A DNA stretch of 64,000 nt, from IMG/VR virus record IMGVR_UViG_3300012983_000035, positions 1 to 64,000 of that record; one strand, 5' to 3'. Shown here piece by piece: positions 1 to 64,000 of this stretch (position 1 is the first letter of the stretch; the number at the start of each line of letters is the position of its first letter). The stretch is from a virus (taxonomy: Duplodnaviria; Caudoviricetes). The translations under genes and the position numbers were made by a program. The notes below the pieces were generated by a model, which saw only the letters and a program-made list of their open reading frames with translations, had not been told where the DNA came from and did no database searches.

Positions 1-123
1 AGCCTATACAAACGTTGGAACAAGCTATACTACAACCTTTACCACAATCTCCAGAACATGAACCTTTACATCCAGCACCTATATAACAACTAGAACCACA
101 TGAGTTAGAAGAGATGATAAAAA
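1..123 (-). other. Cys-rich start-less cassette A (runs off the left window edge)
   Basis: Minus strand reads IISSNSCGSSCYIGAGCKGSCSGDCGKGCSIACSNVCIG...; 91-123 is the exact reverse complement of 5620-5652 (33 nt); lies directly after terminator 125-152. Confidence 0.8.
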
Positions 124-124
124 G

Positions 125-152
125 AATCAGGGAGGAATAAACCTCCCTGATT
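125..152 (-). terminator. Intrinsic terminator between the 165..668 gene and cassette A
   Basis: aatcagggagg-aataaa-cctccctgatt hairpin, followed by a U-run on the minus strand. Confidence 0.8.
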
Positions 153-164
153 TATATAATCATA

Positions 165-668
165 CTACCATTTTGTACCTTTCATTTGTAATCCACCTAT
201 TCGTTTAGCTTTACAAGTTTTATTATCTTTAGTGTACCAGATAAAATAATCTTTATAACTATACGAACTAGTTGCAAACGTTCCTATTTCTTGCACATTT
301 GTTACTACACATACGTCTATACCTTCTACCTTAACCCATTTAACAGAATTAAACATATCAGATTCTTTCATCTGTTTTCCACCAAATGTTTCTTTAAAAG
401 CAGTCCAAAATGATCTTCTTACAGTTTTAATAGTATCACTATTTAAAATAGTCGCTCCGCTGTTTTTAATAGAATTGGCAACTTTTATTAACTTTTGTTT
501 GAATTTATCGGAAGAAAGATAGTCAGTTTGATTTTTATATTTTAAACAAGAAGCATATGCTGCCATATTTTCTTCACTCTTTACAGGATCTACATTCTCT
601 ACACTACATACAATATTTCCATTAGGATCTTTAATAGTAATAGTATTACTCATATAATTATACTCCAT
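165..668 (-). CDS. Hypothetical protein
   Basis: 167-aa ORF followed by a terminator; no recognised motif. Confidence 0.7.
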   Translation of the reverse strand: MEYNYMSNTITIKDPNGNIVCSVENVDPVKSEENMAAYASCLKYKNQTDYLSSDKFKQKLIKVANSIKNSGATILNSDTIKTVRRSFWTAFKETFGGKQMKESDMFNSVKWVKVEGIDVCVVTNVQEIGTFATSSYSYKDYFIWYTKDNKTCKAKRIGGLQMKGTKW

Positions 669-746
669 TTGATACGGTAATATAATATAATATAAATATA
701 ATCGCCCCCCCCCCCGTATCCGGAGGGAGATACGATTAGTTTAATT

Positions 747-3700
747 TTATTCTATAGTTTTCAAAAACTCATCAGCCAATCGTTTAGGATACTCTGCGAT
801 AAGTTTTTGTAAATACCCGGTATGCCAAATTGATGTAACCATACGGTTATCAATAGATATCAACGAGAATACAACATCTATATCTTTAAATTTATAATCT
901 GTAACGCGTTTTGCCATAACTTCATCATCTACTACTTGCGTAATAACGGATTTCAACGATGAGTTAACTGTGATTTTATCTCCACCACGTTTATTGGCAT
1001 CATGTTTAATGTAATATTCTATTAATACTCCACCATCTTTTGGCATCATAGAACCATTTATACTATTTCCAGAACCAGTAGGAACAGAAACCTCAAGTTC
1101 TTTTCGTTTAGCAGAAGGAATACCTGTAGCTTTTTCTTCAAACTTAATCTGTTTCTCTAATTCTTTTTTATATTGCTCAACGAATATTCTTAAAGATTCA
1201 GATAATTCTTGTGGGTCACATGTCCAATAAACTTTCATATCAGTTATATGACCTGTATAATTAGCTTCGCCTTTGTGACGTGTCAATTTATTTAATACAG
1301 TATCGTCTGCTGTACCGAGCAATTCAAGAAGACTCATATCGGCTTCTATATCTTTTTGATCTTCATAAAGAACAAGAGGATCACCATATCTAACAAAATC
1401 ATTAACCTTTACAGTTTTAACCAAGTTAGATCTAGCACCAAGAACAATTTGTTTTCGTTTAATAACAGAGTGAGCAAGTTTTTCAGATAGCGATTTAGAG
1501 ATACAAGAAGAGTCTTCCTCTGTCATCTCACCTTCAAGTACAACTACTCTAGACATTGTACCTTGGGTAAAAGCCAATTGTCCCATATGTTTCTTAAAGA
1601 AATCTTTGTTATATGTGACAATATCTCCTTTCTTAACTCTATCACCAACTTTTACATTAGCTGACAAATTGTTTGGTAAGAAGAAATCAGAGTTTCTTAC
1701 AAATCTATCACCATAATCGATTCTATCAGAAGTACCATCGTCATATTTAATTACGATAAATTTATTTACTTCATCCACACCAGCAACTACACCGCTTTTC
1801 TTAGCCTTATAACCGAAATCATCTCCAATTCTAGAAAGAACAGTTTTTTCAAAACCTGTTCCAACTATAGGGAAATCAAAATTATTAGCAGGAATAACAT
1901 GTTTAGTTTGTGAAGAAGTGAATCCAATACGTTTAGGATCATCTTTCGTAATATATGGAATAGCAGCTTCTTCAGCTGTCATAAGAACACCAGATGGTAA
2001 ACTTTGAATCTCTTTATCTGTTTCTGGACAATCTAAGAATCCACGAGTAGAAATTATTCTTGGGTTCAATGTTAATTGTCTAACAATACCTACTGTACTA
2101 TTTTCTGGATTTGATATACCAACTATACCTATCGCAGATTTAGTTTGACCACGTCTGTTCAATTTAAACGCTCTATCAGAGTTAACACCTTGAGGTCCTT
2201 TAAAGGTAATCGCTGATTGCGATCTTATTTCATTAAGAGGATTAGTTGTATCATAATTCTCAAGAACAAGAGATTTATTAAGCTTCTTAACAATATCGTC
2301 TTCAGGTATAGAGAACGAGAATCTTTGTTTTCCTTTCTGTTTATAATCTCTATAAGCAGTAGAAATAGCACTATATAAATATGCATTTAAAATTTCATAA
2401 TCTCTGATACGATAAGATCTAATATCATTAGGTGGAAGATAACTATTATCTGACAATAAACTGTTTGCATATAAGAATACTTCTAGAAACTCAGTTGGTT
2501 GTCCTAGTTCTCTTAATACTTCTACAGTTATAGGAGTCAAGAATAATTCTCTAAATGCGGTCCAACCTTTATATATTGCTCGTCCACCGAATTTATTATA
2601 AAGATAATCCAAATATACACCAATGTCATCAAGTTCAGCAAACTCGATATTATCAACGTCCATATACGCTATACCATTGAACAATAAAGCATTTTCAATA
2701 GGATATTGATTATAATATAAGATTTTATCCTTAAATCTTACCATAGCATAATCTTGGATATTTTTATCTTCTGGGAATTTATCTGTTTTTTCAAGAATCA
2801 AATAATCAACTTTACTAGCTTCGAGAAGTTTAGTGAAAGTAAATAATGATGATAAGAAAATAACGAGAGGAACTTCTTTACTCTGTAATTCAATAAGAGT
2901 ATGCATCTTTCGTTTAGGAACAGTAACAGAATTCATGAATTTATCAAAATCATCAAAGATATTATAATCTTTAATATATTTCAATATTTTTCCAGCCACA
3001 GAATCGGATGAATTAATAGCATCAACTTCTATAACTTCGTGTGTTCCAACTATTCCTATAGGAACCATATTGTTCTTGAACTCATAAGGAATCTTCAACA
3101 ATTTAATCTCATTTCTTATTTCCTGTTGATTCATATAAAAAACAACATTTGGTTTACGAGATTTTAATTCTATCTTATGAACAATCTTAGCAATATTGTC
3201 GTATTCAATAGTAGTAACAAATGCACTGTTAACGGCACTGTTATCACCTCTAACGACAGATATTTCTTTAAACTTTTCTGGTTCGCTCAATACAGCAGTA
3301 ATTATTTTAGATAGAGCAGATGTGTTTCTATTTAGCGAAGCACCTTTTCTAAAAATATGTGTCTTGTTATAATCAGATGATAAATATACTTCATCAGGAG
3401 ACGTTTTAGTAATAGGTTTAGAAATCCATTGTTTCTTCAAAACCTTTTTATTACCATTCAAATACATGAATCCATCACTATCAACTTTAGGGAATTTAAA
3501 TTTGATGGTATGTTTACGTTTATCTTCTCCCTCAAGATTAAAAGTATACAATTCCATATCATTGAATTGGTCTGAAATATCTTGTTTCTCAAAACCAACA
3601 ATATTCATAGGAATACTCTTATCTTTTGAAAAAGATTTTACAACATTTATCATATCTTTAGCCATAGTCTTATTTACATATGATTTTGTCATATCTTTCA

Positions 3701-5486
3701 ATAGACTATAATTAAAGCTATCATCTACTGTATCAAAATTTGTTTTAGTAACATCTATCTGCATAGCAGAAGTATCATTTAAGATTTCCTCAAATGTTCT
3801 ATCGTCATCAAACTTAACAGATTTATATTTATCTCTTAAAGCATCCAATCTAGCTTGTTGCTTAGGATTAAGTTTATCTTTAGGAGAATCTTGTTTTACT
3901 TGTTCAATTATTTTTTGTTTAATAAATTCTCCATTATTAGAATTCATTTCATTGATGAACTCTCTTGTATCATTTATTTCTTTATCAGCATCATTCAATT
4001 CATCTGAATAATCATCTAAACTTTCAAGATTAACGTCATCCATATTATCAAACGATAAATCTTCAGACACATCTTCTTCAGAAGAATCTGTATCATTATT
4101 AAAAGCTTTCAAATTTGATAAATCTGATTTCTTATTTGCATTATATTGAATAGAAAGTATTTTATCTAAACTTGATTTATCTTTATCAAGATTATTTGTA
4201 CTAACAGTATCTTTTGAAATAGAAACATTCTTTTCAGTTTGTGTATCAGATTCTGAAACGCTATTTTTAACAGCTTCGTCGAAATTATTATTTATAGAAA
4301 TATTAGAATCCACAGTTTCTTCAACTTTATCATCAGACACATTATCAGAGAAACTATTATCAACTTCTTGTACATCTATTTCTGAATTATTTAGACCTAT
4401 TATAGCTTTCATAGAAGCTCTAATTAATCTAAACATAGTGTCAAATTTAAATCCTTTTTCTTTAAATTCAATAGGATCTATATAGAAACCATGTGTTTCA
4501 TTGTGAATCAAAAAGATAAAGTTAGATGCATTTTTTATTTTTTCAGATAAAACACGTTTAACTATTGAGTCACTAAAAGGATTGTTATCCAACATATCAA
4601 CTATAAATTTCACTATACCTAAAGCTATACTGTCATCAACGTCTTTACGAATAGAATTAGGAATCATATTGGCTTTAGGATCAATATATTGTGAAGCAAC
4701 TCTCATATTTTTAGTACTAATAGGAATACTTATAATTACACTATCAAACATCTTAGATAAATCAGGAGTTGTGGTGGTATAGTTTTTATACAAAGTAAGT
4801 AATTCTTTATTTGTACCATAATATGATTGATAAATCATTTGTAATATTAATTCAGGCGAAGTTGGTAAAACATTCGGTCTAATTAACATTTCCTTTGTTG
4901 GATAACTAAGCTCAAATATATCTGAGAAATCAAAAACAGTATTTTTATTATTCTTAATATAGAAAGAAGCAATATTATTTTGTAATTTTGGTAAATTACG
5001 TTTAATAGTATTAACTAATTCAGGTAAATCTGTTATATGTGTTATTGTTTTACTTCCAGGTATTAATTCATTTTTATACCTGAATTTCTTTTGTCCAACA
5101 TAATTGAACATCATTCGTTTATATAACTCTTCACCAAAACAAAGTTTAACTTCATTTGATACACTGTCCCTATCAGTTACAATAGGAATAAATGCTAATC
5201 CTCTAAATTTCTTTAACAAAAGACCAGATTTATTGAATGATTGAGAAGATGAACGAAGTTTAAATAATCTACCCATACGAACTGTTGTTGGTAGAACCGG
5301 TGAATACGCTTCAGTTGAAATGGTAGGATATATCTCAGACTCAAAACAAGATTCAAAACCTTTTGTTTTTTTCTCAGAAATATATTGATTAGAAAATAAA
5401 TCTAAATCAACTACGCTTTCATTTTCATATATATCATTTGAAAAATCTAAATTATTCATAAGATTCTCCTCATTTTCAGTAGTCAT
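747..5486 (-). CDS. Multisubunit RNA polymerase beta-like subunit, probably virion RNAP, with long N-terminal extension
   Basis: Beta motifs GFMYLNG, AITFKGPQG, NPENSTVGIVRQL, DDPKRIGFTSSQTKH, EDSSCIS, GGDKIT; 1579 aa. Virion assignment is inferred from size and the presence of a second, split beta set. Confidence 0.85.
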   Translation of the reverse strand: MTTENEENLMNNLDFSNDIYENESVVDLDLFSNQYISEKKTKGFESCFESEIYPTISTEAYSPVLPTTVRMGRLFKLRSSSQSFNKSGLLLKKFRGLAFIPIVTDRDSVSNEVKLCFGEELYKRMMFNYVGQKKFRYKNELIPGSKTITHITDLPELVNTIKRNLPKLQNNIASFYIKNNKNTVFDFSDIFELSYPTKEMLIRPNVLPTSPELILQMIYQSYYGTNKELLTLYKNYTTTTPDLSKMFDSVIISIPISTKNMRVASQYIDPKANMIPNSIRKDVDDSIALGIVKFIVDMLDNNPFSDSIVKRVLSEKIKNASNFIFLIHNETHGFYIDPIEFKEKGFKFDTMFRLIRASMKAIIGLNNSEIDVQEVDNSFSDNVSDDKVEETVDSNISINNNFDEAVKNSVSESDTQTEKNVSISKDTVSTNNLDKDKSSLDKILSIQYNANKKSDLSNLKAFNNDTDSSEEDVSEDLSFDNMDDVNLESLDDYSDELNDADKEINDTREFINEMNSNNGEFIKQKIIEQVKQDSPKDKLNPKQQARLDALRDKYKSVKFDDDRTFEEILNDTSAMQIDVTKTNFDTVDDSFNYSLLKDMTKSYVNKTMAKDMINVVKSFSKDKSIPMNIVGFEKQDISDQFNDMELYTFNLEGEDKRKHTIKFKFPKVDSDGFMYLNGNKKVLKKQWISKPITKTSPDEVYLSSDYNKTHIFRKGASLNRNTSALSKIITAVLSEPEKFKEISVVRGDNSAVNSAFVTTIEYDNIAKIVHKIELKSRKPNVVFYMNQQEIRNEIKLLKIPYEFKNNMVPIGIVGTHEVIEVDAINSSDSVAGKILKYIKDYNIFDDFDKFMNSVTVPKRKMHTLIELQSKEVPLVIFLSSLFTFTKLLEASKVDYLILEKTDKFPEDKNIQDYAMVRFKDKILYYNQYPIENALLFNGIAYMDVDNIEFAELDDIGVYLDYLYNKFGGRAIYKGWTAFRELFLTPITVEVLRELGQPTEFLEVFLYANSLLSDNSYLPPNDIRSYRIRDYEILNAYLYSAISTAYRDYKQKGKQRFSFSIPEDDIVKKLNKSLVLENYDTTNPLNEIRSQSAITFKGPQGVNSDRAFKLNRRGQTKSAIGIVGISNPENSTVGIVRQLTLNPRIISTRGFLDCPETDKEIQSLPSGVLMTAEEAAIPYITKDDPKRIGFTSSQTKHVIPANNFDFPIVGTGFEKTVLSRIGDDFGYKAKKSGVVAGVDEVNKFIVIKYDDGTSDRIDYGDRFVRNSDFFLPNNLSANVKVGDRVKKGDIVTYNKDFFKKHMGQLAFTQGTMSRVVVLEGEMTEEDSSCISKSLSEKLAHSVIKRKQIVLGARSNLVKTVKVNDFVRYGDPLVLYEDQKDIEADMSLLELLGTADDTVLNKLTRHKGEANYTGHITDMKVYWTCDPQELSESLRIFVEQYKKELEKQIKFEEKATGIPSAKRKELEVSVPTGSGNSINGSMMPKDGGVLIEYYIKHDANKRGGDKITVNSSLKSVITQVVDDEVMAKRVTDYKFKDIDVVFSLISIDNRMVTSIWHTGYLQKLIAEYPKRLADEFLKTIE

Positions 5487-5591
5487 TAAATTGTCTTTTT
5501 ATATATTTTCAAAAGCAAAGACATAAAAATAATTAGATAGTAAGTCCATAGTAGGTACGCCCTGCTATGGCATATCTGTTCATATTTTTAG

Positions 5592-5624
5592 ATAACTAGG
5601 CATTTAAAGCCTAGTTATATTTTT
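5592..5624 (+). terminator. Intrinsic terminator directly upstream of cassette B
   Basis: ataactaggc-atttaaa-gcctagttat followed by attttt. Confidence 0.75.
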
Positions 5625-5909
5625 ATCATCTCTTCTAACTCATGTGGTTCTACTTGTTATAATTCATGTGCCGAAGATTGTGAAATATATTGTGGTAAAA
5701 AAGGTGGTTGTGGAGCCGGTGCTTGTACTGACGGATGTGGCGGAGGTATAAATAGTTGTGGTGCATGGAGCAACGGTTGCGATTGTTATGGTACTTGTTA
5801 TGATGGATGTTATGACTCTTGTGGACCAACAAATAGCAGCTGTTCTACTTATTGTACATCATCTTCTTCTTGTTCGGCCACAGGATTTACACAAAATAAG
5901 AAAATTTAA
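5620..5909 (+). other. Cys-rich start-less cassette B
   Basis: Open frame from 5631: SSNSCGSTCYNSCAEDCEIYCGKKGGCGAGACTDGCGGGINSCGAWSNGCDCYGTCYDGCYDSCGPTNSSCSTYCTSSSSCSATG, stop at 5907-5909. 17 Cys; no ATG/GTG/TTG start after the in-frame TAG at 5589; conserved arms at 5620-5652 and 5859-5884. Confidence 0.85.
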
Positions 5910-6900
5910 GAAAAAATGACAATTTCAAGCTTTTAAAAATTATTTTTTCTAAAAAATAAGGCAAAAATCGAAAAGTGAACTTTAGACCCACTTAGATTAA
6001 ACTCAGAGACACTTTAAGGGTAGTTAGAAGAGAGTCCAAAAAAATCGAAAGCTCAAAATGAATTTCGATTATATATTACAATAATGTATTATTATTGTAA
6101 TTTTATTGTAATATTTTATAAATTATTGTTGTTTATTGTAATACTTATAATTATTGTTTTTATAACTTATTATTTGAATTTCATACAATATTTACAATTT
6201 ACATTCGTTATCTCTTTACACAACTTAAATTTGTACTCTTAATTAATCTATTTCTATTTACATTTATAATAAGTATTACAATTCAATTTCAATTGATTCT
6301 CCTAAAAAGAATCAAAATTGAAATTGAGAATTATAGAATATATTAATTACTTGTTTACAAATATAATGTAAATGTTATTGTAATATATTGTATATTGTTC
6401 TGGGGTATTTTTCTTTTTTCTAATACCTAAAAATTGACTAAAAATCATGAATACAAGAAAAAAGAGTAAAAAAATGAAAATGCAAGTTTAAATATAGTTA
6501 CATTTAAATAAATGGTACTTATAATGTACTTAAAAAGAGGTCTTAAAAAACAAAAATCTCAAAACGATTTTCGATTATATATTATTAATAAAAAAAATCT
6601 TAATTCTTTTATTAATCTTTTTATCATTCTTTTCTTTAATCCTTTTTATCCTTTAAATCCTTTTTCTTAATCTCTTTTTTAATTCTTTATTAATAATATT
6701 TGATTATTTGGAGGTATTTTTAAAGGGTTAATATATTATATTATAATTATATTTATAATATATTTTATATAATATTTGTTTTATAATACCAAAATAACCT
6801 CTAAAATTTCAGGTTTGGATTTTCCTGAAATTTTTGGATGGAGGTTATTTTGAATGTATTTAAATTCCTTTTTCAGAAATATATTATAATTATGATAATC
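5910..6900. other. ~1 kb extremely AT-rich non-coding region with direct and inverted repeats (candidate origin/control region)
   Basis: No ORF of 60 aa or more; 27-nt direct repeat 6052-6078/6558-6584 (25/27 identical); inverted repeats ~6286-6326 and ~6791-6851; pyrimidine-rich degenerate repeats 6598-6690. Confidence 0.55.
6880..6894 (+). promoter_or_regulatory. Phage promoter motif TATATT-N7-TG
   Basis: Same spacing at 6072, 11216, 15371, 19876, 20625, 23857, 36348, 57519, 58301 and 62077, all intergenic. Confidence 0.7.
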
Positions 6901-6985
6901 TTGTATAGATAAAGTTAATTAATTAAGATAATCGATATATTAAATAGGAGGTTTGTAATATGAACAGAAATAAAAGGATTGAAAA

Positions 6986-7189
6986 ATGGGAATAGAAGAA
7001 GAGACTAACGTAAATAAAGCTATATTACTAATACCGATAATAGGAGGATTAATATACGGTATAATTAAGCTTAAAAATAAGAAATATAATACATGTGAAA
7101 TATCTTTATTTGGTAAGAAAATTAAATTAGGTAAAGATATGACATGGAAAGAATTTAAAGAATGGAAAAAACAATATAAATATTATTGA
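6986..7189 (+). CDS. Small membrane protein
   Basis: 67 aa with one hydrophobic segment (AILLIPIIGGLIYGII). Confidence 0.55.
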   Translation: MGIEEETNVNKAILLIPIIGGLIYGIIKLKNKKYNTCEISLFGKKIKLGKDMTWKEFKEWKKQYKYY

Positions 7190-7195
7190 TAAACA

Positions 7196-7227
7196 AAAGA
7201 TACGTAGGATAAAACCTACGTATCTTT
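7196..7227. terminator. Bidirectional terminator between convergent genes
   Basis: aaagatacgtagg-ataaaa-cctacgtatcttt with A/T flanks. Confidence 0.8.
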
Positions 7228-7232
7228 ATTTT

Positions 7233-7745
7233 TTATTTCTTTTTAAAAAATGGTACAGATGATAAATCTATATTTTCCATAGTCTTAGTACCATATCTAC
7301 AAAATAGATAAGATAAAAAGTTAGACATAATACATTCTATTAATTCAGAAGTAGCAAAATAAGGAATATTATCAGTTTTACAATACATATTACAATATAC
7401 TGTTAAAAGTATTGACAATATAGCTATTAATATAAAAAATACTAATAATTTTATAAGATAAGATATTTTATAAGGAGGTACTTCCGAATATTCACCAACT
7501 TCAGTAGTTGCACTTTTAGTTATACCGCGCGCGCCCTCTGCCATACCTATGAATGCTATAGCCACATTCATAGTTGTAGCTATGATTTTTATATTTATAT
7601 TTGGATACGGTAGACCCATACAATGCATGGCAAACATTGTCATTATAAATGAAATAAATAATAGATATACTATTTCAAATAGAATAACTATATCTTTCAT
7701 CTTAAAACTAATTTTTACATTTAGTTTTTCATTTGTCTTTTCCAT
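7233..7745 (-). CDS. Multi-pass membrane protein (possibly holin-like)
   Basis: 170 aa, 3-4 hydrophobic segments, basic C-terminus. Confidence 0.6.
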   Translation of the reverse strand: MEKTNEKLNVKISFKMKDIVILFEIVYLLFISFIMTMFAMHCMGLPYPNINIKIIATTMNVAIAFIGMAEGARGITKSATTEVGEYSEVPPYKISYLIKLLVFFILIAILSILLTVYCNMYCKTDNIPYFATSELIECIMSNFLSYLFCRYGTKTMENIDLSSVPFFKKK

Positions 7746-8890
7746 TCGTCTAAGCTCCTTGTTGTTCTAAGAGGATCTCTTCTAACAACTTCGTCACTAA
7801 ATTTACCAGATGATATTCTTTCATAAGATATTAATTCAGCTTTAATACCTATTAAACAACAAATTGTTGCTAAAGTGTGTTTTAAAGTTTGTTCTATATT
7901 TGAACAATTTTGATTTGTTAACATTTTATCCATACACCTTACGAAAGACTCGATATTTAACATAGATCCTACAAGATGCTCTGTTTTAATTTTTGATCTT
8001 ATATTTGAAATACATATTGAGAAATTGTCTTTAGATGGATATCCAGGAATAACCCATTTAAATATAGAATGATTAATTATACTTCGAGTATAATTTACTA
8101 TATCATAATTTCCATGCATATTTACTATCATTGAAGTTATGAATGATCTGTATTGGTTTTCATTTTTATCTATATAAGCTGATACCTGACTAAGTATTGC
8201 TAAATATTCCAACAAAGTATTTATTTCTATATCAATAAGACTAAAATCATATTGGCTTAATAGTTCTAATATAGATGGGAAATCATCATATTCTATATAA
8301 GCTTTTCCATCTACATGACTTAAAAGTTTATCTTCAATCTCAGTAGTAATATGCTTACACAAAACATTTTTTATTTCTTCATTACCGTTTACTAATACGG
8401 TATATTTTTTGAGAATATAAGTTAAAGTTCTATCTAATTCACAAGCTATTGATTTAAAATTTTCTTGATTATCTGTTATAATAGTTTCATCAACAGAATC
8501 GTCTGGTTTCGTAAATTCAGGATTATATTTATTTATTAAATTCTTGAACCAATCTTCTCCTATTATTTTAACATAATCCATACCAACTAAAACTTTTATA
8601 AATTTTCTTATCGCATCGTATGTTGTTACACATTCTGGTAAAGAATCCACATCAAAACTAAATGAGTTATCTTGATTATTTTCTGTATTAGAAAAAAGAT
8701 CTTTGAAATCTAAACTGTTTCCAAGTAGTGTGTCTATATAGTTAGAAATTTTATTTGTTATTCTATATTGACCAGGTAGTATTATTGTAAAAGGGTCATT
8801 AGGACGAGCTAGAGATTCTAACTCAACAGTTTTTATATTTCCATCTTTTACAACATGTATAGCTAAGTTGGACATAAGTGTTTCCTCCAA
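7721..8890 (-). CDS. Hypothetical protein
   Basis: 389-aa ORF. Confidence 0.75.
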   Translation of the reverse strand: MEETLMSNLAIHVVKDGNIKTVELESLARPNDPFTIILPGQYRITNKISNYIDTLLGNSLDFKDLFSNTENNQDNSFSFDVDSLPECVTTYDAIRKFIKVLVGMDYVKIIGEDWFKNLINKYNPEFTKPDDSVDETIITDNQENFKSIACELDRTLTYILKKYTVLVNGNEEIKNVLCKHITTEIEDKLLSHVDGKAYIEYDDFPSILELLSQYDFSLIDIEINTLLEYLAILSQVSAYIDKNENQYRSFITSMIVNMHGNYDIVNYTRSIINHSIFKWVIPGYPSKDNFSICISNIRSKIKTEHLVGSMLNIESFVRCMDKMLTNQNCSNIEQTLKHTLATICCLIGIKAELISYERISSGKFSDEVVRRDPLRTTRSLDEWKRQMKN

Positions 8891-8995
8891 AAATAAAAAT
8901 ATTATTCATTAGTCATGTTTTTTTATAACATATATCACATTTATATGATAAATTCTTAACAAGAAAATAAATTTTTATGTACTTTAAGGAGGTAC

Positions 8996-10387
8996 TTGAA
9001 TATGATAAATGGTGTTATCCAGTCAGATAGACCTAATATCGGATTTACCAACAATCATTCCAGAAGATTTACTAAAGGTAAAAAGAAACCTATGAAACGT
9101 AAATCTGATGAAATGATCAATAAATTGAAAAGCGATGGTTTATTGTCAGGGTTGACATTTAAATCTAAGTATTGCTTTTTTGTTGGAAAACTTAATTCTG
9201 AAGAAAAAACCGAATTCGGTAAACTTACAGGTTATTTGACAGAAAGCGAATTGACATCACAATCTGATGATAAAAATTATAAGATGTCTCAGAATTGGTG
9301 GACATTAGAAAAAGAAATTGATGATGCTTCTACAACAGAAATGTCAACAATTCTTGATAAATATCTTTCTTTCCCAGATGCTAAGGAAAGATGTAAATTT
9401 AATGTATATGGAACAATCGATTTTGGAATTAATCTTTCTGGATTAAATCTTGTAAAAGATGATAATGACAATAGTATTGTTAAATACCCATACGGTGCAA
9501 TTTTCTTTGGTGACTCTAAGAATTCTAGAGATATGATTAAAGGAAAAGTTGCATGTGTTCCATCATGTGCTGAAACTCTTATTAAAGAGAAAAATGATTA
9601 TTTTGCACCTATTGAAGATTCTTTATTTAATATCAACGGAGTTATTAAAACTAACGGTAGATTGTGTCTATTCTACGTTGATGGTGAAGAGTCTGATGAC
9701 GATGGTGTTGAAATGTATCCATCTATAAAGGTTGTGGAAATTTTAGTTTCAGTTATTAGAAATAAATCTAATTCTATTAAGAATGGATTTATTGAAAAAA
9801 TGTTTGTAAGCAGAGTTGAACAGAATGAAGTTGTTGTAGAAGACGTTGCTGATTATGTTCTTACAATTGCATTTGCAAAAAATGAAACTGAAATAAATAA
9901 AGATACTATTATTCATAATGCCGCAGACTACATATGGATGATAGGAAAAAATTATACAGATTATAATATTTCTGAAGAAGGATTTGTTGAACGACGATCA
10001 GATTTAGGATTAGAAGCTTCACAGCTCCATATTGGTGAAGAATATCGTAAACAAGCTTCTAAAAATAAACCTAAGAAATTCACTAAAGTTGAACCAGAAA
10101 TAAAAGTTTCAAACATTGTTGAAGAAGACCAAGATGATACCGTTACAGATGATAAGTCATCTTTTGTAGAAACTTCTGAAAAAGCGATGGATGAAAAACT
10201 TGCTGAAATCGTTGAAACAAATGAAAAAGAAGCTATCGACGATATCCCAGGTGATGAAGTACCAATAGATTTAAATCCTGAAGGAATTGAAATCGATGAT
10301 AGTGAAGAAACGGATGAACAGATAGAGGTAGGTGTAGATTTTGATGAAAACGAAGAAGATACATCTGAACCTTTTGAAATAGGTTAA
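8996..10387 (+). CDS. Hypothetical protein with acidic C-terminal tail
   Basis: 463 aa; AGGAGG RBS; D/E-rich final ~90 aa. Confidence 0.8.
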   Translation: MNMINGVIQSDRPNIGFTNNHSRRFTKGKKKPMKRKSDEMINKLKSDGLLSGLTFKSKYCFFVGKLNSEEKTEFGKLTGYLTESELTSQSDDKNYKMSQNWWTLEKEIDDASTTEMSTILDKYLSFPDAKERCKFNVYGTIDFGINLSGLNLVKDDNDNSIVKYPYGAIFFGDSKNSRDMIKGKVACVPSCAETLIKEKNDYFAPIEDSLFNINGVIKTNGRLCLFYVDGEESDDDGVEMYPSIKVVEILVSVIRNKSNSIKNGFIEKMFVSRVEQNEVVVEDVADYVLTIAFAKNETEINKDTIIHNAADYIWMIGKNYTDYNISEEGFVERRSDLGLEASQLHIGEEYRKQASKNKPKKFTKVEPEIKVSNIVEEDQDDTVTDDKSSFVETSEKAMDEKLAEIVETNEKEAIDDIPGDEVPIDLNPEGIEIDDSEETDEQIEVGVDFDENEEDTSEPFEIG

Positions 10388-10423
10388 CTTGGTTAGCTAA
10401 TCTTACATTATAGGAGAACTACT

Positions 10424-10825
10424 ATGGCAACAACACGCGTGAAAACTGAAAAATCAGCTAAAAAGCCAGTAGCAAAAGCAACACCAGCTAAAACAACTAG
10501 TGCTAAGAAAGCTGCACCACCAGCAGCTAAAGCACCGGCTAAGAAAGCTGCTCCTGCTAAAGCTACAACAAAACCAGCTGTTAAGAAAGCTAGCACTGTT
10601 AAAAGTGCTCCAGCTAAAAAGCCAGTAGCAAAAGCAACACCAGCTAAAACAACTAGTGCTAAGAAAGCTGCACCAGCAGCTAAAGCACCGGCTAAGAAAA
10701 CAGTAGCAACAAAAGCAACTACTGTTAAAAAGCCAGCTGCTAAACCAGCACCAGCTAAAAAAGCTGCTCCTGCTAAAGCTACAACAAAACCAGCTGTTAA
10801 AAAATCTGCTACAAAGGGTCATTAG
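10424..10825 (+). CDS. Histone H1-like (Lys/Ala/Pro repeat) DNA-binding protein
   Basis: [21 protein letters not shown] repeats; AGGAG RBS; internal DNA duplication ~10455-10520 and ~10611-10676. Confidence 0.8.
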
Positions 10826-10896
10826 GCCACGAGCCTAAGAAATCAGTTAAACCAAAAACGCCCTTAATCAAGGTTACCAAAGAAGGCGTAAAACTT

Positions 10897-11166
10897 ATGC
10901 CTAGGAAAGAGAGTAACGTAGCTGTTAAGCATATTCCGACCAAAAGTGAAGTCAAGGAATCTACTAATAAGATGATTAAGGCTATTGCTTTTTCTGATAA
11001 GGAACCTTTGAAAGTGGCATTAGAAGTAGAGCATGATACAAAAAATACAGTAGTCCAATCAACAGTCTTTAGTAAAAAGAAAACTGGAGCGATTGCTCCA
11101 TCAGGAGAAGCTAAAGTTTTTGAAAAGATTATTGTATTTAAAGACGATTCTAACTCACTTCAGTAA
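10897..11166 (+). CDS. Hypothetical protein
   Basis: 89-aa ORF followed by a terminator hairpin (~11176-11210). Confidence 0.6.
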   Translation: MPRKESNVAVKHIPTKSEVKESTNKMIKAIAFSDKEPLKVALEVEHDTKNTVVQSTVFSKKKTGAIAPSGEAKVFEKIIVFKDDSNSLQ

Positions 11167-11215
11167 ATGTAATTGACTGGATCGGAATTAACCGATCCAG
11201 TTTAATTTTTAGTTA

Positions 11216-11230
11216 TATATTATTTATTTG
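11216..11230 (+). promoter_or_regulatory. Phage promoter motif TATATT-N7-TG
   Basis: tatatt-atttatt-tg upstream of tmk. Confidence 0.65.
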
Positions 11231-11301
11231 ACATTAAGTTGTATGGAATAAGGAGGTTATTTTCATGGACTTATTTGATTATAGTTTATTGGAGGATAAA
11301 A

Positions 11302-12171
11302 GTGTCAAAAAATCGAAAGAATAATGTATTTATTTTTGAGGGTCCGGATGTTTCAGGAAAGACAACACAAGTTAGCAAAGTTAAACAGGTGTTAGAATCC
11401 CATGGGTTAAAAGTAGGTATGTTAAAATATCCACATGTTGGAGAAGCTCACGCAAATGAAGTTTATAGATTACTGAACGCTTCTAGAGCAGAATCCACAG
11501 ATATAAACAATATTGTAAAAATGGCATTTTACAATATGATTAATAAATACAATACATTTGACCAATTATTGGAATTATCTAATACATGTGATGTTGTCTT
11601 GATTGATAGATATATCTTATCGTCGTTGGTTTACGATTATGCTAGAATAGCTGATCTTGTAAATCTTCATGACAATAAAAATAAAGATCTTGATACATCA
11701 TTTTGTGAAAAAATAACAACAGTATCTAGGTTATCAAATAAATATGTAAATATATTGGTAGATATGCTTTTACTAAAAACACAAAATAAGAAATTTCCGT
11801 TTAAACACGTGATATTCAGAAAAAGTAAAGCAATATCTGTTTTATCGGATTCAAGTAGAGAATATACTTCTACTGATAAAAACAAGTATTTACAGAAAGT
11901 AGTAGAATCTTGTTATAATACGATATATATTCCTGAAGATAAAAAAGATTTACTTTGGTTGAGGAACAATTGTGAAGAATTTGAATTAGCTATATTAGCA
12001 GTAAATAATTTCTTTGAAAATTGTTGCGATAAAGGTAAAGGAATAATAATCGATACTGATAAGATTATAAACTATGAAAAAGATAATCTTTCTAAAGAAG
12101 GTTTAATAACTTCTTTAGAATCTGTTACATCAGAAATTACTAATTATATATTGAAGGAGATTAAAAGATGA
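11302..12171 (+). CDS. tmk: Thymidylate (dNMP) kinase
   Basis: FIFEGPDVSGKTT P-loop and LIDRY motif; GTG start after GGAGG. Confidence 0.85.
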   Translation: MSKNRKNNVFIFEGPDVSGKTTQVSKVKQVLESHGLKVGMLKYPHVGEAHANEVYRLLNASRAESTDINNIVKMAFYNMINKYNTFDQLLELSNTCDVVLIDRYILSSLVYDYARIADLVNLHDNKNKDLDTSFCEKITTVSRLSNKYVNILVDMLLLKTQNKKFPFKHVIFRKSKAISVLSDSSREYTSTDKNKYLQKVVESCYNTIYIPEDKKDLLWLRNNCEEFELAILAVNNFFENCCDKGKGIIIDTDKIINYEKDNLSKEGLITSLESVTSEITNYILKEIKR

Positions 12172-13982
12172 GAACTTTAAATCTTAAGGATTACGGAACA
12201 GTTAAAAGTATACTTGACACTTATTTTGACCATATTGTTGAAATTAACGAATTGGCCACAAAAATAAGAATTGGTTATCCAGATGTGTCTATGTATAACA
12301 TCAACGATTGTAAATCAATTACATCATTGGTATTGACACCGTTTAGAGGATACGAAGCATACAATAAACGTATGAATGCATGCTGTGTTGAGCATTATGG
12401 TAACGAACCTGATATTTTTACATTGTTTGAAAACATCGTTTACAATTTACCTGATAGCGACAATGCTGTTGAATTGGGAGAAAAGATAGAAAAGATTTTT
12501 AATTATCTTGTTGATAATTTTGATGCTTCTGTAATATATAGAGAATGTGTAGCGACAAATTATCAATATAAATATATTAGTAAAAAATCTTTATTAAGAT
12601 GCGCAGCATTAGCCAGAGAATCAAGCAAATCAACGGTTAATTCTCCATCTAGAATCCCAGACCATTTGACTTTTAAAACTGCTGATGAATTGATTGAATT
12701 TATTTCTACTCCTATTGATACTATAAATAAATTCATTGTTATTGATTCTGAAAAAGACGCTAAAACTTCTGTGTTGATAAAAAGTATCGTTAACAATGAA
12801 ATAAACACAGCTGATATATTTAAAGCGTATAGAGACGAATTTGTTAGCTGGGTTAAAGTAGAAGATCTACCAACCAGAACAGATAAGAATAAATTCCCAT
12901 TAATTCACTATACAAATTTCAGTCAGTTCTTTATCTATGCTTTCAGAAATCTTATGAATTCTGGAGATATTAACTCTGTCATCGATACCTATACAGATTC
13001 AATTGATGGACAAGACGATAAAACTTTAATTGATCATGTAAATGATCAAATTGCTTTATTGAAAAACTACAGATATTTCATAACAGCTATGTTTCATGAA
13101 GTAGTAGTGTCAGAAGATTTGGCAAAATATATTCTTCCAGTTGAATTTATTCTATATGTGCTTTCAGTTAAACCTAAAAAGAATTGTGCAGCTTATCAGG
13201 TACATGAATTATTCAGAGCATTGTATCTTAAAGCAGACTATGTGTCTGAAAGAATAAATGACTGTTACGTACATTTTATCGATCATGATCAAGTTGATGA
13301 AAGAGATATTTGGTTTACAAGTTGTTTACAAATGTTAATGGGATTCAATAATGGTTCTGTTGAAATCGTTTCTCCTATTTATTATATGGAGAATATTTAT
13401 AGATCTTCTTTATACAATAGTTTATCTTATACTAGATTTATTAGAGGAATGGTTGAAACAGTTAATGGAATTCAACAGTACATTGATAAAGAACCTGTAA
13501 ACGTTGACATAAATACCTCAGACGACGAGCTTATTGATATTGTAGACTCATATATCAAATATATTAATGATAAACTTAACGAGGAATCTAGTTCTGAAAA
13601 AGTTTCTGAAGACGATAAAGATATGACAGAATATTATAAAAATAAAATTGAGGTTTTAGAAGATATTAAAGATAGCATAAATTATGCTTCTAGTTTATTT
13701 GACGATAATGTGAAAGCTTTTGATAAACTTGATAAAAATTGTAAAGCAATTACAGAAGCTGATAATTTCATTAGAGCCGATTATTCTGATATCTCATATA
13801 ATGGTCTTGAGGACAGTGATAAGTTACCTATTTGGCCTATTAGAGTTATTCTTGAACAATCATCAGATGAACAACAAGTTGATTCAGAAAAAGTATCAGA
13901 AGCACAAAGGAATTTAAGAGATCTTAAACCTGGTGATATCTTTAAGAAATATGAAATGACTTCTAAATCTCCTTGTCGTTAA
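12168..13982 (+). CDS. Hypothetical protein
   Basis: 604 aa; start overlaps the tmk stop (ATGA). Confidence 0.8.
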   Translation: MRTLNLKDYGTVKSILDTYFDHIVEINELATKIRIGYPDVSMYNINDCKSITSLVLTPFRGYEAYNKRMNACCVEHYGNEPDIFTLFENIVYNLPDSDNAVELGEKIEKIFNYLVDNFDASVIYRECVATNYQYKYISKKSLLRCAALARESSKSTVNSPSRIPDHLTFKTADELIEFISTPIDTINKFIVIDSEKDAKTSVLIKSIVNNEINTADIFKAYRDEFVSWVKVEDLPTRTDKNKFPLIHYTNFSQFFIYAFRNLMNSGDINSVIDTYTDSIDGQDDKTLIDHVNDQIALLKNYRYFITAMFHEVVVSEDLAKYILPVEFILYVLSVKPKKNCAAYQVHELFRALYLKADYVSERINDCYVHFIDHDQVDERDIWFTSCLQMLMGFNNGSVEIVSPIYYMENIYRSSLYNSLSYTRFIRGMVETVNGIQQYIDKEPVNVDINTSDDELIDIVDSYIKYINDKLNEESSSEKVSEDDKDMTEYYKNKIEVLEDIKDSINYASSLFDDNVKAFDKLDKNCKAITEADNFIRADYSDISYNGLEDSDKLPIWPIRVILEQSSDEQQVDSEKVSEAQRNLRDLKPGDIFKKYEMTSKSPCR

Positions 13983-13998
13983 TTTAAAGAGGTATTAG

Positions 13999-14283
13999 AT
14001 GTTTGTATTATTTGGAACAAACAATCCGGAGCATAGCACTGTGGCTTTCAGAGGAGTCACACGAGTTTACACGTCAATTGCACCTAAAAATGATAAAACA
14101 AAATACATCAAAGATGAACGTGTACGTGATGCTGGTATTATCATGGCACCAACTTCAAAACCAAGAGAAGATGAAAACGTAAAATATGTTTATGTTGTAG
14201 AATTCTTTGATGGTTCGGAACCAATGGTATTGCCAACTGATGAATTCGTAATGAGCTTTGTTAACGAAAAAGACTCGTTTTAA
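13999..14283 (+). CDS. Hypothetical protein
   Basis: 94 aa; GAGG RBS. Confidence 0.7.
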   Translation: MFVLFGTNNPEHSTVAFRGVTRVYTSIAPKNDKTKYIKDERVRDAGIIMAPTSKPREDENVKYVYVVEFFDGSEPMVLPTDEFVMSFVNEKDSF

Positions 14284-14295
14284 CGATAAACAATA

Positions 14296-14323
14296 AATAA
14301 CCCGGGTTAAAGCCCGGGTTATT
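14296..14323. terminator. Bidirectional terminator
   Basis: aataacccggg-ttaaag-cccgggttatt plus T-run, between convergent genes. Confidence 0.8.
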
Positions 14324-14332
14324 TTTTTTTGA

Positions 14333-15142
14333 TTATAATATAATTATAGGTTGGTAATCTTCATCTGAAAGATTTCTTTCTTTTAATATACCGATAAGTT
14401 TTACAAAATCTGTATAATCTTTATTTTTTATTTTGATATAGTTATAAGATTTTGATTTTATTACAGCCTCATCTTTTAGTTTTTCTTTGACTTTATCTAC
14501 TGCTATGATTTTTGGATGTTTATTAGGATTATCTCCACCATCTTTTACCTCAATTATAGTTGGATATTTTTTATCAAAGATCATTATAAAATCTGGTATA
14601 TAGATGTGTTTTTCATTCTCGAAGATATATTCAAATGTAACTGGACATTCTTGTATCTCATTTGGACTTACATTTAATTCTTTATCATAGAAAGTTAATA
14701 AATCTAATTCGTATGATCCTACATAATGTAGTTGTGTTTTTCCGTCTGAGAAAGTATAGACACCTGATATTGAACGATTGTTTAAAAGATTTTTTTGAAC
14801 TTCTATATCTTTCATTCTCTCGGTTCTGTTTTTACCTGTCTTTTTAATTAGATTTTTCTCAGCTATTTCGCCAGCTTTCTTTTTACATTCAGGTGAACAG
14901 AAACGTTCATATCTTCCTGCTTCTTCATTCCAAGCTGTTTTATTTTTCTTACAGATGACACATAATGAGAAATCTTTTTTATTTCGTCTATTAAAACAAT
15001 ATTGTTTAGGTGTCATTCCATCTTTTATCTTATCGCTATGTTCCAGTTTAACGTGATTTAATAAAAATCCCATTGAGGTGTATCTATTTTTACAATCAGG
15101 GCATTTGAATTTTGGTTTTTTATAATTATCTATTGTGTCCAT
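14333..15142 (-). CDS. C2H2 zinc finger + TnsA-like PD-(D/E)xK endonuclease
   Basis: CPDC...HVKLEH, CVIC...CSPEC, YIPDF...IIEVKD. Confidence 0.7.
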   Translation of the reverse strand: MDTIDNYKKPKFKCPDCKNRYTSMGFLLNHVKLEHSDKIKDGMTPKQYCFNRRNKKDFSLCVICKKNKTAWNEEAGRYERFCSPECKKKAGEIAEKNLIKKTGKNRTERMKDIEVQKNLLNNRSISGVYTFSDGKTQLHYVGSYELDLLTFYDKELNVSPNEIQECPVTFEYIFENEKHIYIPDFIMIFDKKYPTIIEVKDGGDNPNKHPKIIAVDKVKEKLKDEAVIKSKSYNYIKIKNKDYTDFVKLIGILKERNLSDEDYQPIIIL

Positions 15143-15320
15143 TTTTAATAACCTCTTTATCGTTTGGTTGTTTATGTTTAGAGTTTAAATATTCTTCTCT
15201 TGCTTTAGTCATAGCTATATTAAACCCTATTTGATCATCTTTAAACTTGTTTTTGTATATTGTATATAGATTAAAATAATCGTGATCTATTTGGTCGTCA
15301 TAGTATATTGAATTCATCAC
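15126..15320 (-). CDS. Hypothetical protein
   Basis: 64 aa; AGAGG RBS; upstream GACA-N6-TG motif. Confidence 0.55.
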   Translation of the reverse strand: MMNSIYYDDQIDHDYFNLYTIYKNKFKDDQIGFNIAMTKAREEYLNSKHKQPNDKEVIKNGHNR

Positions 15321-15400
15321 ATTGTAACCTCTTTTTAATTCATTTTGATGTCAAAATGTGATACGAAGTATATATTGTATTATTGATATAGGAGGCAAAA

Positions 15401-15727
15401 ATGGGTAATTTTAAGAGTTCATTATCGTTTTCAACAGATGACATTTATTTACAGGCTAAAACTGATATTGAGAAAAATGTTGTTATTAATATAGACGATT
15501 CTAATTTACTAAATCCAACTGTAAACGTCTTGTTGAGTATACCTGTAAAAGATATCAATAAGATATTGTATGGTAAAGACGGATGTGTTGATTGTGGTAA
15601 AAATCTTAAATCTAGTATTTTAAAGAATATATTTGATTCTATTAAACGAAAGATTAAAGAAAGGAACGAGGGTCCTATAATGATAGATTTTATTACAGGT
15701 AAAAGAATTTTTAATGAAGGAGAATAA
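15401..15727 (+). CDS. Hypothetical protein
   Basis: 108 aa; AGGAGG RBS; TATATT-N7-TG at 15371. Confidence 0.75.
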   Translation: MGNFKSSLSFSTDDIYLQAKTDIEKNVVINIDDSNLLNPTVNVLLSIPVKDINKILYGKDGCVDCGKNLKSSILKNIFDSIKRKIKERNEGPIMIDFITGKRIFNEGE

Positions 15728-15732
15728 TAGAT

Positions 15733-16074
15733 ATGGAATTGAATCTAGATGATAATGGATATGTTGTAGGTTGGACTTTAGATGAATCAGATAAAGAATT
15801 AAGTTCTGATGAAGTTCGTAAAAAACTCATCGATCTTATAACAGATTATAAAACTAAAAAGATTGCTGAAATAAATGAATCTAAGGAAACAATTATAGAT
15901 AAGATAAATTCAGATAAAGAAAATACTATATTTGAAATGAATGTAATCAAAGATAGAGCTATAGTTGAGATGAATGAGATAAATGAAAAAGCTAAAGTTG
16001 ATATGAATGTTGTTAAAGAAAAAGCTATATCAGAGATGAATAAGATAAAAGAAAAATATATTTCAAGCAATTAA
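15733..16074 (+). CDS. 11-residue-repeat coiled-coil protein
   Basis: KETIIDKINSD/KENTIFEMNVI/KDRAIVEMNEI/KEKAISEMNKI. Confidence 0.7.
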   Translation: MELNLDDNGYVVGWTLDESDKELSSDEVRKKLIDLITDYKTKKIAEINESKETIIDKINSDKENTIFEMNVIKDRAIVEMNEINEKAKVDMNVVKEKAISEMNKIKEKYISSN

Positions 16075-16217
16075 CTTGGTACGAGGCTATAAAGCCTCGT
16101 ATTTTTTTTTCATTTAACTTACCTTTTAGATTAGTTAATATAATATTGTAATAGATCAACAATTGTCGTTGACAACTGGTTTATTATAAATATAATACTA
16201 ATATAGAGGTAATTACT

Positions 16218-16616
16218 ATGAAATTTATCTTTAACGATGATAGCTATGAGATTAAACTTGACGAAATTGATACTAAAATTGACACTGAAGTGTTTGAAAA
16301 AATGCTGAACACAATGAAAGAAATAAAGATTAGCGAAATTAATCGCGAAAGAGATATCGAAATATCAAAATCAAATGGAGAAAAAGAATCTGATATAGTT
16401 GATTCTAATAATAAAAAAGAATTAGAAATAGCTAAACTTAATTGCGATAAAGAGAAAACAATATCTGATTCAAATAACGATAAAGAATTGTCTATAGCAA
16501 CATTAAATTGCAATAAAGAAGTGACTATAGCTAATTCAAATAATGTGAAGGAATTGTATTTAAATTTGAATCGTTCATTTTATAGTTTCCCATCACTTCC
16601 TAATACTAACAATTAG
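16218..16616 (+). CDS. 11-residue-repeat coiled-coil protein (paralogue of the preceding gene)
   Basis: KELEIAKLNCD/KEKTISDSNND/KELSIATLNCN/KEVTIANSNNV. Confidence 0.7.
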   Translation: MKFIFNDDSYEIKLDEIDTKIDTEVFEKMLNTMKEIKISEINRERDIEISKSNGEKESDIVDSNNKKELEIAKLNCDKEKTISDSNNDKELSIATLNCNKEVTIANSNNVKELYLNLNRSFYSFPSLPNTNN

Positions 16617-16688
16617 TATTATAAATAAAGAGAGATACAAATGATCTCTCTTTATTTTTTTATTATATTTTATTCAATAATAGACCGT

Positions 16689-16700
16689 AACATTTCAATG
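16689..16700 (+). promoter_or_regulatory. Second promoter motif (A/G)AC(A/T)-N6-TG
   Basis: aaca-tttcaa-tg; also on + at 17941, 19839, 20654, 25431, 32843, 40598, 51871 and on - at 15341, 19819, 32816. Confidence 0.6.
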
Positions 16701-16725
16701 AAATTGTAATTTTGGGAATAAAATT

Positions 16726-17154
16726 ATGAATAATGTGAATAAAAAACTAAAGAAAGCTGATTTTGTACCAGTGTACAATGAGAATTCAGATTTTAAAAAA
16801 GTCAGTGAATACGATTTAGTTAAAATCAATTCTATCGTTGTGCCTGTTATGAATATAATATGTATGGAAAAAGGTTCAAATCAGTTATTTCCTAACATGG
16901 GTGTAAGAAATATATTAATGTCAATACCATTCAAAGAAAGGGATGAAATTGATGCTGTTTTATATGCTGTGTCTAGCGGAATAACCGAATATATAAGCTC
17001 CTCTGTATCAGTAACATTAGATCAAGATAAAACAAATTTTGTAACTGGTGAAGTTGCTATTAAGATTGAGATGGAAGGAGTTCCAATTTCCTTATCAGTT
17101 CAAACAGATAAGTATGGATTTTTTAAAGTACATAAGCGCTCTCTTTATAAGTAG
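16726..17154 (+). CDS. Putative baseplate wedge (gp25-like) protein
   Basis: 142 aa with MEKGSNQLFPNMGV, resembling the gp25-family G-x4-P-x-F/M-G motif. Confidence 0.45.
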   Translation: MNNVNKKLKKADFVPVYNENSDFKKVSEYDLVKINSIVVPVMNIICMEKGSNQLFPNMGVRNILMSIPFKERDEIDAVLYAVSSGITEYISSSVSVTLDQDKTNFVTGEVAIKIEMEGVPISLSVQTDKYGFFKVHKRSLYK

Positions 17155-17162
17155 GGTAGAGT

Positions 17163-17879
17163 ATGAGTGGTGAATATGACGATATTGACTTTTCTGACCA
17201 TACGTTTAGTGCACCTGTATCAGATGATGTAGCACCAGATATGCCTAAAAAAATCGAGTATGTTACAGCAGATTATGACTCAACTGAGTTTGAAATTATA
17301 TCTCCTGAGGAAGCTCAGATGGAGCACATTAGAGAAATGAAAAATCAGAGATTCGCAAACTCAGATTTTGGATCTGCTGTGAATAATATAGAACAACGAT
17401 TGGGAAGAGAGATAACTGTAGACGAATTTGATAAATTGTGTAGATCATATGCTACATTCCTTTGTGAAGAAGACGAAAAGATTTCAAAAAATAAAAGAGT
17501 ATCTGATCCTTCTGTTAGACAAGGATACTATGATGATCTTATAAACAATAGACCTGTAAGACGAGTTATTAGAAAAGGATATGAAACTATAGAGCAACAG
17601 AAAGTAGCAGAAATTGATGCTGAATTACAACGAGTTAAATCTATGAATATAGAAGAACTTAGCGTCAAATCTGGTAAACCTATAAACTTTAGATATAAAG
17701 GAAAGGTTAAAATTTCTGAGAATAGTGATGGAAATATCTACATTATAAACAATGGAGATGATGTTAAACTCTTGAATATGAGAAATAGACAAGAGTGGCT
17801 TGATAAACATTTTCCTGATGAAATAGCTGAGGGGAAAGGTGAAGTTAAAAGTGTTCATAATGATGAAGGTTTTGTATAA
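17163..17879 (+). CDS. Hypothetical protein
   Basis: 238-aa ORF. Confidence 0.75.
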   Translation: MSGEYDDIDFSDHTFSAPVSDDVAPDMPKKIEYVTADYDSTEFEIISPEEAQMEHIREMKNQRFANSDFGSAVNNIEQRLGREITVDEFDKLCRSYATFLCEEDEKISKNKRVSDPSVRQGYYDDLINNRPVRRVIRKGYETIEQQKVAEIDAELQRVKSMNIEELSVKSGKPINFRYKGKVKISENSDGNIYIINNGDDVKLLNMRNRQEWLDKHFPDEIAEGKGEVKSVHNDEGFV

Positions 17880-17964
17880 TGATTAACTAGGGTCCATGAT
17901 AGACCCTAGTTATTTTTCAATTATATATTATACCTCAGACAACTTACCTTTGAGGAGATTAATT

Positions 17965-19077
17965 ATGGTTAAAAAGATAGCAGCTATAGCAGACGTACAT
18001 TGGGGTGCTTCCTCGACTATGACAACAAAACTTAATGATAATTTAAATAAATTCTTTTTAGATAAGTTGAAAATATTGGATCCCGATATAATAGCAATCT
18101 GTGGGGATTATTTTCATTTTAAACTTCCTATGACTTCTGTTGAAGCACAGTTAGCTGTTTCATTTATGGGAAAATTAAAACAAACGTTTCCTAATAAATA
18201 CATTCTTTTAATAAAAGGAACAGAAACCCATGACCTCAATCAATTAGAGATGTTTAGACAATTAGAAGACAAATATTTTAGGATATATAATAATTTTACT
18301 GTCGATATGATTGATGATATGAAAATTCTTATTATACCTGAAGAATATTTTCCTAATAAGGATACGTATTCTGAGGTGCTAAATCCTGCTGTAAAGTATG
18401 ATTGGGTTTTCTTTCATGGGTTATTTTCTCATGCTGGAAACTACGCAGCTAAAGCAGGAAATAAATTCAATAAGATTTGTTTTAATACATCAGATTTTAC
18501 AAACAATGTTTACGGTAGAGTAACAGGCGGTCACATTCACGATCATATAGTTAAAGACAATGTCGATTATTGTGGTTCATTTGATGCGTGGATATTTGGT
18601 GAAAAACCTGAAAAAGGTTTTATGTATTACGAATATGATACAGTTAATAAAACTGTGACGCATAATGAATTCATATTGAATGAAGGTAGACAAATATATA
18701 AAACTATAAGTCATAAGGATTTACCATGTAATAATATAGATGATCTCATTAAATCTATTTTTGATATATTATCTGATAAAAGTATAACTGCATTGAGAAT
18801 AAAAGTATCTAGAAACGATACTGTTACCGACACCGACACCGAAATACAAAATCTAGTGTCAGCGTCTATGAAATTTTCAAATGTTGTTTTATATAAAGAA
18901 GCAATCAATGTAGTTAAAGATAAAACTTCTGAGGAAAAGAAAGAAGATGAAGAACGTAAAAAGAGAATAAATGAATATTCTGATTTAACGTTTAATCAGA
19001 TAACAAAGAAATTTGCAAAAGAAGTATTGAATTATAATATATCAGATGAGCAAATTAACGAAGTATTATCGAATTAA
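17965..19077 (+). CDS. SbcD/Mre11-family metallophosphoesterase nuclease
   Basis: ADVHWG, CGDYFH, KGTETHD, FHG, GGHIH and YCGS motifs; start after GAGGAG. Confidence 0.88.
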   Translation: MVKKIAAIADVHWGASSTMTTKLNDNLNKFFLDKLKILDPDIIAICGDYFHFKLPMTSVEAQLAVSFMGKLKQTFPNKYILLIKGTETHDLNQLEMFRQLEDKYFRIYNNFTVDMIDDMKILIIPEEYFPNKDTYSEVLNPAVKYDWVFFHGLFSHAGNYAAKAGNKFNKICFNTSDFTNNVYGRVTGGHIHDHIVKDNVDYCGSFDAWIFGEKPEKGFMYYEYDTVNKTVTHNEFILNEGRQIYKTISHKDLPCNNIDDLIKSIFDILSDKSITALRIKVSRNDTVTDTDTEIQNLVSASMKFSNVVLYKEAINVVKDKTSEEKKEDEERKKRINEYSDLTFNQITKKFAKEVLNYNISDEQINEVLSN

Positions 19078-19083
19078 TTAAAT

Positions 19084-19110
19084 ACTCCTCCTCTTTAATA
19101 GAGGAGGAGT
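19084..19110. terminator. Bidirectional terminator
   Basis: actcctcctct-ttaat-agaggaggagt between convergent genes. Confidence 0.75.
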
Positions 19111-19115
19111 TGTTT

Positions 19116-19808
19116 TTATATTGCTTGAGAAATAATAGTGATATTTTTATTTATTGTGTCAATCTTATTAGCAACATCATCTAATTTCTCTGACATATTT
19201 AACGAAACTATCTTTTCGGAAGCAGGAATCAATCTTGTTTCAAAATTGGCAAGTTTTGAAATTATTGCTTCTACTTTAGACAATTGTTCGTCAGATATTC
19301 CTTTATTTTTTGTAACATCATATGTGTTCGATGTCATAGCTTTTTCTTCTATAGAGAAATCTATTGATGTTGGATAATTGTTTTTAATGTATTTTTCGAT
19401 ACCTGAAATGATTTGTGTAACTGGCACATTAGTTGTATCTAGTAATTTAATATTTAATGTGTATTCATAGTTACTAGAAATCATTTTTGTTTTTTCTGCA
19501 TTAATTATAGAATCCCACACAACGTATTCGGAATATCCACCATCAGCGTTTCTATCAGTTGCTCTACATAAATAAACAGAATCTCCAGAATTAGTTATAA
19601 TTTGTTCAAGATCTTCATCGGCTACACTTATTACTCTTTCATTTATAGCCAATGCTGTTATATTATAAGTTTGTCTTTCTATCTCAGAGTATGCTAACAT
19701 AGCCACTACTTTAACTTTAGTTCCTGAGATTGTTTCGTAGTTTGTATATAATTGTATGGTAGAACCTACGGTTAGTTTATTGTTTGCCATAAGTAATCTC
19801 CTATTCAT
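19116..19808 (-). CDS. Hypothetical (possibly virion) protein with C-terminal coiled coil
   Basis: 230 aa; AACA-N6-TG motif upstream (19819-19830, minus strand). Confidence 0.7.
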   Translation of the reverse strand: MNRRLLMANNKLTVGSTIQLYTNYETISGTKVKVVAMLAYSEIERQTYNITALAINERVISVADEDLEQIITNSGDSVYLCRATDRNADGGYSEYVVWDSIINAEKTKMISSNYEYTLNIKLLDTTNVPVTQIISGIEKYIKNNYPTSIDFSIEEKAMTSNTYDVTKNKGISDEQLSKVEAIISKLANFETRLIPASEKIVSLNMSEKLDDVANKIDTINKNITIISQAI

Positions 19809-19958
19809 AGTTGTTTTTCATACTAATGTTTTAGATTAAACATATTATTGTAATTTTTAAAACGAATTTCAACAATATATTGTATTAATGACATAGAACT
19901 AACCGGTTTAAAGTTCTATGTACATTTTATAAACAATACATGTATTGGAGGTATTAAT

Positions 19959-20435
19959 ATGGCTAGCGTAACACCAGTAGAAGCTACTGATTTAAACGGT
20001 ATCCAAATTTCACCAATGGACATTGTTTCCGATGAGCTTATCGGATATTGTTCATACGTGAAAAATCTTTGTTCAGATTTAGGAACAAAAAATGACAGTC
20101 CGGAAGGATATAAGAGTTTCCTTGATTTCCAGAAACAAATCCAGGCTGCTAAGATTTCTACATTTGAACCAGAAGATATCCAGACAACTGATAATTTCCA
20201 GAGTTTGGATTTAACTGGAGAAAATGCTGAGATTTCATTCATTCCTGTTGGAAGATTCATGAATATGATGAATCAGATGTTGTGGGCAAATATGGGTATG
20301 CAATTTACACCATTTACACAACAGTATCAAGAAACAAATGACAAGTATCTGTTTAATGGTCAAGGATTAACTCCTTATGACGTAACAGGTAATATTTCTG
20401 CTCCTACTGAACTAGGCGAGGTACTTACAGCGTAA
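19959..20435 (+). CDS. Hypothetical protein
   Basis: 158 aa; GGAGG RBS; TATATT-N7-TG at 19876. Confidence 0.75.
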   Translation: MASVTPVEATDLNGIQISPMDIVSDELIGYCSYVKNLCSDLGTKNDSPEGYKSFLDFQKQIQAAKISTFEPEDIQTTDNFQSLDLTGENAEISFIPVGRFMNMMNQMLWANMGMQFTPFTQQYQETNDKYLFNGQGLTPYDVTGNISAPTELGEVLTA

Positions 20436-20560
20436 TGAAAGGTTTATGTTTAGTTATAGGTTTGATAGTTGGTTTTATAATTGGTATTATTATCGGTTTA
20501 TCACATGAAGTAGATGATGAACCAGAACCTTTATATAAAACTACTTCTAGGTTTGATTAA
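20435..20560 (+). CDS. Small single-pass membrane protein (41 aa)
   Basis: MKGLCLVIGLIVGFIIGIIIGLSHEVDDEPEPLYKTTSRFD; TAATG coupling to the upstream gene. Confidence 0.55.
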   Translation: MKGLCLVIGLIVGFIIGIIIGLSHEVDDEPEPLYKTTSRFD

Positions 20561-20687
20561 ATAATTTATAAGAGGGATTAATTTCCCTCTTATTTTTTTT
20601 GAAAATTTAAAAAATTGTTAAGTATATATTCTATATTTGTGTATAAACGAATTAACTTTAATTTGAGTCATTTTTTGGAGGTAGATT

Positions 20688-22466
20688 ATGGCTAAACAAT
20701 TTTTGAATTCAATGTATAGAGGACCAAAAAGAGGATATGACTCTGTTGCTAGAAAATATGTAAACATGGCCCCGGACGTTTTGATATATACAACAAAAGA
20801 TACAGATACACTGGATACTGAACTTCATGTTATAGAACGACCAAATATAAGCTTTTATTTGTCAACAAAACAACAACCATTTCATAAAGTATCTGTTCCT
20901 TTATCTGAAGTTAGAAAAGTTAAAGTTCCATATGCAGATAGAGATAGAGAAATAGCAAGATGTTTAGGATGTTTGGACGCATACTATAATTCTTCTAAGA
21001 ATGGTTCAGGATATGATTATAAGAAACAAATAATGCGTCATCCTAATTTATACATGGCTGATACACATATAGAAGATTATTATAAAACTTGTTATATCAT
21101 GAGCGAAGGTGAAGCAATTTCTAGTAAATATAAGATGGCGTTTTCTGATATTGAGGTTGATATATCGGAATTGGAAGATGATTTTCCAGAACCAAAGATT
21201 GCTCCATCCAAAATAAACGTAATAACTACCATTTATGCTGAAACTATGGAAGTATATACGTTCATGTTGTATGATCCAAGAGTTAAAAATGATATAGCTT
21301 CTATAGTTAATGATCCAGATAAATTTATATCTGAGTGGTTAGACGAAGATCTTAGAAAAGAAGGTTTTACATTCCATCTTAATGCTTATTCTACTGAGTT
21401 GGATTTAATAAAAGCATATTTTAACGAAGTACATAGACATAAACCTGATTTCATGGCGTGGTGGAATATGCCATTTGATATCCAAACTATAATAAATCGT
21501 CTTAAACGCAATAATTTAACTGATGATGAAATTGCCGAAATTATGTGTCATCCTGAGATTCCTTATAAGCATAAATATTATAAATACATCGAAGATCCTA
21601 AGCGTAAATTATATGAAGCAGGAGAATCAGATGATGATATTGAGGAAGACGATGGTGCATCTAAGAACTCTAAACAAAAACCTCACCCATCAAGATTGAC
21701 TGACTGGGTTGAAATACCAGGGTATACACAACATTACGATCAATTAGCAATGTTTTCTAATCTAAGAAAACGAACTCTTTATCCATCATATAAACTTGAT
21801 GATATTGGTGAAGAGTTTGCTAGTCAAAAGAAACTTAATCTTGCTGATGCTGGATACAATATTAAAACAGTTAATGTTGAAAGTTTTAAAACGTTTATAG
21901 CTTATAACATTAGAGACGTTTTTGTACAATATTGTATTGAGAAAAAACAAAGAGATATGTATCAGTGGGTAGTTTTCTCAGATAATACAAGATTATCTAA
22001 AGGAGGACAACAGAGTATAGTTATTAAAAATAAACTTATGTTGTATCTTTTAAGAGATAATCAAGTTATGGGAAATGCCATTGATTATGATGTGTATGTA
22101 AGTATCCCAGGTGCAATTGTAGGTAGACCTGAATTGTTGGAACAATTTGGTATAGAAATATCCGGTAAAAATAGTTATTTGTTTGAGAATTGTGTAGATT
22201 ACGATGCTGGTTCTCTATATCCGTCTTGGATAATTTTGTGTAATATATTTAAGACAGCTTTGTTTGGACATGTTGTAGATATACTGGTAAAAGATCCGTC
22301 TAAGGTTGAAGGATATAGATCGTTAGGTGAAGGAGAAGGTTTGTTCTCGGATATACAATGTATTGATCAAGCTATATTTGATGTAGCAAGCATTTATATG
22401 GGATTACCTAAACCTGAAGATATAATGAATGAACTTATGACTTATGCTATGAGTAAAGCATGTTGA
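20688..22466 (+). CDS. Family-B DNA polymerase, N-terminal part (3'-5' exonuclease + motif A) of a split enzyme
   Basis: ExoI FSDIEVD, ExoII WNMPFDI, YKLDDIG, ExoIII YNIRDV, motif A DYDAGSLYPS; no motif B/C seen. Confidence 0.88.
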   Translation: MAKQFLNSMYRGPKRGYDSVARKYVNMAPDVLIYTTKDTDTLDTELHVIERPNISFYLSTKQQPFHKVSVPLSEVRKVKVPYADRDREIARCLGCLDAYYNSSKNGSGYDYKKQIMRHPNLYMADTHIEDYYKTCYIMSEGEAISSKYKMAFSDIEVDISELEDDFPEPKIAPSKINVITTIYAETMEVYTFMLYDPRVKNDIASIVNDPDKFISEWLDEDLRKEGFTFHLNAYSTELDLIKAYFNEVHRHKPDFMAWWNMPFDIQTIINRLKRNNLTDDEIAEIMCHPEIPYKHKYYKYIEDPKRKLYEAGESDDDIEEDDGASKNSKQKPHPSRLTDWVEIPGYTQHYDQLAMFSNLRKRTLYPSYKLDDIGEEFASQKKLNLADAGYNIKTVNVESFKTFIAYNIRDVFVQYCIEKKQRDMYQWVVFSDNTRLSKGGQQSIVIKNKLMLYLLRDNQVMGNAIDYDVYVSIPGAIVGRPELLEQFGIEISGKNSYLFENCVDYDAGSLYPSWIILCNIFKTALFGHVVDILVKDPSKVEGYRSLGEGEGLFSDIQCIDQAIFDVASIYMGLPKPEDIMNELMTYAMSKAC

Positions 22467-22469
22467 TTG

Positions 22470-22504
22470 ATAAGAGGAGCTTAAATTGCTCCTCTTATTT
22501 TTTT
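22470..22504 (+). terminator. DNA polymerase terminator directly upstream of cassette C
   Basis: ataagaggagc-ttaaatt-gctcctcttat plus T-run. Confidence 0.8.
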
Positions 22505-22514
22505 ATTATATCTA

Positions 22515-22788
22515 TTCTAACTCATGTGGTTCTACTTCTAGGTTAGATGGACTAACATCATGTAACACGAGCTCAACATGTAATTTTGGATGTGGAAATA
22601 ATGGATGTCACTCGCGGTGTAGTCACAGTAACTATAGTGAGTCTGGGTGCAATCCGTGCGCCGATTCATGCCTGAATAGTTGTGGTGGTGGTGGAGGAGC
22701 CAGTTGTTCAACTATTTGTTATAATAGTTGCGATTCAACGTCATTTGTAGCATCTGGGTGTTCATCTTCTTCTTGTTCGGCAACAGGC
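22515..22788 (+). other. Cys-rich cassette C without a credible start
   Basis: SNSCGSTSRLDGLTSCNTSSTCNFGCGNNGCHSRCSHSNYSESGCNPCADSCLNSCGGGGGASCSTICYNSCDSTSFVASGCSSSSCSATG (15 Cys); 5' arm ttctaactcatgtggttctact identical to B; 3' arm 22762-22787 matches 5859-5884 at 25/26; only candidate start is a TTG inside the terminator hairpin. Confidence 0.85.
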
Positions 22789-22847
22789 CGCAATATATTT
22801 TATTATATTATATTAAACATCTCGTTGAAACTGTTAGGAGTTATTAT

Positions 22848-23291
22848 ATGGGTAGAAAAAGAAAGATTCCTAAAGAATCAAAAAGTTTGAAATACATGTA
22901 TTTTATAAAAGTGAATCTTCATGATGAAGACACTTTGAAATTTGGTATCTCAAATAATGTAGTGCGACGAATGACTGAATATAATAATTCTGAAACGGTC
23001 GGTGAATTGAAAGAGGTATTAGATGTTTTTAAATGTGATCATCCAGATCGCATTGAAACTTTTACAAAATGGAAATTAAGAAAATACACTAAACCTGTTA
23101 TGAGCCAGGAATATTTTACAATTGATAATTACGCTTTATCATTGGACATTGCTAAATCTTTTGCTAACGATTTAGGATATAGAATGAGAGAAACCTCGTT
23201 ACAAGAGATAAAGATAAATAAGAAAATTGAAAAACCTGAGAATAAAGATTATGTGTATTCTAAAACAGAAGGTTGTACACCTTTTGATTAA
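22848..23291 (+). CDS. GIY-YIG superfamily (T5orf172/MUG113-like) nuclease
   Basis: YMYFIK...LKFGISNNVVRRMTEYN...IE...EYF; AGGAG RBS. Confidence 0.7.
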   Translation: MGRKRKIPKESKSLKYMYFIKVNLHDEDTLKFGISNNVVRRMTEYNNSETVGELKEVLDVFKCDHPDRIETFTKWKLRKYTKPVMSQEYFTIDNYALSLDIAKSFANDLGYRMRETSLQEIKINKKIEKPENKDYVYSKTEGCTPFD

Positions 23292-23301
23292 GGAGATAAT
23301 A

Positions 23302-23832
23302 ATGGTAAAAATTAAAATAAATAAAAATAAGTCAAAACCAAAAGCAGTTAAAAGAAAAGCTGTGCTGAGGAAACGACGAGATGTATTAGAAGTAACAAAT
23401 GATAATGTGTTTGATTCTAATTACGCTGATGAAGAAGATGAACAGTTATTTAGGATTCATAAAAAAACAAAAGTTCATTTTGAAGAAAAACCTCATGTAG
23501 ATATTTTCAAAGTAACTAGATTTAGATGTAAAAATGATCCTTCGTGCGATGAAGATGATAATCATTTTTATGAAAGATTAAACGAATTGATAGTTGCTAG
23601 AATGAGAAATAGTAATTGTAAAGAAGTTGCATCTGTTTCTTTTTTAAACGATGATACAGCTATCATAACGTTAAAACGTAAATTTAAACTTCTATCACAA
23701 AACCCTACATATGCTACATTTGCTGCTTTAGATGATCTTGAAGTTAGAATTAATGAAAAGATCGATAATGTATATAGGCGTATTCCTAGTATTGATGAAA
23801 TTAATAGTATAGCTAGTAGTTATAGCGATTAA
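23302..23832 (+). CDS. Hypothetical protein
   Basis: ATG after AAGGAG; basic N-terminus. Confidence 0.7.
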   Translation: MVKIKINKNKSKPKAVKRKAVLRKRRDVLEVTNDNVFDSNYADEEDEQLFRIHKKTKVHFEEKPHVDIFKVTRFRCKNDPSCDEDDNHFYERLNELIVARMRNSNCKEVASVSFLNDDTAIITLKRKFKLLSQNPTYATFAALDDLEVRINEKIDNVYRRIPSIDEINSIASSYSD

Positions 23833-23910
23833 TTAGAACAAAACTTTTTACGATTATATATTATTTATGTGAAATCTTGCAAGAGAAATTAAACTATAAG
23901 GAGGCCTCAG

Positions 23911-24150
23911 ATGGCAAAAGAATCATTTTCACGCTCAGATGTGAAAAATATTAAACACGGCGCCGTGTTTGGAGGATTAATATTAGGCGCATTGGCAACC
24001 CTAGGTATTGGAATTTGTATTAAGAAAACAACTAATGCAAATTTAACTAATGGAACAACTGATCTTTTTGATAAAGCAGTTGATAAAATTAAGACCTTTC
24101 TTGATGAACGAAAAGACAAGAAAGAAGGAGCTAAAGAAGTAGATGAATAA
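23911..24150 (+). CDS. Small membrane protein
   Basis: GAVFGGLILGALATLGIGIC segment; AGGAGG RBS; TATATT-N7-TG at 23857. Confidence 0.7.
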   Translation: MAKESFSRSDVKNIKHGAVFGGLILGALATLGIGICIKKTTNANLTNGTTDLFDKAVDKIKTFLDERKDKKEGAKEVDE

Positions 24151-24640
24151 GAATTGTCAAAGATTGGTTTCAAAAATATTAAAAGCAACTCAAAAGAAAA
24201 TCCAGGATTACGATGAAACAGAATTATCAGAATTTCTTGTTGATTTGTGTGAAGTAAAGTATCAGAATATGATACTTTCTAGAGCTAAATCTGCTAAAGC
24301 ATCTGGTAAAATTTGTTTATCAGTACATTATTCTGTATTGTATGATGAAGTTGATAATGATATTGTTAGAAATGATGTTAACTTTAAATGGTTGAATGAT
24401 CTTGTTTCTGATAATAAGGAAAATATAGACGTGTACATTTACTCGCCAATATTCAGAGACAATTCAATTGTTGAAGACCTTAAACGTGATCTTGTTGACA
24501 ATAATTATGAAAATTTGGTTGATAATGTGTTCTTTAGTGGACAGTTCATTGATGATTCAATTTACATTTATAGTAAAGCTTATATTTATCAAGGAAAGTT
24601 ACCTGATTTTGACACGATATCATCAATAGCTTCTAGATAA
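24143..24640 (+). CDS. Hypothetical protein
   Basis: 165 aa; overlapping start; followed by a terminator. Confidence 0.7.
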   Translation: MNKNCQRLVSKILKATQKKIQDYDETELSEFLVDLCEVKYQNMILSRAKSAKASGKICLSVHYSVLYDEVDNDIVRNDVNFKWLNDLVSDNKENIDVYIYSPIFRDNSIVEDLKRDLVDNNYENLVDNVFFSGQFIDDSIYIYSKAYIYQGKLPDFDTISSIASR

Positions 24641-24708
24641 TATTCATAAGTGGAGTTAAATGCTCCACTTATTTTTTGCATATATATTATTTTTTGTGGA
24701 GGATAATA

Positions 24709-25404
24709 ATGGTAAATAAATCTGTTGAAGAAAAAGGAATTTTATTATTTAAACATTTTGTACGATTCCTTGAAATATATGGTGCGGAAAATTATGGTGA
24801 ACGTTTTGAAGTTAATTGGCCAAAAGTATTTAAGTTTTGTAATAGCTATCATCTTTTAGATTTTAGAGAAGATCTTGAAGAAATAGTATATTCCGATAAT
24901 GATGAAGTATTTAGAGACAGATGCTTCAAATGGATAGAAGACCAGATATTAAATGGATATCCTGTTTTTGAATTATTTAAATTAGATGATCATTTGTTTT
25001 CGATTCTTCGTGATGAATATCGTTTATCTGAAATTGAAAAAGATAAAGAATATTTTAATTCCATGAAATGTTATAGATGTAAACATTTTTACGATGATCC
25101 TCATTATATAGGAAAAGATAATTTCTCACATTCATTCAAGACTTCAAAAGAAGGTTATATACCTGGTACTCGTATATTACATCTTATAAATTGTCTAAAG
25201 AGAAAAGAATTGTCTGAGAAATCACAAAAGCATATGTTTGATGATGAGTCTTTTGAATTTTCTTATAAGAAGTTTAATGGTGACACTTATGATTTGAGAT
25301 CTTGGAAACTTGTACCATCAGAACATAAAGACTGTCCATATTTTGAATTAGATGAAAATATGACATATGAAAAATTTATAGAAATGTATGGAGAAATTAT
25401 GTAG
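24709..25404 (+). CDS. Hypothetical protein, possible Zn-binding Cys cluster
   Basis: CYRC...C...CPYF; GGAGG RBS. Confidence 0.7.
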   Translation: MVNKSVEEKGILLFKHFVRFLEIYGAENYGERFEVNWPKVFKFCNSYHLLDFREDLEEIVYSDNDEVFRDRCFKWIEDQILNGYPVFELFKLDDHLFSILRDEYRLSEIEKDKEYFNSMKCYRCKHFYDDPHYIGKDNFSHSFKTSKEGYIPGTRILHLINCLKRKELSEKSQKHMFDDESFEFSYKKFNGDTYDLRSWKLVPSEHKDCPYFELDENMTYEKFIEMYGEIM

Positions 25405-25485
25405 ATTGACTATTAAAATAAAATGCAATTAACTTATAGATGATTTTTAATCATCTAATAACAAGAGGAAGAAAAGAGGTAACAG

Positions 25486-26994
25486 ATGAGAGAATTTCTT
25501 AGTAAATTTTCAGATAGGTATGACACTTTAAACGAAGATATCATATTGAATATTAGAAAAACAGATTCTATTGTTGAAAAGATAGAAGAAACGTGTATCG
25601 AGTTAACTAAATCGCTTAGCGAATATGTTACTTATTTAGGATTTGATTGGGATGATTCTAAGAATAAATTTAAAGAGGTAAATTCTAATTCTAAGAAGAA
25701 AGATTCTAAAACTGGTAGATTCGAAAATGTACAGTATGTAAATGTGAATCACACTTATTCCAGATTAGCAGTATTTCATTTTAGGATTAAATGGATAGAT
25801 CCTAGAACAGGTGAAGTTACTATTAAGAAACTTGATATGCCTGTGTATATTCCATTGATATTTGATAATTATCATTACTTTATCAGAGGAAATAAGTGGG
25901 CTTGTCCTTATCAGCTAATAGACGCAATTACTTATTTAGGTAAAGGTAATTCAATTGTATTAAGGACTCTAACTAGAGCAATAAAACTCTCAAGAGAGAA
26001 TACAACTATTAAAGATGCTCACGGTATAGAATTTAAAACAAATGAATTCTACACACATATCTCGAATAAAAAGATTCCATTCGTATTGTATTATTTCGCA
26101 TATTATGGATTCTTTAGGACACTTGAATTCTTTGGCGTTCAAAAATATGTAAAAATATATGAAGATTGTCCTGTAGAACCAGATGACGACGTAATATACT
26201 TTAAGTTTGGTCAAGTTTATTTGGGAGTAGATAGAGATAAATTTAATTCTATCTATGAATTGAAACAATTTGTTGCTACTATATTAGCTTTAGGTAGAAA
26301 GAATCTCATCCTTAATCAGATTAAAGATGCTTTCTATTGGCGAATGGTTCTTGGAACTTATGTTTCGTTGACAAAATCCTACGATCAAGGTGCAGCTCTT
26401 CTAACAACATTTGCTTGTTGTATAGATACAAGAACAAAAACAAATATAGCAACTATAGCTGGTGGAAGTCCTAAAACAAATGCGTTTACTATTCTTCGAT
26501 GGATGTTCTTAAATTATTCTCAGTTATCAAATAAAACAGTTTCAATATATAACAAACGAATTAGATACGCTGAATATTTGGTAACACCTTTGACAAGAGA
26601 ATGTCAGACAAGACTTTATAGATTTTTGAAGACTCGACCTAATATGCGAGATGCTAAAAGAATTTATGATATATTTAAACCTAGCCCAAGTATTTTATGT
26701 AATGCAATTGTTGGTAAAGCTAAAAATAAAAATCAAATGTTAAATGTTGCTAAGTATAGTAACCAAGTTAACGATTTAGTTTTACTAAATACTGCGTTGA
26801 AATATACTTGTGCTGGTCCTAGTTCTGCATTGGAACATTCTGGTAAAAGAGCAGCTATTGGATTTAGAATCTTTGCTCCAAACTATGTAGGAAAGGTTGA
26901 CGTATTGTGTACACCTAACTCGTCAGTTGGTACTGCTGGAAACTTTACTCCTTGGGTAGACGTAGATAGCAAGACACTTACATTCAATCAATAA
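25486..26994 (+). CDS. RNA polymerase beta-like subunit, N-terminal half (non-virion RNAP type)
   Basis: PVYIP...YFIRGNKW, LKYTCAGPSS, NYVGKVDVLCTPNSSVGTAG; complements the beta-C gene at 62111. Confidence 0.8.
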   Translation: MREFLSKFSDRYDTLNEDIILNIRKTDSIVEKIEETCIELTKSLSEYVTYLGFDWDDSKNKFKEVNSNSKKKDSKTGRFENVQYVNVNHTYSRLAVFHFRIKWIDPRTGEVTIKKLDMPVYIPLIFDNYHYFIRGNKWACPYQLIDAITYLGKGNSIVLRTLTRAIKLSRENTTIKDAHGIEFKTNEFYTHISNKKIPFVLYYFAYYGFFRTLEFFGVQKYVKIYEDCPVEPDDDVIYFKFGQVYLGVDRDKFNSIYELKQFVATILALGRKNLILNQIKDAFYWRMVLGTYVSLTKSYDQGAALLTTFACCIDTRTKTNIATIAGGSPKTNAFTILRWMFLNYSQLSNKTVSIYNKRIRYAEYLVTPLTRECQTRLYRFLKTRPNMRDAKRIYDIFKPSPSILCNAIVGKAKNKNQMLNVAKYSNQVNDLVLLNTALKYTCAGPSSALEHSGKRAAIGFRIFAPNYVGKVDVLCTPNSSVGTAGNFTPWVDVDSKTLTFNQ

Positions 26995-27084
26995 CAAAAT
27001 TGCTGGTCTTTTATGACCAGCAATTATTTTTTATATAATATTAAGAAAAACTTTATAATGAAATTTTATAAGGAGGACAGCATT

Positions 27085-27870
27085 ATGGCTAAGGAAAAGA
27101 AACCAGTTAAAAAACAATTTGTAAAGAGAAGTAATTTCACAGAAGATGCTGTTATGGATATTAATTTCTTTAAAGAAGATATAGATGAAATGGATATCCA
27201 ATATGAAGAATCTAAAAAATTGTATGACGAAATACATGAACTTTTTGCCAGCACTACTGGTGGAGACTATGTTCCGACTAGAAATCTAAGGGATATATCA
27301 GAATTAACAAAAGCATTGAGCACAACAAGAAGTTTATGTGTTGATATTATTAATAAACGAAACGGAATGAAGAAAACGCTTGTAGATATTGTTTCTAAAC
27401 GAAAAGGAAATGAATCTGAGAATGATGTTATATCTGAAACAGCAAGAAAAATCGTTGAGTGTGTAAACGCTCAAAGCGTAGCTGATGCTGTTAGAAGCGC
27501 AACTGTTAAACCTGACGGTACAAGAACAGTAAAACCTGCTGTAAATCAAATAATAAATCATACACAGGACGAATCAAATTTATTAGACAACGCTATTAAT
27601 GATGCGTTGAAAAAAGGTAAAATCACTATGACTAAAAACGATGAATGTATTGCTATTGCTGATTATATAGTTCCTAAATTTGATCAAGAAACTAAACAAA
27701 TAGTCGCAGTTGATAGACGTAATGGACAAGTGGTTGAAGGTTTCCCTAAAGAGCGTTTACCTGAAGGTAATATTACTAATATTGAAGATGGTTTTGTAAG
27801 ATTAAAATCTGGAGAATCTGTTGGATTTCTTGGTGATGATGATTTTGATCCAGATGATGTGGAGGATTAA
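27085..27870 (+). CDS. Hypothetical protein
   Basis: ATG after AGGAGG; coiled-coil-like N-terminal half. Confidence 0.75.
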   Translation: MAKEKKPVKKQFVKRSNFTEDAVMDINFFKEDIDEMDIQYEESKKLYDEIHELFASTTGGDYVPTRNLRDISELTKALSTTRSLCVDIINKRNGMKKTLVDIVSKRKGNESENDVISETARKIVECVNAQSVADAVRSATVKPDGTRTVKPAVNQIINHTQDESNLLDNAINDALKKGKITMTKNDECIAIADYIVPKFDQETKQIVAVDRRNGQVVEGFPKERLPEGNITNIEDGFVRLKSGESVGFLGDDDFDPDDVED

Positions 27871-27873
27871 TTT

Positions 27874-29901
27874 ATGTCGAACGTTGTAATTACAGCAACA
27901 GAATCACAATTTTCTGTTATGAAAAATAAAATATCAATTGCTTATTTTTTGTATGATTCTAATGGTAAAGCCGTGTCTGATAATATAACAGCTGTTAAAC
28001 AAAAAATTACTTTGTCATATGATTTATATATGGAGAACACAACAGAAGATTATACTGATGAATCCGAATATGGACAAGGTGAACGAGAAACACATAATAT
28101 ATTTGATAGTATTATTGGTGATACTCCTATAAAAACAACAACGATTTATCCCCAAGAGTATTCTCCCGATAAAATATCCGAGATAATAAAGAATTATTGT
28201 GAAGATAATAAAAATATTAATAATATTTCAATATCTGTTACAAATCCTAATGGATCAATAAGTGTAACCACTGAGTTAATACAATATCTTTTTGATACAT
28301 ATGAAAATATTGAAATTGATATGAATGGTATCTCAAGTTGGTTAACGTTTCCTGATGGGACACACAGTATTAAATCTCTTTCAGTAATGAATTCAAATAT
28401 AATATTGAAAGATAGTAAATTTTTGTGTGAAAATGATATCAATTTAAATAATTGTTCAATAAAATCCATTTATGACGATAAACAATCTGTTGCAGATTTC
28501 GTTTCTAATAAACAGATTTATGTGTCGTCTATTTATATACCTAATGTTATAAGTGTAGGATTTGGTATAAATACTAATCTTCCCGTTCCTATTTGGAAAA
28601 AAACAAATATCAATATGAGTAAGATAAATGTTGTTTGTGAGGATAAAGAAGTTAGGAATTCTACTAAACCTATTATTAGAGTTTTAGGTTCGTATACTAC
28701 TTCTATATCTGAGGTAAATTGTGTTTATGATATTCCTGATTATAATATTTTGACTCTTATTGGTGGAAAAGAATATAATGTTTCTGATATATCAAGAATA
28801 ACAATGGATCAATTGAGATCTGATACTATTAGTATCCATAACGTTCCAAAGTTTAAACTTTCTGGTTTAACAGTAAATTCTATTGGTCGATATAGTGAAT
28901 CATTAAGTGTAATCAAAATATTGAATCCTCCTATTAACTCTGATTATTCTATTAGCAATTTTAATCTGTCTAGTGTAAATCTTGTAAACTTAACGAATGT
29001 TACGCTAAATAAACTTGATATAAGCGATGGTGTTTGTAAAGACAGTTATGATTTTATTAGATCTAAAGGAAGCGGAATAAATAAGATTATAATAAATGAT
29101 GTAGAAGTAGAAGGTAATACTGCTACTTTGAAATTTACAGCAGGATTAGTTGATAATTTAACATTGAAAATGGATGATAATATTTCTATAACCAATATAG
29201 ACAATTTGGTAATAAATAATTCTTCATTTGATTCTAAAAAAGATATAATTGTTGATAACTGGTATAAAAGCGATTTTAGTTCTAACAGTACGATGTATTA
29301 TGCTAAAAATATTACGTTTGATAGAACTAAGACTATCGGCGATGACGTCGATATGACAGATATACCTGATCAGTTAATTTCATTGTTTAAATGTGAACTT
29401 GTAGGTTCGTTCTTTGCTAACAATGTAGATTTTGTTGATGCTTCTGAATCTCATTTTAGAAACGTGTCTTCGTTAAAACTAGATAATGTAACCAGTTTAT
29501 CAATTGATAGTAACATTTGGTATAATGATGGACCTATAGATTTGTCATTTAACAAGTGTAATTTGTTGAAAACAAATATTGCTGCACACAATATAAATAG
29601 AAAAGCTAAATTTGTTTTAACAGAGTGTACAGGTAATTTAGGAATCAGAGCTTTAGATGATGATGATAAACGAACTATTATCGTAAATATTATAAAATCT
29701 GTTTTAACTGTGTTGATTAAAAATGAATCAACTGCTTCGTTAGTCGTTGAATGTGATAGTAATAAATCTTTAGGATCTAAGATATTAGGAGATGGAGTTT
29801 CTATAACACCATTAATATCTTGTGAAGATTTTAAGAATTTCGAATATACCTCAGAAAACAAATCAGCTGATGAAGATCACGTTTATTATGGCAATTATTA
29901 A
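27874..29901 (+). CDS. Putative beta-solenoid (virion?) protein
   Basis: 675 aa, rich in I/V/N/S beta-strand-like repeats. Confidence 0.55.
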   Translation: MSNVVITATESQFSVMKNKISIAYFLYDSNGKAVSDNITAVKQKITLSYDLYMENTTEDYTDESEYGQGERETHNIFDSIIGDTPIKTTTIYPQEYSPDKISEIIKNYCEDNKNINNISISVTNPNGSISVTTELIQYLFDTYENIEIDMNGISSWLTFPDGTHSIKSLSVMNSNIILKDSKFLCENDINLNNCSIKSIYDDKQSVADFVSNKQIYVSSIYIPNVISVGFGINTNLPVPIWKKTNINMSKINVVCEDKEVRNSTKPIIRVLGSYTTSISEVNCVYDIPDYNILTLIGGKEYNVSDISRITMDQLRSDTISIHNVPKFKLSGLTVNSIGRYSESLSVIKILNPPINSDYSISNFNLSSVNLVNLTNVTLNKLDISDGVCKDSYDFIRSKGSGINKIIINDVEVEGNTATLKFTAGLVDNLTLKMDDNISITNIDNLVINNSSFDSKKDIIVDNWYKSDFSSNSTMYYAKNITFDRTKTIGDDVDMTDIPDQLISLFKCELVGSFFANNVDFVDASESHFRNVSSLKLDNVTSLSIDSNIWYNDGPIDLSFNKCNLLKTNIAAHNINRKAKFVLTECTGNLGIRALDDDDKRTIIVNIIKSVLTVLIKNESTASLVVECDSNKSLGSKILGDGVSITPLISCEDFKNFEYTSENKSADEDHVYYGNY

Positions 29902-29908
29902 AAAAATA

Positions 29909-29937
29909 AATACTGGGCCAATTAAAGGCCCAGTATT
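29909..29937. terminator. Bidirectional terminator
   Basis: aatactgggcc-aattaaa-ggcccagtatt. Confidence 0.8.
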
Positions 29938-29938
29938 T

Positions 29939-31405
29939 TTATTTGTAAAGTTTGTTAGATCTTTCTTTTAGTGGATCTAATACATTACGTTTAAAATCAG
30001 CATCATTAGCCGCTGCTTCCTCTATACTCTTTTTACAAGTTTTTTGGAAGAGCTTATATAACAAACCTTTTTTACCAGATGCATATACATATTCATCATA
30101 AATAGCTTTTAGTTCATCCATTTGTTTTAAAATTTCTGCTTTTTGAGAAGCAGATAATTCTTTGTTATTATCCAATTCGTATTTACAAGCAATATAATTA
30201 TTTGCTACACGTTTTGGATCAGATGGATACCCAGCAGCAGCATCAGCAAAATCTTCGACGAGTTCACTGTATGATGAAAGTGTATCTAGCATCGGTATTT
30301 TTGTTATATTTCCTGAGCTATCGTATGTTATGCGTTTTTGTAATTTTTTTTGAGCAGATTGTAACTCTGGACCTAACCCATAAGCAAATGCGAAGTTATC
30401 TGCTATAGATTCTTCAGTCGATATCATATTAGCATTTTCATTTGTTTCTTTTATTTTTTTATTGTATTTTAATATTGATGGTATTAAAAAAGGTATAAAA
30501 AATGTAAAGAAAAATCCTCCAATACTTTTAAATATTTTATCAAATATAGAATCTTTCTTTTTATAAATTACATAACTTGGTGAATCTAGATGACTACCTT
30601 TATTAACCTCAACGTATTTTGATACAGATTTAGTATCTAAATTTTTGAAATCAATTATAATAGATTTTGATAATTTATCATCTACGTTTGTGTTTTTTAG
30701 AAGAGATCTTGCTGTTTCATATGTCTCATCATTATTTTTATCAATAACGTTAGACAATTCATCTAATATCTCTTGTTTGATTTCTTTTTCGTTTTCACCA
30801 GGTTCAATTTTTATTTTCACAGACCCATCTAATATTTTTAACATGTAATGTTTTAAAATGTATATATCTAACCCGTGAACAATTTGAACTGTAGCATGTC
30901 CTAATTCATGTAGGATAATTGCAACAATTTCTTTATCAGAAAAAATATCATTTTTTAACACATTCAATGAAAATACTAAATTTACATATACGCCATTTTT
31001 ATTTTTGAATCTATATCCGTTTTTGGATTCTATAATTTCATCGAAACTGTTTTTTAACTTCTTGTATTCGGATTCATTTTTATAGATATTTTTATTGAAT
31101 ATTGCTCCTATGTTGTAAAATGTGTTTTTACTTGTGTAACCGATAGTACATTTTTCAATATTCATTTCTTCTTCTATAATTTGTGATAATTCTTTAGTTT
31201 CACTTTCGATGAGTTTAACTATATCGCTATATTTGATAAGAGGTTTATCTTCGACTATTGAAAATATTTTGGATCTCATTAATGAGATATTACTTTCAAG
31301 TCTTGAAACAAGAGGGTTATTTATCCCGAAGTATGCTTCCTGGCTTTTTACATTATTCTGAACTATTTCCATTATCGTTTTCCTCGTCATCGTTGTTGAA
31401 TCCAT
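29939..31405 (-). CDS. Zinc metallopeptidase-like protein
   Basis: EIVAIILHELGH (HExxH) and downstream EESIADNFA (M48-like third ligand). Confidence 0.7.
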   Translation of the reverse strand: MDSTTMTRKTIMEIVQNNVKSQEAYFGINNPLVSRLESNISLMRSKIFSIVEDKPLIKYSDIVKLIESETKELSQIIEEEMNIEKCTIGYTSKNTFYNIGAIFNKNIYKNESEYKKLKNSFDEIIESKNGYRFKNKNGVYVNLVFSLNVLKNDIFSDKEIVAIILHELGHATVQIVHGLDIYILKHYMLKILDGSVKIKIEPGENEKEIKQEILDELSNVIDKNNDETYETARSLLKNTNVDDKLSKSIIIDFKNLDTKSVSKYVEVNKGSHLDSPSYVIYKKKDSIFDKIFKSIGGFFFTFFIPFLIPSILKYNKKIKETNENANMISTEESIADNFAFAYGLGPELQSAQKKLQKRITYDSSGNITKIPMLDTLSSYSELVEDFADAAAGYPSDPKRVANNYIACKYELDNNKELSASQKAEILKQMDELKAIYDEYVYASGKKGLLYKLFQKTCKKSIEEAAANDADFKRNVLDPLKERSNKLYK

Positions 31406-32786
31406 AAATTGATATCGTAGATGTAATTACGAATCTAGCATTGTTTGTTACATTTAGAGGAGAACTAAAATCTGTGAAAACTACTTCATTGATGTATCTT
31501 AATTCATCTGCTAACCATGTAGAAATATTTTGGAAAATAGGAGAAGTATTTTTAAACTGGTTTAGATATTGAATGATTCTGTTTACATATGACATTATCT
31601 GAACAGTTTTACTGTGATCTGAACCATTTCCCATAACATATGTGTTAAAGATAACAAAAGGTAAATATCTTATTAATTTAACTGCGTAAACTATGATGTC
31701 TCTAGCTTCATCAACAAAGAATTTATCCATACAAGATAAGTTGTTAGAGAAATTGAAATCTCCCATTGTGTTATCTGTAAATCGTTTAAAAGCATTAGAT
31801 TTAGCAAAAACACTTTCAATTTGATTGTATGGTACATCCACAAAACCTTTGTAGAATTCCAAAGGATTCAACGAGGCATTAGACTTGAATTTAATGTACT
31901 CAAGCATGAATAATATTAAATTTTCACTTTCTTTTGATTTGAATTTCTTAATTAAATTAGGATATTTTTTGAAGATATCCATTTCTAATTTAGATTCGGT
32001 AGTATACCCTTTTGATGAGATATTTTGACCTTCGTTTTTAAATAACACTTCTAGATTATGAATATCGCCAGTTATTCTTGATCTATAACTGTCTGTATAG
32101 ATAGCTGTAAACATGCTTTTAATTAAATCAACAACCAATGAATCTACTACTTTACCTTTGTATTCGACGTTTTCTATAGATGAACCAAGAGTTCCTTTAT
32201 TTGTAAAGTCAGCGTATCTACAAACTAAGATATTAGCAATATATTTTTTAGGAATAGCTACTACAATGCTAATATCATTAGGATTTTCGAAAGTGAAGAA
32301 TTTGTTTTCCCATTTAGGTTGAATTTCAGATTCACCACAAGTGCTCATCTTTTTAGTAACGAATGTTGTAATTCCTTGTTGGCTACCAATGTGTTCTGAT
32401 TCTGAATCTATAATCATTGCTACAAGATTTTTAACCTTTGTGGCTTTCTGTAGTTCAGAGGTTAGAGCAATTTCTCCTTGAGAATATCTTGTTCTATTAA
32501 CTTTTGTAACAGAAGAGATATCATTAGCAATCGCTAAACCTAGGAAAGGTTGAACTAATTGACCTAATGCATATTTTATATTCTCGTTAATTTCCACAGT
32601 ATTATTTGGGAAAATTTTGTTCATTAACATGAATGTTCTAAATCCACGTTTAACTAATACTTTAGAATTTCTGTTACCTATAAAAGCAAAGAATTTTTCT
32701 TTTGCTCCTGGCTCTGTAATATATCTATTATAAGGTGATTGTGAACCAAATACCATGGCATCGTTTTGTAAAACAACTGTTGACAT
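31353..32786 (-). CDS. Hypothetical protein (possibly virion)
   Basis: 477 aa; GGAGG RBS; AACA-N6-TG upstream (32816-32827, minus strand). Confidence 0.75.
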   Translation of the reverse strand: MSTVVLQNDAMVFGSQSPYNRYITEPGAKEKFFAFIGNRNSKVLVKRGFRTFMLMNKIFPNNTVEINENIKYALGQLVQPFLGLAIANDISSVTKVNRTRYSQGEIALTSELQKATKVKNLVAMIIDSESEHIGSQQGITTFVTKKMSTCGESEIQPKWENKFFTFENPNDISIVVAIPKKYIANILVCRYADFTNKGTLGSSIENVEYKGKVVDSLVVDLIKSMFTAIYTDSYRSRITGDIHNLEVLFKNEGQNISSKGYTTESKLEMDIFKKYPNLIKKFKSKESENLILFMLEYIKFKSNASLNPLEFYKGFVDVPYNQIESVFAKSNAFKRFTDNTMGDFNFSNNLSCMDKFFVDEARDIIVYAVKLIRYLPFVIFNTYVMGNGSDHSKTVQIMSYVNRIIQYLNQFKNTSPIFQNISTWLADELRYINEVVFTDFSSPLNVTNNARFVITSTISIYGFNNDDEENDNGNSSE

Positions 32787-32987
32787 TTGAATTCCTCCAT
32801 TTAAATTTTATTAATCATTATTTTGTTTTTTAATAAATGACTAACTTTACATTGAGTTAAATATAGGAAAACCGAGACTTCAAACCGATTTATCCGTATA
32901 TATTAATATAATAGTGAACAACAAAAGTGTAACTAAACAGAAAATAATTGTTGTGATTATATAAATTTTATTGGAGGTAATAGGGTC

Positions 32988-35900
32988 ATGGCCAAATTTA
33001 AATGGGATAATGACACCATTTCTGGAAATCAGATTACTGAGGTACTCATTTCTCAATATGGGTTCACTCAGCCAGTATCTGTTAACTTGGATAATATGAC
33101 AAGGAGAATAAGTTATAAGAACTCTTTGATTCCAATGTTTTGTAACAGATGTGGAACTTCGTTTTCTATGAGTCCAAAAATGGTGTGCGAAGCATTTGAT
33201 ACAAGAGGTTATGTTTGCTCTAATTGTGGTAATCTTACTGATGAAGAAATTAGAAGTAAGAAGAAACAAGAAATGGCTGAAGGAACAGTTGACTTTGCTA
33301 AAGAAAGAGGCATTGACATCGAAGAAATTGAAGCCGAACAAGAGCGAAAGGAACAAGAGGAAAGAGAACATGAAGAGCAACTTGCATTGTCGGTAGACGA
33401 TATTATTTCAGCAAATGAAGAAATTGATGAAGAACCAACTGTGTCTACTGAAAGCTCAACTCCTATTGAAGTTGAAGAAGAAGCTATCGAATCTGAATCA
33501 GAAGACGACGATTACAGTAAATATATGGCAACAGATGATGACGATAATGTTTCTTTGGAAGATATGATTGGTTCTACTGATGATATCGATATTGAAGCTG
33601 ATGATTTTGATGATTCAATTGATGTTGATGTTGAAGATAATGAAGAAGATCTTGATGTTGATGTTGAAACAATTGTTTCTGATATCGAAGAAGATCCAGA
33701 TCCAAATGATGAAGAATCTACTGGTCAATCGGTAACAGAAGAACCTGTAGTAACTATTGAACCAGATAAAACACCGGAACCTATTAAAGCTGAAATTGTT
33801 AATGATAAACCAGAAATTGAACCCGAAGAGACTGAAGAACCTGAGGATTCATTTATTGTTAATGGTGAACGTCTTACACCAGATGATATCCGAGAACAAT
33901 GTATAGCTACTGAAAAAGAAGTTAAAAAGATTCTTGGTTACTGGCCATATCAGCGAAAAATTGTTCCAGAAAATGATTCCATCAGAATGCATTGTGGAAT
34001 CTGTGGTAAACCGTTCTATATTGATTCTATTCCTAGCTTAGCAACTAAGGTTATATCATTAACTAAAGAATATTGTGAAGCTAGAGGAATCAAATATAAA
34101 CCACAATTAAATAATAAAGTTTCTAAGTTGTCATATTGTCCACATTGTTTGAAATCAATTTCATCAAAAGGATACAATGAATATCTTAGAGAAACTGTTG
34201 AATTGATTTGTAAAAGAGTTAATTTGACAATAATTAATCCAGAAAAATACTGGTTTGCTGGTTTCTTAGATCAAATCACAGTTGCAGCAAATGGTGTAGA
34301 GAAGACAGTTACTATTCGCGAATTCCTTGAGAAATACGACTGTATTTCAGATGCAAGAACTCTTGATGAATTTAAGCCGAGAGGAACCGCCGTGAAAAGT
34401 ACGACTGATGAAAAGACAGAAAAGCCTAAATATACAATTACAAACAAGGTTGATGAAAGCAAGAAACAAACTGAGACTAGAGGGTTTAAGTTTGTATCCA
34501 ATAATCCTGGGCCTTTTAACGGAACATCTGTTGATTCGAACGCTAAACTTGAAGAAGAAGCCGAACTTCAGAATTCATCAGTCAAAGAAAACTCTGTGTT
34601 CCACATCAATCAAACTATTAAAGATGAACATTCAACTTTTGCGAAACTCAACGATAAGCTTAATCCATTTGCACGTGCAAAATCTCTTGAAAGTACATTT
34701 CAGAAGTCACCATTTGCATCGTTTATATCGGATCTGTCGGATGAAACAAATGTAGAATGTACATTAACAATCAACAGTAGAACATTTGAAATTCCTATCA
34801 TTGATTTTGAAAATGGATTCAGAATCATTTGTGTGGATATTGATAATAATTCTATGACAAAGATTCCATATAATGTGGTATCTAAATGTATAGGATTCCC
34901 ATATAGAGATGAAAATGGAAAACCTATAAAAGATTTTAAAACACTTGTATTGTATAGTGATTCAGTTGAACGACGAAGAAGTGCAACAATGGATGCTTTA
35001 ATCAAATTCATTAATCCAAAAGTTCTTCCTTATAAAGATAAAAAGATTGTAATGGAAGATACGATTTTCACACAATACACCGATTATAATCAGTATTTAA
35101 AAGAATTTGATTCACAGTATTCTACTTTCCCTGGTGGAAAACCAAAAACTGGACAGCTCGGTATCGTAGCTACATGGACAGATGATAATTCAGCAAAAGC
35201 TGACTTTAGATCTATCATGAGATTCCAGATGATGGTCCAAGAAGGAAATAAAGCTTCTTTGAATCAATTGAATAACGATTATGAACAATACATGGTTGCA
35301 TCAATCAAGTATATTGAACGTCTTAATAAAACAACTGGACGAGTTTCATATGTAATTACAGATTACGTTGAAATTGGTTCAGCGATTATCGCGGACGGAT
35401 TCTTACAGTGTGTTAGAGCATTGTTGAGAGAATATACTAAGAAATATCCAACTATGTCAAATATCTTGCCACATATCATTTTGGAAATCGATCCAAACGT
35501 TTATCCTTCTCCTTCACTTCGTTCTTATATTGAAAAAGGAACTTTGTGTTTAATGGATGAAGTATATAAAGCTGTAACTGATGGTAACAGCAATATTAAT
35601 AAACTTGGAAAAGATCAACATCTCAAATACACTTATGTCAGAAGAGCAGAATATAGATCTGCAACAAAAGACAGCGATTGGTGTAGACAAGATATGCGAA
35701 TGTTCGGAGCAGGAACTCTAGCAGCAACAATGTCTGAAGAATTGAAGACAGCTGGAATTGCTAGTGGAATTTCTGATGATGGAACTCGTTTAGCATTCAT
35801 TTCTAATATGGGCTTCACTAAAAACAATCAACTTGAGGTTAAAGAATATTTCGTTGACCAGAATGTTGTTCAGCAACTTCTTATGGATGGAAAAACTGCA

Positions 35901-36284
35901 CTTATGCAGAAGCTTCCTAGTCCAGAAGAAATGTTCACAAAATCAGGATTGGTTGGAAGTTCAGGTGATGGATTCAATATTAATAGCGTAATGAGCAACC
36001 CAGCTCTTATGCATAAATATATGAATATTATGCAAAACGGAACACCTGAAGCTAAGAATTATTTCATAAACAACGTCATGTATCCTAATCAAGGAGCAAA
36101 TATGATGAATGGAATGTTCAATGGCATGAACGGTGGTATGATGCCTAATATGGGAATGGGAATGCCAATGATGGGTAACCAGATGGGTATGATGAATCCT
36201 ATGATGGGCGGAATGAATATGGGTGTGGGTCAAATGCAAATGCCAGGTATGGGTATGATGCCTGGGATGAACTTTGGTCGATAA
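32988..36284 (+). CDS. Large protein with Zn ribbons, acidic linker and Met/Gly-rich low-complexity C-terminus
   Basis: CNRC..CSNC and CGIC..CPHC; long D/E-rich stretch; C-terminus MMPNMGMGMPMMGNQMGMMNPMMGGMNMG. Confidence 0.85.
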   Translation: MAKFKWDNDTISGNQITEVLISQYGFTQPVSVNLDNMTRRISYKNSLIPMFCNRCGTSFSMSPKMVCEAFDTRGYVCSNCGNLTDEEIRSKKKQEMAEGTVDFAKERGIDIEEIEAEQERKEQEEREHEEQLALSVDDIISANEEIDEEPTVSTESSTPIEVEEEAIESESEDDDYSKYMATDDDDNVSLEDMIGSTDDIDIEADDFDDSIDVDVEDNEEDLDVDVETIVSDIEEDPDPNDEESTGQSVTEEPVVTIEPDKTPEPIKAEIVNDKPEIEPEETEEPEDSFIVNGERLTPDDIREQCIATEKEVKKILGYWPYQRKIVPENDSIRMHCGICGKPFYIDSIPSLATKVISLTKEYCEARGIKYKPQLNNKVSKLSYCPHCLKSISSKGYNEYLRETVELICKRVNLTIINPEKYWFAGFLDQITVAANGVEKTVTIREFLEKYDCISDARTLDEFKPRGTAVKSTTDEKTEKPKYTITNKVDESKKQTETRGFKFVSNNPGPFNGTSVDSNAKLEEEAELQNSSVKENSVFHINQTIKDEHSTFAKLNDKLNPFARAKSLESTFQKSPFASFISDLSDETNVECTLTINSRTFEIPIIDFENGFRIICVDIDNNSMTKIPYNVVSKCIGFPYRDENGKPIKDFKTLVLYSDSVERRRSATMDALIKFINPKVLPYKDKKIVMEDTIFTQYTDYNQYLKEFDSQYSTFPGGKPKTGQLGIVATWTDDNSAKADFRSIMRFQMMVQEGNKASLNQLNNDYEQYMVASIKYIERLNKTTGRVSYVITDYVEIGSAIIADGFLQCVRALLREYTKKYPTMSNILPHIILEIDPNVYPSPSLRSYIEKGTLCLMDEVYKAVTDGNSNINKLGKDQHLKYTYVRRAEYRSATKDSDWCRQDMRMFGAGTLAATMSEELKTAGIASGISDDGTRLAFISNMGFTKNNQLEVKEYFVDQNVVQQLLMDGKTALMQKLPSPEEMFTKSGLVGSSGDGFNINSVMSNPALMHKYMNIMQNGTPEAKNYFINNVMYPNQGANMMNGMFNGMNGGMMPNMGMGMPMMGNQMGMMNPMMGGMNMGVGQMQMPGMGMMPGMNFGR

Positions 36285-37386
36285 AAACAATACCGGAATA
36301 TAATTCAATTCCGGTGCATTTTAAATTCACAAATTAAAATAAAGAAATATATTATTAATTTGATAAACTATGTTAAGGAGAAATAATAACATGAGTAACG
36401 AAGCAACAACAGCAGAAAACCAGAAAAAGGCTGAAGAACAACAGCGCTATTTTATGCAGATGCAAAAGAACATGATGAGACAGAATTATGCTCAGCAGAT
36501 TATGGGAGCATTTAATACTATCTCTGCTTACAAAGTTCTTAAAACAGCATCTCAGTACGGAATGATCTTCCCTGTAGATTACAACTCAAAAATGGTTCTT
36601 TCACAGAAACTTTATCAGGCACTTGTTTTGAATAACACAAGCACAGATGAAGATGAATGGAAAACTTTGGCTAATTCTCTCATGATGGCTCAACAACAGA
36701 CAATGAGAAACATGTTGTTTAGCCCACAGATGAATAACGGTATGATGCCTAATATGGGAATGGGAATGCCAATGATGGGTAACCAGATGGGTATGATGAA
36801 TCCTATGATGGGCGGAATGAATATGGGTACGGGTCAAATGCCAGGTATGGGTATGATGAATCCTATGATGGGAATGGGAATGCCAATGATGGGTAACCAG
36901 ATGGGTATGATGGGAATGAACCAACCACAGGCTGCACAAGTTGGAAACGATAAACAGAACAACGTTAACAATTTGAAGAGCTATATCCAGGCAAACCTTT
37001 TTAATACAGATCCAGTAGTATTGATTTCAATTCTCATGAACAATGGTCTTGAATTCGATGACAGTGATCTTGATAGAATTCTCGGACAGACTCTAGCAAA
37101 TTCAGCTTATTACATGGATGACAATTCTATTGTGTATTTCTATCAGATCGTCGTATCTCTATACAACGTAAGTATTCAACAGGGAAAAGATGGAAATGCT
37201 GCTCCTAATCAGCATAACATGATGGGAATGGGAATGCCAATGATGGGTAACCAGATGGGTATGATGAATCCTATGATGGGCGGAATGAATATGGGTGTGG
37301 GTCAAATGCAAATGCCAGGTATGGGTATGATGAATCCTATGATGGGAATGGGAATGCCAATGATGGGTAACCAGATGGGTATGATG
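36150..37386 (+). repeat. Five identical 45-nt units encoding MGMGMPMMGNQMGMM, shared by two genes
   Basis: atgggaatgggaatgccaatgatgggtaaccagatgggtatgatg at 36150, 36754, 36868, 37222 and 37342. Confidence 0.9.
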
Positions 37387-37455
37387 GGAATGAACCATAT
37401 GCAAATGCCAGGTATGGGAAACCCAAATCCTAATGGATTAAATGCTCTATATTAA
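36391..37455 (+). CDS. Met/Gly/Gln/Asn-rich low-complexity protein
   Basis: Two M/G repeat blocks alternating with helical-looking segments; AAGGAG RBS; TATATT-N7-TG at 36348. Confidence 0.85.
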   Translation: MSNEATTAENQKKAEEQQRYFMQMQKNMMRQNYAQQIMGAFNTISAYKVLKTASQYGMIFPVDYNSKMVLSQKLYQALVLNNTSTDEDEWKTLANSLMMAQQQTMRNMLFSPQMNNGMMPNMGMGMPMMGNQMGMMNPMMGGMNMGTGQMPGMGMMNPMMGMGMPMMGNQMGMMGMNQPQAAQVGNDKQNNVNNLKSYIQANLFNTDPVVLISILMNNGLEFDDSDLDRILGQTLANSAYYMDDNSIVYFYQIVVSLYNVSIQQGKDGNAAPNQHNMMGMGMPMMGNQMGMMNPMMGGMNMGVGQMQMPGMGMMNPMMGMGMPMMGNQMGMMGMNHMQMPGMGNPNPNGLNALY

Positions 37456-37533
37456 TAGCGTAAACTGATAACAAAATCCTAGAGAAAGAATTAACTTTCT
37501 CTAGGATTATTTTATTTTTAGGCAGGCAAAACG

Positions 37534-38451
37534 ATGTTAGGAAACAATAAATTTATTGAATTAAAAAGGTTCCAAGGAGACGAATTACAAAAAATAATTT
37601 TAGATCCTTTAGATACATTGATAACTAATATTAATAAATATACTGTCATACCAATTTATGTATGCAACTTCATTGTATCCAAGTTTGATATGATTCCTAA
37701 AATGGTTCTGGTTGCTTATGATGATAAATCACTTATAACAGAAGTAGTTGCATCGGATTCTATGTTGGAATCTATATTGATGGAAAAAACACCAGATGTA
37801 GTTTCACCTACAATAATGGTATATCAAAATGATGTGCCTAGAAACAGTATAACGTTTAATTGTGATGAGAATTATTATTATTCTACATCATACTTAATAT
37901 ATGGAAAAGATATAAAAACTCTTATAAAAGAAAATCTTATAACTGATGTAATTATTCGTGGAGATCCACTTAAAACGAATATCTCTATAGATATAAAAGG
38001 TAATTTTGATCAACAAGGTTTGTTTATAAAAGTTCCAGATTCGGCATCAGTGTTGAAACTTCCGTTGCACAATTACGTTCGTAGACATGAAACGTATAAT
38101 GACATATTCTCAAAAGTTGCTAATCAAGAAGGAGTGCTTATTAGTGACCAAACTTATTTAGGAGAATTGTTTTCTGAAGTAAAAGACGAACAATCTTGTA
38201 TGATAAAAAATACAAACGGAATACAGCTTTTTAAAGATTTCATGAAACAAAAGCCAACAGCATTGATTGTTTATAGTAATAAAGGAAATAGTTCTTTTGC
38301 TAAATTAGGTTTAAAAGTTGAGCCTAATTTAAACATAGTCGATGTTGCATTGGAAATGTCTTATGTAGGAAATAAAGTTACTCATATGGTTTTCTATAGA
38401 TATATTGAAAATATAGTAGATAAGATCGTTGGAAACTATGATGAGCGTTAA
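37534..38451 (+). CDS. Hypothetical protein
   Basis: 305-aa ORF upstream of beta'. Confidence 0.75.
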   Translation: MLGNNKFIELKRFQGDELQKIILDPLDTLITNINKYTVIPIYVCNFIVSKFDMIPKMVLVAYDDKSLITEVVASDSMLESILMEKTPDVVSPTIMVYQNDVPRNSITFNCDENYYYSTSYLIYGKDIKTLIKENLITDVIIRGDPLKTNISIDIKGNFDQQGLFIKVPDSASVLKLPLHNYVRRHETYNDIFSKVANQEGVLISDQTYLGELFSEVKDEQSCMIKNTNGIQLFKDFMKQKPTALIVYSNKGNSSFAKLGLKVEPNLNIVDVALEMSYVGNKVTHMVFYRYIENIVDKIVGNYDER

Positions 38452-38471
38452 AATATTGTGGAGGTAACAAA

Positions 38472-40016
38472 ATGCTATTAAATGACTTTTCTAGTCAAAT
38501 TGATCAAGAGGAGATCAAGGCTATTAAAGACAAAAAACCTAGATTGAAGGATATTATAGGTTATAGACAAGTATTTGCTGATTGGGAAGCAAGATATAAT
38601 AAAGAGAAATCTGAAGGAATAATCGTAGAAGTATCAAATGATGTATCTGTAAACAAACAGACCATGCAAGCAGTAGGAGATTCCATTTATGCTAAGGAAC
38701 TTGGAGACCTACCAGATACAGATAGAGATATTCGTGAATTCTCTTGTGATTGTGGAAATGTCTATGGTCGTTTTTATGAAGGTGCAATTTGTCCAGAATG
38801 TGGTACAAAAGTACGTTCACAATATAACAGAGATATTAAACGTGTTGGTTGGATAAACATTTATCCATTCTATATAATAAATCCTAATGCTTATGAAAAA
38901 TTGACAAAAGTAATAGGTACAAAAAATCTCCCAAAAATTCTGCAATATAACATTGAAATTGATTTGGATGGAAATCTTAAACCAGTTTCAGATACAATAA
39001 CCACAAAAGGTGGAATCGTTAAACAAAATGTTCCATATGCAAATACAGGTATGATAGAGTTTAGAAACAATTTTGATACAATTGTTTCATACTATGGATC
39101 TTCTAGAGGTGAAGAAGAAATGGCTAAGTATCTTATTGAAAATAAAGATAAAATATTTAGTAGTTATATACCTGTAAGTTCAATATATCTTCGTCCAACA
39201 TTTGTTTCATCTAAAAAGAAAAGCGTTTCTTATGATAAGACAAATGCAATATATGTTAAGATATTAGCTAATGCTAAACTTTTACGTCGTGTTATGAAAA
39301 AAGATGTTGAGTTAAAGCGAGCATTGAATGTTGTGTATGATATACAGAAAGGACTCCAAGAAATATATGTATTAACCATAAAGACTAAATTGTCTGGTAA
39401 AAATAAGATTATTCGTGGAGCAATCTTAGGAAACAGAATGAATTTCAGTTCACGTATGGTCATTAGATCATTCACTGGTGTTCATTGTGGAATGGGTAAA
39501 ATTGGTATGAGTTATAAAGGATTTCTTGAATTAAATCTTCTTGAAATCATAAATGCATTGATGCGAGGTTATGGTGATCCAAAGTTTACTCAGATGACTG
39601 TATATGAAGTTATGGAATATGTGACTAGAGCACAATATAAAGACACGATTGATCCTGATATATGGAAGATCATGCAATTGATGCTCAAACATAGACCATA
39701 TAATCCAGCAGTAGCAAACAGACCGCCAACTTTAAATATCGGTAGTATTCAGTATTTTGAAGTTGGATATATAACTCCTGATGCAAAAGATAAAACAGCT
39801 CAGATACCATTGTCATCGTTGCCATCAGCAAACGCTGACTTTGATGGTGATACGTTGTCATTCTATTCTCCAAAAGAAAAGAGAGTAATAGAAGAATTTA
39901 AACGAGGTCTATCTCCTACTAGATTGATAGTAGATCCAACAGGAGATGGATATATTAATAAAGAATTCTTGATGATTAAGGATGAATATACATCATTGAT
40001 TTCATTCTTATCATAA
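38472..40016 (+). CDS. RNA polymerase beta'-like subunit, N-terminal part with catalytic motif
   Basis: Zn finger CDCG..CPEC, ILGNRMNFSSRMVI, NRPPTL, NADFDGD. Confidence 0.92.
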   Translation: MLLNDFSSQIDQEEIKAIKDKKPRLKDIIGYRQVFADWEARYNKEKSEGIIVEVSNDVSVNKQTMQAVGDSIYAKELGDLPDTDRDIREFSCDCGNVYGRFYEGAICPECGTKVRSQYNRDIKRVGWINIYPFYIINPNAYEKLTKVIGTKNLPKILQYNIEIDLDGNLKPVSDTITTKGGIVKQNVPYANTGMIEFRNNFDTIVSYYGSSRGEEEMAKYLIENKDKIFSSYIPVSSIYLRPTFVSSKKKSVSYDKTNAIYVKILANAKLLRRVMKKDVELKRALNVVYDIQKGLQEIYVLTIKTKLSGKNKIIRGAILGNRMNFSSRMVIRSFTGVHCGMGKIGMSYKGFLELNLLEIINALMRGYGDPKFTQMTVYEVMEYVTRAQYKDTIDPDIWKIMQLMLKHRPYNPAVANRPPTLNIGSIQYFEVGYITPDAKDKTAQIPLSSLPSANADFDGDTLSFYSPKEKRVIEEFKRGLSPTRLIVDPTGDGYINKEFLMIKDEYTSLISFLS

Positions 40017-40095
40017 AAGAATTGTGGGTGCCATATAGTACCTGCTAATATTATAAATTGTCGTAATAAACGACTGAAAGTTAAGGAGAACACTT

Positions 40096-40311
40096 ATGAG
40101 AAGTGCACCAAAAAAGAGTATGCCTGTAGTATTGAAAAATACTAAGGATTCACCAGTAATGTATATCACTGGTATCGATGAAGCAACAAACGAAGTTCAG
40201 ACTGTTTGGGTTGATAAGATCGGTGCTCCATACACCGGAAAATTCAGCACTGATGTGCTAGAAAAATATAAAGAACCTTCAAATAAAGAACCTTCAAATA
40301 AGGATAACTAA
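40096..40311 (+). CDS. Small protein, possibly YodC/DUF2158-like
   Basis: VVLK...SPVMYI...VQTVW...F...L pattern; AAGGAG RBS. Confidence 0.5.
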   Translation: MRSAPKKSMPVVLKNTKDSPVMYITGIDEATNEVQTVWVDKIGAPYTGKFSTDVLEKYKEPSNKEPSNKDN

Positions 40312-40384
40312 GTTTGTTAAGGGTATTCTGACTGTTGTCGCACACGGTTAGGATACCCTTTATTTTTTCTATTGGAGAAGTAAA

Positions 40385-40528
40385 ATGAAACCGTTGTTAG
40401 TTGTTATCTTAGTATTCACAGGTATAATTTGTCTAAGTATAATTGTATCTCTTATTAAAGATGCAATTGAACTAATAAAGACTATTAAAATTAGTAAAAC
40501 TGCTGAAAAAGACAAAACAAACGATTAA
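40385..40528 (+). CDS. Small membrane protein (47 aa)
   Basis: MKPLLVVILVFTGIICLSIIVSLIK...; GGAG RBS. Confidence 0.55.
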   Translation: MKPLLVVILVFTGIICLSIIVSLIKDAIELIKTIKISKTAEKDKTND

Positions 40529-40645
40529 ATATAAAGCGGCTGAATATGCCGCTTTAGTTTATTTTTTCTATATAAAATAGTGTTTTTATAAAAATTAAAC
40601 ATACTTATGAGCTAATCTTGATAACTCTACAATGGAGATTAAAAT

Positions 40646-51056: not shown

Positions 51057-51842
51057 ATGTTGAAAGTGTTTGATAAACTCATCGACAAAAATCCAAACAT
51101 TGATTATTGTATAGGTACTATAATCAATGAGTATGATATCAAACGAGCACATCCAACAGCGTGCTACTTTATTTTTGGCAAAGAGATGTACGATAAATTA
51201 ATGAATATGAACAAACTTGATTGTAATATTCTCATCGGTAAAATGATGAAAGAAGATAAAACTCTTTACCCTAAAATAGAAAAACAAATGTTACGGTTTA
51301 TGAATATGTTTTGCGAGGCAAATAATATAGATGAAAAGAATTTTGTATCATCTACTCGCGATTCAATGGTGCTTGTAAATAAGAAACCTATTAAAACTGA
51401 ATTCGAAAATGGTTATCTTAGGTTCGTAAACAAAGAAGGAGAATATACTTCATACATACGTATCGATAATTTGGAGGTGTTATTTGATAGTATGAGTGGT
51501 AATCTTAGAATAAAAGGTATAGATGAAGAATATGTAAAAGCTAATCAACCTTTTATAAGATTATTTAAACAGATGCTTATGATACTGGAATCTTCTAAGA
51601 CGACTCCTATGCCAGTTTGTATGAGGAAGATCCAACAAATAAGAGAAAAATATCTTAATTCTAAAGATCCTAGAATGTATGCTTGTCTTACTAGAAATAA
51701 TAGGTATGAATATATAATTGATGGTGAAAAAGTTGAATCTGAAGCTTATCTTGAAGAAAAAGATGGAATTCAACTCATAAAACACTCTAATTATATAAAC
51801 CTCATTATGCCCCTAATTAAGATATACTTTAGGCCACATTAA
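51057..51842 (+). CDS. Hypothetical protein with polymerase palm-like motifs
   Basis: EYDIKRAHPT (motif-A-like) and STRDSMVL (motif-C-like); GAGG RBS. Confidence 0.55.
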   Translation: MLKVFDKLIDKNPNIDYCIGTIINEYDIKRAHPTACYFIFGKEMYDKLMNMNKLDCNILIGKMMKEDKTLYPKIEKQMLRFMNMFCEANNIDEKNFVSSTRDSMVLVNKKPIKTEFENGYLRFVNKEGEYTSYIRIDNLEVLFDSMSGNLRIKGIDEEYVKANQPFIRLFKQMLMILESSKTTPMPVCMRKIQQIREKYLNSKDPRMYACLTRNNRYEYIIDGEKVESEAYLEEKDGIQLIKHSNYINLIMPLIKIYFRPH

Positions 51843-51925
51843 GGGTACTTAGAGAAACGTACACTTTTTAGACATAATTATGCACAAATGTTTTATGTGC
51901 AATTCTTATAACAGAGAGGTAAGCA

Positions 51926-54900
51926 ATGATTGTTATAAAACGAGATGGTAGTAAATCTGAGTTTGATAAAGAAAAGATATTTACTGCTATATCTAAAGCG
52001 AACGATTCGATTACAAAGAAAGCAAACAAGATCACTAAAAAAGAAATAGAAGAAATAACGGATGAGATTGCTAAAGCTTGTGAAGATATTAAATCTGATA
52101 AAAATCGAACTGTAGAAGCAATCCAAGATCTTGTTGAAGAAAAGCTAATTGAACGACAAAAGGTTAAATTAGCTAGAAATTATATTGCTTATAGGGAAGA
52201 AAGAACAAGGATTCGTAATAGAAGTAATACCCTATATAAAGACGTATTTTCTAAAGCATTTGCTAAAAATATTGAAAATCAAAATGCAAATGTTGATGAA
52301 GCATCTTTTGGTGGAAGAAAAGGTGAAGCTGCTAACGTAATGCTTAAACGTTTAGCTTTAGATGAAGTTATATCTGAGAAATATAGAAAGAATCATGAAG
52401 AAAATCGTATTTATATTCATGATCTAGATTCTTATCTTCTTGGCATGAGCAATTGTTTAAGCGTTCCATTTGATAAGATTCTTGCTAATGGTTTTAATAC
52501 TAGACAGACAGATGTTAGACCTGCTAGCAGTATAAGTACAGCTTTCCAACTTGTAGCGGTAATCTTCCAATTACAATCTTTACAACAATTCGGTAAACCA
52601 AAGAGTATCTGCCGAATCAAAACCTTGTGAACTCACAAATGTGAGGTGTTTCTTTATGTAAATAGAGAAGCTAACGGTCAACTAAATCGAAAGATTAAGG
52701 TGGTAAGAGAGCCTAAGTCCTATTTATAGGATACGGTAATACCGTGTTAAGAAGATATACTATTATTCTCTTAATGTATCGACTATCGAAAGCATAGCTA
52801 AGAAGAAATATCTTAGTGAAGAAGCGAGTAGAGTACACGATTAGATGAAACTCCTACGTGGAAGTGCAAGGATGTATATGTGTTTATATACATAAGATAT
52901 AGTCAGGCTTTATAGAAATATAAAGGATAGAACTGGGATGTTCTGCTACACACCTTGACACAACTATGGTTCCGTATGTAAGAAAAAGTTTTTTCAAACA
53001 TTACATGACTGTTATGGATATTGTTCCATTTGTTAAAGAATCGTGGTTGGATAAAAGCGTTAATAAAAACTCATCAAAAGATATATCTATTGATGATGAA
53101 ATATATAAAGGTAAAAAATGGTTTAACTTTATCAAACGATATGTTTGGAATAAAGCAATGAAATTGACTGTAAGGGAATTGAACCAAGCTATTGAGGGAA
53201 TGTATCATAACCTTAATACCTTACAGTCGCGTTCTGGTGCGTTTAATCGCCTAGTAGCATAGAGATATGTTACCGTAAACGGGCAAAATCGGTGAAGTCT
53301 AAGTGATTTTATATCATATGATAATACCGAGGTAACTTGAGATATTGCGAATAGGATCTTAAGTACCGTAGAGCGTAGGAGATGAATAAATATAATTCTC
53401 CCAAGAGTGTCCGTCACCAGATATTATAGATATCTGTGAGTTGGAATGATTACCAACAATACCTAACGTTAAACGAGGGTGAAAATGTACGCCGAGCTTA
53501 TAGGAAACTATAAGAACTAGAGGATAAAAAGCCTTTAGGATAACAAATCTGAATCAGTTGCCTTTTACTTCAATTAACTATGGTCTCTGTACTTTAACAG
53601 AAGGACGCATGGTTACAAAAGCTCTCTTAGAGGGCAGTTTAAAAGGTGTTGGTAAATTCCATAAAACACCTATCTTCCCTTGTGGAATATTCCAATATAA
53701 ACAAGGGGTAAATGATAAACCTGGTACTCCTAATTATGATTTAAAGAAACTTGCTATCAAATCTACTGTTAGACGTTTGTATCCCAATTACGCAAACTGT
53801 GATTGGTCTGTAAACGATTCTGCTATTGATTATGATAGAGTTACAAAAAGAGAAATCATTAGGAATATTAGAGATAATGATAAAGATACATATGATAAAC
53901 TTGTAAAATTCTTTACTGAACATTACGACATTTGTAAATATCTTCGTCTTGAATTAGTTGATAGTGGAACTGAAATTGGAATAATCGATGAAGTTCAACC
54001 TGATGAAGACATGGGAACCATAAAACCTGTGGCCTAGAACAGTGATGTTCTATGGAAAAACTTGCCTAAACATGGGAACGCTTGTGTTATTTACGTTCGA
54101 ACACAAGTCAATCGTGTGTTAAATTTGATATCGTATTAAAATAAAATGTCTCCTTGACGTATTTGTAGAAGGGGATGTATATTATGAAAGAAGAGATATG
54201 GAAATCTGTTAAGAACCATGAAGATTACTATGAAGTTAGTTCAGATGGGCGAGTTCGTAGTAAAATTAGTGGTAAGATCGTTGTTGGAGATGTAAATGCG
54301 GTCGGTTATAAACGAGTCACTTTATATGTGCCGAAAAAAGAAAGAGTGTTTGTTCATAGATTAGTAGCATCGCATTTTGTAGAAGGTGAAAATGATGGGT
54401 TAGTTGTGAATCACGTTGATGGTTGTAAAACTAATAATTCTGCTGAAAACCTTGAATGGGTTACTAGATCTGAAAACGATAAACACGCGTTTCGTCTTGG
54501 TTTAAGACACCCTAATCCACCAGAATATAAACATAAATACATTTTATATTCAAGAGATACAGGTGAGGTCTTAACACATTATACAACATCCATAGATTCA
54601 GCAACAGATTTGAATGTGACTAGATCTAGAGTTTATAACAGAGCCAATAAAGATCAGAAATTTGGACCTAATGGTAATTTAGGTTTGATATTAGAAACTG
54701 ATAAGACTATTGATGATCTTATAAATTCTGGAATTCTTAAATCTGAAACTGAACCGGTTACTCCATACGATATTAATAAAAACTAAACGACTATCGAAAG
54801 CATAGCTAAGAAGAAATATCTTAATGAAGAAGCGAGTAGAGTAGAATCAAGTGATTCGAAACGGCAAGGGTCTCACAGAGGTTAATACAATGTGAGATCG

Positions 54901-56381
54901 TGATATAGTCTAACCTGGATAGTGATATCCAGAATAGTTACAATTTGTGACTTAACGTAAGTGTAACGAGCTTGCGGAATAACTCTGAAGAAGGGGTTGT
55001 AGAACGTATAATGGAGCAGATGTTAATTTTAGTAAATCTTTCGAATACAATTTGGAATTGGCAGCTAGTGGAGAAACAGATTTATCAAAATATGACGATT
55101 GTGTTTCAGCTGCGTTGAAAGATGGGCGAGGAAATATTGCCCCTAATACAATAATTTTACCTACCGCAGCAATGGAATGTAAAACAGGTAAAATCAAGTT
55201 ATCGGACGATCTTATCGAAAACTTTATGTTATATCTTGATCAATTGATTCATGAAGCAAAAGATGAATTGATTGAACGATTTGAATATATTTGTTCACAA
55301 TCAGAAGCAGCAGCAAAGTTTATGTATGAGAATAGAACTTTCGTAGGATATATTCCTAGTGAGGGTATAAGATCTGCATTACGACATGGGACTTTGGTTA
55401 TTGGACAAATTGGTTTAGCTGAGACTTTAAATATTCTTATTGGAAAAGATCACACTACTTCTGAAGGAATGGAATTAGCTAAACGAATTGAGAACCTTTA
55501 TAAGAAAAGATGTGCTCAATTTAAAACAGAGTATAGCTTAAACTTTGGTGTGTATTATACGCCTAAAATCTGTGGGCGTCATATGAGTAATCATATGTAT
55601 AAAACTACGTTAAACGGGCTGAATGTAATAAATTGGTAAGAAAGGCTAAACTTTAATAAAAGCAAGCTAACCCCGTAGGATAGAACAATATGAGTTCTGT
55701 TCTCTAACGACTATCGAAAGCATAGCTAAGAAGAAATATCTTAGTGAAGAAGCGAGTAGAGTAGAATCAAGTGATTCGAAACGCGTAGCTCCAATAGATT
55801 AGTAACAGATTTATTGGATGATTATATAGTCTAATCCTCTTTTAAATATCGGGAAACCGAAGGTATAATAAAAGGCAGAAAATCTATGCTATACATCTAT
55901 GACCAAGTTTAAGAAAGCTTATGGTGAGATTGAAAATGTAAGCGATAGAAAATACTTTACAAATAGTATGCATGTTCCAGTATGGAAACAAATGTCACCT
56001 TTTAATAAGATTGACATTGAATCTGAATTAACAGGTTATTCTTCTGGTGGATGTATAACTTATGTAGAGGTTGATGAAAACGCTGCTAGAAACGAAACAG
56101 TTGTTGAACAAATTATCGATTACGAAATGAAAGAAAAGGATATCCCATATGCCGCTGTGAATTTGCCTAATAAGACTTGTAGAAAATGTGGTTATTCAGG
56201 TAAAATGGCAGGTGTAAATGGTGATGTTTGTCCTACATGTGGATCTAGTGAGATCGATGAATTAGGACGTATCACAGGTTATTTATTTGGAACGGTTAAC
56301 CAAGCTAACGCAGGTAAACAAGATGAATTTAAAGATCGTGTAGATCATACTGATTCATTGGTTGGATGGGCTAGACATTAA
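51926..56381 (+). CDS. nrdD: Anaerobic (class III) ribonucleotide reductase with ATP-cone; 5 exons: 51926-52594, 52936-53238, 53552-54021, 54994-55564, 55875-56381 (839 aa spliced)
   Basis: VIKRDG ATP-cone; splicing restores QQFG|GCSATHLD, SRSG|NQLPF, GTM|GCRT (ATG split as AT|G) and YTP|AENLC; Zn site CRKC..CPTC; glycyl-radical RITGYL; exon sum 2520 nt is in frame. Confidence 0.93.
52595..52935 (+). mobile_element. Group I intron 1 in nrdD (no ORF)
   Basis: 5' exon ends ttcggT and pairs with IGS gccgaa; P7 gactat/atagtc; terminal G. Confidence 0.88.
53239..53551 (+). mobile_element. Group I intron 2 in nrdD (no ORF)
   Basis: 5' exon ends ctggT; group-I-like core (aaaatcggtgaa, gataataccgagg); terminal G; removal restores SG|NQLPF. 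Confidence 0.85.
54022..54993 (+). mobile_element. Group I intron 3 in nrdD, carrying an HNH homing endonuclease
   Basis: Exon end ccaT pairs with IGS gtgg; P7 gactat/atagtc; terminal G; splits the Met codon of MGCRT. Confidence 0.88.
54175..54786 (+). CDS. Intron-encoded NUMOD4-HNH homing endonuclease
   Basis: EIWKSV..YEVSSDGRVRS (NUMOD4); VHRLVA...VNHVDGCKTNNSAENLEW..EN.KHA (HNH). Confidence 0.92.
   Translation: MYIMKEEIWKSVKNHEDYYEVSSDGRVRSKISGKIVVGDVNAVGYKRVTLYVPKKERVFVHRLVASHFVEGENDGLVVNHVDGCKTNNSAENLEWVTRSENDKHAFRLGLRHPNPPEYKHKYILYSRDTGEVLTHYTTSIDSATDLNVTRSRVYNRANKDQKFGPNGNLGLILETDKTIDDLINSGILKSETEPVTPYDINKN
55565..55874 (+). mobile_element. Group I intron 4 in nrdD (no ORF)
   Basis: Exon end acgccT pairs with IGS gggcgt; P7 gactat/atagtc; terminal G. 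Confidence 0.88.
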
Positions 56382-56446
56382 ATAACATAAACCTCTCCTA
56401 GATAAAACTAGGAGAGGTTATTTTCACTATTTTAAAAGGAGATTAC

Positions 56447-56866
56447 ATGAAAAAGTTATTTGCATCGTTGGTTGTTATTATTTTAGTAACATTTACTGTT
56501 ACTTCACAATCTTTAAGAAACCCACAATTTTTAAATTCTGTCTCAGATAGAGTTCAACAGGATGGAAACAAATCTGTTATAAAAAATTTCAATTATACGG
56601 ATATTAATGAAACTTTAGTAGACGCTGAGATTGTATTTTATGAAGATTATAATTCTGCTATATTTAGATTTATAATTCCTAAGACAATGAAATATGATGA
56701 AGGTGATATTGAGGTTATGTTTAAACATCTTGTGGAAACTTGGATTGAAGATCAAGAACACAGATATTATACATATACTGTCACTAATAGAAAATCATTT
56801 TTTAGTAGAAAGGACAAAGATGGAAACAAAGTTACAATTAGAGAATTCAAAGTGTACTTTGGATGA
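56447..56866 (+). CDS. Exported protein with signal peptide, between nrdD and nrdG
   Basis: MKKLFASLVVIILVTFTVTSQ N-terminus; AAGGAG RBS. Confidence 0.75.
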   Translation: MKKLFASLVVIILVTFTVTSQSLRNPQFLNSVSDRVQQDGNKSVIKNFNYTDINETLVDAEIVFYEDYNSAIFRFIIPKTMKYDEGDIEVMFKHLVETWIEDQEHRYYTYTVTNRKSFFSRKDKDGNKVTIREFKVYFG

Positions 56867-56879
56867 TAAAATTAAAAAT

Positions 56880-57491
56880 ATGAGATATGCTGGTATTATT
56901 GTTGATGATATAGTTGATTCGTTTAATGGTATCAGTTTATCTTTTTGGACACAAGGTTGTCCATTTCATTGTAAAGGTTGTCATAATCCACAAACTTGGG
57001 ATCCATCTGGAGGATTACCTATCCCAGAAGATATCGATGAGTTTATTAAAGATAAACTTCATGCTAATGGGATAATTAGAAATTTTTCTATTCTTGGTGG
57101 AGAACCGCTATATGATGATAATGTCAAATTAGTTAGACATCTAGTAGAATTAGTGTCAAAGTTTTCTCCTAGTTCTAAGATTTATCTTTGGACAGGATAT
57201 AAGATTGAAGATCTTATTGATAGAGCTGTTCATGAACGAGAGTTTGATTCTAATGATGATTTGTACGTAGTTTTATCTAAAGTAAATTATCTTATAGATG
57301 GACAATATGAAGAAGAGAATAGAGATACTATAAATTTGATGTTAAGAGGTTCGTCTAATCAACGCATTTTTGAACGTTATGATAGAAAGATTTTAAAATA
57401 CTTTACTGTTTGTGATTTTTATTATAAAGATATAACTAAAGAAGTTGACAACTCGAATAAAATTAGATTCAATATTAAATGTACAAGATGA
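56880..57491 (+). CDS. nrdG: Anaerobic RNR activase (radical SAM)
   Basis: MRYAGI..DD, FWTQGCPFHCKGCHNPQTW, ILGGEPL, WTGY, IDGQY, RGSSNQR. Confidence 0.93.
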   Translation: MRYAGIIVDDIVDSFNGISLSFWTQGCPFHCKGCHNPQTWDPSGGLPIPEDIDEFIKDKLHANGIIRNFSILGGEPLYDDNVKLVRHLVELVSKFSPSSKIYLWTGYKIEDLIDRAVHEREFDSNDDLYVVLSKVNYLIDGQYEEENRDTINLMLRGSSNQRIFERYDRKILKYFTVCDFYYKDITKEVDNSNKIRFNIKCTR

Positions 57492-57623
57492 TTTTTAGTT
57501 ATTTGGGATAATTGATTGTATATTATAATTGTGTATGGGAGGACACTATGAACAATTCAAGTTGAATAAACTCTTTAAATTCCAATTATATTAATACAAT
57601 TGATTATTTAAGGAGATTAAAAC

Positions 57624-58178
57624 ATGTTGTGTGGAAATGAAAAATTATTGGTTGAGATTGTTGAAGATGGATATTTTAAATCTATGACATTGGATGATGC
57701 TTATGAATTTGTTAAGCAAGGTAAAACAATAAATGTTCAGATTTATAATATATGGAAAAGAACAAAACTGACTTTAGTAGATAAAAGTGCTTTGTATAAA
57801 AATAAAAAGACATTTTGTAAAATCGTAATAGCAGTTAGTAAAAATGTCCACTATATTGAAAAAGACAGTGAAATTCCATCTTATTTTGAAGATGGAACTA
57901 TCGTGTTCATTAAATCTCAACGAATACGTAAAAACACACCGATATTGTTTAACCCTACTACAATGTGGTTAGACAGAAAAGATATTGCTAGTTGTTACGC
58001 TGAATCTGTTGAAAAAGTAAATGTTGATGACATTGATGCTAACTTTTATAAACTTGAAGTAGCTGATGTTGGAAAATTATACTTGGATAATTCGTATATT
58101 GAATTGTCAGATGGATTCTTGATTAAATCTGATGGTACATTTGAATTTGAACCTGAAGATGAAGAAATGACTGCATAA
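57624..58178 (+). CDS. Hypothetical protein, possible degenerate free-standing Hint/intein-like domain
   Basis: N-terminus MLCGNEKLLV and C-terminal FYKLEV...YIELSDGFLI resemble intein blocks A and F/G without the catalytic ends. Confidence 0.5.
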   Translation: MLCGNEKLLVEIVEDGYFKSMTLDDAYEFVKQGKTINVQIYNIWKRTKLTLVDKSALYKNKKTFCKIVIAVSKNVHYIEKDSEIPSYFEDGTIVFIKSQRIRKNTPILFNPTTMWLDRKDIASCYAESVEKVNVDDIDANFYKLEVADVGKLYLDNSYIELSDGFLIKSDGTFEFEPEDEEMTA

Positions 58179-58300
58179 AAAATAAAATAGATAACCCGGA
58201 TTTGTCCGGGTTATTTTTTATAAAATAATAATTACATGTACATTATATTGATTAGAATTTGTTAGTATATGATTTTTTATTTAAACTAAAATATCATGTA

Positions 58301-58315
58301 TATATTCTAATTATG
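58301..58315 (+). promoter_or_regulatory. TATATT-N7-TG promoter in front of the structured non-coding region
   Basis: tatatt-ctaatta-tg; the first hairpin starts at 58316. Confidence 0.65.
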
Positions 58316-58800
58316 AATAAAGTGGTGAATTGTGGATAATACAACCCCTCCCACCCAATCTATAATTTCACATACTTTATTAGTCAGAACAAGCATAAGT
58401 GTAATTCTGGATGTTTACATTTATAAAGCTTGTTCTGATATTTTTTGCGAACGTTGCGTTGGTGCAATATGTGTGTTTCGGATTCATATCGTAGATGTAC
58501 GAATTTATCCACATTATAAAATGCTATATAGAAAGTTCGAATCTTTCCGTTCGCGTGTCTAAAAACAACGTTAATTGTAAACAGTAATAAGTATATTTGT
58601 ATACGTCCTAATTATATTTATGAAGTATCATCAGATATAATTTCTTGGACATTGTATAATTCCGATATATCTTATTAAAAATGTCATATATGTTAGTTTT
58701 TAGAAAAGTCTTGTCTTACTATAAGACTGTTGGTATTGAGGAAGTTTAAGTCGTATTTTCGATTTATTCTTCCTCAATATTCAATCATGGTCTTTTTTTT
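58315..58800 (+). ncRNA. Putative structured ncRNA (~480 nt)
   Basis: Long hairpins 58316-58381 (C-rich loop), 58384-58438 and 58734-58779; tRNA-like module; T-run at 58793-58800. Confidence 0.55.
58447..58555 (+). tRNA. tRNA-like element with aberrant, enlarged anticodon region (identity unassignable)
   Basis: 7-bp acceptor gcgaacg/cgttcgc; T-arm gaaag-TTCGAAT-ctttc; D-like ttgcg-ttgg-tgcaa; 109 nt; no encoded CCA. Confidence 0.45.
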
Positions 58801-58825
58801 GTTTAAAAAATGAAGGGTTAATGAT

Positions 58826-59575
58826 ATGGGTAAGTTTTATATAAAGCCTAGTGATGAGAGTGAAAATGGCGTTGTTAAACTAGAATATGATAAAAATAAT
58901 ATTATTCATTTGGATGATATTCCTGATATCGATTTTGATATGAAGATGACATCAGTTAATGAAAAATATTACAAGTATGTAACAAAGATGTGTCGACATA
59001 CACCAGAATATAGAGATTTTATTCAGTTTATGAAACATAACTTGAATGTAGATCATTGTTCATTTTATGAAGGATATTCTATTAAGAATGGTTTCACAAT
59101 TGAATTACATCACGCTCCATTTACATTGTATGATTATGTGGAAGCCTGCTGTACAAAATCTATGTATAGAAATGGGTGGGTTGAAACATTTAAGATATGT
59201 GAAGAAGTAATAGCTCTACATTATAGATTTATGGTTGGTTTGACTCCTCTTAATCCAACAGCTCACAAATTAGTGCACTCAGATGTACTTCCTGTACATC
59301 CTAAGATTGTAATTGGTGATTGGAAATCTTTTTATGGAGAATATAGTGCTTGGTTGAGCGAATCCGCTATAAAGAAATATGAAGATGCTGTCGCTATGGA
59401 GAAAAAGACTGAGGTTCCTGGTGTTCCTAAAATATTAGAATATGCTCCTACTATTCTTAAGACTAATCTACCTAGACTTACGGAAAAAGATTTGGATAAG
59501 ATGGTTATTGAAAACAAGATAAAGATGTTAGAAGCTAACCAACAGAAATTACAGGAGGATAAAAATGGTATTTAA
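58826..59575 (+). CDS. HNH-like (His-rich) protein
   Basis: IELHHAPFTLYD...LTPLNPTAHKLVH. Confidence 0.55.
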   Translation: MGKFYIKPSDESENGVVKLEYDKNNIIHLDDIPDIDFDMKMTSVNEKYYKYVTKMCRHTPEYRDFIQFMKHNLNVDHCSFYEGYSIKNGFTIELHHAPFTLYDYVEACCTKSMYRNGWVETFKICEEVIALHYRFMVGLTPLNPTAHKLVHSDVLPVHPKIVIGDWKSFYGEYSAWLSESAIKKYEDAVAMEKKTEVPGVPKILEYAPTILKTNLPRLTEKDLDKMVIENKIKMLEANQQKLQEDKNGI

Positions 59576-60194
59576 TATTATTATTTTAACATTGGTTATT
59601 TTATTAGCAGTTGCTATGTTTTTCATTTATATAAAGATGCCAAAACAAATAGTTAGTAAAAAGACTGTATTTGATGATACAAAAGATTATTTACATGTGA
59701 TAAATTCGTTTATAAGAAATGAATTTTTATTTGAATTGAAAAAATGGATAATGCAGTCTAAATCTGTGACCAATGTGGCTAATGGTGAAAATAAATTCTA
59801 CACAGAATTAACTGATGATGAAATTTTACAACAAAAATTATCAAAAATAACTGCGTTAATTATAACTAAGATGTCATCAGATGTTAAAAATGCTTTTTAT
59901 AGATTATATTCTACTAGTTTTTCGTATTATGGTTCTGATGACGATGAACCTACTACCGATAAAGATACTTTGTATATTTACGTTGCAAGATTGCTTGCAT
60001 TATATGTAAGTAGAATAGTTACTGAATTAACCACTTTAATGACAAAATTCCCAGATATCTCACAAAGTGAAATAATGAGCGATTACATTATAGAAATTAA
60101 TAATGAACTCTACATCTATAATGAGACATATGTAATAAATTTAAACACAGTAGATGAAAATAACTTCACACAAAAAACACAACATATGTCTTAG
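59565..60194 (+). CDS. N-terminally anchored membrane protein
   Basis: MVFNIIILTLVILLAVAMFFIYI; AGGAGG RBS. Confidence 0.75.
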   Translation: MVFNIIILTLVILLAVAMFFIYIKMPKQIVSKKTVFDDTKDYLHVINSFIRNEFLFELKKWIMQSKSVTNVANGENKFYTELTDDEILQQKLSKITALIITKMSSDVKNAFYRLYSTSFSYYGSDDDEPTTDKDTLYIYVARLLALYVSRIVTELTTLMTKFPDISQSEIMSDYIIEINNELYIYNETYVINLNTVDENNFTQKTQHMS

Positions 60195-60227
60195 ACTTGG
60201 ATTTATTAATTAAGGAGAAAAATATAA

Positions 60228-61787
60228 ATGGTTAATGGAACTATAGGAAGTAAATTGATGAATCGCCTTTTTAAAATGGGTGATCCTTTGGGAGGAGATA
60301 ATGAGTTTATCCAATTCCCAGCTATACCGACAAAATATACTGTGTATAATGTATATTCTGGAACAATGGTAGAAGGCGTAAATGGAATGCCAGTTTTAAA
60401 TGGTGGTCTGTTTGCACGATTATGCAATATTATCGGTGAATCTGGGTGTGGTAAAACTTCTGTTTTGATTGGTAAAGTTACATCATCTGTTGATTATATT
60501 TGGAACAGATTTGGTCCAGGATATTCAGAAATATTTTACTGTGATCCTGAGAATAATACTCCTCCAAACCGTTTTATGAGTTTGGCTAGATGGTCTCCAG
60601 CAGATTTTATGAATAAATGTAATTATTCTAATAAACCTATTTCGTTGGTAGAACTAGCTAATATGATTTTAAAGATATATAATATTAAAACTACATGTAA
60701 GAAAGATTATCTTTTGCCATCTGGATTACGTGATGTTGATGGTAGAGAAATCATGTTCTTGGCACCAACTTACATCTGTATAGACTCAGTTGCACAGGTA
60801 AATCCAAATGGTGTAGAAGATCTATTACAGTTGGATAAGGCAGGGGAAGTTAAAGATAACGATAAACTTGGTTCCAATATGGAAGCTGCATTAGATGCTA
60901 AAGCTTGGACTATCTTCGTTAGAAAAATTAAACCTTACCTTGATGGTGCAAATATTGGTCTTTATTGTATCAATCATAAAACAAAAGAAATGAAAGTAGG
61001 AATGTTTGATAAAGAAACTCGATATCTTCCGTTCTTAGGTATGGGTGAGAAGATTAAAGGTGGAAAAGAATTTATTTATCAGTCATTCAATATCTTTGAT
61101 CTATCGTCTGGTGAAAAACTTAATGATAGAAACCCAATATATGGTCCAGATGTAAACGGATTCGTAGCAAATGCTTCTTTTGTTAAAAATAAATATAATA
61201 TCGAAGGAGCAAAATTCCCTATGGTATTTGACATGTCAAGAGGCTATATGCCAGAATTATCTGACATGGAATATTTGTGGCAGAAGAAGTTCGGAATCCA
61301 AGGTTCAGTTAAACTAGCTTTGGACGTTTTACCTGAGATCCAGTTTACTAGACGTACACTTCTTGAAACTATTGAGGAATATCCTCAGTTGGCAAGAGCA
61401 TTAGCATTTACTGCTAAATATCGAGCAACCCAAGAAATGATTTATGGTAATAAAAACATTTTACCATTGACTGAGCTTGGAACAAATGTTCCGCTTGAAC
61501 AGCGTTTAGCTATGATTTATGCTTATACTGAATCATATTCGCCAAAAGACGATGTTGGAGAAATGTATACAAATTTCTCACAACTGGCAAATGAAAATAA
61601 ACATTATTTCTGTTTCAATTTGCATGATGGATATTATAACAACAATATTATTTCTGAACCAAACGTTAAGGTCATCAGTAATGGATACACACCTATTATT
61701 GGTAAAGGTGTTACACCTTTTGATAATGATGCTGAAAAAGTAGTTGGTTCAAAATATGTTATAGCTAATGAATATATAACTGCGTAA
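60228..61787 (+). CDS. RecA/UvsX-like recombinase
   Basis: Walker A GESGCGKT, CDPE, Walker B ICIDSVA, INH, KGGKE, KNK. Confidence 0.85.
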   Translation: MVNGTIGSKLMNRLFKMGDPLGGDNEFIQFPAIPTKYTVYNVYSGTMVEGVNGMPVLNGGLFARLCNIIGESGCGKTSVLIGKVTSSVDYIWNRFGPGYSEIFYCDPENNTPPNRFMSLARWSPADFMNKCNYSNKPISLVELANMILKIYNIKTTCKKDYLLPSGLRDVDGREIMFLAPTYICIDSVAQVNPNGVEDLLQLDKAGEVKDNDKLGSNMEAALDAKAWTIFVRKIKPYLDGANIGLYCINHKTKEMKVGMFDKETRYLPFLGMGEKIKGGKEFIYQSFNIFDLSSGEKLNDRNPIYGPDVNGFVANASFVKNKYNIEGAKFPMVFDMSRGYMPELSDMEYLWQKKFGIQGSVKLALDVLPEIQFTRRTLLETIEEYPQLARALAFTAKYRATQEMIYGNKNILPLTELGTNVPLEQRLAMIYAYTESYSPKDDVGEMYTNFSQLANENKHYFCFNLHDGYYNNNIISEPNVKVISNGYTPIIGKGVTPFDNDAEKVVGSKYVIANEYITA

Positions 61788-61856
61788 ATTTGAAATTGAA
61801 ATATAATATGTACCTTGGATAAAACCAAGGTACATATTTTTATAGGAGGAACAACT

Positions 61857-62027
61857 ATGGATGAAATTTATTGTGAACCTGATTTTGATAAAGCAAATGA
61901 AACGATAGCTGAAATTAGAGAAAGTATGTTGACTGATGAAGATAGAAAACGAATAGAGGAAAAACGAAACACATTTCTACAATCTTTAACAGATGATGAT
62001 CTTAGAGATATGGGTAACAATTATTAA
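61857..62027 (+). CDS. Small acidic hypothetical protein
   Basis: ATG after AGGAGG; 56 aa. Confidence 0.6.
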   Translation: MDEIYCEPDFDKANETIAEIRESMLTDEDRKRIEEKRNTFLQSLTDDDLRDMGNNY

Positions 62028-62110
62028 AAATCTATTATCTCTTTTACATTAAAATAGCCAATTTTATATTTAGATATATATTATTTAGATGAATAATATG
62101 GAGGTAATTC

Positions 62111-64000
62111 ATGGTAACACAGCAACAACTTGAGGAGATTAATGCTGAGTATCCTAACGAAGATGCGTATAAAATAATGGGAGGGTTAAACTTATCTTTA
62201 CCACAGTTTCTTTCTGGAAACAGAGGAGTAATGGCAAATCAATTCTTTGAACACATGATCCCTTTAATTAATCCAGAAATAAACACGATGCCTACTGGTT
62301 TTGAAAAAGTGTATGGAAAATATACCGATTCATACAAGACAGCTGACGCTGATTACAAAGTATTAGCTGTTGTTCCAAAATTTTCTATAACTGGTAGATT
62401 CAAATATGTATATCTTTTGCAAAATATTTTGACAAAAGTTTATACTATTGTTGAAATGTCACACTACGAGTGTCTATCAGAAGATCAAGGATATCTTAGA
62501 CCATACACATCTGGTGACAATTATGTGCCAGGAGACACAATTAAGAAAGGTTCACTTCTTTATAAGAGCAATAATCATGATGAATATGGAAACTATAGAT
62601 ACGGGTTAAACTTAAATGCTTGTTTCATTTCATTGGCAGAAAATGAAGAAGATTCTATCATTATTTCTGATGAATGTTATGAAAGAGCATCGTTCTATAA
62701 TTTCAAACAAACTCCTATAGTTTTGAATAAGAATCAGAAATTGCTTAATTTATATGGTGATGATAAGTTTTACAAGTGTTTTCCTGATATTGGTGAACAC
62801 GTTAAAGACGGTATTCTTTATGCTAAAAGAAACGTCAATTATGACAATGCTGCTGCTGAATTAACTGACGCAGCATTAAGAAGAATAGTTTCATCCGATG
62901 AAGTGTGTAGAGGCGAAGGATATGTGGCCGATATAGATATCTTTATCAATGATGTTTCTGAGTTCGAAGATAGCGGATGTAATACCCAGTTATTGAAATA
63001 TTATTCCGCTTCTATGGAATATCATCAGAAAATATTTAATTTGTTAGATCCTATTGTAAATGCTAAAACGAACAATCATGTTCAATATACTCATGAATTA
63101 AGAGTAGCATACGATCATGCTGTAGTTTATCTTGATAAAAATCAAAATAGAAAATGGATAAACAACTCCAATTCAGAGTTTGAATTTGCATATATTGTTA
63201 TAACTACTTACGAAAAGAAAAGTGCATTCAATGGATTTAAGATGACAGACTTGTTCGGTGGAAAAGGTGTAGTATCTTGTATTTGGCCTAAGGAAAATAT
63301 GCCTAGAGACGAATACGGAAATGTTGCAGATATTATTCTATCTCCACCAGGTGTACCTGGTCGTGGAAATCCAGGTCAGTTATACATGTGTGAATATAAC
63401 TTTATTTCTGGTGAAGTATGTAAGAGAATTCAAAAACTTCCAACACTCCAACAGAAAATCAGCCTTTTAATAGAATTTGCCAATGATGTTAATCCTGAAG
63501 AAGGAGAGGCATTATACGCATTCTTATCACAAAAGACCGATGAAGAAAAGATGTATTTCTTTGAAGATATGTATAAGACTGGTCTGTTGGCTATTGAAAA
63601 GCCTTTTGGAGGAACAATTTCTCTTGAAAATCTAGATTATCTTTATACGAAATATAAAGTTAAACCTGGTAAAATCACAATGAAGAGAGAATTTAAAGAT
63701 CCTTTCACAGGTTTGAAAATAGATAATATGGATGCACCTGCTATAACAGGATCAATTTCTGGAAGTAGTAAAGAATTCTTAAAACCTATATCAGACGTAC
63801 TTGATAAAGGAGCTACACCTTATGACACAAATAAGAAAGAAAAATATGTGTTTAAGGAAAACGGTTTAGCACCTATGATGACCCAAGATGGTAGAATTGA
63901 ATATACTACTATTAATAATGAACGGGCAAATCTTGTACCAGTTAAAGCTGAAATAAATAAAGATGGATTCTTGGTTAGAACCTATCAAAGTGAGAAAAAT
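62111..64000 (+). CDS. RNA polymerase beta-like subunit, C-terminal half (non-virion type), truncated by the window end
   Basis: SGNRGVMANQ, YRYGLN, EEDSIIIS, GFKMTDLFGGKGVV, MPRD, GRGNPGQLY; GGAGG RBS; TATATT-N7-TG at 62077. Confidence 0.88.
   Translation, partial: MVTQQQLEEINAEYPNEDAYKIMGGLNLSLPQFLSGNRGVMANQFFEHMIPLINPEINTMPTGFEKVYGKYTDSYKTADADYKVLAVVPKFSITGRFKYVYLLQNILTKVYTIVEMSHYECLSEDQGYLRPYTSGDNYVPGDTIKKGSLLYKSNNHDEYGNYRYGLNLNACFISLAENEEDSIIISDECYERASFYNFKQTPIVLNKNQKLLNLYGDDKFYKCFPDIGEHVKDGILYAKRNVNYDNAAAELTDAALRRIVSSDEVCRGEGYVADIDIFINDVSEFEDSGCNTQLLKYYSASMEYHQKIFNLLDPIVNAKTNNHVQYTHELRVAYDHAVVYLDKNQNRKWINNSNSEFEFAYIVITTYEKKSAFNGFKMTDLFGGKGVVSCIWPKENMPRDEYGNVADIILSPPGVPGRGNPGQLYMCEYNFISGEVCKRIQKLPTLQQKISLLIEFANDVNPEEGEALYAFLSQKTDEEKMYFFEDMYKTGLLAIEKPFGGTISLENLDYLYTKYKVKPGKITMKREFKDPFTGLKIDNMDAPAITGSISGSSKEFLKPISDVLDKGATPYDTNKKEKYVFKENGLAPMMTQDGRIEYTTINNERANLVPVKAEINKDGFLVRTYQSEKN

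What the first reader, a model, noticed from the sequence alone, without database searches (positions are those of the whole stretch)
5620..5909. Family of silent, terminator-insulated Cys-rich cassettes with conserved homology arms: candidate cassette-swapping diversification system
Seen: three dispersed ~0.26-kb elements (1-123 minus, truncated; 5620-5909; 22515-22788). They share a 5' arm: 33 nt are identical between A and B, and the core ttctaactcatgtggttcta (SNSCGS) is in all three. B and C share a 3' arm tcatcttcttcttgttcggc(c/a)acagg (SSSSCSATG, 25/26 identical). The interiors are unrelated in sequence yet all stop-free, in frame with the arms, and CxxxC/Gly/Ser-rich (17 and 15 Cys in B and C). 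None has an RBS plus start codon, and each begins within ~15 nt after an intrinsic terminator. Inference: these are unexpressed donor modules kept in frame for recombination into an expressed locus elsewhere in the genome, for example a Cys-rich receptor-binding fibre tip or radical-SAM-modified protein. This would be analogous to silent-cassette gene conversion in Borrelia vls or Treponema tprK. The phage RecA-like protein and SbcD are candidate catalysts. I know of no description of this architecture in phages.
Basis: partly seen in the sequence, partly recalled or inferred. Interest (0 to 1): 0.92.

Follow-up and report, generated by a model that had tools for sequence, protein, structure and literature searches.

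The report
Swappable cysteine-rich cassette library, jumbo phage
A giant gut phage keeps, scattered over its genome, a library of start-less, cysteine-rich protein pieces between two fixed short DNA ends; different strains hold different pieces in the same slot, which points to a spare-parts system for varying an enzyme-modified phage protein, although the gene that receives the pieces has not been seen.

Summary
The elements are real. The window belongs to a fragment (38% complete) of a phiKZ/AR9-type jumbo phage that starts inside cassette A and ends inside a fourth cassette. In relatives I found 25 independent complete cassettes with 10 mostly unrelated interiors; 24 are in frame arm to arm. 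All foldable cases (26) follow a strong hairpin, and only 2 of 27 have an in-frame start with a Shine-Dalgarno-like motif. Four genomic slots keep both flanks but hold different interiors in different samples, with breakpoints at the arms, so swapping is shown. Diverged alleles are under purifying selection (dN/dS 0.2-0.3, cysteines kept), while arm codons are frozen even at silent sites. The phage family encodes a CXXX-repeat radical SAM maturase (TIGR04115-like) and a weak helper homologue. Best reading: silent C-terminal modules of a CXXX target protein, recombined into an expression site in the missing part of the genome. That site was not found, so the central step is inferred. The scan noted phage CXXX tail modules before, not this cassette library.

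The parts
1..123 (-). Cassette A (type A), cut by the contig end; 5' arm core starts at 106
   Evidence: full form in L006, 100% identical over 669 nt
125..152 (-). Terminator-like hairpin in front of A (hairpin type also seen in L001, L013, L043)
165..668 (-). Upstream gene of slot A; shares its upstream region and first ~28 codons with otherwise different genes that also precede cassettes in relatives
5592..5618 (+). Terminator-like hairpin in front of B; the neighbouring gene (RNA polymerase beta, 747-5486) points away, so it does not end that gene
5620..5657 (+). 5' arm of B (invariant core from 5637, encodes NSCGS)
5658..5858 (+). Variable interior of B (type B, seen only here); 17 Cys in the cassette, 9 of 16 gaps at i+4
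5859..5885 (+). 3' arm of B (encodes SSSCSATG); frame stops at 5907-5909
22469..22499 (+). Terminator hairpin in front of C, after a DNA polymerase gene; hides GAGGAG and an in-frame TTG (22486)
22515..22790 (+). Cassette C: 5' arm, type-C interior (15 Cys), 3' arm at 22762-22790; the type-C interior sits in another slot in L039
60228..61787 (+). RecA-like ATPase, candidate catalyst only. (Two more parts lie beyond the window on the same record: helper-like gene G000 72945-73373 and cassette D, G000 104538-104795 minus.)
   Evidence: Walker A motif; RecA_N clusters at 0.95-0.97; no direct PF00154 hit; helper and D:

Best explanation
The elements are a dispersed library of silent, interchangeable C-terminal modules for one cysteine-ladder (CXXX) protein. 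Each slot is: terminator hairpin, 5' arm (about 21 nt), variable 60-140-codon Cys/Gly/Ser interior, 3' arm (about 25 nt, often ending in a small hairpin). SHOWN: interiors are replaced between arms at fixed slots, move between slots and form mosaics; they are selected as protein; most lack a start; the family encodes a CXXX-type radical SAM maturase. INFERRED: an expression gene in the missing ~60% of the genome carries a constant N-terminal domain followed by the same two arms, probably ending SATGR-stop. Recombination in both arms (gene conversion or double crossover, within a genome or between co-infecting phages, perhaps by the phage RecA-like protein) loads a new module. The maturase then cross-links its cysteines. 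By analogy with CXXX targets in other phages' tail modules, the product is probably a virion or tail part whose variation changes host contact or recognition.
For: Slot swaps with both flanks kept: L011 type A vs L039 type C, flanks 97% and 99% identical, homology ending at the arms; three more slots hold G vs A, F vs J, and H vs I vs an I/F mosaic. 24 of 25 independent cassettes are in frame arm to arm. dN/dS is 0.20-0.27 in four diverged allele pairs (p 1e-5 to 4e-3), all Cys kept. Arm codons are identical in 10 of 10 types (9 of 10 for two codons), including codons rare in the interiors. An in-frame start exists in 5 of 27 cases, with a Shine-Dalgarno-like motif in 2. 94 of 173 Cys gaps are i+4 against 18 in shuffles. 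The TIGR04115-like maturase (E 5e-61) lies about 1.4 kb downstream of one slot. CXXX targets next to homologous maturases in SPN3US and MT835573 have a 50-105-aa N-terminal domain plus a Cys ladder, the part the cassettes lack.
Against: No expressed gene with both arms was found in the held fragment, in the neighbouring loci of relatives or in protein searches. All homologues found are stand-alone gene calls of 95-135 aa. These negatives are weak: diverged cassettes score only E 3e-4 to 0.2, mostly above the 1e-3 limit, and assemblies often break at cassettes. There are no reads to show switching within a population. The arms are short for RecA-type recombination. Cassette matches to TIGR04114/04117 are weak (E 0.01-0.02). 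The virion role rests on analogy. Three further allele pairs give weaker signals (dN/dS 0.49-0.60), and two near-identical pairs are uninformative.
Confidence: 0.62

Rival explanations
1. Same library and expression gene, but switching is by single crossovers at one arm (shufflon-like inversions or translocations of large segments, possibly by a site-specific recombinase), as in Min or Rin.
For: Single-arm junctions exist: a type-D cassette is joined at the 3' arm to the flank that follows C in the window (L038), and L043 has a new downstream flank. Cassettes lie on both strands. The 3' arm ends in a 7-bp hairpin (z -3.3).
Against: Four slots keep both flanks while the interior changes, which one crossover cannot do. 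There is no tyrosine or serine recombinase on the held fragment (fragment only). The 3' hairpin is broken in several copies.
Confidence: 0.13
2. No expression site: hairpin plus arms are PeSL-like intergenic repeats that shuffle accessory genes, and the interiors are relics of once-complete CXXX paralogues that are now decaying.
For: Cassettes are interleaved with variable accessory genes. Some copies are decayed: a stop in the 3' arm of L006, a frameshift in L013:7952, a lost 5' arm in L042.
Against: Purifying selection and 24 of 25 frames intact. Interiors swap while the flanking genes stay. An intact maturase gene is kept in many strains (34 cluster members).
Confidence: 0.1
3. Each cassette is its own small RiPP-like gene, translated after terminator read-through from a start hidden in the hairpin loop or from a non-standard codon, perhaps switched by poly-T slippage.
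For: GAGGAG plus in-frame ATG/TTG inside the hairpin at window C and L013:8965; the T-run behind the hairpin varies in length.
Against: 22 of 27 have no in-frame standard start. The same interior type occurs with and without one. There is no conserved leader for a maturase.
Confidence: 0.08
4. Cassettes are joined to a constant 5' part at the RNA or ribosome level (trans-splicing or tmRNA-like template switching), with the arms as RNA guide or landing sites; DNA swaps are a by-product of the shared arms.
For: It would explain selection on every cassette together with the failure to find a fused gene.
Against: A terminator directly in front and no room for a promoter between it and the arm; the 5' arm has no structure (z 0.25); I know of no precedent of this form.
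Confidence: 0.07

Closest known systems
Borrelia vls silent-cassette gene conversion (PMC3474939); Treponema tprK is similar (own knowledge)
   Same: Unexpressed in-frame cassettes bounded by conserved sequence; segments move between loci; mosaics arise.
   Different: vls has 15 contiguous cassettes over 90% identical to vlsE. Here 10 or more mostly unrelated interiors share only 21-25-nt arms, are dispersed behind terminators, vary in length (60-140 codons), sit in a phage, and no expression site has been seen yet.
Phage tail-fibre shufflons Min, Rin, Gin, Cin (PMC6109161)
   Same: Phage; start-less variable C-terminal parts, very dissimilar from each other, each behind a short repeat.
   Different: Those are contiguous, with one crossover site per part and an adjacent invertase and constant part. 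Here each part has two arms, slots can be tens of kb apart, both flanks survive a swap, and no invertase was found on the held fragment.
CXXX-repeat radical SAM system (NCBIfam TIGR04114/04117 targets, TIGR04115 maturase, TIGR04116 helper)
   Same: Cys at every fourth residue; maturase and helper homologues in the same phage family.
   Different: In SPN3US and MT835573 the targets are complete genes beside the maturase. Here only headless ladders were found, in many exchangeable versions; helper and maturase are not neighbours; the maturase carries an intein.
PeSL promoter/stem-loop cassettes of T4-type phages (PMC2839356)
   Same: Repeated intergenic elements with terminator hairpins that act as recombination points and shuffle neighbouring accessory genes.
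   Different: PeSLs are non-coding, conserved over about 100 bp and carry promoters; these elements enclose a variable coding interior under protein-level selection.

Membership tests
Silent-cassette variation (vls-type) | Several in-frame cassettes without their own start signals | tested here: met
   24 of 25 in frame; 2 of 27 with start plus SD-like motif
Silent-cassette variation (vls-type) | Conserved flanking homology at which sequence is exchanged | tested here: met
   breakpoints at arms, four slots
Silent-cassette variation (vls-type) | One expression locus carrying both arms | tested here: inconclusive
   not found; record 38% complete
Silent-cassette variation (vls-type) | Cassettes highly similar (over 90%) and contiguous | tested here: not met
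   10 types, dispersed; 36-46% aligned identity to type F, much of it arms and Cys
Silent-cassette variation (vls-type) | Cassettes not transcribed; non-reciprocal transfer within a lineage | not testable with these tools
Phage shufflon (Min/Rin) | Contiguous variable parts next to constant part and invertase | tested here: not met
   slots dispersed; neighbours are unrelated genes
Phage shufflon (Min/Rin) | Site-specific recombinase encoded | tested here: inconclusive
   none on the fragment
CXXX-repeat radical SAM system | TIGR04115 maturase | tested here: inconclusive
   best family by far, E 5e-61, 207 bits against cut-off 350, intein-split; seen in relatives, not on G000
CXXX-repeat radical SAM system | TIGR04116 helper | tested here: inconclusive
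   E 0.0012, 18.9 bits against cut-off 50
CXXX-repeat radical SAM system | Target with Cys every fourth residue | tested here: met
   94 of 173 gaps i+4, shuffles mean 18, max 33; model hits only weak
CXXX-repeat radical SAM system | Maturase modifies the target | not testable with these tools
   needs biochemistry
PeSL | Non-coding promoter plus stem-loop repeat | tested here: not met
   coding interior under selection; no promoter-like site between hairpin and arm at B
Diversity-generating retroelement | Template and variable repeat of equal length differing at adenines | tested here: not met
   interiors differ in length and are mostly unrelated; reverse transcriptase not searched

The most novel reading that the evidence does not exclude
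A jumbo phage runs a genome-wide cassette-loading system in which an open library of ten or more unrelated cysteine-ladder modules, traded between strains through two ~20-nt arms by a dedicated, so far unknown recombination mechanism, is loaded into one radical-SAM-stapled virion protein that sets host recognition: antigenic-variation logic applied to a post-translationally cross-linked protein.
Probability: 0.35. Interest if true: 0.93.

Novelty: new variant of a known kind. Interest (0 to 1): 0.8.

Why it matters
Phage diversification of contact proteins is known through retroelements and invertase shufflons. My searches of the held papers found no dispersed two-arm silent-cassette library in a phage. 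It would also give the first functional handle on the CXXX radical SAM system, for which those searches found no experimental study: a protein worth keeping ten spare versions of is probably under host-driven selection. It supplies one maturase with many natural substrates to assay. It also explains why these genomes break and rearrange at these points, and why gene callers miss the elements.

Tried and rejected
Arm patterns in IMG/VR and GTDB gave nothing or chance hits only; L002 is also chance. Protein-based locus searches in viral contigs found no relatives. Whole records behind Logan/ENA loci are not held. The idea that the record is circular with A joined to D was rejected: the join is out of frame and L006 and L041 give different continuations. 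D as the expression site was rejected for the 98%-identical L041. Antisense coding was rejected: stops in all antisense frames. An attC-like reading of the arms was considered and dropped: the 5' arm is unstructured and no integrase was found. The AlphaFold model was useless (pLDDT 36), so no fold search was run; the Atlas gave no hit. N-terminal domains of other phages' CXXX targets did not match any held locus. The 2700-aa gene in L043 has no Cys ladder in the 2474 residues seen; its last ~226 residues were out of reach. Misassembly as the source of swaps is unlikely but not excluded: slot and type pairings recur in independent samples (H four times, I twice, J three times). The paper defining the CXXX families could not be fetched.

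Full report
OBSERVATION. The three elements are present as described. The 20-nt core occurs three times without mismatch; shuffles give none. A and B share a 33-nt exact run. The 3' arms of B and C differ at one base, and the frames are open with 17 and 15 Cys. Each follows a strong hairpin. One correction: C has an in-frame TTG behind GAGGAG, buried in its terminator hairpin.

CONTEXT. The window is bases 1-64000 of a linear 104,795-nt virus record, 38% complete. Its RNA polymerase subunits are closest to those of phiR1-37 and AR9-type phages, so it is a jumbo phage. One relative's sample is labelled pig gut, and family contigs reach 301 kb. The record begins inside cassette A and ends inside a fourth cassette, D, at 104538-104795 on the minus strand. 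L006 completes A. L041, 98% identical, completes D and shows it behind a hairpin with no start.

THE FAMILY. From ENA, JGI and Logan contigs I collected 27 complete cassettes, 25 of them independent (two were fetched twice). They fall into 10 interior types of about 60-140 codons; 24 of 25 are in frame from arm to arm. One has a frameshift, and another a stop in the 3' arm. L013 holds four cassettes in 5 kb, each between ordinary genes. A hairpin of -14 kcal/mol or stronger precedes all 26 foldable cases. Of 27 true 5' arms (one row of the table is a false hit), 5 have an in-frame standard start and 2 a Shine-Dalgarno-like motif. At B and at D (L041) the upstream gene points away, so the hairpin belongs to the slot rather than ending a gene.

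EXCHANGE IS SHOWN. L011 and L039 share flanks at 97% and 99%, the match stops at the arms, and the interiors are type A and type C. Three further slots behave alike: G versus A, F versus J, and H versus I versus a mosaic. The mosaic (L047) is type I for its first 35-48 nt and type F from base 44. Types A, C, D and F each occur in several slots. Single-arm junctions also occur: type D is joined at the 3' arm to the flank that follows C in the window. These are comparisons between samples; the rate and direction of exchange are unknown.

TWO KINDS OF CONSTRAINT. Interiors are kept as protein: four diverged allele pairs give dN/dS 0.20-0.27 with every Cys kept, three others give 0.49-0.60, and two near-identical pairs say nothing. 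Arms are kept as DNA: the first five codons are identical in all 10 types, and the 3' arm nearly so, using several codons that are the minority in interiors. Start-less DNA under protein selection must at times be joined to a translated 5' part; that is inference.

WHAT THE PROTEIN IS. Cys spacing is i+4 in 94 of 173 gaps against 18 by chance. G000 encodes a weak TIGR04116 helper homologue at 72945-73373. Relatives encode an intein-split radical SAM/SPASM protein whose best family is the CXXX maturase TIGR04115 (E 5e-61, under the cut-off), about 1.4 kb downstream of the most variable slot; it is not on the held fragment. Its homologues in SPN3US and in the gut phage contig MT835573 sit beside complete targets made of a 50-105-aa N-terminal domain and a Cys ladder; in SPN3US they follow a gene annotated as virion structural protein. 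The cassettes look like such ladders without the head. Earlier scan notes report CXXX modules beside tail-fibre genes in many phages; I checked this only for these two records. Thioether cross-linking is inferred from related maturases such as PapB (second-best family) and was not tested.

THE GAP. No gene running into an arm was found on G000, in the relatives' loci or by protein search. All hits are stand-alone calls. The searches are weak for this purpose: true diverged cassettes scored E 3e-4 to 0.2, the long-protein search stopped at 1e-3 with five input sequences, and many contigs end at cassettes. A short expressed peptide of a known type is less likely, since it should have been among the hits. 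Several slots end SATGR-stop, which may be the natural C-terminus.

CATALYST. A RecA-like ATPase is present at 60228-61787. The SbcD candidate shows only a phosphoesterase domain. No tyrosine or serine recombinase is on the fragment. Nothing ties any of these to the arms.

COMPARISON. It works like vls silent cassettes (PMC3474939) and serves the purpose of the Min and Rin shufflons (PMC6109161), but fails defining features of both: cassettes are neither near-identical nor contiguous, and there is no adjacent invertase. The gene shuffling around the slots recalls PeSLs (PMC2839356), which are non-coding. Paper searches found no description of this architecture; the library lacks most subscription journals.

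VERDICT. A real, exchanged library of start-less Cys-ladder modules tied to a CXXX radical SAM system. Loading into an expression gene is the likeliest purpose (0.62, or 0.75 with the shufflon variant) but remains unobserved. New variant of a known kind; interest 0.8.

Noticed in passing
L042:13423-15276 and P0060-P0073: The intein inside the CxxxCxxC motif of the CXXX maturase appears to begin with Asp in 13 of 13 sequences, with no Cys in its C-terminal motif region; an atypical intein that would need a non-standard splicing start.
   Followed up: partly
window 165-757 (-); L013:7035-7210, 11831-12025; L041:621-1343: A second homology-swap pattern: in the window and L013, genes share the upstream region and about 28 N-terminal codons ending in KSEE (like a head-protease cleavage motif, own knowledge) at over 90% DNA identity, then differ completely, and each precedes a cassette; a more distant copy in L041 does not.
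   Followed up: partly
L052:6016-6823 (SPN3US, NC_027402): Two Cys-ladder genes and a short third one upstream of the radical SAM genes are missing from the annotation; ACQ60_gp100 is called in the wrong frame over one of them.
   Followed up: partly
window 50645-50997: Gene-free stretch with short recurring motifs, noted earlier as a possible TIGR-like array; sequence viewed only.
   Followed up: no
window 36117-37432; L001:560-1126: Identical Met/Gly-rich repeats shared by two neighbouring genes; in L001 the second gene is shorter, with another 3' end, and lies tail to tail with a type-A cassette.
   Followed up: no
window 52778-55783: Three copies of a 78-nt repeat downstream of a truncated anaerobic ribonucleotide reductase piece, possibly introns; not examined.
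   Followed up: no
window 5910-7200: About 1.3 kb AT-rich gene-free region with short repeats directly after cassette B; possible replication origin or promoter cluster.
   Followed up: no
L043:12438-19860: A 2700-aa gene with weak Kelch-like matches follows a cassette slot in one strain only, a sign of rearrangement at the 3' arm; last ~226 residues not seen.
   Followed up: partly
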